A stretch of 63,915 nt of DNA, counting the filler, from Reticulomyxa filosa (Eukaryota; Protista; Foraminifera): NCBI GenBank assembly GCA_000512085.1. It is 24 parts of 24 records of this genome, joined end to end, with 100 filler letters (N's around TTAATTAATTAA, not from the genome) between each part and the next. Parts side by side here need not be neighbours in the genome. Positions count along the whole stretch, not along the records: positions 36,972 to 42,951 come from ASPP01025321.1; 23 more parts are not named here. One strand, written 5' to 3'. Positions 1 to 63,915 of the stretch are shown here, piece after piece (position 1 is the stretch's first letter; each line of letters starts with the position of its first letter). The notes beneath the pieces are model-generated. The model was not told the origin of the DNA. It made no database searches and saw only the letters and a program-made list of their open reading frames with translations. The position numbers and the translations under genes are program-made.

Positions 1-36
<36 letters not shown>

Positions 37-159
37 TGACAACACAAACACACACAAGCAAAAATTCACAAAGTTCAGCAGAGTGTGCAAAATGAAATCA
101 TACAAATATTATATACATATATGTATATATGTGTAATGAGATTGCGAAAATGCGAAACT

Positions 160-1697
160 GAGAGACGGAAATGTATTCCTCCTTTCGTGTTGACCACGCC
201 GATGGAATAGTTGCTAAACCCTTGGTCGGTGTGAACAATGAGTGTGACCTGATACCCGCCCTGATCATTTTGTGTTGAAGGCATCAGCACATAAGACCCG
301 ACGCCGTGACCAAAGCGACGGAATATTTCCTCCACGCTCAGCTCGTCGTTGTCGACGTACCAAGGAATTTTGTGCAGCGCATTTGACTCGGCTTGGAACT
401 CGTCGTCTGACGAATCTTCGTCGTCTCCCGCATTCTCCTCGCGGCCGCCATTGCCGCCATTGCCTCCATTTTGTTCCGACGCCGCACTCATTCTAAAGCT
501 ACATTTTTCAATGTTTGCACAAACATGCAATTTCTTTTTTTTTTTTTTTTCAAAGTAAGATACAAAAATAGTTGAGAGTGCACGCACAAGCATACATACA
601 TATACATATACATATATATATATATATATATATGTATATAATATACAAATGGACGGACACTACATAACTAGCATTGTTTACAAGCTCGTTGCATAACACC
701 CTCTGCATTGGTCAATTTATATTTGGAACAAGAACTGCAAGCCAACGCGCCACTAAACTCCAAAGACAAAGGCATAATTTATTTTTTTGTGATCGACAAA
801 GGATAAAGATGGACGATGAAAACAAACAAACAAACAAACAAATAGAAGATGAACAAACCATGATCTACAATGGTGTCTTCGATTGATAAAGGTAAATTTG
901 TTGTTGCAGTCTGCCATGGTGCAATAATCCGCATGTGCATCAGGGACCCATACTGCGGCGGCTTCGGTGCCCGAATTTGTGCCTTTCCAAGTTCTTTGGC
1001 ATGTGTCCACCTGTTAATGAAACATGATATCCATTGCGCGTGTGTGTGTGTGTGTGTGTATGTGTGTGTATGTGTTATGAAGAGGTCCTCCTCCTCTTCC
1101 TCCTCCAAAATCGACTTAACGGCTTTTTTGACATCCTCATACCACGATTTAGCTTCTTCCGCGGAATCTGCATACGCGACAAACGACTTTTTCGAACTCA
1201 CAATCTGTCATTTATGCATGTGATTTAGATCCAATCTTTTAAGGTTTGAATTGCAATGGTTTCCAATATTCTTTAATAAGGAGGGGATCGTTGTTTATAT
1301 ATACATATATACATATATATATATTTACATATATATATATATATATATATGTATATGTATGTATGTATATGTGTATAAACTTCAAAAGCTCGATTTTGAA
1401 TGAAAGCATATTTTCCATGTTGCTGATCCAACCACTTGACTTGAAAGGCATTGTTGATTTGCAATTGGTTATGCAGGTTTAACTTGGTACCATATTGCGA
1501 AGCGTACAAGAGCAAGTCGGTAAACAAAAAAAAGTGATACACGCGGTCCTGCTTTCGACACACTTTCCAAAGCTTTCCTCGCCGAATAAACTGCCGCGCC
1601 GGCGCTAACAGCTTCACTTTTTGTGCAAACTTCCTTTCGATTTCCTTTACTTCCTCGCGTTTCGTAAATTCTTTCATTCGGTCGTTGATTTGTTTGC
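160..1697 (-). CDS. FGD-like RhoGEF fragment: end of DH, PH, FYVE, then SH2-like domain (multi-exon, partial at both ends)
   Basis: Spliced reading gives DH end INDRMKEF, PH (RQFIRRGKLWKVCRK..YHFFLFTDLLLYAS..SFVAYADSAEEAKSWYEDV) and FYVE (WVPD..C..C..FTFINRRHHCRSC|GALACSSCS..QRACKQC). An acidic linker follows, then SH2-like PWYVD..GSYVLMPS..YQVTLIVH..FSNYSI. Junctions are GT-AG. Confidence 0.8.
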
Positions 1698-1701
1698 TTT
1701 A

Positions 1702-1737
<36 letters not shown>

Positions 1738-1837
1738 NNNNNNNNNNNNNNNNNNNNNNNNNNNNNNNNNNNNNNNNNNNNTTAATTAATTAANNNNNNN
1801 NNNNNNNNNNNNNNNNNNNNNNNNNNNNNNNNNNNNN
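1738..1837. other. Artificial contig linker N44-TTAATTAATTAA-N44 (first of 23)
   Basis: Identical 100-bp spacers with stops in all six frames start at 1738, 3626, 4883, 9832, 12559, 14815, 16616, 24188, 26129, 28613, 34882, 36872, 42952, 44145, 45334, 47487, 49830, 51714, 53889, 55686, 57299, 61324 and 62508. Confidence 0.99.
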
Positions 1838-2154
1838 GATGAAAGGAATGTGTCAAGCATGAAGATTGTACCAGCCTGTGTTAAATTGTAACAACAAATA
1901 AATATTTATTAATGAAGGAAAAAGCAAGCAACAAAAAGACATAACATAGTGTACAACAAGGTTATCAAAATCATTGATCCATCCTAATTTAATTTTTAAT
2001 TTTCGGATCCAATATTGAATAATTAATTGGATCTCTTTTTCTTTTGACTGTTTCAATCACAACAAAAATGATAATATACTTTCAGAAAGATTGAAACAAA
2101 GTTTACCAAGCCTGATCGAATTGAAGCTTGTTTTTCATTGCTATGAGTGGTCAT
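1838..2154 (-). CDS. 5' part of a lineage-expanded WD40-repeat family gene
   Basis: MTTHSNEKQASIRSGL | KEIQLIIQYWIRKLKIKLGWINDFDNLVVHY | AGTIFMLDTFLSS resembles the recalled N-terminus of the expanded Reticulomyxa-type WD40 family. It is cut off by the linker before any repeat. Confidence 0.5.
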
Positions 2155-2339
2155 TCTTTGTTTTTTTTTAGATGATGCAAGATGGAAAAATGATTGATTT
2201 TTTTTTTTCTTTAAAGACCAAAGGGGTTATCAAAAGCACACTGACGAAAGAAAATAAAATTCAGATTTCGCAATGGAAACAAATAACAAAAATTTGTTGA
2301 AAAAATCAATAGCAAAAATAAATGACGGCAAAGTGATTT

Positions 2340-2470
2340 TTATTATTTGGATACTCACAGATAAACTTGATATCTACCTCCACAAATGAGGAGTTCATGT
2401 TTATATAGCACACATTGCTCAAGTGGAGTGGGTAACTCCTTCAAAGTTTGAAGGGTTTGGTTGTTCATGT
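2340..2470 (-). pseudogene. Decayed Kelch-like beta-propeller family fragment
   Basis: MNNQTLQTLKELPTPLEQC..HELLICGG..FICEYP, disrupted by frameshifts and deletions. Confidence 0.45.
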
Positions 2471-3147
2471 TACTAATGAAGTAATTTAGATTTTAGAAAG
2501 GGGAAAGTAGACACAAAATCGTTCTTTTAAATAAAAAAAATATTATTTTCTTATTAAAGATAAATATTGATTGATCAACATTTCATTTGTTTTGCATCAA
2601 GTGATAAAACAGTTCGTGAATGAGATGTTGATAGCAACAAACAAATTCAATTCAACATGTAGACATGAATGGAACACTGACTGTAGAAGAGAGTTGTCTA
2701 AAATAACTGTTAAAGTGAAAACACTCAAACAGCAATCATTAAATAAAGATAGTGTAATACATATGTGAAATATCATCTTTTTGTATATCACTTGATTATT
2801 GTATTAAATGTAATTATAACCATTAATTGCTCACAGATCGAATTTGTTGTTTTTTAAATATTGTTCAAATAATGTTCTTGTTATTTTACATGCCCAAGTG
2901 ACGTAAAGACATTAGAATACAATGTCAGTAAGGATATATTCGCTTTGCACATAGGGCTACAACATAGAGATAGGTACAATTTTCATTTATTATTTTAAAT
3001 GTTTTTAACAAAGTAAAATAGAACAACTCTTTCAATACTTGCATTCAATCAAATCAAACAAGTGTAATATCAACTTCTTTTTTTAAATTAAACTCTTAAA
3101 AAAAAAAGACACTTTCATTTCTTATTCGACAAAAAATAAATTATCAT

Positions 3148-3625
3148 CAAATACGAACACAACATTTGAATGAACTATAACACAAAGTCAAATCATATGT
3201 AACATTCTTTGTTTTCTCTTTCTTTTTCAATATAATAAATTTAAGACAAAATATTCCATTATCTTCTTTATTATATCCTTTGATCATATACAATTTATCC
3301 TTATTTGATCGAATATCTCAAAAATGAATAGTATTATCCGTTGCTCCAGAACATATCACATTTAAATTGCCACTACTATTCTTTATTACAAATTGTGAAT
3401 ATTCAACACATGAAATTTTACTTGTATGTTCATTAAACACTTGAATTTGTTGACTAGATCGAATATCCCACAAACGAACGCTTTTATCATATGATCCAGA
3501 TAATATTGTATTCACTAATTCATTTGATCCACATTTTACACTATCACATAATTGTCATGTCCATTGAATATATTGAATTGATTGGTTGTTTCAATATCCC
3601 ATATTCGAATGGTATTATCCAATGA
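3148..3625 (-). pseudogene. WD40-repeat pseudogene (3' part)
   Basis: SLDNTIRIWDIET..ILSGSYDKSVRLWDIRS..ICSGATDNTIHF*DIRS; the W of one WD is now TGA and there is an upstream frameshift. Confidence 0.8.
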
Positions 3626-3725
3626 NNNNNNNNNNNNNNNNNNNNNNNNNNNNNNNNNNNNNNNNNNNNTTAATTAATTAANNNNNNNNNNNNNNNNNNN
3701 NNNNNNNNNNNNNNNNNNNNNNNNN

Positions 3726-3798
3726 CATATCACATTTGAACTACCATTGATATTCTTTATTACAAATGGTAAATATTCAACAGACAATACAGGAAATA
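3726..3798 (-). pseudogene. WD40 fragment truncated by a transposon end
   Basis: VLSVEYLPFVIKNINGSSNVIC matches the repeat in 3148-3625; similarity stops at the TA at 3799-3800. Confidence 0.65.
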
Positions 3799-3800
3799 TA

Positions 3801-3838
3801 CAGTAGGTTGCAAAGAAAACTGAACGAATAAAACATAT
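3801..3838 (+). mobile_element. Putative Tc1/mariner-type terminal inverted repeat, copy 1
   Basis: TA|CAGTAGGTTGCAAAGAAAACTGAACGaaTAAAACATAT is 36/38 identical to 12520-12557; the left flanks are unrelated and both are preceded by TA. Confidence 0.65.
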
Positions 3839-4039
3839 TATGATGATAATTGATTTTCGAGTTATATTGTTAATTATAATAATCAAATTATAATTTTGAA
3901 AATTATAATTACCAAACAAATGATAAATAAAATTATCGTATTTATAAGTTTGATAATCTTTGTCTGTATTTAATTGTTACACAAGTACATGATACATAAT
4001 ATAATATTTTTCTTTTTATATTAATCTTTTTATAAATTC

Positions 4040-4620
4040 ACATCTTTTAATTACATCTGCGTCGACTGCTGCTTGAAGTCGAAGTGCAATTTGTGATTTT
4101 CTTCAAGCGTAGCCTTGGCCATTTTGTTGCTGTGATTGCTATGGTTGTTGTGGTTGTTGATATTGTCTTTTGTTGGAAGTAGTACCACTGTTACTATAAT
4201 TATTTTTTTGTGGCAACCTTGACTGGTGCATTGAAGGGTGCTGTGATTGTTATCGCAGCTTTGACTGTTGTTACGACTGTGGCTGTTGTAGTGACTGTTG
4301 CTTTTGAAGATGTTGTTGTTGTAGTACCGATTGTCGTTGTGGTTCAAATGATTATTGCTGTTCTTGTGACTGTCCCATCTGATGTGATTGTCTGTTGTGA
4401 TAATTGTTTTCACTATGATACTAGTCGTCATCATTATACTGGTCTTCATCATAATGCTCATCGTAATAATGGCCTCCACGTGGTTGATTTTCATATTGTC
4501 GATCTTCATGCGATTTCCCTTCATGTGGTCGCTCTTCATGTTATTGCTCTTCATATTGTTGTTCATCACGATACTGTCCATCAGTTGGATTATCTTTCTT
4601 TTCATCTTTTTTGATAACAG
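4040..4620 (-). pseudogene. Decayed Gln/Asn/acidic low-complexity ORF
   Basis: An alternative frame reads QYRDEQQYEEQ*HEERPHE..GQSQEQQ*SFEPQRQSVLQQQHLQKQQSLQQPQS*QQSKLR*QSQH, with stops where Gln is expected. The ORF-track 184-aa frame is probably a shadow. Confidence 0.45.
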
Positions 4621-5277
4621 AGCTAAGTTTTAAATAAAATGTGAATTCCGACAAAATCTTCATGTTCCGGATCAGTTTTTTGATGTCCTGATACTGGATT
4701 TCTAAATATTTATTCCGCTTTTGCTGGCCTTACATTTTGTCTGGTGCACGTTAATCTGTTTGTGTAATGTGTAGTTGTGAAGGTATTTGTAGTGTGCTGA
4801 AAGTTATTGTTTTTTTTTAAGAAAAAGATCATACCTTGTTATCGCAGTTGCTGTTGTTAGTTTTAATTCTGAAAAGGGGTCCNNNNNNNNNNNNNNNNNN
4901 NNNNNNNNNNNNNNNNNNNNNNNNNNTTAATTAATTAANNNNNNNNNNNNNNNNNNNNNNNNNNNNNNNNNNNNNNNNNNNNTTTTTCATAAAATGCTGA
5001 AAACAAGAAATCGAAGTGATTATTTTTTCGACATGGAAGCATGTCTACATACAGATTATTTTCTTCATTACTTTTGAAGGTAAAGGAAAGATAATGTTGC
5101 TATCAATGAAATGATTCTGTTAAGACTGTATTTTTCGTCGTATTTTAAAATGTTTCTTCAAACTTTTATAAGGTTTTAAAAAAGCATTAGTTTACACAAT
5201 AGCAGAAAAGCAAAATTGACTCAGTAGAAAAGACAAATGGCTATATTTACGTCAAAAATGGAAAAAATATCTACAAC

Positions 5278-8200
5278 TTAAAATTTTCCTCCACGTTGAT
5301 CTACAAGCAATTTTTGCTGAGGTGTCAAACCAATTGTATCCTTCCAAACACTTTCTTTCATTGATAAGCCAAAACTTTGAATACCCACTTGCCAAAGGCA
5401 TTTAATCAAATTATTTTTAGATATATCAACTTTATTATTAGTACCCCACAGCCGAATTGTTCTATCATCTGAACAAGATACAATTTTGGAGCCATCTGGT
5501 GATACTTGTACGCCAGATATATTACCAGTATGTCCTTCCAATAATTGAATTTGTTTCCCTGAAAATACATCCCATATCCGGATAGTTTTATCCCATGAAT
5601 ATGATACAATTGTTGTACTATCTGGCAAAAATTGTGCATTCCATACGACATGTGAATGTCCTCGAAAGTTTTGTAATTGTTCTCCAGATAATGCATCCCA
5701 TAATCGGACTGTTCCATCCAGTGAACATGATAATATTTTTAAACAATCAGGAGAAAATTGTACTCCATTGATACCATTGGAGTGCCCTTCTAATAATAAA
5801 AGCTGCTTTCCAGACGATACATCCCACAATCGAATTGTTTCGTCCTCAGCACATGACAAAATTTTATGTCCATCTGATGAAAGTTTCACGCTCGTTACAC
5901 TATCTGTATGACCTTCGAATAATTGAAGTTGTTTTCCGGACATTGTATCCCACAATCGAACAGTTTTATCGTTAGAACAAGAGACAATCTTTGAACCATC
6001 GGGTGAAAATTGTACTTTTCGTACCTCATCTGAATGCCCTTCCAACACTTGGAGAAGCTGTCCGGATGATATGCACCATATTCGTATGAGTTTATCAGCA
6101 TACAAATAGGATAAAATTTTGGAATTATCTGGAGAAGGTTGAATTTCACCAAAACGATTTGGGTGTCCCTTTGACACTTGAACTCTATCTAAGCTATTTG
6201 GATGTTCCTTTAACATTTGAAGTTGTTTTCCAGAGAATGCATCCCATACCCGAATTGTCTTATCTTCGGAATAGGAGATAACTTTGGAACCGTCTGATAA
6301 AAATCTTACTTTACGTACATTACTTGAATGTCCTTCAAATACTTGAATTTGCCTTCCTGTTTGTACATCCCACAGCCGAACAGTTTTATCTAGTGAGCAC
6401 GAAACAATTTTGGAGCCATCTGGTGAAAATTGAACTTTATTTACAGAATCTGAATGTCCTTCTGTTAATTGGATTTTTTTTTCTAAACCTATATCCCATA
6501 TTCGGATTGTTTTGTCGCTTGAGTATGACAAAATTTTAGAATCCTTTGGAAAAAATTCTATCCCACGCACATCATCCAGATGTCCACCTAATATTTGCAG
6601 TTGTTTTCCAGATGCTACATCCCATATTCGAATTGTTTTATCGGATGAACCAGATATAATTCTGAAACCATCCAATGAAAACCTTGCTACTTTCACACTA
6701 CCTGAATGCCCTTCTAATATTTGAACTTGTTTTCCAGATGACAAATCCCATATTCGCATGGTTTTATCTTCTGAACAGGATAAGACTTTTGAATCACCAG
6801 ATGAGAGTTGAATTTCGTTTATTCTTGCTAAATGTCCCTCTAATACATGAATTTGTTGGCACAATAATAAGTCCCACACTCGAATACTTTTATCATTTGA
6901 AAATGATATAAGTTTAGAACCGTTAGATGAAAATTGTATTCCTAACACATAATCTAAATGTCCTTCCAACATTCGAAGTTGTTCACCAGACAATACATCC
7001 CATATTCGAATTGTTCTGTCATTTGAACATGATGCAATTTTGGAACCATCTGATGAAAACTGCACTGCATTCACATTCGCTGAATGTCCTTTCAATAAGT
7101 GAATTCGTTTTCCGGATAACACATCCCATATTCGAATTGTATTGTCACGTGAGCACGACACAATTTTAGAACCATCAGGTGAAAATAGTGCTGAATTTAC
7201 AGAATCTGAATGTTCTTCCCATTTTTGAATTTGTTGACCTGATGATACATCCCACATCCGAACTGTGTAATCCCATGCACATGAGACAAGTTTCGAACCA
7301 TCAGGCGAAAATCGCACTGTATTCACAACACCTGAGTGTCCTTCCAATAATTGAAGTTGTTTTCCTGAAGATGTATCCCAAATTCGGATAGTACTGTCAT
7401 GTGAACACGACACAATATTTGATCCATCTGGTGAAAATTGAACTGCATCGACAATAGCTGCGTGTCCTTTCAAATAGGCATATTCCCCAAAATAAACTTT
7501 ATTCATCGATGCATTTGTAAAATTAACGTTATTTAAGCAAGTTTGATAAAAACTAGCATGGTCTAAATTAGCACCATTAAGATTGGTTCTTTCAAGGAAT
7601 GCGTGATCTAAAATTGCATGAGGAATTTTAATATGATCCCAATTTTTATAATGCATATTCACATTTGCTGAATTAAGTATGGTAATTGCATTTGCTGCAG
7701 CAATGCTAATATTCTCACTATTCTTTGATGCTTCAATGATACGAAATAACCTTGATTTTAAATTTGTATATATTGGATTTGTGTCGTGAATTCTTTCTGC
7801 AATAAATTGAATAATACCCAATTCTTCATTTAGTAATTTATAATTTATGAAAAATTTTGGGACATTTGTTTCAAATTGTTGTTGAAATTGATTATTAATG
7901 TTTGTATTAACATCAACGTTATTTGGTTTCCACGAAATGATATCAAATATAATTTTTTGAGCTGCGTAATATTCTTGGCAAGATTTATGCAAAAATTGAT
8001 ATTTACTATCACCAACTCTCCTCAATACATATTTTGCAATACTGTCACCATTGAAATATTTTTCCCAAATATCTTGTGTTTTTACATCTGATGCAACACT
8101 TTTATTCGTTTTTACTTCCAATTTTTCATCCATGTACTTGTTCTCGATTATCATATTTGGATCCAACTTACTTAGGATTTCGTAGTGTGTACATGGCATA

Positions 8201-9831
8201 TCTGCCGCAACTTGATTTTCTTGAATAAACATATCAAATGCTAAATCTTGACAATATTGTTGAAATGCCAATTTGATTTTCTTAGTGTTTGTTTGAATCC
8301 TTAACTCTGATAATTTATTTGAAATGTTTTTAACGTGAATATCAATCCATTGTTCATTGAATACTTCATATACTTGTGCTTTTGATATTTTAGTTCCAAT
8401 AGAACGTTGTTTCATTAATAATGGTAGTATTGTTAATATCATTCGAAGAGAAAATGGTTCTTCCATCATTTTATTCAAATTTGGATAATTTTTTAATGTT
8501 TCCTCATATTGTTGTACTGTCCAATCTAAATTATCATTCATCTTATTTATTTTATTCATTTTCACAAATTTGTCAATGTATCCATTCATTTGCTCTTTTG
8601 AAAAAGGCCATAAATATATCATTGATGTCGCATTGTTTGAGCCAATTAAAACTTGTTTAATTTCCTCATCTTTTAATTCGTCACTTCGACAGCTAACAAT
8701 GATTTTTGCATTCCATTCACCTAAATTAAAACGATTAAAAAAATATCTTTCGTTATTGTTACTCTTGTTATATTTGTCAAATATTTCATCAAATCCATCC
8801 AAAATAAACACAAAGGAAATATTTTCACGAATAGTATCAAGTATTTCCTTGCTGATTTGTTTCATTTGTAATGCTTGATGAACAATCTGTTTTTCATTCA
8901 ATTCATCGTAACACTTTGGTAATGAAATATAAACTGGAATGGATGTTGTGGAACCATTTACATATAAACTCCACAATGTCTCTTCTAAATAACGACAAAA
9001 TAAACTTTTCCCTGATCCTGATTTTCCTTGTAATATCATTACTTGTTGTCTTTTTTGTTCATTTTCTTTCTCTTCTTTCCCTTCTGCCAATAAATCAAGT
9101 ACATGTTGATGACAATTGTACGAATCATTAGTTTCATTGGCGTCATTGTCAGTATATGCATAATTATTAGCTTGCAATGGGATATATGTTTCAAGGGCTT
9201 GCAATATTGCTATATCTTCTTCTAATTCTTGTTTTCTTGACTCTTGTAATATGCACGCAACATCAACGCAACTTGCTGGGTTTGTCTCGCCAACAATATA
9301 CCTTTTAAAAAACTCAAATAAAACCACATAAATCGCCTGTCCTTTTGTCTCTCTTGGATTGAATTTACATAGTTGATCATATACAAATTTGGTCAATTTC
9401 AACAGAGTATTGTTTGCATCATGAACTATTTCTTCAGTAATTTCTTTTAATTGTGGAGGTTTCAATATTCGAATTTCTGAATGTGGTTTATAACGATTTG
9501 CAATTTTTTTGATATCTCTTGCATCAATCCATTCACAAATTATGTCATTGATTTTGGTCAATGTTTCATCACTTGCTTGTTTTAATTCCTCTTCTGATGA
9601 ATTATTAGGCTTCCATGCTCGAATATGTTCATAAAATAAATGACTTAGTTTTGGATTTTCAATGACAGTATATCCTTCCAAAGTTGTAAAATTTTTTAAT
9701 GTCGCTTGCATTTCAATATATACATCATGTTTTGGGACATATAACTTAATATTGTGAAATCGATGATGTGTCTTTGATTTTTTATCAAAAAAATCTTTAT
9801 CTTCAGATACAATTAAATTGAATTGTTCTGC
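5278..9831 (-). CDS. NLR-like STAND protein: RelA/SpoT-like N-terminal domain, NACHT NTPase, pentapeptide repeats, 16 WD40 repeats (5' partial, intronless)
   Basis: The frame stays open 40 codons upstream of the 9711 ATG to the contig edge. Motifs: Walker A ILQGKSGSGKS, Walker B FVFILDGFDE, sensor IIVSCR, winged-helix YQFLHKSCQEYYAA, pentapeptide AILDHAFLERTNLNGANLDHASF, and 16 GH/EH..WD units of about 42 aa. Confidence 0.93.
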   Translation of the reverse strand, partial: AEQFNLIVSEDKDFFDKKSKTHHRFHNIKLYVPKHDVYIEMQATLKNFTTLEGYTVIENPKLSHLFYEHIRAWKPNNSSEEELKQASDETLTKINDIICEWIDARDIKKIANRYKPHSEIRILKPPQLKEITEEIVHDANNTLLKLTKFVYDQLCKFNPRETKGQAIYVVLFEFFKRYIVGETNPASCVDVACILQESRKQELEEDIAILQALETYIPLQANNYAYTDNDANETNDSYNCHQHVLDLLAEGKEEKENEQKRQQVMILQGKSGSGKSLFCRYLEETLWSLYVNGSTTSIPVYISLPKCYDELNEKQIVHQALQMKQISKEILDTIRENISFVFILDGFDEIFDKYNKSNNNERYFFNRFNLGEWNAKIIVSCRSDELKDEEIKQVLIGSNNATSMIYLWPFSKEQMNGYIDKFVKMNKINKMNDNLDWTVQQYEETLKNYPNLNKMMEEPFSLRMILTILPLLMKQRSIGTKISKAQVYEVFNEQWIDIHVKNISNKLSELRIQTNTKKIKLAFQQYCQDLAFDMFIQENQVAADMPCTHYEILSKLDPNMIIENKYMDEKLEVKTNKSVASDVKTQDIWEKYFNGDSIAKYVLRRVGDSKYQFLHKSCQEYYAAQKIIFDIISWKPNNVDVNTNINNQFQQQFETNVPKFFINYKLLNEELGIIQFIAERIHDTNPIYTNLKSRLFRIIEASKNSENISIAAANAITILNSANVNMHYKNWDHIKIPHAILDHAFLERTNLNGANLDHASFYQTCLNNVNFTNASMNKVYFGEYAYLKGHAAIVDAVQFSPDGSNIVSCSHDSTIRIWDTSSGKQLQLLEGHSGVVNTVRFSPDGSKLVSCAWDYTVRMWDVSSGQQIQKWEEHSDSVNSALFSPDGSKIVSCSRDNTIRIWDVLSGKRIHLLKGHSANVNAVQFSSDGSKIASCSNDRTIRIWDVLSGEQLRMLEGHLDYVLGIQFSSNGSKLISFSNDKSIRVWDLLLCQQIHVLEGHLARINEIQLSSGDSKVLSCSEDKTMRIWDLSSGKQVQILEGHSGSVKVARFSLDGFRIISGSSDKTIRIWDVASGKQLQILGGHLDDVRGIEFFPKDSKILSYSSDKTIRIWDIGLEKKIQLTEGHSDSVNKVQFSPDGSKIVSCSLDKTVRLWDVQTGRQIQVFEGHSSNVRKVRFLSDGSKVISYSEDKTIRVWDAFSGKQLQMLKEHPNSLDRVQVSKGHPNRFGEIQPSPDNSKILSYLYADKLIRIWCISSGQLLQVLEGHSDEVRKVQFSPDGSKIVSCSNDKTVRLWDTMSGKQLQLFEGHTDSVTSVKLSSDGHKILSCAEDETIRLWDVSSGKQLLLLEGHSNGINGVQFSPDCLKILSCSLDGTVRLWDALSGEQLQNFRGHSHVVWNAQFLPDSTTIVSYSWDKTIRIWDVFSGKQIQLLEGHTGNISGVQVSPDGSKIVSCSDDRTIRLWGTNNKVDISKNNLIKCLWQVGIQSFGLSMKESVWKDTIGLTPQQKLLVDQRGGKF
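5445..7475 (-). repeat. Tandem array of about 126-bp WD40 units with high internal similarity
   Basis: Recurring GHS..V..VQFSPDGSKIVSCS.D.TIRIWDV.SGKQLQ.LE; repeat 11 has a 13-aa insertion. Confidence 0.9.
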
Positions 9832-9931
9832 NNNNNNNNNNNNNNNNNNNNNNNNNNNNNNNNNNNNNNNNNNNNTTAATTAATTAANNNNNNNNNNNNN
9901 NNNNNNNNNNNNNNNNNNNNNNNNNNNNNNN

Positions 9932-10242
9932 ATGTCGTCTCTCATTCATATTTATCGTGTTCCAATTGTTTGTCAATAATGCCATTGCGTTAGCATTGTC
10001 ATTGCCTTCGAAGAATACTGGCAACTTGTAATAAATAACTCCACCTGCACTCCAATCTATCACATCTGCATCACGTACACAATTTTCTTTTGTCATGTTC
10101 ATAGTTACACTATAGCGACTATCTTTGCTCATTATCACCTAAAAATGTAACAAACAAAATGTCAATCATCAATTGTAATTTGGAAAATAAGAAAAAGTAC
10201 TTGAGTTCGAGTTGCAGCATCATCATGCGCAAAACCTTTCAT
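9932..10242 (-). CDS. Hypothetical protein, first two exons (3' partial)
   Basis: MKGFAHDDAATRTQ, a GT..AG intron at about 10139-10199, then VIMSKDSRYSVTMNM.. open to the contig edge. Confidence 0.35.
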
Positions 10243-12519
10243 TATTTATATTGAATGTTGTGTTTATAGTTTAACAAAGTTCTTTGAAAAGAAAAAAGTT
10301 CAAATCCTCTTTTTTTTTCCCTCAAACGTGTAAAACATACCAGAGCATGCTTGGGTCAGATTCATGTCCGAAAAATCAACTGATCTTGGGAAAGAAAACA
10401 CAGCAAAAAAGGGACAATTATGAGTTGTTTTTTTTTATTCTGCAAATATTTGAATGTGCAAAACAGATTTGGGGGGAGAGGAGGATATGAATGCGTAATT
10501 TTTTTTTTAAAGGTAAGTTTTGAGTGTGGTTTAACGTTCTCCGTTTTTAATAAATGTCATATTACTTCGAGGATCTTTATTATTTTTATAGGTACATTTT
10601 TTTTTTGTTTACGTACATTAAGAATTTTCTTTAAAAAAAAAGAGGGAGGAAGGAACGATATCACAGAAAAGATCCTCGTGTGCACGTAGTTCTTGTTTCA
10701 AAGATGAAAAAAAAGGCAATCCTCCCCTTCGTAGATATAATAGAAGCACTTTTTGTGAATATTACTTCTTTCAATAATTGATTTAAATGCAACATCCATA
10801 CTTTCCGTGATACAATTGTTTCTCTTCTATAGCAGTCCATATGTATTTTTATTATTTGGAACTTTTTTAGAAACAACAGTGAAAGTGAGAAGAATTAGTT
10901 CTGACCAAACTTTGGTGATAGATCACTTGAAGAATCACACGTAATAAGACATACAAATTTTGAAAAGAAAAGAGTTGTATACGCTAAGTCGGAACAAAAT
11001 AGCGACAATTCGTTAATCCAAGTTAAAACAAAGTTGGGAAACTGAACAGAATGAAAAAAATACCTAGAAAAACTGTGAGATCACTGTTATACTTGTGTAA
11101 ATTTTTCTGTGACAAAAAATTGGATTGATGAAAGTGGGATTAAATGTGTATTTATTAGATTGATCAAAAAAACTGTTCAAATTTCTACCTTCTTTTTTCT
11201 GTTCATTCCTAAATTAAACGAAATGAATTTTTTTGTTTTTACGAAAAGAATAATAAGCACAAACACTCAAAAAATGAAAGGTAGTTGTTTTATGGAACAC
11301 TTTAAAAGTCAAAAAAACTCAGGATGATCAAAGACTTTTTGGTCACGTTCTGACCTTGAGATAAGGAGTCTAGAATTTCTGTGCTTGCCTTCTTCGATGA
11401 ACTATCCACGGTGATGGATCTCTTTGTCTATGTATGGGACAACACAACCCAAAACAAGTTTTGAAACAAATACTTTTTTTGTAGCTCACTGGCTCGAGCA
11501 CAAGTACATGTACAAGTCATATATCATTTCAAATAATTTATATTTTTTGACAAATAAATAATAATAAAATAACATTTTTTAACCAAAAGGGTGTGAATTA
11601 CAGAATATTACGTTGTACAGATATAGTTTTAAAGGGAGTAGACTATTATTTCTAAATATAATTCTTCTATTGCAAAATTGTTTAATCAGCAGTGAAGCAA
11701 ATTTTTCTCAAAGCAACAAATCTTTTTTCATTGAGCCCAAAATAATATCGCATTGCTGTTAGAACTATGTATAAATTTTTGATTTAATGGGAAAATAGGC
11801 AGACAAATGAATAATATTATTGTATCTTTATAAGAAAAGTATTACTAACATTGTTACAAAAAGTAATGTTGTTCTTTCTTCAACCTATTCATTTTTTCTA
11901 TTTGTTAACAGCAAATGGAACAAAAGTGAACAAGATGACAAAAAGCAAATCAATGCAGTGAAGTGACAAAATAACCAACAAACGGTACAAATTGAAAGTT
12001 TGAATAAATTGTCTATTCGGATTTGGTTTTATATTGTTGCTTTCTCAATATCGTCCATCGTTTTGCAACATCTACGCTTTTATCTTCGTAGCATAGTTTA
12101 TCATCAGCTAGTGTTTGATGATCATGCACAATAGCTCTCTCTATTTTGCGTGGGTGTGTATAGCTCCCTTTTTTCACTGTTGATCGAATTGGCTTTGCTC
12201 AATCCTTCTGCACTTCTTTTTTTTTGCTACATTGTTTCGAAATCAATTTTCATCAATTACTGTGCGATCAATTTAAAAAAATATCACAATTTGTACATGA
12301 ATAATTATGTAAATTCATTCCAGAGAAAATAAAATGAAAATCTATTTATGCGATTTCATATGAGTACCATAAAAGATATATCATTGGAGATAAAAATTGA
12401 TAATTCAATACAACGTATTCCTGTTTATATCTCTTTTTCAAAGATTTAACATCTAAAGAATAAAAAAAATATCTTTTTACAAGTTATACAAGGTAAACAT
12501 ATCAACAAGGAGAGTACTA

Positions 12520-12558
12520 CAGTAGGTTGCAAAGAAAACTGAACGCCTAAAACATATC
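12520..12558 (+). mobile_element. Putative Tc1/mariner-type terminal inverted repeat, copy 2
   Basis: TA|CAGTAGGTTGCAAAGAAAACTGAACGccTAAAACATATC; the contig ends inside it, as expected for a high-copy repeat. Confidence 0.65.
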
Positions 12559-13489
12559 NNNNNNNNNNNNNNNNNNNNNNNNNNNNNNNNNNNNNNNNNN
12601 NNTTAATTAATTAANNNNNNNNNNNNNNNNNNNNNNNNNNNNNNNNNNNNNNNNNNNNTAGATCATGTTCTATGATATGTGTTATTCTATTTAATATCAC
12701 TATTTATTAGGTACTTTGATTGAATTATTACCATCGTTGACTGTCCTACTTGACAACTTCTTAGTCATTATGTATTTTCTTTAAATCTCCACATATGATT
12801 CGACAGATTGTGTTTCGAAGGTGCAGTACGAATATTGGAATAACACTTTTGTGCTGGATATATTTTCCTTTCTTTGCTGTTTATAACAATCAACAACATT
12901 TTTCTGTTCATTATCGTCCATCATTCTTCGCTTTCTTTTCCAGTTTCGGGGTCAACAGTCAATACACTGATCTATTTGATTTAATTTTGTAGTTTTAATT
13001 TTTTGGTGTGTAAAAACGTTAGTATGAATTATAGCTTGACACACCCTTCATCCAACTCTTGACTTTTTTGAAAAATTCGAAGTTTTTACACTTGCAACAA
13101 AACTTAGGTGCTATTCTTCATTCGAAGACACAAGCAGTGAAACGATAATCAAAATTCTAAACGTTTTTATTTTAAAAACATAATGTACAATTTGTTAAAA
13201 ATCCAAGACTGGACAAAAACTTTTAAAAATTGACTGGTTTATCCGTTTGCGAAAAGTGCAAAGTTTTCACGATGCAAGAGTTATCCTAAATTACTCAAAT
13301 CAAAATTTCAAAAAAAGAAATCCAAACGAACCACTTTTTTTTGTCACGTGGATACAAAAAAAACTTATTTACATTTTGCTTTCGCATACGCTTGCATTGC
13401 TATGCTATCAGTCACCTTATATGTGTAAATTCACTTTTAGTTTAATTGTCACTTGCGTCGTCTCCACCGTTGTCCCCGCCAATATCATC

Positions 13490-14577
13490 AATCGGTTGCT
13501 CGACAACAAATCTAAATAATCTTTTTCTAAAAAGCTAAAATTTTCAATAGCATCGACAACTATCATTCTTTCATGCATTCTCTTACGTACTAATGCATAA
13601 ACGCACTTGCGAATCATCAATTATATTTCATGCTATACGTTTGCTAAATACTCGGGAATGCCAATGTTGTTGGTAACCATCAAAGCGTTTTTATTGAAAG
13701 CACCAATATCGTCGGATTTCAAAGTTACTGCTGGGACCTCATTCATCACAATCTTGAAATCAGTCTGGGGTCATTTAACTAAGGCAACTTTGGACTGTTG
13801 TGTCAGCCTTTTTGCTTGATGTTGCCATGATAGTCCAACAAAATGGAATTCACTGCTAAATTGCAAGGACACTGTTATGGTGTAGATTACTTTCAAAATT
13901 AGTTCATTTAGGTTATTTATATCCGTCTTTGCAATTCGCAACTTTTTTGATAAATCACGTAGATTGCTTCGTTATCTAACAGCAAAGGAACTTTGGTGTG
14001 GTCCGACAGCTAGTGAATCGCCAACAACGCAAGTTGACAAGTTCGGTGAGTGGTAAGTTTAAAGCCAACTTTTGGCATCATTCTGTAGTTGACTGACAAG
14101 CTCTCTAAAATCAAAGCACCCAACACTGAGCCAGTGCCTTTGCATACACTGTGTCCAATTACAAAGCACATAATGTTGTTGCAGTTGTCGACAACTTTTC
14201 TAAGGCAGTCAATAATTTGCTTGCCAATGATATAATAGCCTCTCACAAAGTTGTTGGCTGTGTCCTCTTTCCCGTGAACTAAGAGCTCAGAGTGGAAAAT
14301 AGTTACAAAATGCTCATTTTTTGCATCATCAATGACACTAAATTCCAAATCACCTATAATTTCTTTTTTATTATACGTATAAGAATAAAAAAAAGAAAAA
14401 AAACATACTGCGAAATTTCGTGCCAATACCTGTTTTACCAAAAAACACTTTAAGAGTAATCTTTTCTTTGTACTTGCCACCATTATCAATACCGTGCACA
14501 GTATAATATTGCTCACAGATGGCGCTGTCCAGTTGGATGCCGGCCTGGCTGACTTCAATTGTTAAAACTTTTCTCAT
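13490..14577 (-). pseudogene. Divergent alpha-tubulin pseudogene
   Basis: MRKVLTIEVSQAGIQL, DLEFSVID, GKEDTANNFVRGYY, HSVCKGTGSVLGAL, LLDNEAIY, TDFKIVMNEVP and NFSFLEKDY are recognisable. It has stops, frameshifts, an internal deletion and a retained intron at about 14356-14407. Confidence 0.9.
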
Positions 14578-14914
14578 TGTAATTATTTAACCAACAAAAC
14601 AACAGCAAAAAAAAAAAGGAACTACCTTTAAAAAATCAAAGGGGATCTTCATAGTTTGACGAAGCAAAGATTATTTTTTTGTTTGTTTTGGAATCATAAT
14701 TAAAAAAAATCATTTTCGAATATGCTTTGGTATTTGTGCATTTTGTTTTTGCTACCACTTTTGAGTTATTGTATTGATTACAAAATTTGATGAACAATTG
14801 CAAAAATATTGTACNNNNNNNNNNNNNNNNNNNNNNNNNNNNNNNNNNNNNNNNNNNNTTAATTAATTAANNNNNNNNNNNNNNNNNNNNNNNNNNNNNN
14901 NNNNNNNNNNNNNN

Positions 14915-15126
14915 ATGACAACAATTTGATGTTCGTAAATTTAAAATCACTGATTATTTTGGCTCATTCAATCGTCAAAAAATAACTCAAAGTGTCTATT
15001 GAAGCAGCAAATGCAGCAACAATATTCAGCATATCAAGAGTTAGCATAAGTTACCGAAACTGGAATAAATATATCAAAGGCCATTCTAGATCATGTCTTC
15101 CTTGAAGGGACAAGTTTCAAAGATGC
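14915..15126 (+). pseudogene. Decayed paralogue of the NACHT-pentapeptide-WD40 gene
   Basis: DNNLMFVNLKS..SSKNN..VSIEAANAATIFSISRVSISYRNWNK..AILDHVFLEGTSFKDA aligns with DTNPIYTNLKS..ASKNSENISIAAANAITILNSANVNMHYKNWDH..AILDHAFLERTNLNGA of 5278-9831; it is frameshifted. Confidence 0.8.
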
Positions 15127-16615
15127 CATTAATTGTAATTTGCCCATTGCATATGAGTGGGCTATATGGTTCATCTCCGCTTCTCCTCGTACTTTCAAAA
15201 AAACTTCTTGTTTCCACACAATCAAATAGTAAATGTTGGACAGGTTTTCCCATTTTTTTTCACATCATTTGCAATATTCTACTGCCAATCTCCTTCCATG
15301 CGACGACGATTTTTTCCAACATACATTGATGTTATTTGTTATTACCTTAAACAGGTATCCGTTCTGTTCCTCCTTTTCAAGCAACTTCTTGTATATTTTG
15401 GGGTATATTTCATGCAGTGACTCTATGATGCCAATACAGATTTGCATATGTTCGTTATTTTTCATTTCTTTTTTATCTTTCTGGAAATGATAATCGTATA
15501 TCTGCGTTTTCAAAATACGTTTCCAAATAAATAAGTTGTCTGGTAGGTCTTTTATGCTCCAAAATTGCTGGAGTTCGTATTTCTTCAATGTCAGCAATAC
15601 CTCCCCGCAGTAAGTGGATATAAATTCCTGTTAGCCTTCGCTGCTATTATTAATCAAGTCTATGTTCTCTGTAATGTAGTCATGCTCTTTCAGTATAAGT
15701 TTACCAACCATCGTGTCTTGTTTGGTTTTGATAAACACATAGTATTCACATAATAGCATCAGGTCATGTCTAGCTTCGATTGGTGGGATGCCTAGTAAGA
15801 GGCGAATGGCTGTCCTTTTGGAAGTACAATGAGTTTGTATTATCTTTGTGATTGCACGATGCTGAATGATTTCTAGTTTGTTTGCTAATGTCTTATTCAG
15901 TGTAAAGATACGCGATCATTATTCAAGTATTGGTCTTATCATTTGTATGTAGTATTTCTGTTGTAGGTCAGTGGATAGTGGTCCCCCAATTATGTTATAT
16001 TCTATGCTCTTTTGGACAATGGCGCATACTTTCTCATAAACTGCCATCACATGGTCCTTCCAACATCGATTTTTTATATTTATTGTTACTTCCAAATACT
16101 TTATTTTGTCGACAATATTCTTTATTTGGGTATTCTCTATTCTAGTCTGTCGTAGCTTATTTATTACTGACAATGTACAATTCGCTTCGTTCATCTTCAA
16201 TCCCCATTTGGTACAATAGTCTCTTACGAGTTTTATCTTTTTATTTATGTCACTTTTGTTTTTTCCAACAATAAGATGTCATCTGTGTAAAACGACATGA
16301 TTCAGCTATTTATTTGCTTAATATCTTGTATTATATCATTGATATACATATTAAAGAATGGTGCACTGGTTGAGAATCCTTGACCTGTTCCTATCTCTAG
16401 GACAATCTCGTTGTCGCATAGCCCATTGTTTTCGATTATAATTTTACTATATCCGAAGATGCGTTTTATCACTTGGTATATATGCCCAGTTATCCTACAC
16501 TCATAAAGTTTAGTTAGTACTCCAGGTATCCATATTGTCAAATGCTTTCTTTATGTCTATCGTACATATGAAAGTTTCTTTCTTTTGATATCTTGATGTG
16601 ATAGTAGTATTCGTA
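15127..16615 (-). mobile_element. Degenerate non-LTR (LINE) retrotransposon, reverse transcriptase and 3' region
   Basis: RT motifs IDIKKAFD, GTGQGFSTSAPFFNMYINDI, FYTDDI, WGLKMN, IKYLEV and YYIQMIRPILE, with several stops and frameshifts. Confidence 0.88.
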
Positions 16616-16876
16616 NNNNNNNNNNNNNNNNNNNNNNNNNNNNNNNNNNNNNNNNNNNNTTAATTAATTAANNNNNNNNNNNNNNNNNNNNNNNNNNNNN
16701 NNNNNNNNNNNNNNNAAAAAAAAAAAACAAAAAAAAAACACGCATTTACGACCCCTTTGAATTTTTTTCCACCTCCCCTCAGTTTTGAAAAACCTAACAA
16801 AAACGAAGTATAAATTATGTAACAACAGAAGGGACACAATAATCGCATTGGGGAGTGGATTTTTGAGTAACACGGC

Positions 16877-17830
16877 ATGGATTTTTTGGCCTATTTTCTG
16901 CAGCTGATATTGATGCAGCGTAGCGGTGGGCAAAATGCGCAGAAGAGGTCGCAACGAGTGGCGATAGTAATGGCGTTTTTGCATGGATCGATATTTATGT
17001 ACTTCTTTGTTGAAACGGGACATGAGGAAACAGAATGGGTCATTTCATTAGTGGTAATTGGCTTGGACGTGTTGTTTGGAACGGCGATGCTGTTTCTCAT
17101 GGCTGCTTATCCACGACAAAGGTACAAACGGAGCACTGCTTATTACGTTAGTTACGTCTGGCTGTTGCATGTGGCGTGGCTGTCCACCTTGATTGCTCTA
17201 GGCGACTTCAACAATTGCATATATTGGCTTTGCGTTTGTGTGCGCCAAGTCTCGCATCCTTTGCTATTGTTTTGGGTCTTGCGAAGGGATTCACAAGTAT
17301 TGACTTTTAAACACAATATGACCATTACTACTTTATTGTTATTTTTTTACCCATACTTTATATTATACTTTTATGCCACTACGTATACGTCTGTCCGTTT
17401 GTGGAAAGAAAGAAGAATAATCCTATGACATATATAAACATATATGTACATATAGAATACATATATAACAAAGCTATTATTGTTAAATTTTTTTTTTTGG
17501 TATTGTTTTTGTTTGGTTGTGGACATGAATAAACAAAATAATAATAATAATTACAATGGTGATGATTTGATGCAAGTATTGGAGACAAATGACCCTTGAA
17601 ATAATGCGTGATACAAAAGAACACCCGCTTCTGTATGACAGTCTCTATAAACACTCGCATAAGAATTCTCCGATCGAAGCAAGTGTGACATTCACCGAAG
17701 TCAAAGATGGGATTGACATGCATGTGAAAATATTTGACTGGGCCCAACTGACTCTGGACGATACCGACCCACGTTCATTACTTGGAACGGGGACATCAGG
17801 CGCTGTTATTATGGGTTAGTTTTACTTTTC

Positions 17831-17861
<31 letters not shown>

Positions 17862-17940
17862 AAAGGAGGAGAGGTTATTATAGAATATACTCCCATGAAA
17901 GAGGCTATATATAATATCATAGCGTTTGATATGTATTATC

Positions 17941-17976
<36 letters not shown>

Positions 17977-19150
17977 AAAAGGTACATATAAAGGCAAACC
18001 CGTGGCAATCAAGGCCATCACTTGTCGCGAGTTGGATCTAAGCTTGGATGTTGTGCACGTGTTCAACAAGGAGGCAATACTATGCCAAAACCTTCAACAC
18101 AAAAACATTGTTCAGTTTTTAGGGGTCGCCATTCAGCCGCCACAATTGTGTTTGATCTTTGAATACTGTTCCCATCGCTCGCTCTTGCATGTCTTGCGTG
18201 ATGTGAACACGTATCCCTTTTCGTTTGATCTCGTTTTACATATCGCCTTGGATATCGCCGAAGGAATGAATTTCCTTCATAATAATGGCATTGTCCACAG
18301 AGATTTAAAGCCAGACAATATTTTGATGGAATATGACAAAACCGAGCAAAGACTTTTTGCAAAAGGTTTTTTCCCTCTCCTTTTTTTCTTTCTTCAAATA
18401 GACTTTTCGTGTACATACATTACATTTTTCAAATTTCAGAGGCGAAATTAAAGATAGTTCATACACACTAAAAAAAAAGTATGCGATTTTGGAGTGTCTC
18501 GGATGGTTGGAAATTGGAGTGATTCCCAAAAATCTGGACACTTACTTTCGATATTCGATCCGAAAGAAGATCGAAAAAAACAAGCTCGGGCTAGCACAAC
18601 ATCTCAAGCGTCAACAGTAGAGACACGTAGAGGCGGTCCGGTAGGCACTCCAACGTACATGTCACCTGAAATATTGAAAAATTGGCATCTCCCTCATGGG
18701 GGCTCTGCCTTGGCGTCGTCGTATACATCTTGGACCAATATTCAGTACTCTTTCCCGGTCGATGTCTTTAGCTATGGGCTGATATTGTGGGAGCTCGTCA
18801 TGCGAGACCAAGTGTACGGAAATGAGGCCAAAAATGTATTTCAAATTCGCCAAGCTGTTTTGGAAGGAAAACGACCCAAAATTCCTCAGTTCATTCCCGA
18901 TGAATATAGCTCGCTAATGTCCGACTGCTGGCAACACACACCCGAAAAACGACCGAACTTTCGGCAAGTTGTCCAGAGACTGCGCGACGTCTTGGAATTA
19001 CCAAAACCGAGCCGCAAAAAAAACAGTATCATTTTATGTGTGCCCACAGTACATGAGTTACTGGAGGGCTCAGAACAAGAAAACCCCTGCTCGACTCCCT
19101 ATCTTACACCCTTGACACAGTTTGATAGCAGCTTAAATGGTACGGAGTAA
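16877..19150 (+). CDS. Multi-pass membrane (7TM-like) receptor fused to a tyrosine-kinase-like (TKL) kinase, probably 5' partial
   Basis: The hydrophobic exon ends LLFWVLRRDSQ at 17296 and joins in phase 0 to YWRQM at 17577. Kinase motifs: LGTGTSGAV, VAIK, HRDLKPDN, DFG, GTPTYMSPE, DVFSYGLILWEL, CW..PEKRP. Confidence 0.88.
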
Positions 19151-19481
19151 TACTCTGTTATAATTAGAATTTTTTAAAATGTTTTAGGACAAAAAATTAA
19201 CACCGAATTGTAAAATTGACGCTTTGTCACTGTCATAAACCTTCTTTTTTCCCCTTCTCTTGTTCTATGTCGACTTTAAATAACACGTACTGAAGGAATG
19301 TATCTTATTGCGTTTGGTTCAGCCTTCAATTAAATGTATCACATCAACCATTTGCTTTGTTGGTGTTGAAAACATACTTTTTCTAAAGATGTCGTTCAAC
19401 GGTTGGTGAACTCAAAAAGCGAACCCCTTCTACTGAACATTTTTTAAAATCGGCATTAAAATCTCTAACAATTTCAGATCA

Positions 19482-20159
19482 ATGAGCCACAACTTGCGTC
19501 ATCTTCAAACAACAGAACGTCACTTCTTACGATTGTATGCAGCTGTTCGAAGGTGTCATCGCATCTTACCAAATAACATGCGGTCTCTTGGTGATCAATT
19601 TGCTCGTGTCGGTTTAGTCTTTAGTTGTTTTTTTTTCTTCATTCCAAGACCACACAAGAGGAAGAAAAAAATAAATAAATAAAAGACAGAATGAATTTGA
19701 GCAACACAAGCCTCATTTGGTTGGAGAAGAGCCTCTGCGGCATTTCTTTGTAGAATGGTGTGTAATGAGCAAGAAAAAATTTGAATTTTTCAAACAACAA
19801 TGTATCATATAATATAGGACTAACTACTTAAAAGTGATGATCGAACAAGCAAAAGATATATCAGTAAGTATTTGAAAGGTTTTTTTAAATGTTCTGATAG
19901 AGAATATATGTTTCATATTTCAATAAAAAGTAATGGTATTTAAAAAAGATAATAAAACTGACTTTGCTCATAAGAGCACATAAAATCTTGCCCAAACACG
20001 TTGTTATAGGAATCCAAATCTAAGGATGCGTCGCTTGGTTTTGGAAAGCACTTATCAATTGCAGAAGCGCAAGAAATGACAGTTGAACAATTGCAAAGAC
20101 TCTCTGATTTTTGGCAACAGCTTGACTCTTTCCAAAATGATAACAATGAGACAAAGTGA
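19482..20159 (+). CDS. SDHAF3: Succinate dehydrogenase assembly factor 3 (ACN9, LYR family), four exons
   Basis: LRLYAAVRRCHRILPNNMRSLGDQFAR|NEFEQHK..FFVEW|TNYLKVMIEQ..|GFGKHLS..MTVEQLQRL matches the SDHAF3 pattern LY...R.HR.LP...R.LGD.Y...EF..HK. Confidence 0.8.
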
Positions 20160-21193
20160 TTTTAAAACAGAAAATTAATATTTGTTGTGTGAGGTTTACT
20201 TCAAATTCATATAATCAGAACTACATATTTCTGTACCCATCAATAAAAATAAAACTGCTAATCGATGTTCTTAATTCACTCTAATTTATAGCTGAAGCAT
20301 TTGTTTTTTACAACCGAGACCCGAATAAACAAATAAACATTTTCGAGTTTGTTCACCAAAATCACTATTTTTTGAAAATCATGTGTCTTGAAAGTTTTAT
20401 TAAAAACAAATATATTTTTGTTTTCCAGGATGTGCAAATATAATTTTTAAAAAATGGATTTTTAACGTTAAACTTGAAAATGCTCAGAGGTTAGTTTTAG
20501 TGAGTTTTTTGAACGTCGATTGTATATTGATATGGCAACTTCGTTAAGTAAACAATAAACAAGATATTGTGAAAATACAAAATAATAATTAGAATCTATA
20601 TAAAAATTAAAAATGAACAAACACGAAACAAAGCAAAAATTAATGAGTAATATTTAACGTTAGTATATTAAATTGATTTTTATAAACTTTTTGAAATTTT
20701 CTTTAAATTTATATGACTTAGAAGTTAAAACGTATTATTTGTTTGGCAATAGCAGCATTAATAGCGAAGTGTTTATCACTTACTATTACATATTGTTGCA
20801 ATTATGCATTTGCTGATATAAGCTACGCTTTTGTTGAAAGCCAAACTGCTTGATTTTATTTCATTAACTTTTGATTATTGAGTTTGATTTTAGCATAATA
20901 AAATAATATGTTTAATATAGTTCAATTAAATAAAATTTATGTAATATAACTGTATTGTGAAATAATTTCTGTCGAATTGAGTCATGACAATTTTAGACAT
21001 TATAAATGGTCTTTATTAGAAAAACGTTGAGTTTCAGCATCATTTATATTTCTTTTTTTATTGTTTCTAATTACAAAAAATTGATTTATTACTAATTACA
21101 TCAAACTTCATCACACTTTTATTCAATTTAAACATTTCAGAAAAAATTTGCAATTATTGTTTATGTTTGCTGCAGTGATGAAAAACTGTCAAT

Positions 21194-21994
21194 TTATTGA
21201 CTGACGGAAGAAGTTATGACAGTTTTGGTGCGCGGAGTATTCATTTCAATTACTATTCGATATTCCCGATCATTTGGTAGTAATGTTAATTCGTCAATAC
21301 CTTTTTCATCGTATCGCAACTTAGATTGATATTCTTTGACAGCAACATCTCCTCGTCTCAATCTCACTCGTATCATATTTTTGCGCTCGGTGTCTGGTTG
21401 TAATTCAATACCGAGACTATCTCCATAATAAAAGGGTACCTTTGAGGTGTATTCAATCACACGAGTTTGCTCATTCTCGCCAAACTTCCGACAACTGATT
21501 GGCCATGCCCAGACGTATATGAGAAGAACAATACAACAAAATCAACCACTTTTAAGTGATTGAAGTGATCGAAAAAAACAGTGCCTTGATTATATTTTTA
21601 AGTTTTTTTTGAAGTATATTTGATCATACCAATAGAGATAGCCACTATTTCCGACCCATGCCAAATAGTATGGTGAGTTCTGTCCGACAAATGTTTTGGT
21701 ACATTGTTGTTTCGATGTCTTCGCATCAAACTTATCTGTTATAATAATAGTCATTGATGCTTCTTGTTTTTCATTTTCTTCTGTTTTGGAAGATGGTCCG
21801 AACTGTTCGGTTTGAATTTTCAATTCCCAAACATGCTTTTTACATTTTCGTAGATCCACCGCTTTACTACCTACTACCAGCTCAGCGGCCTCACCAGATA
21901 TCATCGTTTTCGTGTATGTTGCTTCATTTTTTTCTGTCTTTATCCATTTTCCACCTATCAAAAACTCTTCTGTTGTAGTAACAGCTTGTGCCAT
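21194..21994 (-). CDS. Hypothetical protein, possibly a divergent SPRY/B30.2 domain (two exons)
   Basis: Beta-rich pattern VVGSKAV..KHVWELKI..YLAWVGNSG..FYYGDSLGIEL..EYRIVIEM; the domain call is weak. Confidence 0.4.
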
Positions 21995-22229
21995 GGGTAC
22001 AAAAAGATTTTTTAAGAATTCTTTGAAAGCCTCACTTTTTTTGTGAAAAGAAACTTTTCTTACAAAAACGTATTTATAATTAGCCGCATTTTTTGAACTA
22101 AGAAAAAAATATGAAAGTTAAATTAATACAGACGCTTGTACCAATACAATTTATTTTTTTGAAAAAAGAAACGGTTGTCCAACTCAAAAGTTTAAGTGCT
22201 TGACTCTTTCGTATGAGGACTTGTCACTT

Positions 22230-23255
22230 TAAGAACATCATTCAAAGTATTGTTCTTCACTGTCAACTGGTCAACTTGTATTGTTAAGTTTGCAGCTTTA
22301 TTTATAAGTTCGTTCACTTGGTGTTCATATTGTACCCTTAGTTTGGAATTCTGCTGCATCAGTTGCAAAATTTTTTTGTCTTTTGCGTTATTTTGTTTTT
22401 CTAGGAGCTATTTTCAAATGTTTATGTTGAATTTTGGCCAAATTGAAAATTACAATGCAAATAAAAAAGTAATGTCCACATAGTTACACAATTTTCAAAA
22501 CTTTGTTGGCATCAGATTTGCCATGAATCGTAGAATACATGTTTGTATTTGTTTTTTCGTGAAGAAATAGAGATGAATTTAAACTTTTTATTGCGTCATC
22601 TTGAATGTCGTAATTTGTTTTTAAATCATCGAATTGTAATTGAAGATTCTCATTGTTGTGCTGTATTGTGCTTAGTGTTTCTTGCAAGTTTTTGATTTGT
22701 TGTGTTTGCATCATTTCTTTATGCATAAGCGATTTTAAATCTTGTTCCATATTTTGATTAAGGAAAAGCAATTGGCTTTTTTGTCTTTCACATTCAATTA
22801 ATTTAGCTTGTGCCTCTTGGAAGTATTGCTCCCATAAGGTACACTTTGCTTCTAACTTTTCTACTAGACTTGAAGATTGCAAGAATTTTTGATGAAAGTT
22901 CCTTGAAACTGTTTGTTGCTACTTGCATTTTTAAACAAAGTTAAAAAAATTCTCTTATTTCTTTGTCCATTCGTAGAGACATGCAGTTGAAAACTAAAAC
23001 TTGTTTTATGTGCTTGAAAACGTCATTCCACATTAATTTAATTAACTCTGCACCATTGACCGAGGTCATAAACTGTAAGCCATTAGTGTTGAGATTTAAA
23101 TGAGAGTTTTTTGCCTCGTTATATGGACAAGTTATTTGTGTACTTGCGCACAAGATGTCAATTTTTTTCTCTAATCCTTGTTTAATATTTTGTAACTCAT
23201 TTTGGATTTCATTTAATTCTCTTTCGCGGTTTGCAACAATATCTTCTGTTGCCAT
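22230..23255 (-). CDS. Coiled-coil protein (multi-exon)
   Basis: Consecutive Q/E/K/L-rich heptad ORFs at 22941-23255 and 22484-22882, plus a terminal exon. Confidence 0.55.
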
Positions 23256-23556
23256 AATTTCTTTTTAATTCTTGTCCTTCAATGTTGATTAACAAATACT
23301 ACGTCGAAACAGCCCTCAGAATTACTCACTGGCCTATGCAATCGTTACAAATGAGGATGGCAACAAATGATCTGTGTGAAGGGCAAAATATATTCATTTT
23401 TATAACAATGATTGTGTTTTTTGAGCAATGTTAAATACTTGTACTTGTGTCTATATTTTGTTTACAAACGCAACTGAAACAAAAGGAAAGCAGGGGAGGG
23501 GATTAGCTAAAAAAAACCTTCTTTTTTATTGATCCAGTTTAATTTTATGTGTTGGA

Positions 23557-24124
23557 ATGTCAAAGCTTCCAAAAGGCCGAAGTAAAGATAAGTCAGATTT
23601 TTTGACAACAGCAAGTGTAGGAGGGGGTTATTCAGCCCTCACAGGCGGTTTTGCAGGATTTCATGGATCTGCAAAAGAGGACAGTTTCGAGATCGATCGA
23701 AGTGAAAGTACAGCAGCGATTCACCCTCAAATAGTGTTTTGTTTGAAGCGACTACTAAAAAAAGACTCGACAACGAAATTGAAGGCCCTGCAAGAATTAG
23801 AGGAGTTATTTACGACAACGTTAAGCAATGAGCAATTGGAGCCCTTGGCGGCAGCTTTGGTGCATACATTTAACCGTTTGGCGTTGGACAACGACAAGCG
23901 AATACGTGAGCACTTGCACACAGTGTTGGACTTGTATTTGAAGGCGTTGGTATTGGATCGTCAAAAGCATGAGTACTTTGTAAAAAACCACGTGAAGAGA
24001 ATCATTACATTTTGGTGGTTTCATAAATTTGATCCAGTGCCAGAAGTGAGTGCCGTTGCACATCAGTCATTTCAAACTCTGGTTCAATTTCAAGCGACCG
24101 ACACTTTGGCTGAAATGGATCAAG
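23557..24124 (+). CDS. LTN1: Listerin E3 ubiquitin ligase, N-terminal exon (3' partial)
   Basis: GFAGF, LKRLLKKDSTTKLKALQEL, RLALDNDKRIRE and WWFHKFDPVPEVSAVAHQSF match the conserved Ltn1 N-terminal domain. Confidence 0.88.
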
Positions 24125-24142
24125 GTTATTTCAAATATACAC

Positions 24143-24186
<44 letters not shown>

Positions 24187-24287
24187 TNNNNNNNNNNNNN
24201 NNNNNNNNNNNNNNNNNNNNNNNNNNNNNNNTTAATTAATTAANNNNNNNNNNNNNNNNNNNNNNNNNNNNNNNNNNNNNNNNNNNN

Positions 24288-24859
24288 AGTAAATTTGTAT
24301 ACATGTCCAATGGCGGCGGCAAAGGCAATTGAATAAGTATTCCATCGACATCGTCCCTTGCGTTCAGCTCTTGAACCAAGGACAAAATGTCGCGATAAGA
24401 CATGTCGTTGTTCACCGGGAAACAGTAGTTGAACGACTTCATGTCCAACTCTTGTGCTTTCTTGTGCTTCAGTTGTGTGTACAGTAATGAGTCCTTGCGG
24501 CTTTCCGTGTCGATCAAAATCACTGCCAATCCCGGCGTGCGGTCGTACTGCTGACGGAACTCGTGCACCTGCTCTCGCACTTTGCTAAACACTGTCTCCG
24601 CCAAATGCTTCCCATTTACTATCAATGGCTTCTCATTACGTTGACTATATCCCTTCGTTATATTCTCTCCCCACTTTTCTTTTTCTTCTTCTTCTTCTTC
24701 CTCTTCTCTGCTTGTCCATACTCTTCCGCGCGTCATTTTGCTCTGTGCTGACATTACGCGGGTGCTCACTCGGACCAGACTTTTCCTTGAAAACAGGCCA
24801 TGTCCGACTTTCCAGGGAGTACAAAATTGACGCAAGGTTGGATATATTTGCACACTCAT
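24288..24859 (-). CDS. folD: Methylenetetrahydrofolate dehydrogenase/cyclohydrolase with a mitochondrial-type presequence (3' partial)
   Basis: LIVNGKHLA..PGLAVILI..DSLLYTQLKHKKAQEL..ELNARDDVDGILIQLPLP; the N-terminal extension is R/S-rich. Confidence 0.9.
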
Positions 24860-25338
24860 TGATACTATATAGCCGAGTCAAATAAAACAGGCTTGTTGGT
24901 TGCTCAATGATAATTGATGTTTCAAGTTTTTTCTTCCGCTCCCCCTTTGGTCCTTGTGGACTTTGCGTCTTTTTGTTAATGTCCATTTGATCTTTTAAAT
25001 AGCATTATTACTGATAAAATATTAATTGCAGAGATTTATCTTGTATTTTATTAATTTTTATTTGATTTTATGCCTTTTTTTAAAAGATGTGAACTCAAAA
25101 TGTTGAATTGCGTGACGATGAAAAACGTTACATCATTTACAGTTGAGGAAAGTTTGTGTCATAATTAAAACGTGACAACATATGAGAGTTTGAATTTTTT
25201 TTTTTTTTTTCTTCTTTACAAAAAGAATTTCTTTTGCTTGGATGGTTGTTCAAGTTTCTCTCCTCTCGTTTTGGCATCCATATAAGAAAAACAAGCTTTT
25301 TTGGGAAGAAAAAAAAAAAGGGTAAATAAAATCAGCAC

Positions 25339-26045
25339 TTATTTAACAATTGGATAAGTGGGGATATCATTAATGCCACATTCACCTTGATCTCCATTCA
25401 TTTGGCAATTTTTGCAAATCAAAATGTAGCCATCCTCGCCCCAATCGACGCCCCACGAGTTTTTGCTGGATTATTTTGCAAATCATATCAGTGTTGAACA
25501 AGACAAAAAAAAAAAAATAATAAAATAAAATACATATACATATACATATACATATATATATAAAAATTAAATTATTTATACATATGCATATACGTTATGT
25601 ATATAAAGCATTAAAAGAGACATACGCTTTCCAATATTCTTCTCCATTGTCAGTGCCATAACCGACAACAAGAAGGTCATGATCCAAACTAGTGCCGCAC
25701 GAACTGGACAGCACTCCAGTGGAGTAGTATTGAAAGGCGAACTGATCTGCTTCGACAGCGACGCTGACGCATCCTTGTGCGACGGCATGTTCCAGCGCGC
25801 TCTCATCTCTGGCGGTGACGTCGGTGTAGTTTTTGATGGGGTCTGTCGGCACACACGTCTTCTCTTTGCACGTGCCAGGCCTGCCGGTGTACGGGTAACT
25901 GTCCTCGGAGCAAAGTCCGCCGTTTTGAATCACGTACGTATACGCGTCGTTTACTTCCGTCAGATCGCACTTGCCATTCAAACCCGCGCAGTCGATCAAT
26001 TGTTGTTCACTCAACGCCGTCAGTTGGCCATACGCAATTGCGTAG
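25339..26045 (-). CDS. Papain-family (C1A) cysteine protease, C-terminal part
   Basis: LSEQQLIDC, GGLCSEDSYPY, VSVAVEA, LDHDLLVVGYG, YWK|AKNSWGVDWGEDGYI and GECGI. Confidence 0.92.
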
Positions 26046-26309
26046 CTATGCAAGCATACCAACATTATATACATATACATATATATATATATATATATAT
26101 GTATATGTATATAATGTTGAATCACAAANNNNNNNNNNNNNNNNNNNNNNNNNNNNNNNNNNNNNNNNNNNNTTAATTAATTAANNNNNNNNNNNNNNNN
26201 NNNNNNNNNNNNNNNNNNNNNNNNNNNNTATACATATATATACATATATATACATATATATACATATATATGCATATATGTAATACATATACGCATAAAC
26301 ATAAACACA

Positions 26310-26638
26310 CATTTGAAGCACATAAAATCATCGACTCTTGCGAGCTTCGAATTTCAAAACAAGTGGAAGGCAATAGCAGATGCTTCAATGTGCATGGTTT
26401 GCATTCCAACCATTGATCAATAGGAATCAATTTGCCCCATCTGAGGTTGTCATTTCTTCCGTTCGACGCTACATATCCATACACCAAGCAGTCGGTGAAT
26501 AAAAAAAATACACAGTTTAGTCGTTCGTTTAATAGCTTGCCGATTTTGCGAAGCGGTCCCTCTTTCACGAATTTTCTGTTGGTGGCATTATTTTCACCAA
26601 ACAGACAAACAAACAAAATTGTTATTAGCAGTAGCAAA

Positions 26639-26669
<31 letters not shown>

Positions 26670-28590
26670 GGTAAAAGAACCTTGAAGCAGCAACAAGCCG
26701 GACCTCGTCATTAAATCGCTGTTCGATCTCTCGAACAATTTGGCGACATTGAAAATCTTTAATGCGTTCGTTGGTGATTTTGCTCTCTCTTTTAATCTTT
26801 TCCAATGCCTTTTGCAAGTCACCGCGATCGGGATGAGTGGGTTCTGTATTTGCCAAGATTTTATCGAGCAGCAGTTCGTACCGAGGAATGCGTTGAATGG
26901 GCAATATCAAAAAGCTTTCCAAAGGCAATTTTCGACTGCTCTGTTGGCACTTGGTGAACAAATAGTTTTTAAACTTGATGTCGCTAGCGCATAGCCGTTG
27001 AATGGTGGAAATCGCTCTGGAGTGATTGTTGATGTAGCTTTGGTACATTTTCAAATAGGGAATGAAAAAGTTCATTTGGGGGCCCAACAGGCTGGTATTG
27101 TTGTCAAAATGTTTATAAATGGCCTCAAAGTTGCTCAGCAATTCGCAATTGAACTGTTGGATCACTACTATATCGTGTGGGAATATCAATTTATAATCCG
27201 TTTCGGATAATACTCCTCTCGACGGACTCATCCAGTTATCTACCAGTTCATTTAGTAGTTCCACGTACTTCCGTTCAGTTTCCACTATCGATGAGGGGGG
27301 GGGGGGGGGGGGGAACAACAAAAAAAAAAAAAATCTTTATTAAAAAAATCTGCACATAAGAAGAAGAACAAAGCAAAGGCATCATACATACATATGTATT
27401 ATATATACATATATGTACGTGTATATGTACTGTGATGCATGTAAGTTTTGTATATACATATATATATATATATGTATATATGTGTATATATAATAATTCA
27501 AGCTCTATTAAATATATGAAAAAAAAAAGTTAAAAGTGGCTCTTTTAAATAAACGTAAAGTACAATACCTAGCTCGGTTACTGCCATTATTCGATTGCGT
27601 GCTCGCTTTTGTTGCTCATCTTCACCAACGGTTCGGCTCTCTGAACTTTGACCCGCGCTTGCATTCGGCTTCGTGGCTGCATTGGAGTCACTACACTGCA
27701 ACTCGCTCGATGGGATTGAAATTATCTCTTCTTCTTCTTCTTCTTCTTCTTCCTCTTCCTCTTCTTCTTCTTCATCGTCGTCATTCCACAGCGGGGGTGG
27801 AGGCAAACCAGCGGGGAAATCGCATGTCTCGTCACTCTTTTCATAGACCATTGCTGCTATTGTTTTTATTTCTTTTTCACTTCCTTGCGAACGGAAACTC
27901 GATCCTATTGAACACACGTCCGGCACTGAGGTAAAAGTGCCTCCCAAACTACCGTGGCTTTCTTGCTCGTGATTCGAAAGGTTTGTGTTCGGTCCATTCG
28001 CCAACTCTTCGGGGTTTTTTTCTTCAAGTGATACCGGTGCTGACTCAACAAGATGCTTTTTCGCTTGCGGAGCACTGGTTATCTCTTCTTCTTCACTTGA
28101 ATCATCAATATACGAAGGAGGAGGTGGCAAACCATCAACTTTATAAGCATGTAACGACATTGCTGCCCCTTTTTTTTTTTAAAAAAAAGAAAAGTTAAAC
28201 TAAAAGTATTTTTAAAAAGTGCAACTGCACGAGAAAGTATTTTTATCTCCAAAGCAAAAATTGCCGAAATTTGGTGGAGAAGTAGTTTAAAAAATGAATG
28301 TAATATTCCGTGTTTTTTTTTTTAAAAAAAAAAAAAATTGGATAACTTTTCACACAACTAAAAGCGCACACTTTGTAAAAAAAGTATCCCAATATCGCAT
28401 GAAAGCGTTGAAAAGTGAATAGAGAGGAGTGATTATTGTCCCACGTGATTGGTCTTGTGCTTGCACAATGGACAGGTAGTGCTCTGTCTTTTTGAGGTTT
28501 GGGAGCGAAACCATGTATCGACACAATTCGAGTGAAAGTGATGGACTAAACACATCATTACAACCCATTCAGATCAAACTTATTTGAGAG
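26310..28590 (-). CDS. DH-PH RhoGEF with a Pro/acidic N-terminal region (multi-exon, partial)
   Basis: RNRIMAVTE|IVETERKYVELL, LESFLILPIQRIPRYELLL..HPDRGDL, then PH KFVKEGPLRK..FFLFTDCLVY. Confidence 0.9.
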
Positions 28591-29054
28591 GAAGAGGAAA
28601 AAAAAAAAAAAANNNNNNNNNNNNNNNNNNNNNNNNNNNNNNNNNNNNNNNNNNNNTTAATTAATTAANNNNNNNNNNNNNNNNNNNNNNNNNNNNNNNN
28701 NNNNNNNNNNNNTTACGTGGAAAGCCAAGACACTCTTGCTTATGATATCTTTTTCAAAAAAAAAAATAAAAAGGATTACTTCGAAACTTGTGTTTGATTT
28801 ATTTGCTTGTTGTTTTTTGATTTTCAATTTGTAATTATGTCCTTTTTTTTAAAGAAAAAAAACTTGTCCACAAATCGTGCGCAGCTCAAATAACTCAAAT
28901 ACAAATGTACTGTCTTTGTCTCGAGATATCCCCTCCACACTAATACTTTCAATGTATCATCCGTTGACTCTTCAGTTACGTACTAATCAATATTATTATT
29001 CTACATACATACATATATGTATATGTGCCCTTTTTTTTAAAACAAAAAATAAAA

Positions 29055-29649
<595 letters not shown>

Positions 29650-31459
29650 CTTGTCTCTTTTGATTCAAATTTAATTATTGAAAAATCAAAGCCATAATCT
29701 GATATTTCAAATGTCAATTACGGTTTTTTAGTTCAGGGATTATGACGTGAACGTACTTTGAATAAGCTTATTTATTCATTTTTGTAAGTTTGCACTGTTT
29801 GACGTTAATATAACAATTTTTTACACTTTATTGTTAAACGTGTTCCTGCTAGTTTACATTTATTTGGTAAAATGAATGCTTAAACTTATTACTTTCCAAC
29901 ATACAAAAACAACAATTCTAAAGTGCAAAGTATGTTGAAAGATATTGTGAATAACAATTGAGCAACATAAATGTAATTTTATCCTTTTTTATCATGTTTG
30001 TTTCATAAAAAAAACCAAACTACTTTTTTTGAGTCAATTTATATTAGTTTTTTTAGAGGAGAAATAAGTTACAATGTGATTACATAATTTTTTTAATTTT
30101 ATAACAGAGTATTTGTATATCTTACAAAAAATTGTTTTGGTTCAATAGAATTCATTTAAACTTGGATTGATACTGTTTCATTTTGAAAATCAATGAAAAG
30201 AGCACTTGTGCATGGATCTAACAAAATAAAAAAGAAATATTCAGAGATTCATAACTGACCTTTTAACGAAACAAGTTTACTTTGTTTTGTTTTATAGTTG
30301 AAGGAAAGCATTCTTCGCCTCCTTGCCGTTTCCACTGCTTTGAAGATTTTTCAATAGTCACTGTATGCCCGACACAGTACGTTGAAGGGTTTTTTTAACA
30401 ATCTTTTTTCGTAAAAAAAGAAATTAATTGAAAAGTTTTTCATAATATATTTAAACTGTTGAACGATTAAAGCAATTGGTAAAAAAGTCATTATTCCGTA
30501 CATGATTAATACAGACAAATACGGTGCATATTCACGCGCGGGAGGATAATCCTTTGGAAATAACAAAAAAGGCTTATGTGCTTCTGGAGTGGCAAGTGTT
30601 CAAGAGATCGCACAAAGCACTGACAATTGCAAAAGAACGTTGCTGCACAATAATAATAAAAAAAAATAACTTTTCTCATTATTATTTATTGTATTGGAAA
30701 AAACCAAGCTTTTGGATATATCAAATTATTAAATTAAAAAAGGGGAAAAAAATATTGCGAAGTTTTTTTTTAAGAAAACACTAGGAAACTTTTAAATACA
30801 AGACACAAAAAATTTAAATTCTCAGTTTGTTGATTTTAGTCATCAAAATAAAAGCAAAACATAGTTTCGTTTTTTTTTTCATTACCAAATTTTTCAAGCT
30901 TTCTTTGTTTTTAGTTCAAAACAGCTTATTAAAAAAAAATGTTAACAATGGATTATGTAAATTCATTATATTCGAAAGCAACTAACAAATTTTATTAAGA
31001 ATTAATTGTGCCAATACATTAGCTTATCTACGTTTTAATCGTTAAGCTTAAAAAGACAAAACAAACGGCAACAAAACAAAAGAACAAAAAATTTTATTTT
31101 TTCCCCTTTCTAAAAGTGATAGTTTTAGCTTTTCAGTTGTGTGAAACGCACACGTAAAAAAAAAGATGGAAAAAAAAAAGCAAAGAAAAAAAGCACAAAA
31201 TAGCAAAGCATATATCAATGACAAAAACAAAAATTCATTGCGCGCAAAGAAACGACACTTTGCACAGCCTATGAAAGGTTGGATGAAGGAGATAAAAAAA
31301 ATTATTGACACCAAGAAATTATATTAAAAACATTTGTAATGCCACGCAAGGTCGGACAAACAAACAGAAAAAAAACGAATCGAAATTGTTTTAAATTAAT
31401 CCCCCTTTTCGCTTGATACACATATATAAACAAATATCTATATATGTATATATCAATAT

Positions 31460-33780
31460 ATATATGTATATGCAAATAACCAGTAGCAATGTTCGAAAGC
31501 ATAAGCATATAAATTCAGTATGTGGGCTTACTCTTGCTTTCGAAGGAAGATGGACAAATTCGTTTGGCTTTGTTATGTTGTTGTTGAATATACTGTTTGC
31601 TGTCCCAGTGGTCTGTGATCTTATCAACTGCTTTCCCGTGGTCGGCCTTTTTGCATTGGCAGGACGAATGTCAGTTGTCGTTGCAGTAACGACGCTTCGA
31701 GGTTTACTGTTGTTGTTGCTTTCTTTAGCCTTTGAAATTGCCATGGCGGAGACGAGACTGTGGCGACACTTGGCAGCATATTGGAGTTCGTGGCAGTAGC
31801 GAAGACGTTCGAGGCGAGATGGTTAAACGTTAGAGTGGCTCCAATTTCAATGGAAAAGGCAGGAGATCTATCCAAGTCATGAACGGAGTCGATAATACCA
31901 CCTGTGACGTGCAATCCTTGATTAAATCCCCCCTCCAACCACGGCAATGGACTCAAAACGGAGGTGCGATGTTGATTGGAGTATGTGAACTTGGAGCGTC
32001 AGAAGTAGAGCTCTGTAGCAGAGCCTTGAGACAAGATGCCGCCACTGACTTCACTATTTCGCGGCGAGAAGGCGCTTCGATAATATTGCTGCAACGTTTC
32101 TTGTAACTGTTTGTTTTGCTGTTTCATTTGTTCCAGCCCTTTTTGATGCGTTTGCAAATTGTCTCATAGTACTTTTTCCGTTTTCCGGCGTTCTGTAGAC
32201 GTAAATTTGCCAGATTCAATTGATGTTCCAACTCTGCAATGGTGCAATGATTTTCAAGCACTTGTTCGCTTTTCTTCACCTCCTTCGACAGATCCAAATG
32301 CACCGCCATCAATACTGCCTATTTGCGTTTGATGTGGTGCAAGTCCAGATGCGACTCTTTGCTTTTTGCTTCGTAAATGAAGTCGATGAACTTGCCATTG
32401 GCGGGGTACTCTGCCAGCAGCGTGTAGTATACGTCCGGGTCGTCGAATAAACCCTTCCAAGCCGCTTTGTTCGCGTGGATGTGACTAAAGAAAGATACAC
32501 TGATATATTGCATCGTCTATGGTTTCATACAACAAACTGGGACCCGACTTGTTGTTACGTTGTGTTCCTCTATTATTTTCATTTTCATTATTATTTTACC
32601 ATTTGCATTTGCATTCGTACTTACATTGGGATTGTGCTTTGCATTGTGATGACGAGATGTCTGACCGGCGGGAACAGGCGAATCGAAGGGCAGATGATAA
32701 TGAACTTGAGCGTGCCGATGGAAGTCGCCGACCGTTTTTCTTCGCTTTTGTTGGCTCGACTGCATTCGGCTCTGGTCTTTCGTCTGGAGAAGAAGAGCCC
32801 ACTCATCATCCTTTTTTTTATTCTCTCCCTTCTCGCAGCTGCTGCAAGACGAGTCCTCTAACGTCGGCGAGTGCTTCCGTATCTTCTTATTCTTTTTCGT
32901 GTCTCGAAGTGGCTCTGGATCTTGGAAATGTAATATCGCTACGTTTCTAATACACAATATATATATATATATATATGTATACGTGCTTCTTTATATATAT
33001 AAAAGTTTGGAGTCAACAAAACTTTTTTTGAGTGATCTGAAATGGTTTGAAAGAGCGCGATGGACGTGAGAAGAGAAAAGACTTGGAGGAAAAGTTGCAA
33101 CAGCTATTGCTGGCCTTTCCCGACGACGCTATGTTACTCAAATTGTCGGCAAACTCATTCGAATCTGAAATGGACATCACATAAACGAACGAGCAACTGC
33201 AAACCTACATTGGATAAAAAAAGTGTACTTGCAGAAAAAAATAAAAAATATTGTAAACAACAGCCTAAAAAAAAAAAAATTGTGGGACGGAAAGAGGATC
33301 GATAGCATGCAAAGGTTTGAATTTGGGCTTGACAGAATCATTTGGAAAAGTATTTCTACAATTGTGGCAATTGCTGCAAAGTCTTGAAATGTCTTACAGT
33401 GTCATTTCCATTGCATTTGTATTGCTAATATTGTTAATGCCATTGCCACTCATTGTTGTCATCACATTGACATTGGTATTTATATTTGAATTTGAATTTG
33501 CACTTCTTTTTTCTTGTTGCTATTGCTGCTGTTGCGATGTTGGATTGCTTTCTTCGTGACTCTTCCGACGCTTCCTCATTGTCGAATGGAGGTTGCTTTG
33601 CCTCAAATTCTTATTTACGTTCATATTCACTGCCGACGAACTGCGATCGCTTCCTAGTTTTCGTGGGTACATGTCCTTGCAGTATTTGAGCAACAGTGGG
33701 TTCGTCACGCTCTTTGCAAACACATTCTCTCTACTCCAACTGCCCAGCGAACGGCTCTTCCCCACTCCCCCCCCACTGCT
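31460..33780 (-). pseudogene. Disrupted coiled-coil/low-complexity protein gene
   Basis: A chain of GC-richer ORFs on the minus strand, with an in-frame TAG at 32319-32321 between colinear ORFs and several frame changes. No family recognised. Confidence 0.4.
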
Positions 33781-34089
33781 CCTTCAAGCCCATTGATTGA
33801 TTACGTATTGCTTTTTTTTTTAAAAAAAAAAGGAAATAACAACACCGAGAAATATTAATTATAACAGGTCTTAGTTATTTCACAGCAAGTAAAAATTACT
33901 ATTTTTTTTTTCTTTTATGTTATCTTATGCAATATTTGTACCGTTATTGATTCTAACAAATGTTTGTTATAAAAAAAAAAAAACTTGAGCGGTTTTTCGC
34001 AAGTTATTTACTAAAAAAAAACATAACAATTTGCGTTCAAATGATTCCAATTAAAAAAAACCAAAAATAAGGACTCTTTTTGTTTTGTT

Positions 34090-34520
34090 TAATCAAAAGA
34101 ATGAATTTGGCAGATCCAGTGCTACTCAAGCCAGGTCTTCCTTGTCCCACAGGTTTGTAGGTAATGGAAAACTCAGCCAAGTAATAGCCAATCATAACAG
34201 GCTTAATTTCAACATGAATATAACCTTTGCCGTTGTAAACATCAACCTGACTTGCGATCATCTCGGGAACGACAATCATATTTTGCAAATGGATTTTAAT
34301 AATTTTGGTTTTTAATGGTGCATTGAACGCTTTTTTTGGCTTTGTGCAATCGTTTTATAAATAATTTGTGTTTGTCACTCAAACCTCTTCAAAATCTTCT
34401 TCGAGATTGGAGCATGAACTATTCTTTCAACTCGTGTTCCCAATTCCGACGCTTCCCTACTTCAGTAATATTTGCGAAATTTTCTTTTGGCTGCTTTTAC
34501 CACATCTCCAGTCATTCCTA
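34090..34520 (-). pseudogene. RPS15: 40S ribosomal protein S15 (uS19) pseudogene
   Basis: [51 protein letters not shown]; the 5' half has stops and frameshifts. Confidence 0.88.
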
Positions 34521-35171
34521 TGGACAGTGAGGAGCTTTACGTTTACCGACGCGTTTAATTTTGGCATGGTTTCAAAAATGTTTGATTTGATTGCAAATTG
34601 GACCTGAAAGGATGAAATAAACAGTCCCTTTTTATTGTTTTGTTTGGCACTTCAAATTCTTTCTTATTACGAACACAGTTCTTTGACCTAAATACTCATT
34701 TTTGAGAGAAATTGATTTGTAAATTCGTAGTCAAAAAAATGATATCATCTGACAATGCACAAAAAGTGCAAAAAAAACTTGAAGGCTTCATGCCAAGTGA
34801 CGGAGAATAATATCCATATGTTGCTGCTAAAAATAATGTGATTGCTACAAGCAAGCAGCCTAAAAATGATGAGTGAATTAGNNNNNNNNNNNNNNNNNNN
34901 NNNNNNNNNNNNNNNNNNNNNNNNNTTAATTAATTAANNNNNNNNNNNNNNNNNNNNNNNNNNNNNNNNNNNNNNNNNNNNGGCTCATTATCTTTTTTTT
35001 TGTTGTTGTTGACAATCCCTCATCAAAAAAAAATATTTCCGATAATGCGTCAACATGCTTTTACCCCCCCCCCCCCTCTTTACGTATACTTTCAAAAAGG
35101 ACCTTCTTTTCTTCATTCAATTTGTTCCATTCTTCTGCCGACTCTGCTTGCCTTTCCTTCCATTTCTGTTT

Positions 35172-36640
35172 TTACATTTGAGAGCCAAAAAAAAAAATGT
35201 GCTGAGAATTTATATGTGCTTTTTTTTTTGTTTCATTAACTGTCTCCATAATTTCGCATTGTTGGAGTTTTCTGTTGAGCTTTGTTTTCAGTTCCTCAAG
35301 ATCCACTTCTTTTACAAGCAATTCTTGCTCTTTTGACTCCCATCCTCTCTTTTCAACTTCAAATTGCTGATTCTGTAGTAAAACTGAATTTAATTTATTT
35401 GTCTCACATTTCAACTTTTCATGTTCTTGCCATAATTTGGCTTCCTTTTCTTGAACTTTTTCTTCCCTTTTTTTAAAAACAACTAATCTTCTAAAACAAA
35501 CTAAAAAAGTAGTTGATAAGATTATACCTATGTTGGCAACGTTGAATTTGTAGCGCTATATCATGTCTTTGTTTTTCTAATGTAAGTTTCTCATCAATCA
35601 TTTTCTGCTGCCATGTTTTTTGTTCGAATTTTAGTTGATCCCAATGTTGTTGCAATTTTGAATTTTCAAAATGCATCTGGCGTACTTCCTCCGTCATTTC
35701 TTCATGCCTCTTTTCCACTTCTTTTTCCTTTACATTTGTTTATTTATTCAAATACAATGGATTGCTCTGTTATCATTAATAGTATATATTAGTACCTTTT
35801 TTGCAACTGATTCAAATTTCTCCAACAATTGTTGCAACTTACAACTTCGTTCTTGTTCAAGGATTTTTGCTTCTTTTTCTGTTTCTTTTTTTTATTCTTG
35901 CATTTTGCTATTGATAATTAAAAAACTGGTAAAGATAAAAGAACAAACTTTCTTTGAGTTGTCGACTTTCGATGTCTCTCTTTTCAATCAATTTTTGTCG
36001 AGTTTGTAATTCTTGATAGCTGTCATATTAAAACATTTCGGTCAATAAAAACATTTTAAACAAAAAGCCAATAAAATCACAAAAGCAACTTAACAGGTGC
36101 TCGCTAAATTCAATTTTTTCGTTTATGTAGTCAAATTGCTTTGAGTCTTGTTATGTGCGTACAATCGTAGGCGTACAAACACGCAGAAACAACTAAAAAA
36201 AAGGAGCAAAATAAAAAAACTAAAACAAATAAAAGAAGCAGATATATTCACTTTGCACTAATTGCTCTTGTGAAGGTCCCAATTGAAGTATTTGGGTCTT
36301 GATTTGAGGAAAATTCATTTTTATTTTGAGTTCTTCTAACGATGCATGTTCGTCTCTTTGTTTTTTCTCTGTTTCTGCTGATTGTTCTTTCTTTTGGAGC
36401 TCGTCTTCCCACGCTCTTAACTTCTTTTCAAACTTTGTTAACTCTTCTTTCTGTGTTGATACACAGTCACTTGCAAAAAGTGTGTTTGTGCTCAATTTAT
36501 CTGTTAAAGAACTTGCATTTTGTATTTGTTTTAATTTTATTTTGTGTAATATCTGTGATGAAATTCGTAGCAAAAATTTTAAAATTTGCTTTTACCTCTT
36601 TTCATGTTGCCACATTTCTCATTGTGAAGAGTTTAACATG
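35172..36640 (-). CDS. Coiled-coil protein (multi-exon, partial)
   Basis: Series of E/K/Q-rich heptad exons separated by GT-AG introns. Confidence 0.55.
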
Positions 36641-37054
36641 TATCAGAATGTTACTGCTCTTTTGACCATTATGAAGAGAACAACTTGAACTTTAAACTTA
36701 CAATAAAGATTTTTTGTTATTACCAACTAACAAACATTTAAGAAAAATCGATAAAAGGTTTTTGATAAAAGTCAAAGTTTCACGTTTTTTCAATTCTTGT
36801 TGATTGTGTGAAAACACTGGTGTGACGGCAAGCAACAAAGACATACATGTGAGATTGTTATGCTCTTTTTTNNNNNNNNNNNNNNNNNNNNNNNNNNNNN
36901 NNNNNNNNNNNNNNNTTAATTAATTAANNNNNNNNNNNNNNNNNNNNNNNNNNNNNNNNNNNNNNNNNNNNTTTAAAACAAAACAAACAAAACAAAACAT
37001 TACGTATACAACACAACATAAAAAAAAAATAAAAAATAAAATAAAATACACTAG

Positions 37055-37838
37055 AACCAAAACATCAAACTTCCTATTAATGTTGATGAATACATGATGG
37101 ACGGAAGATACAACAAAGTATTGAGTTTGATGGACAGAGCCCCGGATAAATACTTTGGCATGTTTTTAGCTGAGTTGGAAAATGTTGTTCGGTATGTTTG
37201 CCAATTTTTGTTTTTGATAACATTATGTCAAATTGTTGTGCTCTCATAAAAGCAAGTGAGTTACAATCTTATCCCCCAATAAAAGCATGACTTTAGTTGA
37301 ATGCCCAAATAAATGACTACTTGCTTTTTCATTATTGCTAATTATCCATTGCTATTGTGTTTATCATTTGAAATAAAAAATTATAAACAAACAATTATTT
37401 TTTAAAAGTGGTTATACAAATTGAGAGATTAGAGATGTGTTGCATTGATTTGACGATTATTATAGAAATGAGATAGCAGAATCGTTACAACTTATCCATG
37501 ACAGTATGCCTGTTAGAGACAGTCTCAAAATACTGCGCTTGGCTGATGAGCGAGCTTTGCAAACTTATATTACTCAAGTTTTGTGTTTGTGTGATCACAG
37601 TCTTGCTCATTTATGTTGCATATATGCATATACATATATTTATTATTATTTTTTTTTTTTTTTTATAACTAGTTGAGATTGTTTGTTTGTGTGTTTCGAA
37701 TAGACCAATCGCAAATGGTCTGTTAAAGGAAACAAATTGATATTTGAAACAGTTACAGAAAAGAAAGTCAAAATTAATGCTATGGAAACTACCAAAGACA
37801 TGTTACAATTCACCGCAAATGTGGAAACAATTGTTTGA
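37055..37838 (+). CDS. RPN12: 26S proteasome lid subunit RPN12 (PSMD8), last three exons
   Basis: NIKLPINVDEYMMDGRYNKV..PDKYFGMFLAELENVVR|NEIAESL..|KWSV..MLQFTANVETIV*. It is absent from the ORF track because the exons are short. Confidence 0.85.
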
Positions 37839-38156
37839 GGGCAACTATGTCTTTCAGTTTTTGTTTTTTTTTTGCTTGAAATGGTTTCCATTTTCATTCA
37901 ATTCAATTCATTTCATTGGGTTGAGTTTACGATATTAAATTTTTGAGTCAAAATGATTGCACTGAACATTTCGTAAATGTATTAGTGAATAAAAAATTGA
38001 CACAAATAAAAACAATCGAATCATTACTCTCTTTGTATTAATTTCTTGAAGAAATAAGAGCTTATGTTAGTTAACAAAAAGATGAACATGTCAACAAGGG
38101 AGAAATTTATGAGTTAACGACACAGTTTGGGAAAAGGAAGTCGACAAGCCAGGAAA

Positions 38157-39765
38157 ATGGGAAATTGCTTAAGTGGGAAGCAAACCAGAGACCAACATAT
38201 CTCTTCCATCACTTACGCGAGTAATATCCCTAAAGGAGATGTTCAAAGCCCTCAAAGCGAGCCAACGTTTAATGAACAATCAGTAAAGACGGACAAAGAA
38301 ACAGAACTGACAAAAACGAAGGACCAGCAACAGAGTGAAAACGAAAGTAATTACATAACCGGTTCTGAATTTGGACCGGAAGCGGTCAAAATTGTCTCTG
38401 GTTTTTGGCTGGAGCATATCAAAAATCTAAGCAATGAAAAAAAAATGGTAACGCAATGTGACAAAAAAAGAGAAGCACAAACAAACACACAAAAAAAAAA
38501 AAACCACAATAATAACCACAAAACAGGAAACAGCAGTAACTCTCTACAGTTATTTATTTTGCAATTTGCCAGAATGTCGCCGGAATTTTTTAAAGCGTGG
38601 AACTGTGGAAAGTGTTGGGTCGCATTTTTTAGAAAGTGTACGTTGCAAAACTTTTCCAAAAAAAATTTTTTTTTTTTTTTCGGTGTGCCAAAGGACCATT
38701 TACAAAAAAAAAAAAAAAATGTATATCCAGATCGACGAACTGATACTAGCAGTGCAGCAAAGCACTGGAGCAGTGTTACAAGTGCGGTTGGCAAACTTGG
38801 GGGAGTTGTACCATAGTTTTGGAATCCGATCAACGAGTTACAATCGATTTTTACAAGCATTGCATCTGACATTCGAAGACTGTTGTGCTGATCATCGAGT
38901 ATACTCGCTACGGATTAAGTATTGCTTTGAGAGCATTTTTACCACAGCAGCAAAAGTTATCACCAGGAAAGACATTAGCGCGCTCTTTGGTGATCGTGTG
39001 CTTGACTTTTGGTCGTTGGAATTTTTGGATTCGTTCGACATCTGCTTGGCACATCCCACTGGTAAATATTTTTTTTTTTGAATCAAATATATGTTACATA
39101 GATACCTTTTTTAACCGATTTGTATGCACACAATAGAAAATTAATAAAAAAAAATAATTAGTACCTTCACTTCACATTATAAGTATATACAAATCTGTAC
39201 TCCTTTGGCTCTGATGGTCATTACACGAGTAAACAAAAAAAACGTATACTTCATAGGCAGGGAGTATTTTGACCGGTATCTCGAACAATCGTTTTGTTTG
39301 GAATATATGCACTTCTTGCGAGATTTTATCGTGTTCAAAGGACTTAAGTCTCAACAAGAGAGATTCGATAAAGCATCTCAAATTTTTTTAAATCACTTTT
39401 CTTTGAGCGCTGCAGAATACATTGATGTCCAGGACAACAGCATACACATTGAAAAGGTTTTTTATTTAAAAAAAAAAAAAAAAAAATACATATACTACAA
39501 ATACTTTGCTTGTATTATTAGTGTATTAATTAATTGTGCCCAAAAAAAAAAAAAAAAAAAAAAGTTGAGAGAAACGCTACTTCAGTACGCACAAAGCACC
39601 AGTCAAATGAAAGACCCTTCCGAAAGCTTAGCATTTGAATTGGACAACACACTTCTCGACAACGTGTACGTCGATGTGAAACAATGCATCGAGAAAGATA
39701 TTTGGCCGCAGTTCGTTAATGCAATTCAGTCGGTTATGGAGGCCACTCGTCCTCACGTGATATGA
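38157..39765 (+). CDS. Predicted N-acylated globin-like and RGS domain fusion protein (five exons)
   Basis: Exons 38157-38447, 38527-38637, 38731-39061, 39257-39456 and 39565-39765 join in frame at GT-AG sites. It starts MGNCLS, has a globin helix pattern, then RGS FDICLAHPTGREYFDRYLEQSFCLEYMHF..ASQIFLNHF..DIWPQFV. Confidence 0.75.
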
Positions 39766-40253
39766 CATTTTTGGGTTGCACGTTTGTGTGTTTTTTTCCT
39801 CCTACTTTTGAGATTTGATAACTTTATGAGGGGGGCGCTCTGCTCCCTTCCAACAAACGATGCAAACTGAAAATGTCACATGTGGCAAGTGTTTGCCCAA
39901 GCAAGATCTTTTTTTTTTGTTGTGATATGTTATTGATTCGTTAATTCATAAGTTTTATGTTTTGTATTTGCTTTTCTTTTTTTTTTCTGTTTCTGTTTTT
40001 CTTTGGTTTAATGTGAACGGATTTGTTTTGTATTTTTTTTTTTATGAGTTTTGGGAGAATGAACTATAACAGAGGAAGTTGTGACGTGTGCTCCCTTTTT
40101 CAAAAATTTTACCTTTGTTTCTGTGATGACGATTTTATGTTTGATAATAAAATTTTCCACTTTTTTTTTTTTCTACAATGAGATAACTTGAACAATGGTT
40201 GAAGTTGACAAGCTAAAAGTAAAAGAAACTTTTGTCAGTGGAAATACAACAAT

Positions 40254-42003
40254 TCAAACATATTTTGATGAAAAAGTCTTCTCTTCTTTATGTTCACAGT
40301 GTTGATTCACGGTCGTCGGGTCGTCGTTATCTCTGAGCTTGCATAAAAAAAACTCAATGCACACTAATGCTCATATCAACCACATACCATACCTTAAAAA
40401 CAGTGCGGAGCTGTCAACAATTTTTTTCAGTTGTTGAGTTTGCTCTTGAATTTTACTATTTGTTTGATTTCGCAGACTGAGATCGGTAGATTCCGCAGAT
40501 TGATTTACAGGTTGATGGGCAACGTGTATACAAAACGTTTGATTTTCAATTTTACTAGTTGTTTTGGAGTTTGCAATATTTTGGGATAGCTGCAACAAAA
40601 GATCAACAGAAGTTTTTGTACGTTTTTCTGAAAGGTTTCGTTGATTGTTTTTTTCTCTCAAGTTTTTTCCATTTTCATTTATTTGAATTGGCTCAAAAAT
40701 TGATGCAGATTCATTATGTTCTGTCAAATTTTCAAGCATTGTGGAATTGTGGGTGGCATTGTTACTTGAGTTTTCTTCTTGATTCGAAGTCTGTTGCGTT
40801 TGCAGTGCCAATCACCGAATAAGTGGTTAAAAGGTGCAAAGAATAAAAGTGATTTTTTTTTAAGAAACAGTTGTTATCAAACCAGGACAGTAGGGACTGG
40901 CGTAGTACTGCTTTGCTGCATTTTTGAATACTTTTCTTGTAAATCCTTTAATTGCTTTAGCTCATGCAATAGCTTTACGCTATCGGACTGAACTTTGCAC
41001 AACTTTTCGTCTTTAACTGTTAACAATTGCTATCGAGAAGGAGATGGGGAAAAAAAAAAAATCAACACAAATTTAGAGTGAGTCACATTTTATTTATTTT
41101 TTTTATTTTTTTTTGTGTATTAAAACAAAACTTTGAGATCGTGGATTTGCTGTTGAAATTTGGTTTCAATTTTGTGTCGTTCTTTTTCCAATATTTGTGT
41201 CAGCTGCTGCTGTAAATGGTCCGCCTTTCCTCCAACTTTTGACATTTCAAGAATGTATTCCATGTTTCTCCGTTTTTTTTCCGATTCTTCATATTTATTG
41301 ATCCATTCTTCCAACTCCCTCCTTTGTTCTCGAATCTTTCTTTCGACGTCACTGTCGATAACTTCCTCCACATGTTTTTTATTTGCTGGTTCGACTCTAT
41401 CTGCCGCATGCAAATTGTTTGGTTGTGAGCCATCTGCAGTCTTGTTATGGAGCTTATTGTTATTATTATTGTTGTTGTTGTTGTTGACATTATTGCTATT
41501 GCTATTGCTATTGCTATTGCTATTGCTATTGCTATTGCTATTGATATTGTTTACCTCATTAACATTTTGGAGTTTATACTTTATGTGAGAATTGGAGTCT
41601 GTGCAATTCATGTTTGATGGTAAAAAAACATTTTCTAAATCGTCGCAAGAGTTTGAATATAAGTCTTTGAGAGAAGAAGTTGAGTTTGTGATTATGCATG
41701 ACTGTGCAAGGAGTTTTTCAGCCTTCATTGTCGCAATGGACATACTCCGCTTGCTGACATTGCATTGATTCACATTTTCTTTTAACGGCAATGCTTGCAA
41801 GTTGGCGTTGGAGTCGTGTATTATTTTGCTTGGCGTGCTTGACACATTCGTCTCAACGGCAATCTTTTGCAATTGAATTAACTGAATTGTCTTCTGATCT
41901 AACACATCTTCCATCATTCGCTGTTGACGGTCATATGAGTCCAGTTCATCTTGTAGAGCCAATATCTGTTTTTGTTTGTTTTTCTTTCGTGATTTCGTGC
42001 ATC

Positions 42004-42041
<38 letters not shown>

Positions 42042-42951
42042 GTTATCATAATAAATAAATATGTGTAATAACAATAATAATAATAATAATAATTTTTTAT
42101 GTATACGTATAAGTGTGGCTCTCTTTTTGTCTCTTAACACTTTGGTCTCGATCGTTCAATCTCTTTGTCAACTGGATCATAATGTCTCGCTGCTTGATTA
42201 ACAGCTGTTTGTATCTCTCCACTTGTGCTTTGTCTTGCTCAATGAACTGCCTCTCTCTTTCTAAATCTTCGAGTTTTTTGTTGTAATCTTTGCGTATTTT
42301 CTGCTGTTCTTTTAAGATGGCCTCTCGAAACTCTGGAGTGTCTTCCACGTTGGAGGGCTTTCCTCCTACCAACAAACTGGAGCCCATCTGTTCTATTTTC
42401 CTCATCAACATCAGCTTTTCGTTTTTTTCAGACAGTAAGTCCGCGGAAAGTTTTTCCAAATGAACAATGGCTGCCATCTGTGTATATTTAAAAAACAAAA
42501 CAAAACCAAAAAAAAAAAAAAAAAAAATAGAGCCAATAATAAAAGGATATGTGCATGTTTACAAACATACAACAAAAGTATGGCAAAACTTTATCTCGGA
42601 CGGCTCTATTTCTTTGTTCCTCCAATTCAAGCACTTTTCTCATATCAACAACATTTTTGGATTTTTCAGCAAGCTGTGCTCGAAGTTTTTTCAACTCTTT
42701 TTCGTATTTGCGTAAAAGTGCTTTTTCATTCAGGTCCTCATTCACATGTGCAATGTTTTTAATCGTTTTTGCTCGGTTGGCAAATTTCAGTGTCGACAGC
42801 GACTCATTAAAGTGCTCCAAAGCTGGAGATATCATCGCCATCATCGTCGTCTTGCAATTTCCCCCCAAACTATCTTCGAGAATCCTTGTCAACTTGCTAT
42901 CGCGGTAAGGTACATGGCTCCGTTTCTTGGGATCTGTCAGTGCCGAAATTA
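40254..42951 (-). CDS. Kinesin: end of motor domain and coiled-coil tail (5' partial)
   Basis: [44 protein letters not shown], then coiled coil [26 protein letters not shown]. Confidence 0.92.
41455..41545 (-). repeat. Coding microsatellite (AATAGC)n followed by (AAC/AAT)n
   Basis: Encodes [15 protein letters not shown] in the kinesin tail. Confidence 0.9.
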
Positions 42952-43051
42952 NNNNNNNNNNNNNNNNNNNNNNNNNNNNNNNNNNNNNNNNNNNNTTAAT
43001 TAATTAANNNNNNNNNNNNNNNNNNNNNNNNNNNNNNNNNNNNNNNNNNNN

Positions 43052-44144
43052 AATATTGGACCATCGCAGTATGTCGACTCATTGGAAGGGGTGTTTGCCA
43101 CTTTGAAATCTCAGTCCAATCCTGTTGATCCTCAACAATTGAACGAGCAAAGCAACAAATAAATCGACAAAAATGCAACCAGAAAATGGGAGAAGGAGAA
43201 TTAATGTCGTAAAAAAGAGTCAAAGAAAGCAAATTAGCAGTTCAACCCCTTTTTCCTTCCTTCGGCAACAATGCGAACACGTCTTGGACTATCAGCCGCC
43301 ACAACCAGCGCTATATTTTCATTTGGAGCGAGCAAGAGCACAACCGCCACGAAGCCTGCAGGAGGAGGGTATCTGGGAATGAACGACCAATCAGTGAATC
43401 GAAAAACAAGACAAACAGCACCTTGTTATTTGGCGAGCCATTGAAATCCTCTGCAGCACCAACGACAGCGTCAGAGACAGCAAAAGCGAACACAACGGGT
43501 AAGACGAGTGAGTCGGCACGAAAGGAGGAAATGCCGACAGTTTCGTTTGTGTCGACGACGAAGAAGAATTTGTTTGAAAGCAATACTGAAGCCATGGACG
43601 ACATTAAGAATGAGCTAGGCCAAGTTTTCGTCCTCCAAAAAGAAAAAACAGATAAATAAAAGTAAAAAAGTAAAGCCAGATATGCCAGATTTGGACGACT
43701 AGACACAAAAGCAGCCTGCAAAAAAGCGTAAAGACAGTGAAGAGAACGAGGAGGACGAAGAGAAAGAGGAAGAAGAGCATTAAGAAGTTGCAACAGGACC
43801 TTGGTCATGTTCAATTTGCACATTTATGAATGGACAGGACACAAGCATTTGCGCGGCTTGTAATTATCCGCGAGCGTGTGGACAAGGACAAGGACAGTTT
43901 GCGGCCGACGACAATGGGCATGTGCCATTTGCAGAACGATCAATGTCCTGGAAACGGTCACATGTGAAACCTGTAGGCATTCCAAGCTAAATATCAAGAG
44001 TTTTTCCAACATAATCAAATGGGCTCCCAAAATTTGAGCGAAGAAAACCAACTTGAAGTCGACATTCAATCATTATTAACCGGTTCTGGCCTCGGTTCGT
44101 GTGGCAAAGCTTCAGATATTGCATTAGACGATATATTAGCACAA
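43052..44144 (+). pseudogene. Disrupted gene with two RanBP2/NZF-type zinc fingers
   Basis: WSCSICTFMNGQDTSICAAC at 43802 and WACAICRTINVLETVTCETC at 43915 are in different frames; there are in-frame stops upstream. Confidence 0.7.
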
Positions 44145-44282
44145 NNNNNNNNNNNNNNNNNNNNNNNNNNNNNNNNNNNNNNNNNNNNTTAATTAATTAA
44201 NNNNNNNNNNNNNNNNNNNNNNNNNNNNNNNNNNNNNNNNNNNNCAAGGGCCTGAATGAGTGACACCGTGTATTGTGGTGGC

Positions 44283-44616
44283 GATGGACCATCCGGTGAT
44301 CCTGGTACGCGACTGGAAGCAGACCGAGGCAGCCCTGCTCGCGGCGCGCGCCGAGGGCACGGCACCGGTGCTGCTGACGCCTGAGGATGCTGCCTCGTTC
44401 TACGGCGCGGGCTATCTCGGCGCCCTGCAGGAGCGCGCGCGCGAAGAGTTCCCGGACGTGGCCTTCACGCTGATCGTCGATTGCGGCGACGCGCCAGGCT
44501 ATGCGCTGGCCTGCCTGCGCGCCGGCGTGCGCACGCTGTCGATGCGCACCTGGAACGACAAGATTGCCGACATCGCCCGTCAGATGGGCGCCGAACTGGT
44601 GAGGAGACCTGCATGA
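44283..44616 (+). CDS. Bacterial hypothetical protein
   Basis: High GC3, no introns; its stop overlaps the next start (ATGA at 44613-44616). Confidence 0.75.
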
Positions 44617-45333
44617 GCTGGCAACCGAACGCGACCTGATCGGCTATGGCCCACTCCGCCCGATCCGAAATGGCCCGGCGGCGCGCGCCTCGCGATCAAC
44701 TTCGTCGTCAACTACGAGGAAGGCTCCGAACCCTCGATTCAGGACGGCGAGGGCTACACCGAGACCGGCCTCACCGAATCGAGCACCTCCTCGCAAGGGC
44801 TCAAGGGCCGCGACCTCGCCGGCGAAGGCATGTTCGAATATGGCAGCCGGGTCGGTTTCTGGCGCATCCATCGCGCCTTCCAGGAGCGCGGAATGCCGCT
44901 CACCGTGTTCGGCTGCGCGCTGGCACTGGAGCGCAATCCGCTGGCCGCACAGGCGATCCGGGCCGCCGGCTGGGACGTCTGTTGCCATGGCTGGCGCTGG
45001 GTCCGCCACTTCCAGCTCTCCGAGGCCGAGGAGCGCGAACACATCCAGAAGGCCATCAAGTCGCTAGAGCAGACGGTCGGCGAGCGGCCGGCCGGCTGGT
45101 ACTGCCGCTATGGCCCCAGCGTGAACACACGCCGCCTGCTGATCGAGGAAGGCGGCTTCACCTACGACAGCGACTATTACGGCGAGGAGCTGCCGTTCTG
45201 GCAGACCGTCGAGGGCAAGCCGCACCTCATCATCCCCTATTCGCTGACCAACAACGACGGCAAGTACGCCGCCGGCATGGTGCATTCGGAGCAGTGGTTC
45301 GGCCTGGTGAAGGACGCGTTCGACGTCCTCTAC
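44613..45333 (+). CDS. puuE: Bacterial PuuE-like allantoinase / polysaccharide deacetylase family protein (3' partial)
   Basis: AGGAG Shine-Dalgarno; RDLIGYG..PDPKWPGGARLAINFVVNYEEG..MFEYGSRVGFWRI..CHGWRW..PAGWY..YDSDYY..IIPYSLTNND. Two single-C deficits near the start look like homopolymer errors. Confidence 0.85.
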
Positions 45334-45433
45334 NNNNNNNNNNNNNNNNNNNNNNNNNNNNNNNNNNNNNNNNNNNNTTAATTAATTAANNNNNNNNNNN
45401 NNNNNNNNNNNNNNNNNNNNNNNNNNNNNNNNN

Positions 45434-47486
45434 CTTCATTTTGCTGCCGCAACGACACGAGTACAAAAATGATATACGCACGCCAACATACGGTCGCAAC
45501 GCTGCCACAAGTTGGCAAAGGGCCCATTCTCCAATATAAATCGGTCAATGCAAGGATTAGGAACAGTAACAACGACTTGTTGCCAAAGTTGATGCATCTG
45601 AAGCTCCGCCCAATGTTGCATCAACTGTTTTTTTCCACCATTATTTAATTTTTCAACACATGTCAGAGATTAGACTCACCAGACTAACGTTCAAATTTTC
45701 AAAATGCCAGTAATTGGAATGGACAACAACATAGGTATTGTATCTTGAGTACTTGGCAGCAGGTATATGTTTGGCTGGATTCGCAATCACATCCTAGACT
45801 AATGGTAGATCGTTCACAATGGAACATGTGAATTGTCATATTTGCACTGCCGTTAGGCAAATTGCTGCTTGTGTTCACTCGCCGACAACAGTATTGTCAT
45901 AAGTAGCATATACAACGACGATATATTCAATCGACCATTCAGTGGGTCAACTAAGTCCAATAATCTTCGCACATGCTCTCCAAATACAAAGGTTCACGTT
46001 GTCACATTCGGAATTATCGCGCGATGAATCTGATGACGAAGACGACGATGACAGATGATGAGGACGCATTTCCTCGCAAAATCGGGGACCAATATTTGTC
46101 ATTCACACAGTGAATCTTTGCTATGCAATCCGTATAACCCGGTCCAAAGTTGCATGTCCTTTCAAAGCAAAGTCAAAGTATTGACACTGTCAGGAGTAAC
46201 GTCCGACTTCCCGACCCATACTCGGCCTAATCATTGTGAATCCATCAGGGTCCATCATGTCTTGGAGAAATTTTTTTTACAAATTCTTTGTGACCAATTG
46301 CACTGGAACTTGGATTGTTGTTAAATACCGACTTCTCGCATACACACGACTTGGTATTGGATATACTCACGATCTTTGGAAGCTTAAACTCATAGTCGAT
46401 CAACTCAATGTCCATTCAGCTTCGTCCTTGTTCCAGTGAATGCGATAACAGAAATGTGAGGAGGATAGTAGCAAATTGTAGCTGTTCGACTTCCCGTTGT
46501 GCTGACAGGTTGGTTTGCTTGTGGGCTTTGTCTCGAAGTAGGAGAAGTTGTTGGGCTGACGTTGGACTATCGGTTGGGCTACGTTGGGGAATATGTAGGA
46601 TTGTTTATTGGACAAGTCGAGCTGTCCGTTGAGGTAAGTAGGACTGAATGTCGGACATACGTTGGCGCATTTGTTGGACTAATGTTGTGCTAATGTCGGA
46701 CGTTGGCAGGAGCTTTGTTGGATTTGGCGGAGTGAATGCATTGGACTTTCTGTTGGGTTGTATGGAGGACATATATAACGAATACGTTGGGCGAATGCGG
46801 GTGATTTGTTGGATGTTTATTGGTGCGCTTGTCGACTGTAAATGGGACTATAAGTAGGACTGTACGTAGGATTATGTTGGATTCAAGTCAGGTTCGTTGT
46901 CGGTGAATATGTTGGCGAATACGTCGGATGTGTAGGAGCGTTTGTTGGGCTATAAGTAAAAGCGTTTGTCGAGCTTTAATCTGGTGCATTTTTTGGATTT
47001 GGTGTTGTGCTGTTGTTGGAGTTTCAGTCGAACATAGGTAATGTACGTTGTAATGTTTATTGGGCTATCCGTTGGGTTGCAAGTCGTTGAAGTTGGAGCA
47101 TCTGTTAGGTTTGGAGTCGGACTGTTCTTGGACTAAATCGGGCTTTCCGTTGAGCTGTAATGTCGGACTAAAGGCTTGTCGTTTGTAGAAAATTGGAGCA
47201 CATTTGGTGAGCATGTGTGTGTTGGAGAATAGGTGATGGAGCCAGTGAATCAGTTGGTAATTACTTGGAGCACACGTTGCAAATAGTTTGCGAGAGTTGG
47301 GATTGTGTTGGTGACTGCGTTGAACGTTTGTTGACTGTACGTTGGGGCGCCGGTTGGTGAAAAAGGAAGTTGGACTATAAGTCATCGGGGAATGTTGGCG
47401 GTTGGATAGTTCGTTGGGCTGGATGTTAGCGTCCGTTAAAAAAAATGTTGGAGCACCCGTTGGTGAAAAGTTGATCGTGTTGGAGC
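45434..47486 (-). pseudogene. Decayed Pro/Thr-repeat (PTxxPT) surface-protein gene
   Basis: Recurring CCAACA/CCGACA/CCTACA words over about 46500-47486 (PTNAPT, NPTYSPT, SPTTSPT), broken in all frames. Confidence 0.5.
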
Positions 47487-47586
47487 NNNNNNNNNNNNNN
47501 NNNNNNNNNNNNNNNNNNNNNNNNNNNNNNTTAATTAATTAANNNNNNNNNNNNNNNNNNNNNNNNNNNNNNNNNNNNNNNNNNNN

Positions 47587-48579
47587 TGTGTGTGTGTGCG
47601 TGCAAAGTCGAGACAAATTGCTTGAAAAAAAAGACATGTCGGCAATGACGATATTGCAAAACTATCCGAAACACGAGACAGACATCCAGTCATTGGCAGA
47701 CACCGCCCGGAAAATTCAATCGGGCTCGATAAAATTGGAGTTTGACAAGGAATTATATTCGCAATTGGCAAGCAAAAAAGTGCGTGTCTTGGTGAAAGCG
47801 GCGCAAAAAATGTTCAAAGACGTCGACCAAAGTAGCTTGCCGTCGTGGAAAGACGACAGACGACACGACGACGACGACGACGACGACGACCATACGGTGA
47901 CACGAAAGCTTACGTATGAGGAACTCATCAACATCAACCAACCCGGCATACGTGTCCCTGGATACTCCGATCTGTCACTCACCGACAAGGTCCGCATTCA
48001 GCATATCTTAAAGATCTTCAAGTACGCCATGCCTGTCCAAGGCCCGATTCGAATGGGTTATTTGGTAAAACGTGGAGGTGGGAAGCAAGGACTGTTCAGT
48101 CGCAAAACTTTAAAGCTACGATGGTTTGTTATTGAAAATGAGAAATTGTCTTATTACAAGGTTTGTTTTTGTTTTTGTTTTGTTTTTTTTTGTTGTTGTT
48201 GGCATATTATAGAACAACAAAAGAAATACATATGATAATAGAACTTCAAAGCGTATCAAGAGAAAGAGGATCCTCTACGTGCTCCTATTGCTTTGAAAGG
48301 GAGAGCTGTTCGGGTTATCAACAAAGATTTATGGTGTTTTGAAATCTCCGGAGTACAGTTCAGCTGGCAAAGGGGGTTTTCTTTCCTTGTCCTTGCCCCT
48401 ATGTCTTCTTCGAGAAATGCCAATGTAACTCTTTTTTTTTTTTTTTTTGGTAAATTTGCGAAATATACAGAATTTCCAAGAGAGCCTACTTATTATTTGC
48501 TGCCAATTTTGAAGATTTCGTGCTGTGGTTGCATGCACTAATGCTATGCGCGGATAAGAAACTAGATGAGTTGATATAG
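47587..48579 (+). CDS. Protein with a C-terminal PH domain (5' partial)
   Basis: IRMGYLVKRGG..KTLKLRWFVIENEKLSYYK|..CFEI..RAYLLFAANFEDFVLWLHAL. Confidence 0.8.
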
Positions 48580-49270
48580 TTTGTAAACGCTTGTTTGTTA
48601 CTTTTTAGCTTGTTATAATTTTCAAACTCTTGTGTGCATGTGTTTATGGTTTTCTAAATTGCTTCACTTGTCCATACAATATATTTTTTTTCTGCTGTCA
48701 ATAACTTTTGTATTGCACAAGCTTACATGAAACACCTCATTTATATAAATTGGAAAAATTCTTACAAAAGAATAAGTTTTGTATTTCATTTTATAACAAA
48801 AACATACTTGTTGTGTAAATGCTTTAAAAGGATATCATATAATTAATTATACTTACATTATAGCGATATTGTGTAGAAATTAATTGCAAACTTGTACAGT
48901 GAAAATATTACTCAAACTTTTTAATATAAGTTGAAATTTTCAATATAATCTAGCGAAATGACAATGTAATGCACTTTATGAAGATTATATAATGTAATAT
49001 TTATATTAAATTGTTAGTTAGAATATCAATTTTATCTTATGATATAAAGTATTTCGAAATGTTGTCTGAAATAGTTTTGTGAAAAAGTGATTTTAAGTTT
49101 ACTTGACATTGACATCAAATAGTATGTACTTACCATACTGCAATACGTGTTGCGATAAAAAAATTTATTTTATTGCATAGTATTCCAAAGGTTTGCACAA
49201 AACATTCACTTCTTTACAAAGAGTACATACCTGTATTGTTCAAATCAATTAGCATGTTTTTTATAAAGTT

Positions 49271-49829
49271 ATGTTTGGCAGTCACGTTTGTGGTAGTTTT
49301 TTTTTCTTCGCGGGACCTGTCAATATTCCTCTGCTTCAAATGAAAGAACATCGCATTGATATTCGAGAGCCTCGCTTAGATAAATTTCTATCTTCGTTGA
49401 TGGCTTTTGTGCTGTTTGCAATCATCGCTCACTGGTACAGGGCTGAACTAGCGTCGTTGGTGACAGTTCCAGCCCACCCGGTGAAAGAACTTAACACGTT
49501 TGACAAGTTTTATGCTCACCACATGACGTTTCACACAGTGTTAGAGAACTAGCAAGCGCACATCGCCGGAATGACGCTGATCTTTGTGTTATTTTACATT
49601 CTCCCAGAGCTTCTTTTGGTGGTTTGCCATGGCCTACTTTGTGGCTATTTTTTTTCCCCTTTGTTCATTAATTCGCCAGGTGGCTTAGGAGAGAGCGCAA
49701 TCATGTTTACAGTGATGATGTTGTGGGCACATTTCTTTGGCTACAAAAGGGTGTTGCTTCTGGTAATTGCCATCCACTATGGAATGGGATTTTTAGGTCA
49801 TTATGGATACGAAAAACATCCTCCCAATA
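49271..49829 (+). pseudogene. DUF962/Mpo1-like membrane protein with one in-frame TAG
   Basis: TFDKFYAHHMTFHTVLEN*QAHIAG..YGMGFLGHYGYEKHPP; ORFs 49271-49552 and 49571 onward share a frame. Confidence 0.6.
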
Positions 49830-49929
49830 NNNNNNNNNNNNNNNNNNNNNNNNNNNNNNNNNNNNNNNNNNNNTTAATTAATTAANNNNNNNNNNNNNNN
49901 NNNNNNNNNNNNNNNNNNNNNNNNNNNNN

Positions 49930-51713
49930 TGCAAACATGGATGTCTTTCTGAACTACAACAATGGAATGGAATCATCCCACTCTCAATTTTTTTTTCGTC
50001 TTTCATATCCATGTCATGGAAATGACCTCCATTGCAATCACATGTTGCCTCTACATCACAAACAAAATTTTCAACTTTTATTCAAAACAAAAAATGTGCA
50101 TGTATGTGTGTGCGTGTTTTTAAATACCGCATTCAAGTATTTCACAACGCTTTGTGCATCTTTTTTCGTAACACTCATGTCTTGTATGTTTCTTGGCATA
50201 GTCGATTTCACACTTGTTTGGACATCCAGGCAAAGAACAGTTTTCATTGCAATAATGGATGGGACTATTGCAAATGCAAGCTGTTTCGCTGCTGTGCCCA
50301 AATTTCAAGCCACATTTTTCATTACAATTGCCGAATTTTTTCAATGGGCAATCCTTATCGCATTTGTGATTTTTCAGACGACAATCATGAAAAGACTCAT
50401 GGCCTGCTTGCAATTTGCATGGTAAAGTCTCTTCTTTGCCATAAATATTTGCATCGACTTCACAACAGCTACATATCTCATCACATTGATGCGATCCCAA
50501 ACAATTGTGCTCAACTTCACTACTTTGCTGATGAGATTGTTGCAACAAACATAAGAAATAACAATGTCTACATTTGGCCCCACATAGCATAAGTAGATTT
50601 TCCATTGCTTGTAATTGATTAAGTACAGTGTTAATAAAAGGTTTGATAAATTTGGCCACCACTTCATTTTGACTACGTTTTGCGCGTTTGTCAGTTGTGT
50701 CAATCTTTTGTTCTTGCACATTATTTCCTCGTATTGTTTGAAATCCAAATCCATGCAATTCATTAGCAATCCATTTCTCTAAGACCAGTTCTCGTCTCAA
50801 ACAAATCAATTTTAAGAACAATTGAAATGCAATGAACCATTGCCTGTGAGTGGAATGACCTCGTTTGCATTCGGGTATTTGTCTCTCAAATTCACTGTAC
50901 AAATATTTCAGAATGTTGTTATGGACTAAATTCAATCCACCATTCGGAATATTGTCCAATATCTTTTCAAAACCCTCCTTCCATTGCTTTAATTGATTGA
51001 TTTGTTCAGTCACTGCTGTCTTTGACTGTTCACTACTTTGAAAGCAAACATATTCCAATTTTTGCAAAAGAGCGTTGATCACATCTGAATTTTTTACCTC
51101 AATTTTTTCTTTTTTTGTTAAACCTACAATCTCCATATCTTCATTGACATCAAAGCGTCCCAATGACTCAAATGTTTTGGAGTTGATCAAAGTTCCAAAT
51201 TTGATTATACTTTCTGTATATTGTTGCACTCTCTCCACTACCGATTCCACAATCTGTTCACTTAGATTCGAAGCCCAATCTTTCATTGTTAGTCTCGCCA
51301 TAATTACTTTCATGTGTTGCAAGAAGATAACACCACCGTCACCATGAATTATTGGCAAACTTTCAATCTGTTTTTGCAAGACCGAAAACTTTCTGAAAAA
51401 CGAATCGTGCATTAATGGTGGATAAGGTTCAATGTAAATGTTTGTTGGATCTTTGTACATTTGCATTACAAATGACTCTGACTCCCCATTTTTGTCTGCA
51501 CTGTCGCGACAAAATGACTCAATTTTTGTAGCAAATTCAGACATGACTTGTTTGGTGTCTGCTGGAGGGATGTCTTTGATAACAATGAGCAAACGACCTC
51601 TGAACAATTTATCATTGTCATTACTATCACGTAAAAACTGGACTCCTTTTTGGAATCTCTCAAACATTTTGACAATATCTTGATCGAAATGATTTTCACA
51701 TCTGAACATGGTA
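49930..51713 (-). CDS. Large P-loop GTPase-like protein (C-terminal part of a GBP/RHD3/VLIG-type G domain), helical region and Cys/His-rich repeats; partial
   Basis: LFRGRLLIVIKDI resembles a G4 strand. It is followed by C..C..LC..H..HNC..HQC repeats that continue after an intron at about 50053-50127. G1 is not on the contig. Confidence 0.5.
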
Positions 51714-52537
51714 NNNNNNNNNNNNNNNNNNNNNNNNNNNNNNNNNNNNNNNNNNNNTTAATTAATTAANNNNNNNNNNNNNNNNNNNNNNNNNNNNNNN
51801 NNNNNNNNNNNNNTCCTGGATAGACAGTTACCGTGCATTCGTTTCCAATATACTCTTCTTCAATTTCTTTTATCTCTTCTTCGTCCAAGTTTAACCCATT
51901 CACGATCTCACTCACAAGTACTCCTTCTTGCTCTTCTTCTTTATTTTTTTTCACTTGCAGTCTTTGCTCTACTTTTCTCGTTGCACTTCCTTCATATGAA
52001 TCTACTTTTTCAGAGTATTCTTTTTCTACTCGCTTTTTCACACTCCTGTCAACAGGCAAAAGTATAGCAAAAGAAATGGCGTTACATAAATATGTAAACA
52101 CGCCTCAACTTTCTTCGTCCAACTGTTGGGCTATGAGTCGTCATGATAATTGGTCTCTGAAAAAAAAAAGTTAAGGACAAGCAATTTTTTTTTTAATCGC
52201 CCTGTCACCCTGTACAGCAACGTAGAAAAACAGATGTAGTAAAATGCAGCCTTTGGTTATTCATTTTTTTCATAAAACAAGCTTCCGTATCAATTTTTTA
52301 AAATTTTTATTTGATTTTGTTATTAACTAGCTGTATCAATTATGTTTAATAATATTGTGCAATTTCCATCGTTTTGTCAGCACAATTTTTAAAAACTATA
52401 GACCACTAAAAGTTGTGTGATATTAATGAAAAGAAGCATTGTGTTTTATTACACAAAGACGCCTTACATTTTCTTGGGTGATACTCGTCTTTTTTTTCTT
52501 TCTATCTTTTGTCAGTGTTTATAAAGCTTCTTTTGCG

Positions 52538-53888
52538 ATGGCAGAAGAAAATACAGGAAAAGAAGAAATAAGAGAGTTTCTGAAAATCTTGAGACCAGAA
52601 AATATTGAAAATGTACTGAAGGCACTCTGCGACGACGCACAGTGTGATGAAATGGAGTGTGTGATTCATCAGGATTCTGATGAATGGAAAAGCGTTTTCA
52701 AGAATGCGAAGCTGGTTGTGGCTCAACAAAGAAAGCTCTTGAGTGAAGTGAACAAGTTGCGTAAAAGCAATAAAATGGATCCACTTTCCATGAAAGACAG
52801 TGTTTGGAATAATACATCAAAGTTAAATAAAAAAAAACAGAGTCATATTTAGTCAAAAAGATGGAGGTTTTAAAAAATTTTTTGTTGATTATTTCGAATG
52901 ATAGTATTCAAGCACAATATAAAAACACATCCATGTGATTATCCTTCTTTTGCTTGTGTCTTTTTTTTAATAAGTATTTCGACAGATACATCCACAGTTG
53001 AATCGCTCGTGATGGAATCACCGACCCAAACCACTTCCAAGTATGTTTCATAGATACGTACATATGTATTTATATGGCTACATGATCAAAACATAAAACA
53101 CGAAATGGATTTTAGCGACACGACAAGGGATAACGAAGACGAGAAAAACGCGAATGTTATGCCTACTCAGAAAAAAGTTGAATTTACAAGAATTTTTGAC
53201 GTGAGTGCATTCTCATCAAACTGCTCATTTTTAATAAACGTAAGCCTACAAACGTGTATGCATTTTTTTTTTTTTGTTTAGTGTCATGGCAAATTTTTTT
53301 ACATATATATCTTCCTTTTCAGAATGAACTAGTAGAATTTTCAACCAACGATAACCGATGGAAGAACTTGTCACTGAGAAAAGGGATCGAAATAAAATGT
53401 ACTTATATGATGAATAAAAGTGGGAGGGTTGAAGTGGACAACATTGAATATCCTCCGTTGTATCAAGAACAGCTTAAACTATGCGATCAGACATTGATTG
53501 CAGAAGTTCGTCCCTGTTCCAAAAAAAGTGAAGAGAAAGTAAGTCATTTGACTAATTTTTTTTCTGTTTGTTTTTTAGCCTAACCATATTGATTGGTGTG
53601 ATGACAAAGATCAAAGTGGCATTTAAGTCTGGCTGTGTAACGGGAGAAAAATTGCGCGCAGGTGATTTGTTGACCTTTCGACTACGATTTTCAAGAAAAA
53701 GAGATGAATGGGAGCCTGTTAATGTGAACATAGTGGAAAAAATGAACAGGTAATGATTGTATGTATTGTTATCCCTATTTTTTTGCTGACAATATTTGAG
53801 AAAAAAAAAAGAAACAAATTATGTTGTCGAGCCACATATCTTGATGTATACGTTTGATAGACGCCAAATTGGAGATATTCCATCAACT
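52538..53888 (+). CDS. Hypothetical multi-exon protein with SAM-like N-terminus and OB-fold-like segment
   Basis: EIREFLKIL..VLKALCDDAQCDEMECV..LVVAQQRKLLSEVNKLR; later LRAGDLLTFRLRFSRKRDEWEPVNVNIV. Confidence 0.4.
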
Positions 53889-54099
53889 NNNNNNNNNNNN
53901 NNNNNNNNNNNNNNNNNNNNNNNNNNNNNNNNTTAATTAATTAANNNNNNNNNNNNNNNNNNNNNNNNNNNNNNNNNNNNNNNNNNNNGGTTTTTGCTAA
54001 CACATTTCTTTTTGAGAATGGAAAAAAAAAAAAGAAAGGAGGTCTTTTGGCACTGAACAAAAAACATAAAACAAACATTAATGAAGCTAGTATCATCAA

Positions 54100-55102
54100 A
54101 ATCTCTTGCTTCTGATCTGATAAGCATTATACATTTAGAGCTTCTTGCTTCTTACAGTGGAACTGGCTGAGTAGTTTGATAGAAACGCAATTGGAAAATT
54201 TGCGGGAATTTTATAGTGCAAATGTCAAAGAGTCAGTAAGTTTGTTTGTGGCCTATTTGCGAAAGAAAGGCAATAATAACGAAATTGTCTCCAAAGCGAT
54301 CAAGAATTAAAAGAAAGGCAACGAAATCTTCTCGTATCTGTCGAATGTATGAATGGCTTATATAGAGAAAGACAAACAACGTGAGGAGACAAATGCGAGG
54401 TGTCTGAGGTGTATCATCTTTTTGTCGAAAACCCAGAGCTTGCAATTGGACGAATTTTTACTCTTTGCGATGAAATTTATTTCAAAGCAAACGTCGGCCA
54501 TCCATTTCCGTTGGAAACAAATGTCTTTGGTCGCGCTGAAGAATTCGTGGCTGCAATCCAAACAGCAATCGCAAATGTCCGTCCCGACCATGAATCTCGC
54601 GTACTCTGCTTTCGGTCGAAATGTAACTCAACAGTCAAGTCAAAGTCATAGCCAAAGCCAGAGTTTGAAGAAGAGCTACAGTCATACTCATAGCCAAAGT
54701 CATAACAACAGCGACAGTGAGAGAATCGATTCCAACGCCAGCTACGACAAAGTCTCTTTAAAACATAGCCAGCTCAACAATAACACTCGACAACAGAATT
54801 TGCACTTTTTCAAAACCATCCCACGCACATCCGCGCTGTCGTCGGATCACAAAGTCCGACTCGATACTACAAATAATCGTCTGTCTTTGCTCACCAAGTC
54901 GAGCAATCGATCGCGTGGAGGCGTTTCATCTTTGGTCTTATCCGACGACACTGTTTCGAGAACTATCTTTTTCTTTGTGAAACCTATAATATATGTACAT
55001 ATATGTAGCTGTCCACCGCCGGTCCTCGCTCTCAAAGTGAAGAAGAAGAGACAGAAACGATCCAAAGCGAAACGGAAGATGGAACAATATGATAATTTTT
55101 AA
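54100..55102 (+). CDS. Hypothetical Ser/Gln-rich protein
   Basis: A 249-aa ORF with coding-like composition; no family recognised. Confidence 0.4.
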
Positions 55103-55889
55103 ACTTTGTTTAATTGCATTATTTGTTTATCATTCACCTCGATGCTATCAATTATGGACTTCTTTAAAGCAATAGAATTAGGCGACTGTACAAAATTGAA
55201 AAAAACCTGTCAAAGCGACGCACGTGTTTGTTGTTCAGACTTTTGTCAAACAAAAACACAAAATAGTCGCTACTCTTTCTTATTGAAACATAAAAAAAAT
55301 CACTACTAAAACTTATATTTGTTTATGATATTCCAAAGACTTTTCAGTACAAAAAAAAATTGACAAACAAAGAGAAAAACACTTCTGCATCCTATCTAAT
55401 AAATTTGTACGAAATAAATTAGAATCCTTTTCCGCATTGACTTGACCATGTCGCAACGGCGTGAACATAATGTGTCAGCTCGTCAAAGCCCCTTGCAGGT
55501 GGAGTTGGAGTGCAACAGGTAGATGTGTTGTCGCTCAAGTAAAACGATGTGCAATGAAACACAGGACGCCAATAGCAGTCGTGACTCCAGTGACCCGAGG
55601 GAAATGGGCGCAAAGTTTGATCTCTTTTGTGTTTGAACTAAGTAAGTTGTAAAATAGCGAAAATGAGATGTTTCAATTTTTTGTTNNNNNNNNNNNNNNN
55701 NNNNNNNNNNNNNNNNNNNNNNNNNNNNNTTAATTAATTAANNNNNNNNNNNNNNNNNNNNNNNNNNNNNNNNNNNNNNNNNNNNAGAGAACAAAGGGGA
55801 AAAAAGATATAAAAAAAAGGCTAATATAGCATGGATGAGATAAAAGATAAAGTGCTGAAGCAACATCGTCGAATGTCCTGTGATTTGGG

Positions 55890-56620
55890 CAAAATCGCAA
55901 TGTCAGGCCAAGGAACACGCGTCGAGGCTCGGTGAGTAAAGAGAGCACAGCTTTGTTATCAAAGTACGTGTCGTCATTGACAAACGACCAGAAGAACGAG
56001 TTGGTGAAGACGTCGCAGACTTGACGGCGGAGCGCAACCTGAAGCGTTTGGAATTGCGATTGGAGGAGGCATTGGACCAAAGGAACCAAGCGACGGAAGT
56101 GATAAAGAACCTAGCCAAGGAGAACAAGGAGATGAAAATGGAGAACGAGGAATTGAAGTCGAATAGTGCACATGAAGGAGTACGACTTGAAGCTTCTGAC
56201 CAAACACAATACTTTATTGAACGAGTTGTACGAAGAGGAGAAGCTTACATATGAAGCAGAGCTTCTTACATTGGAAAAATTAAAACAAGAGATGGTCGAA
56301 AAAGAGGCCGAGTTTGAGCTGCACACACACGTGAACAAGAGATGTTTGGTGGAGCTTCGAAAAAGCCCGGAGGAAGTGGACACCCTTCTGGGAGAGCAAT
56401 ACACATGAGGTGGTACGAATGGACACGGAACTCATCCCTCGAACGGGAAATCGTAAGTGTCATTCCGCGAGTATAAAAAGCTGCATGAAGAAAACGAAAG
56501 AAGAATTGGAGCAATTGAACTCGCAGCAGTCGGATGACGCCACAGCGATTACACAGTCCGTGCACAATGAAATAGTGAAGCTCACACATCGCAACGCGCA
56601 CTTCATCTTTTATAAACGTA
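55890..56620 (+). pseudogene. Disrupted coiled-coil protein gene
   Basis: E/K-rich ORFs 56021-56254, 56166-56408 and 56410-56748 are offset by frameshifts or stops. Confidence 0.45.
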
Positions 56621-57089
56621 TACTATCCTTTTGCTTTCAATGTTCCTTTTTTTTTCCATTGCTTTGTATTATAAATTACTGTCTTTATATCAATTTGTCT
56701 TTATTGAAAAACGAACGTGCAACATCTTCAAATCAATACACAATCTGATATATGTTATCGGTTCTATTGTGTGTTATTGTTCTTTAATTTGTAAATTGTT
56801 TCGGCTCTTTTAGTGTCATGCAGTCTATTACTCCATTAGGGAGTCATCCATAAGAAAATATTTTGATCAGTAAATCAATCACTTCATCATTCCGTTTCAG
56901 AGCCGACTTGAAGATGAAATGTAGGCCAATAGCGTCATAGCAATGAACATGTTTTGCATCATCATTTGTGCCCATATTTACATATCGTTCTACGTATGTC
57001 AGCAATAGTCTTGTACTGGAAAAGAGATAAGATTTATGTATTTCTTCGGCTATTTTGTTTTGTATTGGTCAATGTGATATTGGCATAGC

Positions 57090-57298
57090 ATATAGAAAAA
57101 AAGAAATAAAGATTTTAAAGAAGAAAATGGAGAATGGCCAAATTCATTAGATTATTCATTGGTCTATGAAAATCAAACTGAAAATATCGAATTACAAGAC
57201 ATTTGGAATAATAAAGAAAAATTAGAAATACGCCACATTAATATTCAAGGAGAAACAGGGAGTGGAAAAAGTGTGTTGTCTCAAAGAATTGCATATTT
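57090..57298 (+). pseudogene. NACHT-type NTPase N-terminal fragment
   Basis: NIELQDIWN..HINIQGETGSGKSVLSQRIAY contains a Walker A motif; the upstream sequence is disrupted and the contig ends here. Confidence 0.7.
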
Positions 57299-58843
57299 NN
57301 NNNNNNNNNNNNNNNNNNNNNNNNNNNNNNNNNNNNNNNNNNTTAATTAATTAANNNNNNNNNNNNNNNNNNNNNNNNNNNNNNNNNNNNNNNNNNNNGT
57401 TAACTTTTTTCCCACGTAGTGATGCTCCCCCTCTTTTTGTTGGCTTCATTGGATCCATTCTTTTCATTAGTCGTGCAATGTGGATAAATTACAAACATGA
57501 TGAGAACGAGAATCGAGGATATTGAATTAAGATTTAGATAACCGTACACACACACACAAAGTTAAATACATTACAAACAAATTAAGTTAAGTTTTTTTGT
57601 GTGAAAATAAATCAATTAAAGCTTTCAATGTTAAACCTTATACTTATCTTTTATGTTTGTTGGCACATAGACTAACTTTTTAATTTGGTTGCTTTCTAGT
57701 TTTCGTCAGACAAATCAGCTTCAAAACAAAAAGGTGACAGAAAGATAACGAAACAAAAAAAAAATTAGGAAAAAAAAAAATTAAAACGTTTGATCAACGC
57801 TTTTCGGTTCCAAATGTCGTGCCAACAGAGTTGACTTTGTACTTTGATCAAAAAAAAAATCAAAGCAAGTTTGGAAATTATTATCTTAATTCGGAACTTT
57901 TTATTATTGTTCAAAATTGTTCAACGCGTAAGCTCCCCGAAGACTGCTGTGTCGTTTCTTTTGGAAATGGTTTCTTTTTACTTAATTAAACTTAAGTTAA
58001 ATCCACTACAAAAAGAGCCTTTTTCGAACCTCACAACGGTGTGGCTAATGGTTTCAATCGTCTTTCTACAAATGCAGGTGAACTTCTTCTTGAGGAAGAA
58101 AAATAAAAAAATCTTTTCGTCTGTCGCGGCCAACATTACAACGTGTCCTTGCAACCAAAGAGCATTCAACTTAAAAAATTTGTTTGTAAGTGGTTAATAT
58201 TCTTCAGTTGGCCGAAGTTTAGTATTGTGTCTTAATTGCCTTGACTACTACTAAGTGTTCAAGTAAATTAAATTCAATTTTGTTGGAAAAGGAATAAGTG
58301 ATGTCATTATCTTTTTCAATAAAGCATTGTGGAAAGCTTGGGTGCAGAAGTTAGTAAGTGAATACGACAGATGCTCTTATTGAGAGCAGTTTTCAATAAG
58401 CAAAAGTAAATTAGATAAAAGAAGAATAATGACAACAAAAAGGAAAGAAAAGCAAAGAAAAAGTGGGTAGAGTTGCGAAGAATATCCCACTGAAAATTCA
58501 TCGGATCCTTTAGAGTTCCACCTTCTATAGTAGGGTCTTGCCCTACAGCATGATCTACAGTTCTTATATTCCCTCATGATGGTAAGATGCTCAGAAAATA
58601 AGCACAAAGATTTCTTCATACTATTTTTTTTATTTGTTTTTTTAAATTTTTGAAGTAGTTTTCAGTAAGTGGATTGTTACTTGCCTTTAGGAAATTCAGA
58701 CTGTTTTGATTTTTGGAAACTCTGCATTGAGAATATACAATATTGCATTTTGAAAAAACAGATTATTAAAATGGTTATTATATTTACAATATAAAACCTA
58801 TTTTATTGTTTTGTTGGCATGTCTTTGTTTTAATGTGAATGAC

Positions 58844-61148
58844 TTACATTCCTCTTTCTTGAAGCATTTGAGCACAAATCTCATATCCCGTTCCTGCATG
58901 TACAAGAAATAAATTATTTGGTAATTTTTGTACTTGTTCCTCTAATCTTTTATTGCTCATTGCTGTTCCTAAATATTCCTTGAATGGAATAGAAGTGCTT
59001 TTTGATACGTTTCTCGGCTCAATTTGGTCTCCAAAAATTGCTTCCATTGTATCAACAATTCCCACATTAAATTTAAATCACTTTCAACTACAAAACTTCG
59101 CAAAACAGGTTTTAAAGGTTCAGATACTTTTGTTTGATACAATGTCATAAGTTTTCTTGGTATTTTGTGCCAGATATTTTCAGCAAGCAAATGCAATCTT
59201 TCCAAATATTTCCAAAGATCTTCACAATGAGCCAAACGTAATTCTTGAACTTGAGCAAAAGGTTCAAATTCGGCTTGTTGTAAATGCAAAACATCTCTCA
59301 TGTAAGCACCAATAGCACAGTTATTATCTGGAAGATTTTTTTGTCGGCGCAATGCAATAAAGACTTGCTCTAGTGCTTGTTTTGCAACTTTAAACGCAAG
59401 TATTGAATTTGCATTTGTGCTTGTGTTTGTATTTGCAATTTGTCTTCCAGTGTTTTGTGCAATATTTCCATCAATTGCAATATCCGCACGTTGATCAATC
59501 TTCAATTTGAAATTTTTGAGAAGTTCTTGTCCAACGCGTAGGAAATAGTCTTGTTTGGCAATAGTATTTTTTCCTTCATATATTTTGCAGTTATTTCTAC
59601 AATTACTTGTCGAATATCATGTTGTCCTGCCAATTCAAATATCAATTCACTTAATGTAAATTTGATCATTTTTCTTCCTACTATATAATTCTCTTTCATT
59701 CGGCTTTCTAATAATCTCAAATTCACTGCAAATTGTACATTTGTTCCATATTCAAACTTTTGACTGGTGCATTCTTGTATTTCTCTTTTTTTTTTTTAAA
59801 TAGCATAATGTTTAATTGATATTGTATTAAAAAAAGAATACAAAACTGCAAGAATTTAGTTTCATCAATTCCAACAACATCCTTTTCACCGGAAATGTGA
59901 GTTAGCAACATTTCTCCCAATGTGCGTGTTGCAATAGCGTTTTCGTTAGCATTCAACCTTAGATATTTATAATGTTTGTTCCATTTTAAAACATAAAAAA
60001 AAAATTGCACAAAATACGCATAAATAAATATTAAACTGATGGCAATTGAGTAAACAATTATTGTTGACAGTTACCAAATGCTCTAATAACAAACGAATCA
60101 TTTTGCTAGTCGCCAACGGTCCAGTGCTTCCACAATCAATCGCTAACCACAACGGAACCTCTTTGGCAGAGAGCTCGCCATTTGGATTACTTGCTTTAAT
60201 GCACTGAAATGATATATTTTCACATTGATTGAGAGCATCAGCAAGAACCAAATATCTTTTATACTCATCAGTACCAACATCAAGCACTTGAGCATTGTTG
60301 TTATTCTTCTTTTCATACTTTTCATCATCGTCCTTCTTTTCCTCTTTTTGTTCATTTTCTACTGGCTCTTGTCCAGTTCCACGGATTCGGGATCCGGATT
60401 TTTGATGGTCAGTGGTGATGCGACTAGCAACATGGTTCCAACCTTGCACAAAACCTTTCCATGTGTCATCAAATTTGGTTTTCTCACCCCATTGCTTTTG
60501 AAGTGCATATTCTGCAGAAAACTCTTGTGGTCGTTCTTCCACCTCTTCTTGCGTCAAACGACGATTGAATCGCGAATGGACTAATTTCATCCATTGAATC
60601 ATTGCTGGCAAATGTTGTAACGCAAATGTCGAAAATCCACTGGCCGAAGACATTGTCTTTAATATACCCCAAATGATTGGATATTTCTTTTCATTGGAAG
60701 TGTCTTGGAGTACAAACTGTCGGAATTCGGTAAGTGTGACAATTCGATATGGCAAGTATACATTGGGAAGATAAGTTTCTCGAAATTGTTTAAATTCGTC
60801 ACTGTCGAGTTTCATATCTTCTTCTACACGCTTTCCCCAATATCGACACTCTTCTTGCGATACGGTTTGTGCTCGCACTACTCGAATACAATAGTCTTTA
60901 TTTTGGATGACTGGATCAATGCATTCCTCAAGCAAATACTTTTCAAAATTTCGACGTCCTTGGAGTGACAGATCTAAAAAACCATTAGGAAGACGCGTCT
61001 CAAATGTCAGATAGATGTAATGGATCATGTAATGCAATAACAATAGAGTGCCTTCGAATGACTCTCCAATCATTGTTGCAATTTTTTCTAAATAGTGTTG
61101 AACAGTCTTAAACAGTCTGTTCATCACTTCAGTGTTGCTTTTACCCAA
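58844..61148 (-). CDS. RNF213/mysterin-like C-terminal region (multi-exon)
   Basis: YPIIWGIL..ALQHLPAMIQWMKLV..FVQGWNHV..LLEHLVTVNNNCL..LESRMKENYIVGRKMI..LRLAHCEDLW recalls the RNF213 C-terminal pattern. No AAA or RING domain is on this contig. Confidence 0.5.
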
Positions 61149-61423
61149 TTTCGTAAACCTTTTTTTATTTTTTTTATTTTTTTTTTGTTTGTCAATTTAG
61201 TAAAGTATTTCAACAACAATAGCAACGATAGCAAAAATAATAACTGTAAACAATCGGATCTTTCAGCATTTGTGTGATGAATCAGCAAAATCAGATTAAC
61301 AAATAATCGTGCAATTCGAATGGNNNNNNNNNNNNNNNNNNNNNNNNNNNNNNNNNNNNNNNNNNNNTTAATTAATTAANNNNNNNNNNNNNNNNNNNNN
61401 NNNNNNNNNNNNNNNNNNNNNNN

Positions 61424-62507
61424 AGCAGCGGCACGGCAGTCACCACGGTGACCGCCAGCGGCGACACCAATGGTCTGGTGTACAGCATTACCGGCGGCAC
61501 CGGCAGCAGCCTGTTCGACATCAACAGCAGTACCGGCGCCATCACCGTGAAAAACGGTGCAGTGCTGAACTACGAAGCCGCCAGCCAGTACACGCTGACC
61601 GTGGCGGTGGACGATGAAGATGCCGATACCACGGCAGACAGCACGGCCACCATCACCATCAACCTGAACAACCTGAACGAAGCACCGACCAATATCAGCC
61701 TGAGCGCCAGCAGCCTTGGCCTGTCCGTGTCGAGCGCCAATGCGACCGTGGCAACCTTGAGTGCATCCGACCCGGATAGCGGGAGCAGCCACACGTATAG
61801 CTTGGTTGCCGGCAGTGGCGACACCCATAACGGTTCGTTCGTCATCAACGGTAATACCCTGAAAGTCGGCAGCAGTGCCCTGGCGGCCGGCACGTATCTG
61901 CTTCGGGTGCAGGCAACCGACAATGGCGGCCTGACATACCAGAAAGCCCTGACCGTGACGGTCAGCGATGATGTGGCACCCACTCTGGACGCGGCCAACT
62001 CTACGCCGGCCAACAATGCCCTGCAGATTGCGCCGTCTGCCAATATCGTGTTGCTGTTCAGCGAAACCCTGCAGGCGGGTACCGGCACGCTGGTATTGCG
62101 CAATGTCACCACCGGCCAGGTGGTGGAAACCTTCAACATTGCCACCGGTACCGGCAATGCAGGCGGCACGGTGAGTATCAGTGGCAGCAGCGTTACCCTG
62201 AACCCGGGCAGCAACCTGGCCGAAGCGTCGCGCTACAGCGTGCGTATCGATGCCACGGCCTTGCGTGACGCGGCTGCCAATGCTTTTGTTGGCATCAGTG
62301 ACGATACCAGTTTCAACTTCACCACCGGCGTCAGCGACAGCGCCGCACCGCTGATCCAGTCCATCCAACGCCAGACGCCGGCTGGCGAGGCCAGCAATGC
62401 GGCCAGCCTGGTCTACACCGTGCGTTTCAACGAGGCGGTGACCGCAGCCGATAGCAATGACTTCCAGCTGACCAGTACCGGCACCGCCAGCGGACCATCA
62501 GCAGCGT
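61424..62507 (+). CDS. Bacterial giant adhesin fragment: cadherin repeats and Big_5/SbsA-type Ig-like domain
   Basis: GC-rich and open end to end; YSITGG..FDINSSTGAIT..LNYE, NEAPTNISLS..DPD..TYSLV..ATDNGG, APTL..STPANNA..NIVLLFSE..VTLNP..LRDAAANAFVGI. Confidence 0.9.
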
Positions 62508-62690
62508 NNNNNNNNNNNNNNNNNNNNNNNNNNNNNNNNNNNNNNNNNNNNTTAATTAATTAANNNNNNNNNNNNNNNNNNNNNNNNNNNNNNNNNNNNN
62601 NNNNNNNAAAAAAAAAAAAAAAAAATATGTAGTTGAACGCAACATTAAATTTGTTACAAAGAAAAGAAGCAATTTTTTTTTTTGTTTTCT

Positions 62691-63915
62691 TTATCTCTGA
62701 GGGGATGTGATAGTGTTATTAGAAGAATGTGATACATCTTCAGCCGGCAGTGACTGTGGCTGTGGAGCTGGCAATGAGGATGAAAGGGATGGTGATATGT
62801 GATCTTGCTGAGGTTGAGACTGAGACTGAGACTGAGACTGAAGTTGTGATTGTGACACTTCCAATGAAGGTTGAGGTTCTTGTCCAACTTGTGGTGGGAG
62901 TATCTCCTCACGATCATTATCATCGGCATTATCATTGGCATTATCATTGGCATTATCATTGATATTATCATTGATATTATCATTGATATTATCATTGACA
63001 TTATCACTGGCATTATCATCGGCATTATCATCGGCATTATCATCGGCATTATCATTGGCATTATTATTGGCATTGGCATCATCATCAACATTAACATTAG
63101 CATTAACGTTAACATCAGCATTAACATTAACATTAGCATTAACATTAGTATGAACATTGACATTTGCATGATCAGCACTGTTTGAATTTGTAGCATTATT
63201 TAATTGTGAAGAAGCGTCGTTGCCATTGTCATTGTCGTTGCCGTTGCCATCGTCGCGTTTTAAAACGACGTTTCTATCAACGGGACACTCCAATGCCTTT
63301 CGAGGATTATTGGTGCGACGAATGCCGATCCAGCGATTGATGCACTTGGAGTGAAAGGGACAGCCGCAGGTGAAGAGGACCTTGATGAGACTGCGTTCGT
63401 TGTATTCTTCGAAGCAAATCCTGCAGTCGATGTGATTGGCGCGGAACGCTTTGAGTTGCAATGGAGTGACAGGGACGCCAGGCAGCGCAATAAGATCGTC
63501 GTGAGGGAGCACTCTGTCGCGATTGGATAAGCTGCCGGGAATCCTCAGTGGCCCAAAGTCGTTTTCGTCGTCGTCACCATTTATGTTATTATTAAAAGTA
63601 ATTGTATTAATATTAATATTACCATTTTGCACTGCACGTCGCAAAGGCGCATTCAAAAGTGCGTTCAAGGGCACGTTCAACTGCACAAGTCCCCGACGGA
63701 GGTCACTGACCACACGATTGAGCACATCTTCCTGTTGCTTCTGCTCTTCCAAATGCATCTGCTCCGCCAAGCTCCTATCCTTTTCTTCTTTTTCTTTCCT
63801 CTCTTGTCTCTCACGCTCCATCTCCACTTGTCTGGTACGCTCTCTATGCATCTTTGTTCGTTCATTGCGCTCTCGGAGTTGACGAGCCATATCTTCTTGT
63901 TCTCTTTCTCTTTCT
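62691..63915 (-). CDS. RING-finger protein with coiled coil, MIU-like motif and Asn/Asp repeats (partial)
   Basis: CRICFEEY..TCGCPFHSKCINRW..ECPVDR; EEKDRSLAEQMHLEE. Confidence 0.85.
   Translation of the reverse strand, partial: EREREQEDMARQLRERNERTKMHRERTRQVEMERERQERKEKEEKDRSLAEQMHLEEQKQQEDVLNRVVSDLRRGLVQLNVPLNALLNAPLRRAVQNGNININTITFNNNINGDDDENDFGPLRIPGSLSNRDRVLPHDDLIALPGVPVTPLQLKAFRANHIDCRICFEEYNERSLIKVLFTCGCPFHSKCINRWIGIRRTNNPRKALECPVDRNVVLKRDDGNGNDNDNGNDASSQLNNATNSNSADHANVNVHTNVNANVNVNADVNVNANVNVDDDANANNNANDNADDNADDNADDNASDNVNDNINDNINDNINDNANDNANDNADDNDREEILPPQVGQEPQPSLEVSQSQLQSQSQSQSQPQQDHISPSLSSSLPAPQPQSLPAEDVSHSSNNTITSPQR
62914..63080 (-). repeat. 12-bp coding tandem repeat (N/D-D-N-A/I)n
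   Basis: Units of the form cattatcattgg, cattatcatcgg and tattatcattga repeat about a dozen times. Confidence 0.9.

What the first reader, a model, noticed from the sequence alone, without database searches (positions are those of the whole stretch)
38157..39765. Membrane-anchored globin-RGS fusion: candidate gas/redox-gated regulator of G-protein signalling
Seen: five exons join into MGNCLS (myristoylation Gly2, palmitoylation Cys4), a linker, a globin-like domain and an RGS-like domain. Globin helices read A EAVKIVSGFW, B TAVTLYSYLF, C/CD1 PECRRNF, E SVGSHFLESIDELI, F LANLGELYHSFGI, G SYNRFLQALHLTF and H SLRIKYCFESIFTTAAKVI. Known: globin F helices read L..LG..H..YG with proximal His F8; here Tyr is at F8 and His is one residue later. 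RGS GAPs use the Asn of S.EN..FW; here it is CLEYMHF. Acylated globins and globin-coupled sensors are known, but I do not recall a described globin-RGS fusion. Inference: an O2/NO/redox or ligand sensor coupled to G-alpha, plausible for a sediment-dwelling protist, with non-canonical chemistry in both domains.
Basis: partly seen in the sequence, partly recalled or inferred. Interest (0 to 1): 0.85.

Follow-up and report, generated by a model that had tools for sequence, protein, structure and literature searches.

The report
Membrane-anchored globin–RGS fusion gene
This Reticulomyxa filosa gene fuses a lipid-anchored globin domain to a regulator-of-G-protein-signalling domain; the fusion so far turns up only in foraminifera and could link gas or redox sensing to G-protein signalling, but this copy has swapped the haem-binding histidine for tyrosine.

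Summary
Window 38157-39765 (+) is an intact five-exon gene with GT..AG introns. The product is about 377 aa and starts MGNCLS.

Exon 4 alone passes Pfam's RGS threshold. The five exon peptides match, in order and end to end, a profile built only from marine foraminiferal homologues. Those homologues pass Pfam thresholds for both Globin and RGS. Their profile hits Hell's Gate globin I (E 2e-15) and RGS18/RGS4. AlphaFold models give globin matches (TM 0.88; Z 14.8) and RGS matches (TM 0.78-0.86).

Every named family member is a foraminiferan: Reticulomyxa, Ammonia, Nonionella or Bolivina. The marine transcripts carry both domains in one ORF.

Of 31 sequences, 28 have His at F8. Only this gene and two R. 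filosa paralogues have Tyr, which the tree explains as one change. The old paralogues are under purifying selection (pN about 0.25, pS saturated).

The RGS domain lacks both canonical Asn residues (Tyr and Asp instead).

Haem binding, GAP activity, acylation and splicing in R. filosa are untested. No paper I could search describes the fusion. The public model (ETO08140.1) is mis-spliced and lacks the RGS domain.

Verdict: a real new domain combination; the mechanism is inferred.

The parts
38157..38447 (+). Exon 1 (97 codons): start codon, MGNCLS acylation motif, a linker of about 65 residues predicted disordered, and globin helix A (EAVKIVSGFW..)
   Evidence: Matches the marine-only HMM at positions 1-100, E 2e-9. 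The equivalent N-terminus of P0006 has pLDDT below 50.
38157..38174 (+). MGNCLS: Gly2 (N-myristoylation), Cys4 (palmitoylation), Ser6. Fits the N-myristoylation pattern G-{EDRKHPFYW}-x(2)-[STAGCN]-{P}.
   Evidence: Sequence. MG.. starts nearly all full-length family members, with Cys at 3-5 in subfamily I. The pattern is from established knowledge (PROSITE PS00008), recalled and not run here.
38448..38526 (+). Intron 1 (79 nt, GT..AG, 30% GC)
38527..38637 (+). Exon 2 (37 codons): globin helices B, C and the first half of E. Tyr B10 at 38545-38547, Phe CD1 at 38587-38589, Val E7 at 38614-38616, His E10 at 38623-38625, Phe E11.
   Evidence: HMM positions 102-135, E 5e-8. Helix positions were read from the profile alignment to Hell's Gate globin I, whose Tyr29 is B10 and Gln50 is E7 (PMC11203436).
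38638..38730 (+). Intron 2 (93 nt, GT..AG, 26% GC; in frame and free of stops)
   Evidence: Paralogue P0002 and the marine homologues run colinearly across this junction without the 31 extra residues.
38731..39061 (+). Exon 3 (110 codons + 1 base): globin helices E (second half), F, G and H, the interdomain junction and the first RGS helix
   Evidence: HMM positions 141-245, E 4.6e-31. 59-60% identical to the paralogue exons in L001 and L002.
38809..38814 (+). TAC CAT: Tyr at the proximal F8 position, followed by His at F9
   Evidence: 28 of 31 family sequences have His at F8. Tyr occurs only here and in P0002 and P0003.
39062..39256 (+). Intron 3 (195 nt, GT..AG, 25% GC), phase 1, splitting a Gly codon
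   Evidence: The join reads ..AHPTG|REYF.. exactly as in the intron-free homologues.
39257..39456 (+). Exon 4: RGS core. Tyr at 39304-39306 occupies the RGS4 Asn88 position; Asp at 39424-39426 occupies the RGS4 Asn128 position.
   Evidence: Pfam PF00615, E 2.7e-5, 25.0 bits against a cut-off of 23.9. HMM positions 247-306, E 1.7e-20. Residue equivalences come from the profile alignments to RGS18 and RGS10.
39457..39564 (+). Intron 4 (108 nt, GT..AG, 15% GC; in frame and free of stops)
   Evidence: Paralogue locus L002 has GT directly after the same ..IEK codon.
39565..39765 (+). Exon 5: C-terminal RGS helices (..EKDIWPQF.., with Asp at the RGS4 Asp163 position) and the TGA stop
   Evidence: HMM positions 319-360, E 1.1e-11.

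Best explanation
The gene encodes a protein of about 377 residues that is tethered to the inner face of a membrane by N-myristoylation and palmitoylation (MGNCLS). After a disordered linker comes a 3-on-3 globin-fold domain, joined through a short and highly conserved junction to an RGS domain.

It belongs to a family that so far appears only in foraminifera. The ordinary members keep the haem-pocket set: Tyr B10, Phe CD1, Gln or Thr at E7, Lys E10, Leu F4 and His F8.

Inferred mechanism for the family: the globin domain binds haem and reports O2, NO or redox state. The RGS domain binds activated G-alpha at the same membrane and changes how long it stays GTP-bound. Ligand or redox state would thereby tune G-protein signalling.

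This copy sits in a Reticulomyxa-specific subclade of three old paralogues in which His F8 became Tyr in a single event, and E7 is Val. The domain is still under purifying selection as strong as that on the RGS half, so it is still used. Most likely it either holds ferric haem through a tyrosinate, or has become a haem-free regulatory module. A tyrosinate-bound haem would resemble the Hb M F8 Tyr variants and would be unable to carry O2, but could still respond to redox state, NO or haem supply.

Shown: gene structure, both folds (on homologues), family membership, residue states, selection.
Inferred: acylation, haem binding, the G-alpha target, and any coupling between the domains.
For: Gene model.

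RGS:
- Pfam on exon 4 passes the cut-off.
- Family profiles hit RGS18 (1e-13), RGS10 and RGS4.
- The P0006 model matches RGS18, RGS16 and RGS8 at TM 0.78-0.86.

Globin:
- Pfam PF00042 is above threshold in P0005, P0006, P0008, P0010 and P0015.
- The family profile hits Hell's Gate globin I at 2e-15 and HGbRL at 6e-13.
- The P0006 model matches 3s1i at TM 0.88, rmsd 2.1.
- The model of Tyr-clade paralogue P0002 has pLDDT 89.9. Its top PDB matches are all globins, with Z 14.8, rmsd 2.3 and 131/131 residues aligned to 3s1i.

Fusion in one transcript: the Ammonia MMETSP and the Nonionella/Bolivina transcriptome proteins carry both Pfam families.

F8 states and the N-terminal MG.

Single His-to-Tyr change: in the tree, the R. 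filosa clade has support 100/97 and the Tyr clade 99/97, with the His-bearing P0004 as sister.

Selection: pS is about 0.8 (saturated) against pN 0.15-0.31 in the domain exons. The globin exons are as constrained as the RGS exons.

Junction: it is the most conserved segment of the family.

Precedents: membrane-acylated globins (PMC3176823, PMC3520999), and ferric neuroglobin binding Gi-alpha-GDP (PMC4842972).
Against: - No RNA data for R. filosa could be obtained, so splicing rests on comparison alone.
- The window protein itself was not folded as one chain.
- The exon pieces give no Pfam Globin hit.
- A profile of the Tyr clade alone finds no solved globin. The haem-pocket signature has eroded, which fits loss of haem as well as it fits changed ligation.
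- The AlphaFold models used alignments that contain His-type homologues, so they are not independent of the homology.
- The RGS domain lacks RGS4 Asn88 (Tyr here), Asn128 (Asp here), Ser85 (Cys) and Arg167 (Gln), so GAP activity is uncertain.
- No G-alpha from this organism was examined.
- One Tyr-clade paralogue (L002) shows a frame change in exon 4.
Confidence: 0.6

Rival explanations
1. Haem-free pseudo-globin. In this copy and its two Tyr sisters the globin-derived domain no longer binds haem. It serves only as a structural or protein-binding N-terminal module of a membrane RGS protein, so there is no gas or redox sensing.
For: - His F8 is replaced by Tyr and E7 is Val.
- The Tyr-clade profile finds no solved globin.
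- The exon pieces give no Pfam Globin hit.
- His F9 and His E10 are not conserved among the three Tyr paralogues.
Against: - The pocket residues Tyr B10, Phe CD1, Phe E11, Leu F4 and the FG Gly-Ile are kept.
- Tyr, a known haem ligand, is retained in three paralogues whose synonymous sites are saturated. A free drift of this position would not be expected to keep it.
- The globin exons are as constrained as the RGS exons.
- The predicted fold is a complete globin.
Confidence: 0.3
2. The RGS domain is an RGS-homology scaffold, as in axin, GRK or sorting nexins, and is not a GAP. It binds some other partner, or binds G-alpha without accelerating hydrolysis. The protein would then be a haem-regulated adaptor.
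For: - The RGS4 Asn88 position is Tyr or Leu in the whole family.
- The Asn128 position is Asp, Glu or Met in many members, including this one.
- Trp92 is Leu.
- Axin's RGS domain is also among the profile hits (1e-7).
- There is a family-specific insertion between the late helices.
Against: - The best sequence and structure matches are R4-type GAP-active RGS proteins (RGS18, 10, 5, 8, 16, 4), well ahead of axin.
- The Glu87 and Asp163 equivalents are kept here.
- Subfamilies II and III keep Asn at the 128 position.
- From memory only, not verified here: plant AtRGS1 is an active GAP with Glu at that position.
Confidence: 0.3
3. An artefact or a dead gene: either a chance joining of ORF pieces, two neighbouring genes, or a decaying pseudogene copy.
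For: - The public model of this locus (ETO08140.1) is quite different: 275 aa with no RGS domain.
- There is no RNA evidence.
- One paralogue has a frame change.
Against: - Five exons with canonical splice sites are colinear with, and abut on, an independent marine profile.
- The same five-exon layout is found in three paralogue loci.
- There is no stop or frame break in this copy.
- pN is far below pS.
- Single transcripts with both domains exist in three other species.
Confidence: 0.04

Closest known systems
Bacterial globin-coupled sensors, including HGbRL of Methylacidiphilum infernorum (PDB 3wfw; called a putative globin-coupled sensor in PMC4476040)
   Same: An N-terminal globin domain is followed in the same chain by a signalling output domain. 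HGbRL's globin is the family's second-best solved relative (E 6e-13). The Lys at E10, which ligates haem in HGbRL's closed form, is kept in most marine family members.
   Different: The family is eukaryotic and lipid-anchored. The output is an RGS domain, which bacteria do not use. Pfam's Protoglobin (sensor-globin) model scores only below its threshold. In this copy F8 is Tyr and E10 is His.
Hell's Gate globin I (PDB 3s1i), a single-domain bacterial globin that resembles neuroglobin
   Same: It is the best sequence match (E 2e-15) and the best structure match (TM 0.88 for P0006; Z 14.8 for P0002). Both have Tyr B10. Subfamilies II and III share its Gln E7.
   Different: It is a free-standing protein of 131-133 residues with His F8, and has no membrane anchor or output domain.
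Neuroglobin acting on Gi/o-alpha (PMC4842972)
   Same: A globin is functionally tied to heterotrimeric G-alpha. Ferric neuroglobin binds GDP-bound Gi/o-alpha and acts as a dissociation inhibitor. Neuroglobin structures are also among the fold matches.
   Different: In neuroglobin the globin fold itself is said to contact G-alpha, and there is no RGS domain. Here a separate, canonical RGS fold is covalently attached. No homology beyond the globin fold is implied.
N-acylated membrane globins: vertebrate globin X (PMC3176823) and C. elegans GLB-26 (PMC3520999)
   Same: An N-terminal Met-Gly with a nearby Cys for myristoylation and palmitoylation, a membrane location, and a proposed sensing or redox role in place of oxygen transport.
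   Different: Those are single-domain animal globins with His F8. Acylation of the foraminiferal proteins is predicted from sequence only.
R4-type RGS proteins (RGS18, RGS10, RGS5, RGS8, RGS16, RGS4)
   Same: They share the Pfam RGS family and the helical RGS fold. The Glu87 and Asp163 equivalents are kept. Membrane attachment through N-terminal lipidation is also known for RGS4 and RGS16 (recalled).
   Different: The Asn88 and Asn128 equivalents are Tyr and Asp. There is an insertion of about 40 residues before the last helices. The N-terminal partner domain is a globin.
Haemoglobin M Iwate and Hyde Park, and myoglobin H93Y (F8 His to Tyr); recalled from the literature, not checked here
   Same: The same substitution at the same helix position. 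In those proteins the Tyr phenolate ligates ferric haem and blocks reversible O2 binding.
   Different: Those are disease or engineered variants of oxygen carriers. Here the Tyr is a fixed, selected state in three old paralogues of a signalling protein.

Membership tests
Globin (Pfam PF00042, 3-on-3 fold) | Sequence match to the family model above the curated threshold | tested here: inconclusive
   The window exon pieces give no hit, but the domain is split over three exons. A profile of the Tyr clade alone finds no solved globin. Homologues P0005, P0006, P0008, P0010 and P0015 pass (24-36 bits against 22), and the window exons match their profile at E down to 5e-31.
Globin (Pfam PF00042, 3-on-3 fold) | A-H helical 3-on-3 sandwich fold | tested here: met
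   Tested on relatives, not on the joined window protein. P0006 matches 3s1i at TM 0.88. R. filosa paralogue P0002, which is 59% identical to exon 3, gives Z 14.8 with rmsd 2.3 and 131/131 residues aligned.
Globin (Pfam PF00042, 3-on-3 fold) | Proximal His at F8 | tested here: not met
   Tyr (38809-38811) lies at the column that holds His in 28 of 31 relatives and in 3s1i.
Globin (Pfam PF00042, 3-on-3 fold) | Phe at CD1 and a hydrophobic haem pocket (B10, E11, F4, FG) | tested here: met
   Tyr B10, Phe CD1, Phe E11, Leu F4 and the FG Gly-Ile are all present.
Globin (Pfam PF00042, 3-on-3 fold) | Binds haem | not testable with these tools
   Needs recombinant protein and spectra.
RGS domain (Pfam PF00615) | Sequence match above the curated threshold | tested here: met
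   Exon 4 alone scores 25.0 bits against 23.9, E 2.7e-5. Homologues score 36-53 bits.
RGS domain (Pfam PF00615) | All-helical RGS fold | tested here: met
   In the P0006 model, residues from about 228 to 382 match RGS18, RGS16 and RGS8 at TM 0.78-0.86. Tested on a homologue.
RGS domain (Pfam PF00615) | G-alpha contact set of RGS4 (Ser85, Glu87, Asn88, Asn128, Asp163, Arg167; the list is recalled from the 1AGR work) | tested here: not met
   The window has Cys, Glu, Tyr, Asp, Asp and Gln at these positions. Two of six are kept and both Asn are lost.
RGS domain (Pfam PF00615) | Accelerates the G-alpha GTPase | not testable with these tools
   Needs a GTPase assay with a foraminiferal G-alpha.
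Globin-coupled sensors | An N-terminal globin and a C-terminal signalling domain in one chain | tested here: met
Globin-coupled sensors | Globin of the sensor (protoglobin-related) lineage | tested here: inconclusive
   Pfam Protoglobin scores 14-21 bits, below its cut-off of 25. The nearest solved relatives are HGb-I and HGbRL.
N-acylated membrane globins | Gly2 in a myristoylation context with a nearby Cys for palmitate | tested here: met
   MGNCLS. MG.. is conserved across the family. This is a sequence motif only; the lipid modification itself was not tested.

The most novel reading that the evidence does not exclude
Foraminifera have a eukaryotic counterpart of the bacterial globin-coupled sensors, in which a membrane-tethered haem domain directly gates an RGS GAP. 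Oxygen, nitric oxide or redox state would then set the lifetime of G-alpha-GTP without any receptor. The Reticulomyxa Tyr-F8 copies would be a ferric-locked offshoot of this system, perhaps with Tyr F8 and His E10 ligation in this gene, re-tuned to a different signal such as NO, sulfide, peroxide or free haem.
Probability: 0.3. Interest if true: 0.88.

Novelty: new variant of a known kind. Interest (0 to 1): 0.72.

Why it matters
Haem-based sensors wired to an output domain are well known in bacteria. In eukaryotes, links between globins and G-protein signalling rest mainly on the debated neuroglobin-Gi-alpha interaction. A covalent globin-RGS fusion makes that link testable with two purified domains. 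The fusion is conserved in three subfamilies across at least four foraminiferal species and always carries a membrane-anchor motif.

Foraminifera include species that thrive in anoxic, nitrate-respiring sediments (PMC8153729 and related papers). Those papers do not mention globins. A gas or redox input to motility or feeding signalling would be physiologically meaningful there.

The natural His-to-Tyr switch in Reticulomyxa gives a built-in comparison of two haem chemistries on one scaffold.

On the practical side, the public gene model of this locus is wrong and hides the RGS domain.

Tried and rejected
- Single-sequence phmmer of exon 3, and of exon 4-5, against PDB sequences gave only chance hits.
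- Pfam on the exon pieces gave no globin hit.
- The Tyr-clade-only profile against PDB gave no globin hit.
- For sequencing runs, none was listed.
- The ESM Atlas search by features gave no usable hit. The search by shape gave RGS-only clusters and no two-domain match.
- Complex prediction on the P0006 globin domain plus haem against its RGS domain returned no verdict (score 0.00). It counts neither for nor against an interdomain contact (collected).
- The bacterial promoter/terminator scan is irrelevant for a eukaryote.
- Literature searches for globin with RGS, foraminifera, Rhizaria or Reticulomyxa found no description of the fusion.
- Two attempts to confirm that plant AtRGS1 carries Glu at the RGS4 Asn128 position failed, so that point stays a recollection.
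- The R. filosa genome paper is not held.
- The idea that His F9 replaces His F8 as the proximal ligand was dropped, because the sister paralogues have Cys and Ala there.
- The joined five-exon protein was deliberately not built, searched or folded. All searches used single exons, or the two stop-free read-throughs, by reference.
Full report
**What is there.** The piece (36972-42951) is a whole 5,980-bp contig of the Reticulomyxa filosa assembly. The public protein ETO08140.1 (RFI_29246, P0001) maps to it.

On the + strand, 38157-39765 reads as five exons:
- exon 1: 38157-38447
- exon 2: 38527-38637
- exon 3: 38731-39061
- exon 4: 39257-39456
- exon 5: 39565-39765

These are separated by four GT..AG introns of 79, 93, 195 and 108 nt. 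The introns are A/T-homopolymer rich (15-30% GC), against about 40% GC in the exons. The product would be 377 residues.

Each exon was used by reference. So were the two read-throughs that happen to be in frame and free of stops: window:38527-39060 and window:39259-39762.

**Is the splice model more than chance?** Yes.
- A profile built only from the marine relatives, with no Reticulomyxa sequence, places the five exon peptides in order and abutting. The profile positions are 1-100, 102-135, 141-245, 247-306 and 319-360, with E-values of 2e-9, 5e-8, 5e-31, 2e-20 and 1e-11.
- Three R. filosa paralogue loci (L001, L002, L003) have the same five-exon layout.
- The public model of this locus reads through introns 1 and 2, skips most of exon 2 and stops in intron 3. 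It therefore lacks the RGS domain.
- RNA evidence from R. filosa could not be obtained, because no sequencing run was listed.

**The two domains.**

RGS:
- Exon 4 alone passes Pfam's RGS threshold (25.0 against 23.9 bits).
- The clean relatives score 36-53 bits for RGS.
- A family profile hits RGS18, RGS10, RGS5 and RGS4 at 1e-9 to 1e-13.

Globin:
- The exon pieces give no Pfam globin hit.
- The clean relatives score 24-36 bits for Globin (PF00042), above its cut-off of 22.
- The family profile hits Hell's Gate globin I (3s1i) at 2e-15 and HGbRL (3wfw) at 6e-13.

AlphaFold2 models:
- P0006 (Nonionella stella, 382 aa) has a disordered N-terminus of 85 residues and a confident body (pLDDT about 85-95).
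- Foldseek matches that body to RGS18, RGS16 and RGS8 (TM 0.78-0.86) and to 3s1i (TM 0.88, rmsd 2.1 Å), followed by neuroglobins.
- The globin part of R. filosa paralogue P0002, which shares the Tyr, models at pLDDT 89.9 and pTM 0.84.
- Its top matches are all globins. VIA-align gives Z 14.8, rmsd 2.3 Å and 131 of 131 residues aligned to 3s1i.
- These models used alignments containing the His-type relatives, so they confirm homology but are not an independent test.

**The family.**
- One phmmer scan of 1.84 billion representatives and two word-index searches found about 35 sequences.
- Every one that carries a name is a foraminiferan: R. filosa, Ammonia sp., Nonionella stella or Bolivina argentea.
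- The Ammonia sequences come from MMETSP transcriptomes and contain both domains in one ORF, so the fusion is transcribed as a unit there.
- A maximum-likelihood tree shows three subfamilies. The four R. filosa genes form one clade (support 100/97) inside subfamily I.
- Nearly all full-length members begin Met-Gly, and subfamily I has Cys at positions 3-5. The membrane-anchor motif is therefore a family trait.
- The stretch joining globin helix H to the first RGS helices is the most conserved segment of the family. This fits, but does not prove, a rigid coupling of the two domains. A complex prediction for the two domains gave no verdict.

**Haem pocket.** The profile alignment to 3s1i fixes the positions, and that protein's Tyr29 = B10 and Gln50 = E7 are confirmed by PMC11203436. 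The family keeps:

| Position | Family state |
|---|---|
| B10 | Tyr |
| CD1 | Phe |
| E11 | Phe or Leu |
| F4 | Leu |
| F8 | His in 28 of 31 sequences |

- E7 is Gln in subfamilies II and III, Thr in marine subfamily I, and Val in R. filosa.
- E10 is mostly Lys. This is the residue that ligates haem in the closed form of HGbRL and is proposed to do so in HGb-I.
- The window gene has Tyr at F8 (38809-38811), His at F9, Val at E7 and His at E10.
- Only it and paralogues P0002 and P0003 have Tyr at F8.
- On the tree these three form a clade (99/97) whose sister, P0004, has His, so a single His-to-Tyr change explains the pattern.
- F9 is Cys or Ala and E10 is Glu in the two sisters. The window's two extra His residues are therefore not clade features.

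**Is the odd globin still in use?**
- Between the window gene and each paralogue, synonymous sites are saturated (pS about 0.8). Non-synonymous differences are 0.24-0.30 in the globin exons and 0.15-0.38 in the RGS exons.
- These are old duplicates, and the globin half is as constrained as the RGS half.
- Against that, a profile of the Tyr clade alone finds no solved globin, so the classical signature has eroded.
- One Tyr paralogue (L002) has a one-base frame change in exon 4. This is either decay or an assembly error.

**RGS chemistry.** The alignments to RGS18 and RGS10 share the FSEEN and EVNLD / QVNVE motifs with RGS4. The RGS4 numbering below is recalled.

| RGS4 residue | Window residue |
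|---|---|
| Ser85 | Cys |
| Glu87 | Glu |
| Asn88 | Tyr (39304-39306) |
| Trp92 | Leu |
| Asn128 | Asp (39424-39426) |
| Asp163 | Asp |
| Arg167 | Gln |

- The Asn88 position is Tyr, Leu or Ile in the whole family.
- The Asn128 position is Asn in subfamilies II and III, and Glu or Asp in subfamily I.
- The domain is therefore clearly an RGS fold, nearest to GAP-active R4 proteins, but GAP competence cannot be read from the sequence.

**Interpretation.**
- Firmly shown: a real, intact gene for a protein with an N-acylation motif, a globin fold and an RGS fold. It belongs to a family seen so far only in foraminifera, and the ancestral state of that family has a complete haem pocket.
- Inferred: the family acts as a membrane-bound haem sensor whose output is regulation of G-alpha.
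- This copy is a derived form. It either holds ferric haem through Tyr, as the Hb M F8 variants do (recalled), or no longer binds haem.
- I put about 0.6 on the overall reading, about 0.3 on the haem-free variant for this copy, and about 0.3 on the RGS half being a non-GAP scaffold. These are not exclusive of the architecture.

**Novelty.**
- Ten full-text searches found no description of a globin-RGS fusion or of foraminiferal globins.
- Automated Pfam labels on some relatives already list both families, so the architecture is visible in databases but appears undescribed.
- It is a new combination of two known modules, closest in logic to bacterial globin-coupled sensors and, by analogy, to the neuroglobin-Gi-alpha link (PMC4842972).

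Noticed in passing
window 38157-39081 compared with protein P0001 (ETO08140.1, RFI_29246): The public gene model of this locus is mis-spliced. It reads through intron 1, drops most of exon 2, reads through intron 2 and ends in intron 3. This gives 275 aa with no RGS domain and half a globin. Paralogue models P0002-P0004 also contain translated intron pieces.
   Followed up: yes
window 38638-38730 and 39457-39564: Introns 2 and 4 are multiples of three (93 and 108 nt) and contain no in-frame stop. Retention would therefore insert 31 or 36 Lys/Phe-rich residues into globin helix E or into the RGS domain, and would not truncate the protein.
   Followed up: partly
window 40371-42951, minus strand: A convergently oriented kinesin gene is cut off by the contig edge. 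It shows the end of the motor domain (Pfam PF00225, E 1e-13), followed by several exons that look like coiled coil and an Asn/Ser-rich stretch.
   Followed up: partly
window 41491-41549 and 42004-42093: There are two microsatellites: a hexanucleotide TATTGC x 9.8, which lies inside a minus-strand ORF and encodes an (Asn-Ser)n run, and an AAT x 29 repeat in an apparent kinesin intron.
   Followed up: no
L002:3611-3804 (R. filosa contig ASPP01016115.1, gene of P0003): Exon 4 of this Tyr-F8 paralogue changes reading frame by one base after ..PQERFEK. This is either a decaying copy or a homopolymer error in the assembly. The public model skips the affected stretch.
   Followed up: partly
window 38623-38625: His sits at globin position E10, where most marine relatives have Lys. 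E10 Lys is the distal haem ligand in the closed form of HGbRL, and E10 His is the distal ligand in Synechocystis haemoglobin (PMC11203436). Together with Tyr F8 this would allow His/Tyr six-coordination, but the two sister paralogues have Glu here.
   Followed up: partly
window 37094-37838, plus strand: Short ORF pieces upstream of the gene (for example MMDGRYNKVLSLMDRAPDKYF..) look like exons of another gene. They have no Pfam match.
   Followed up: no
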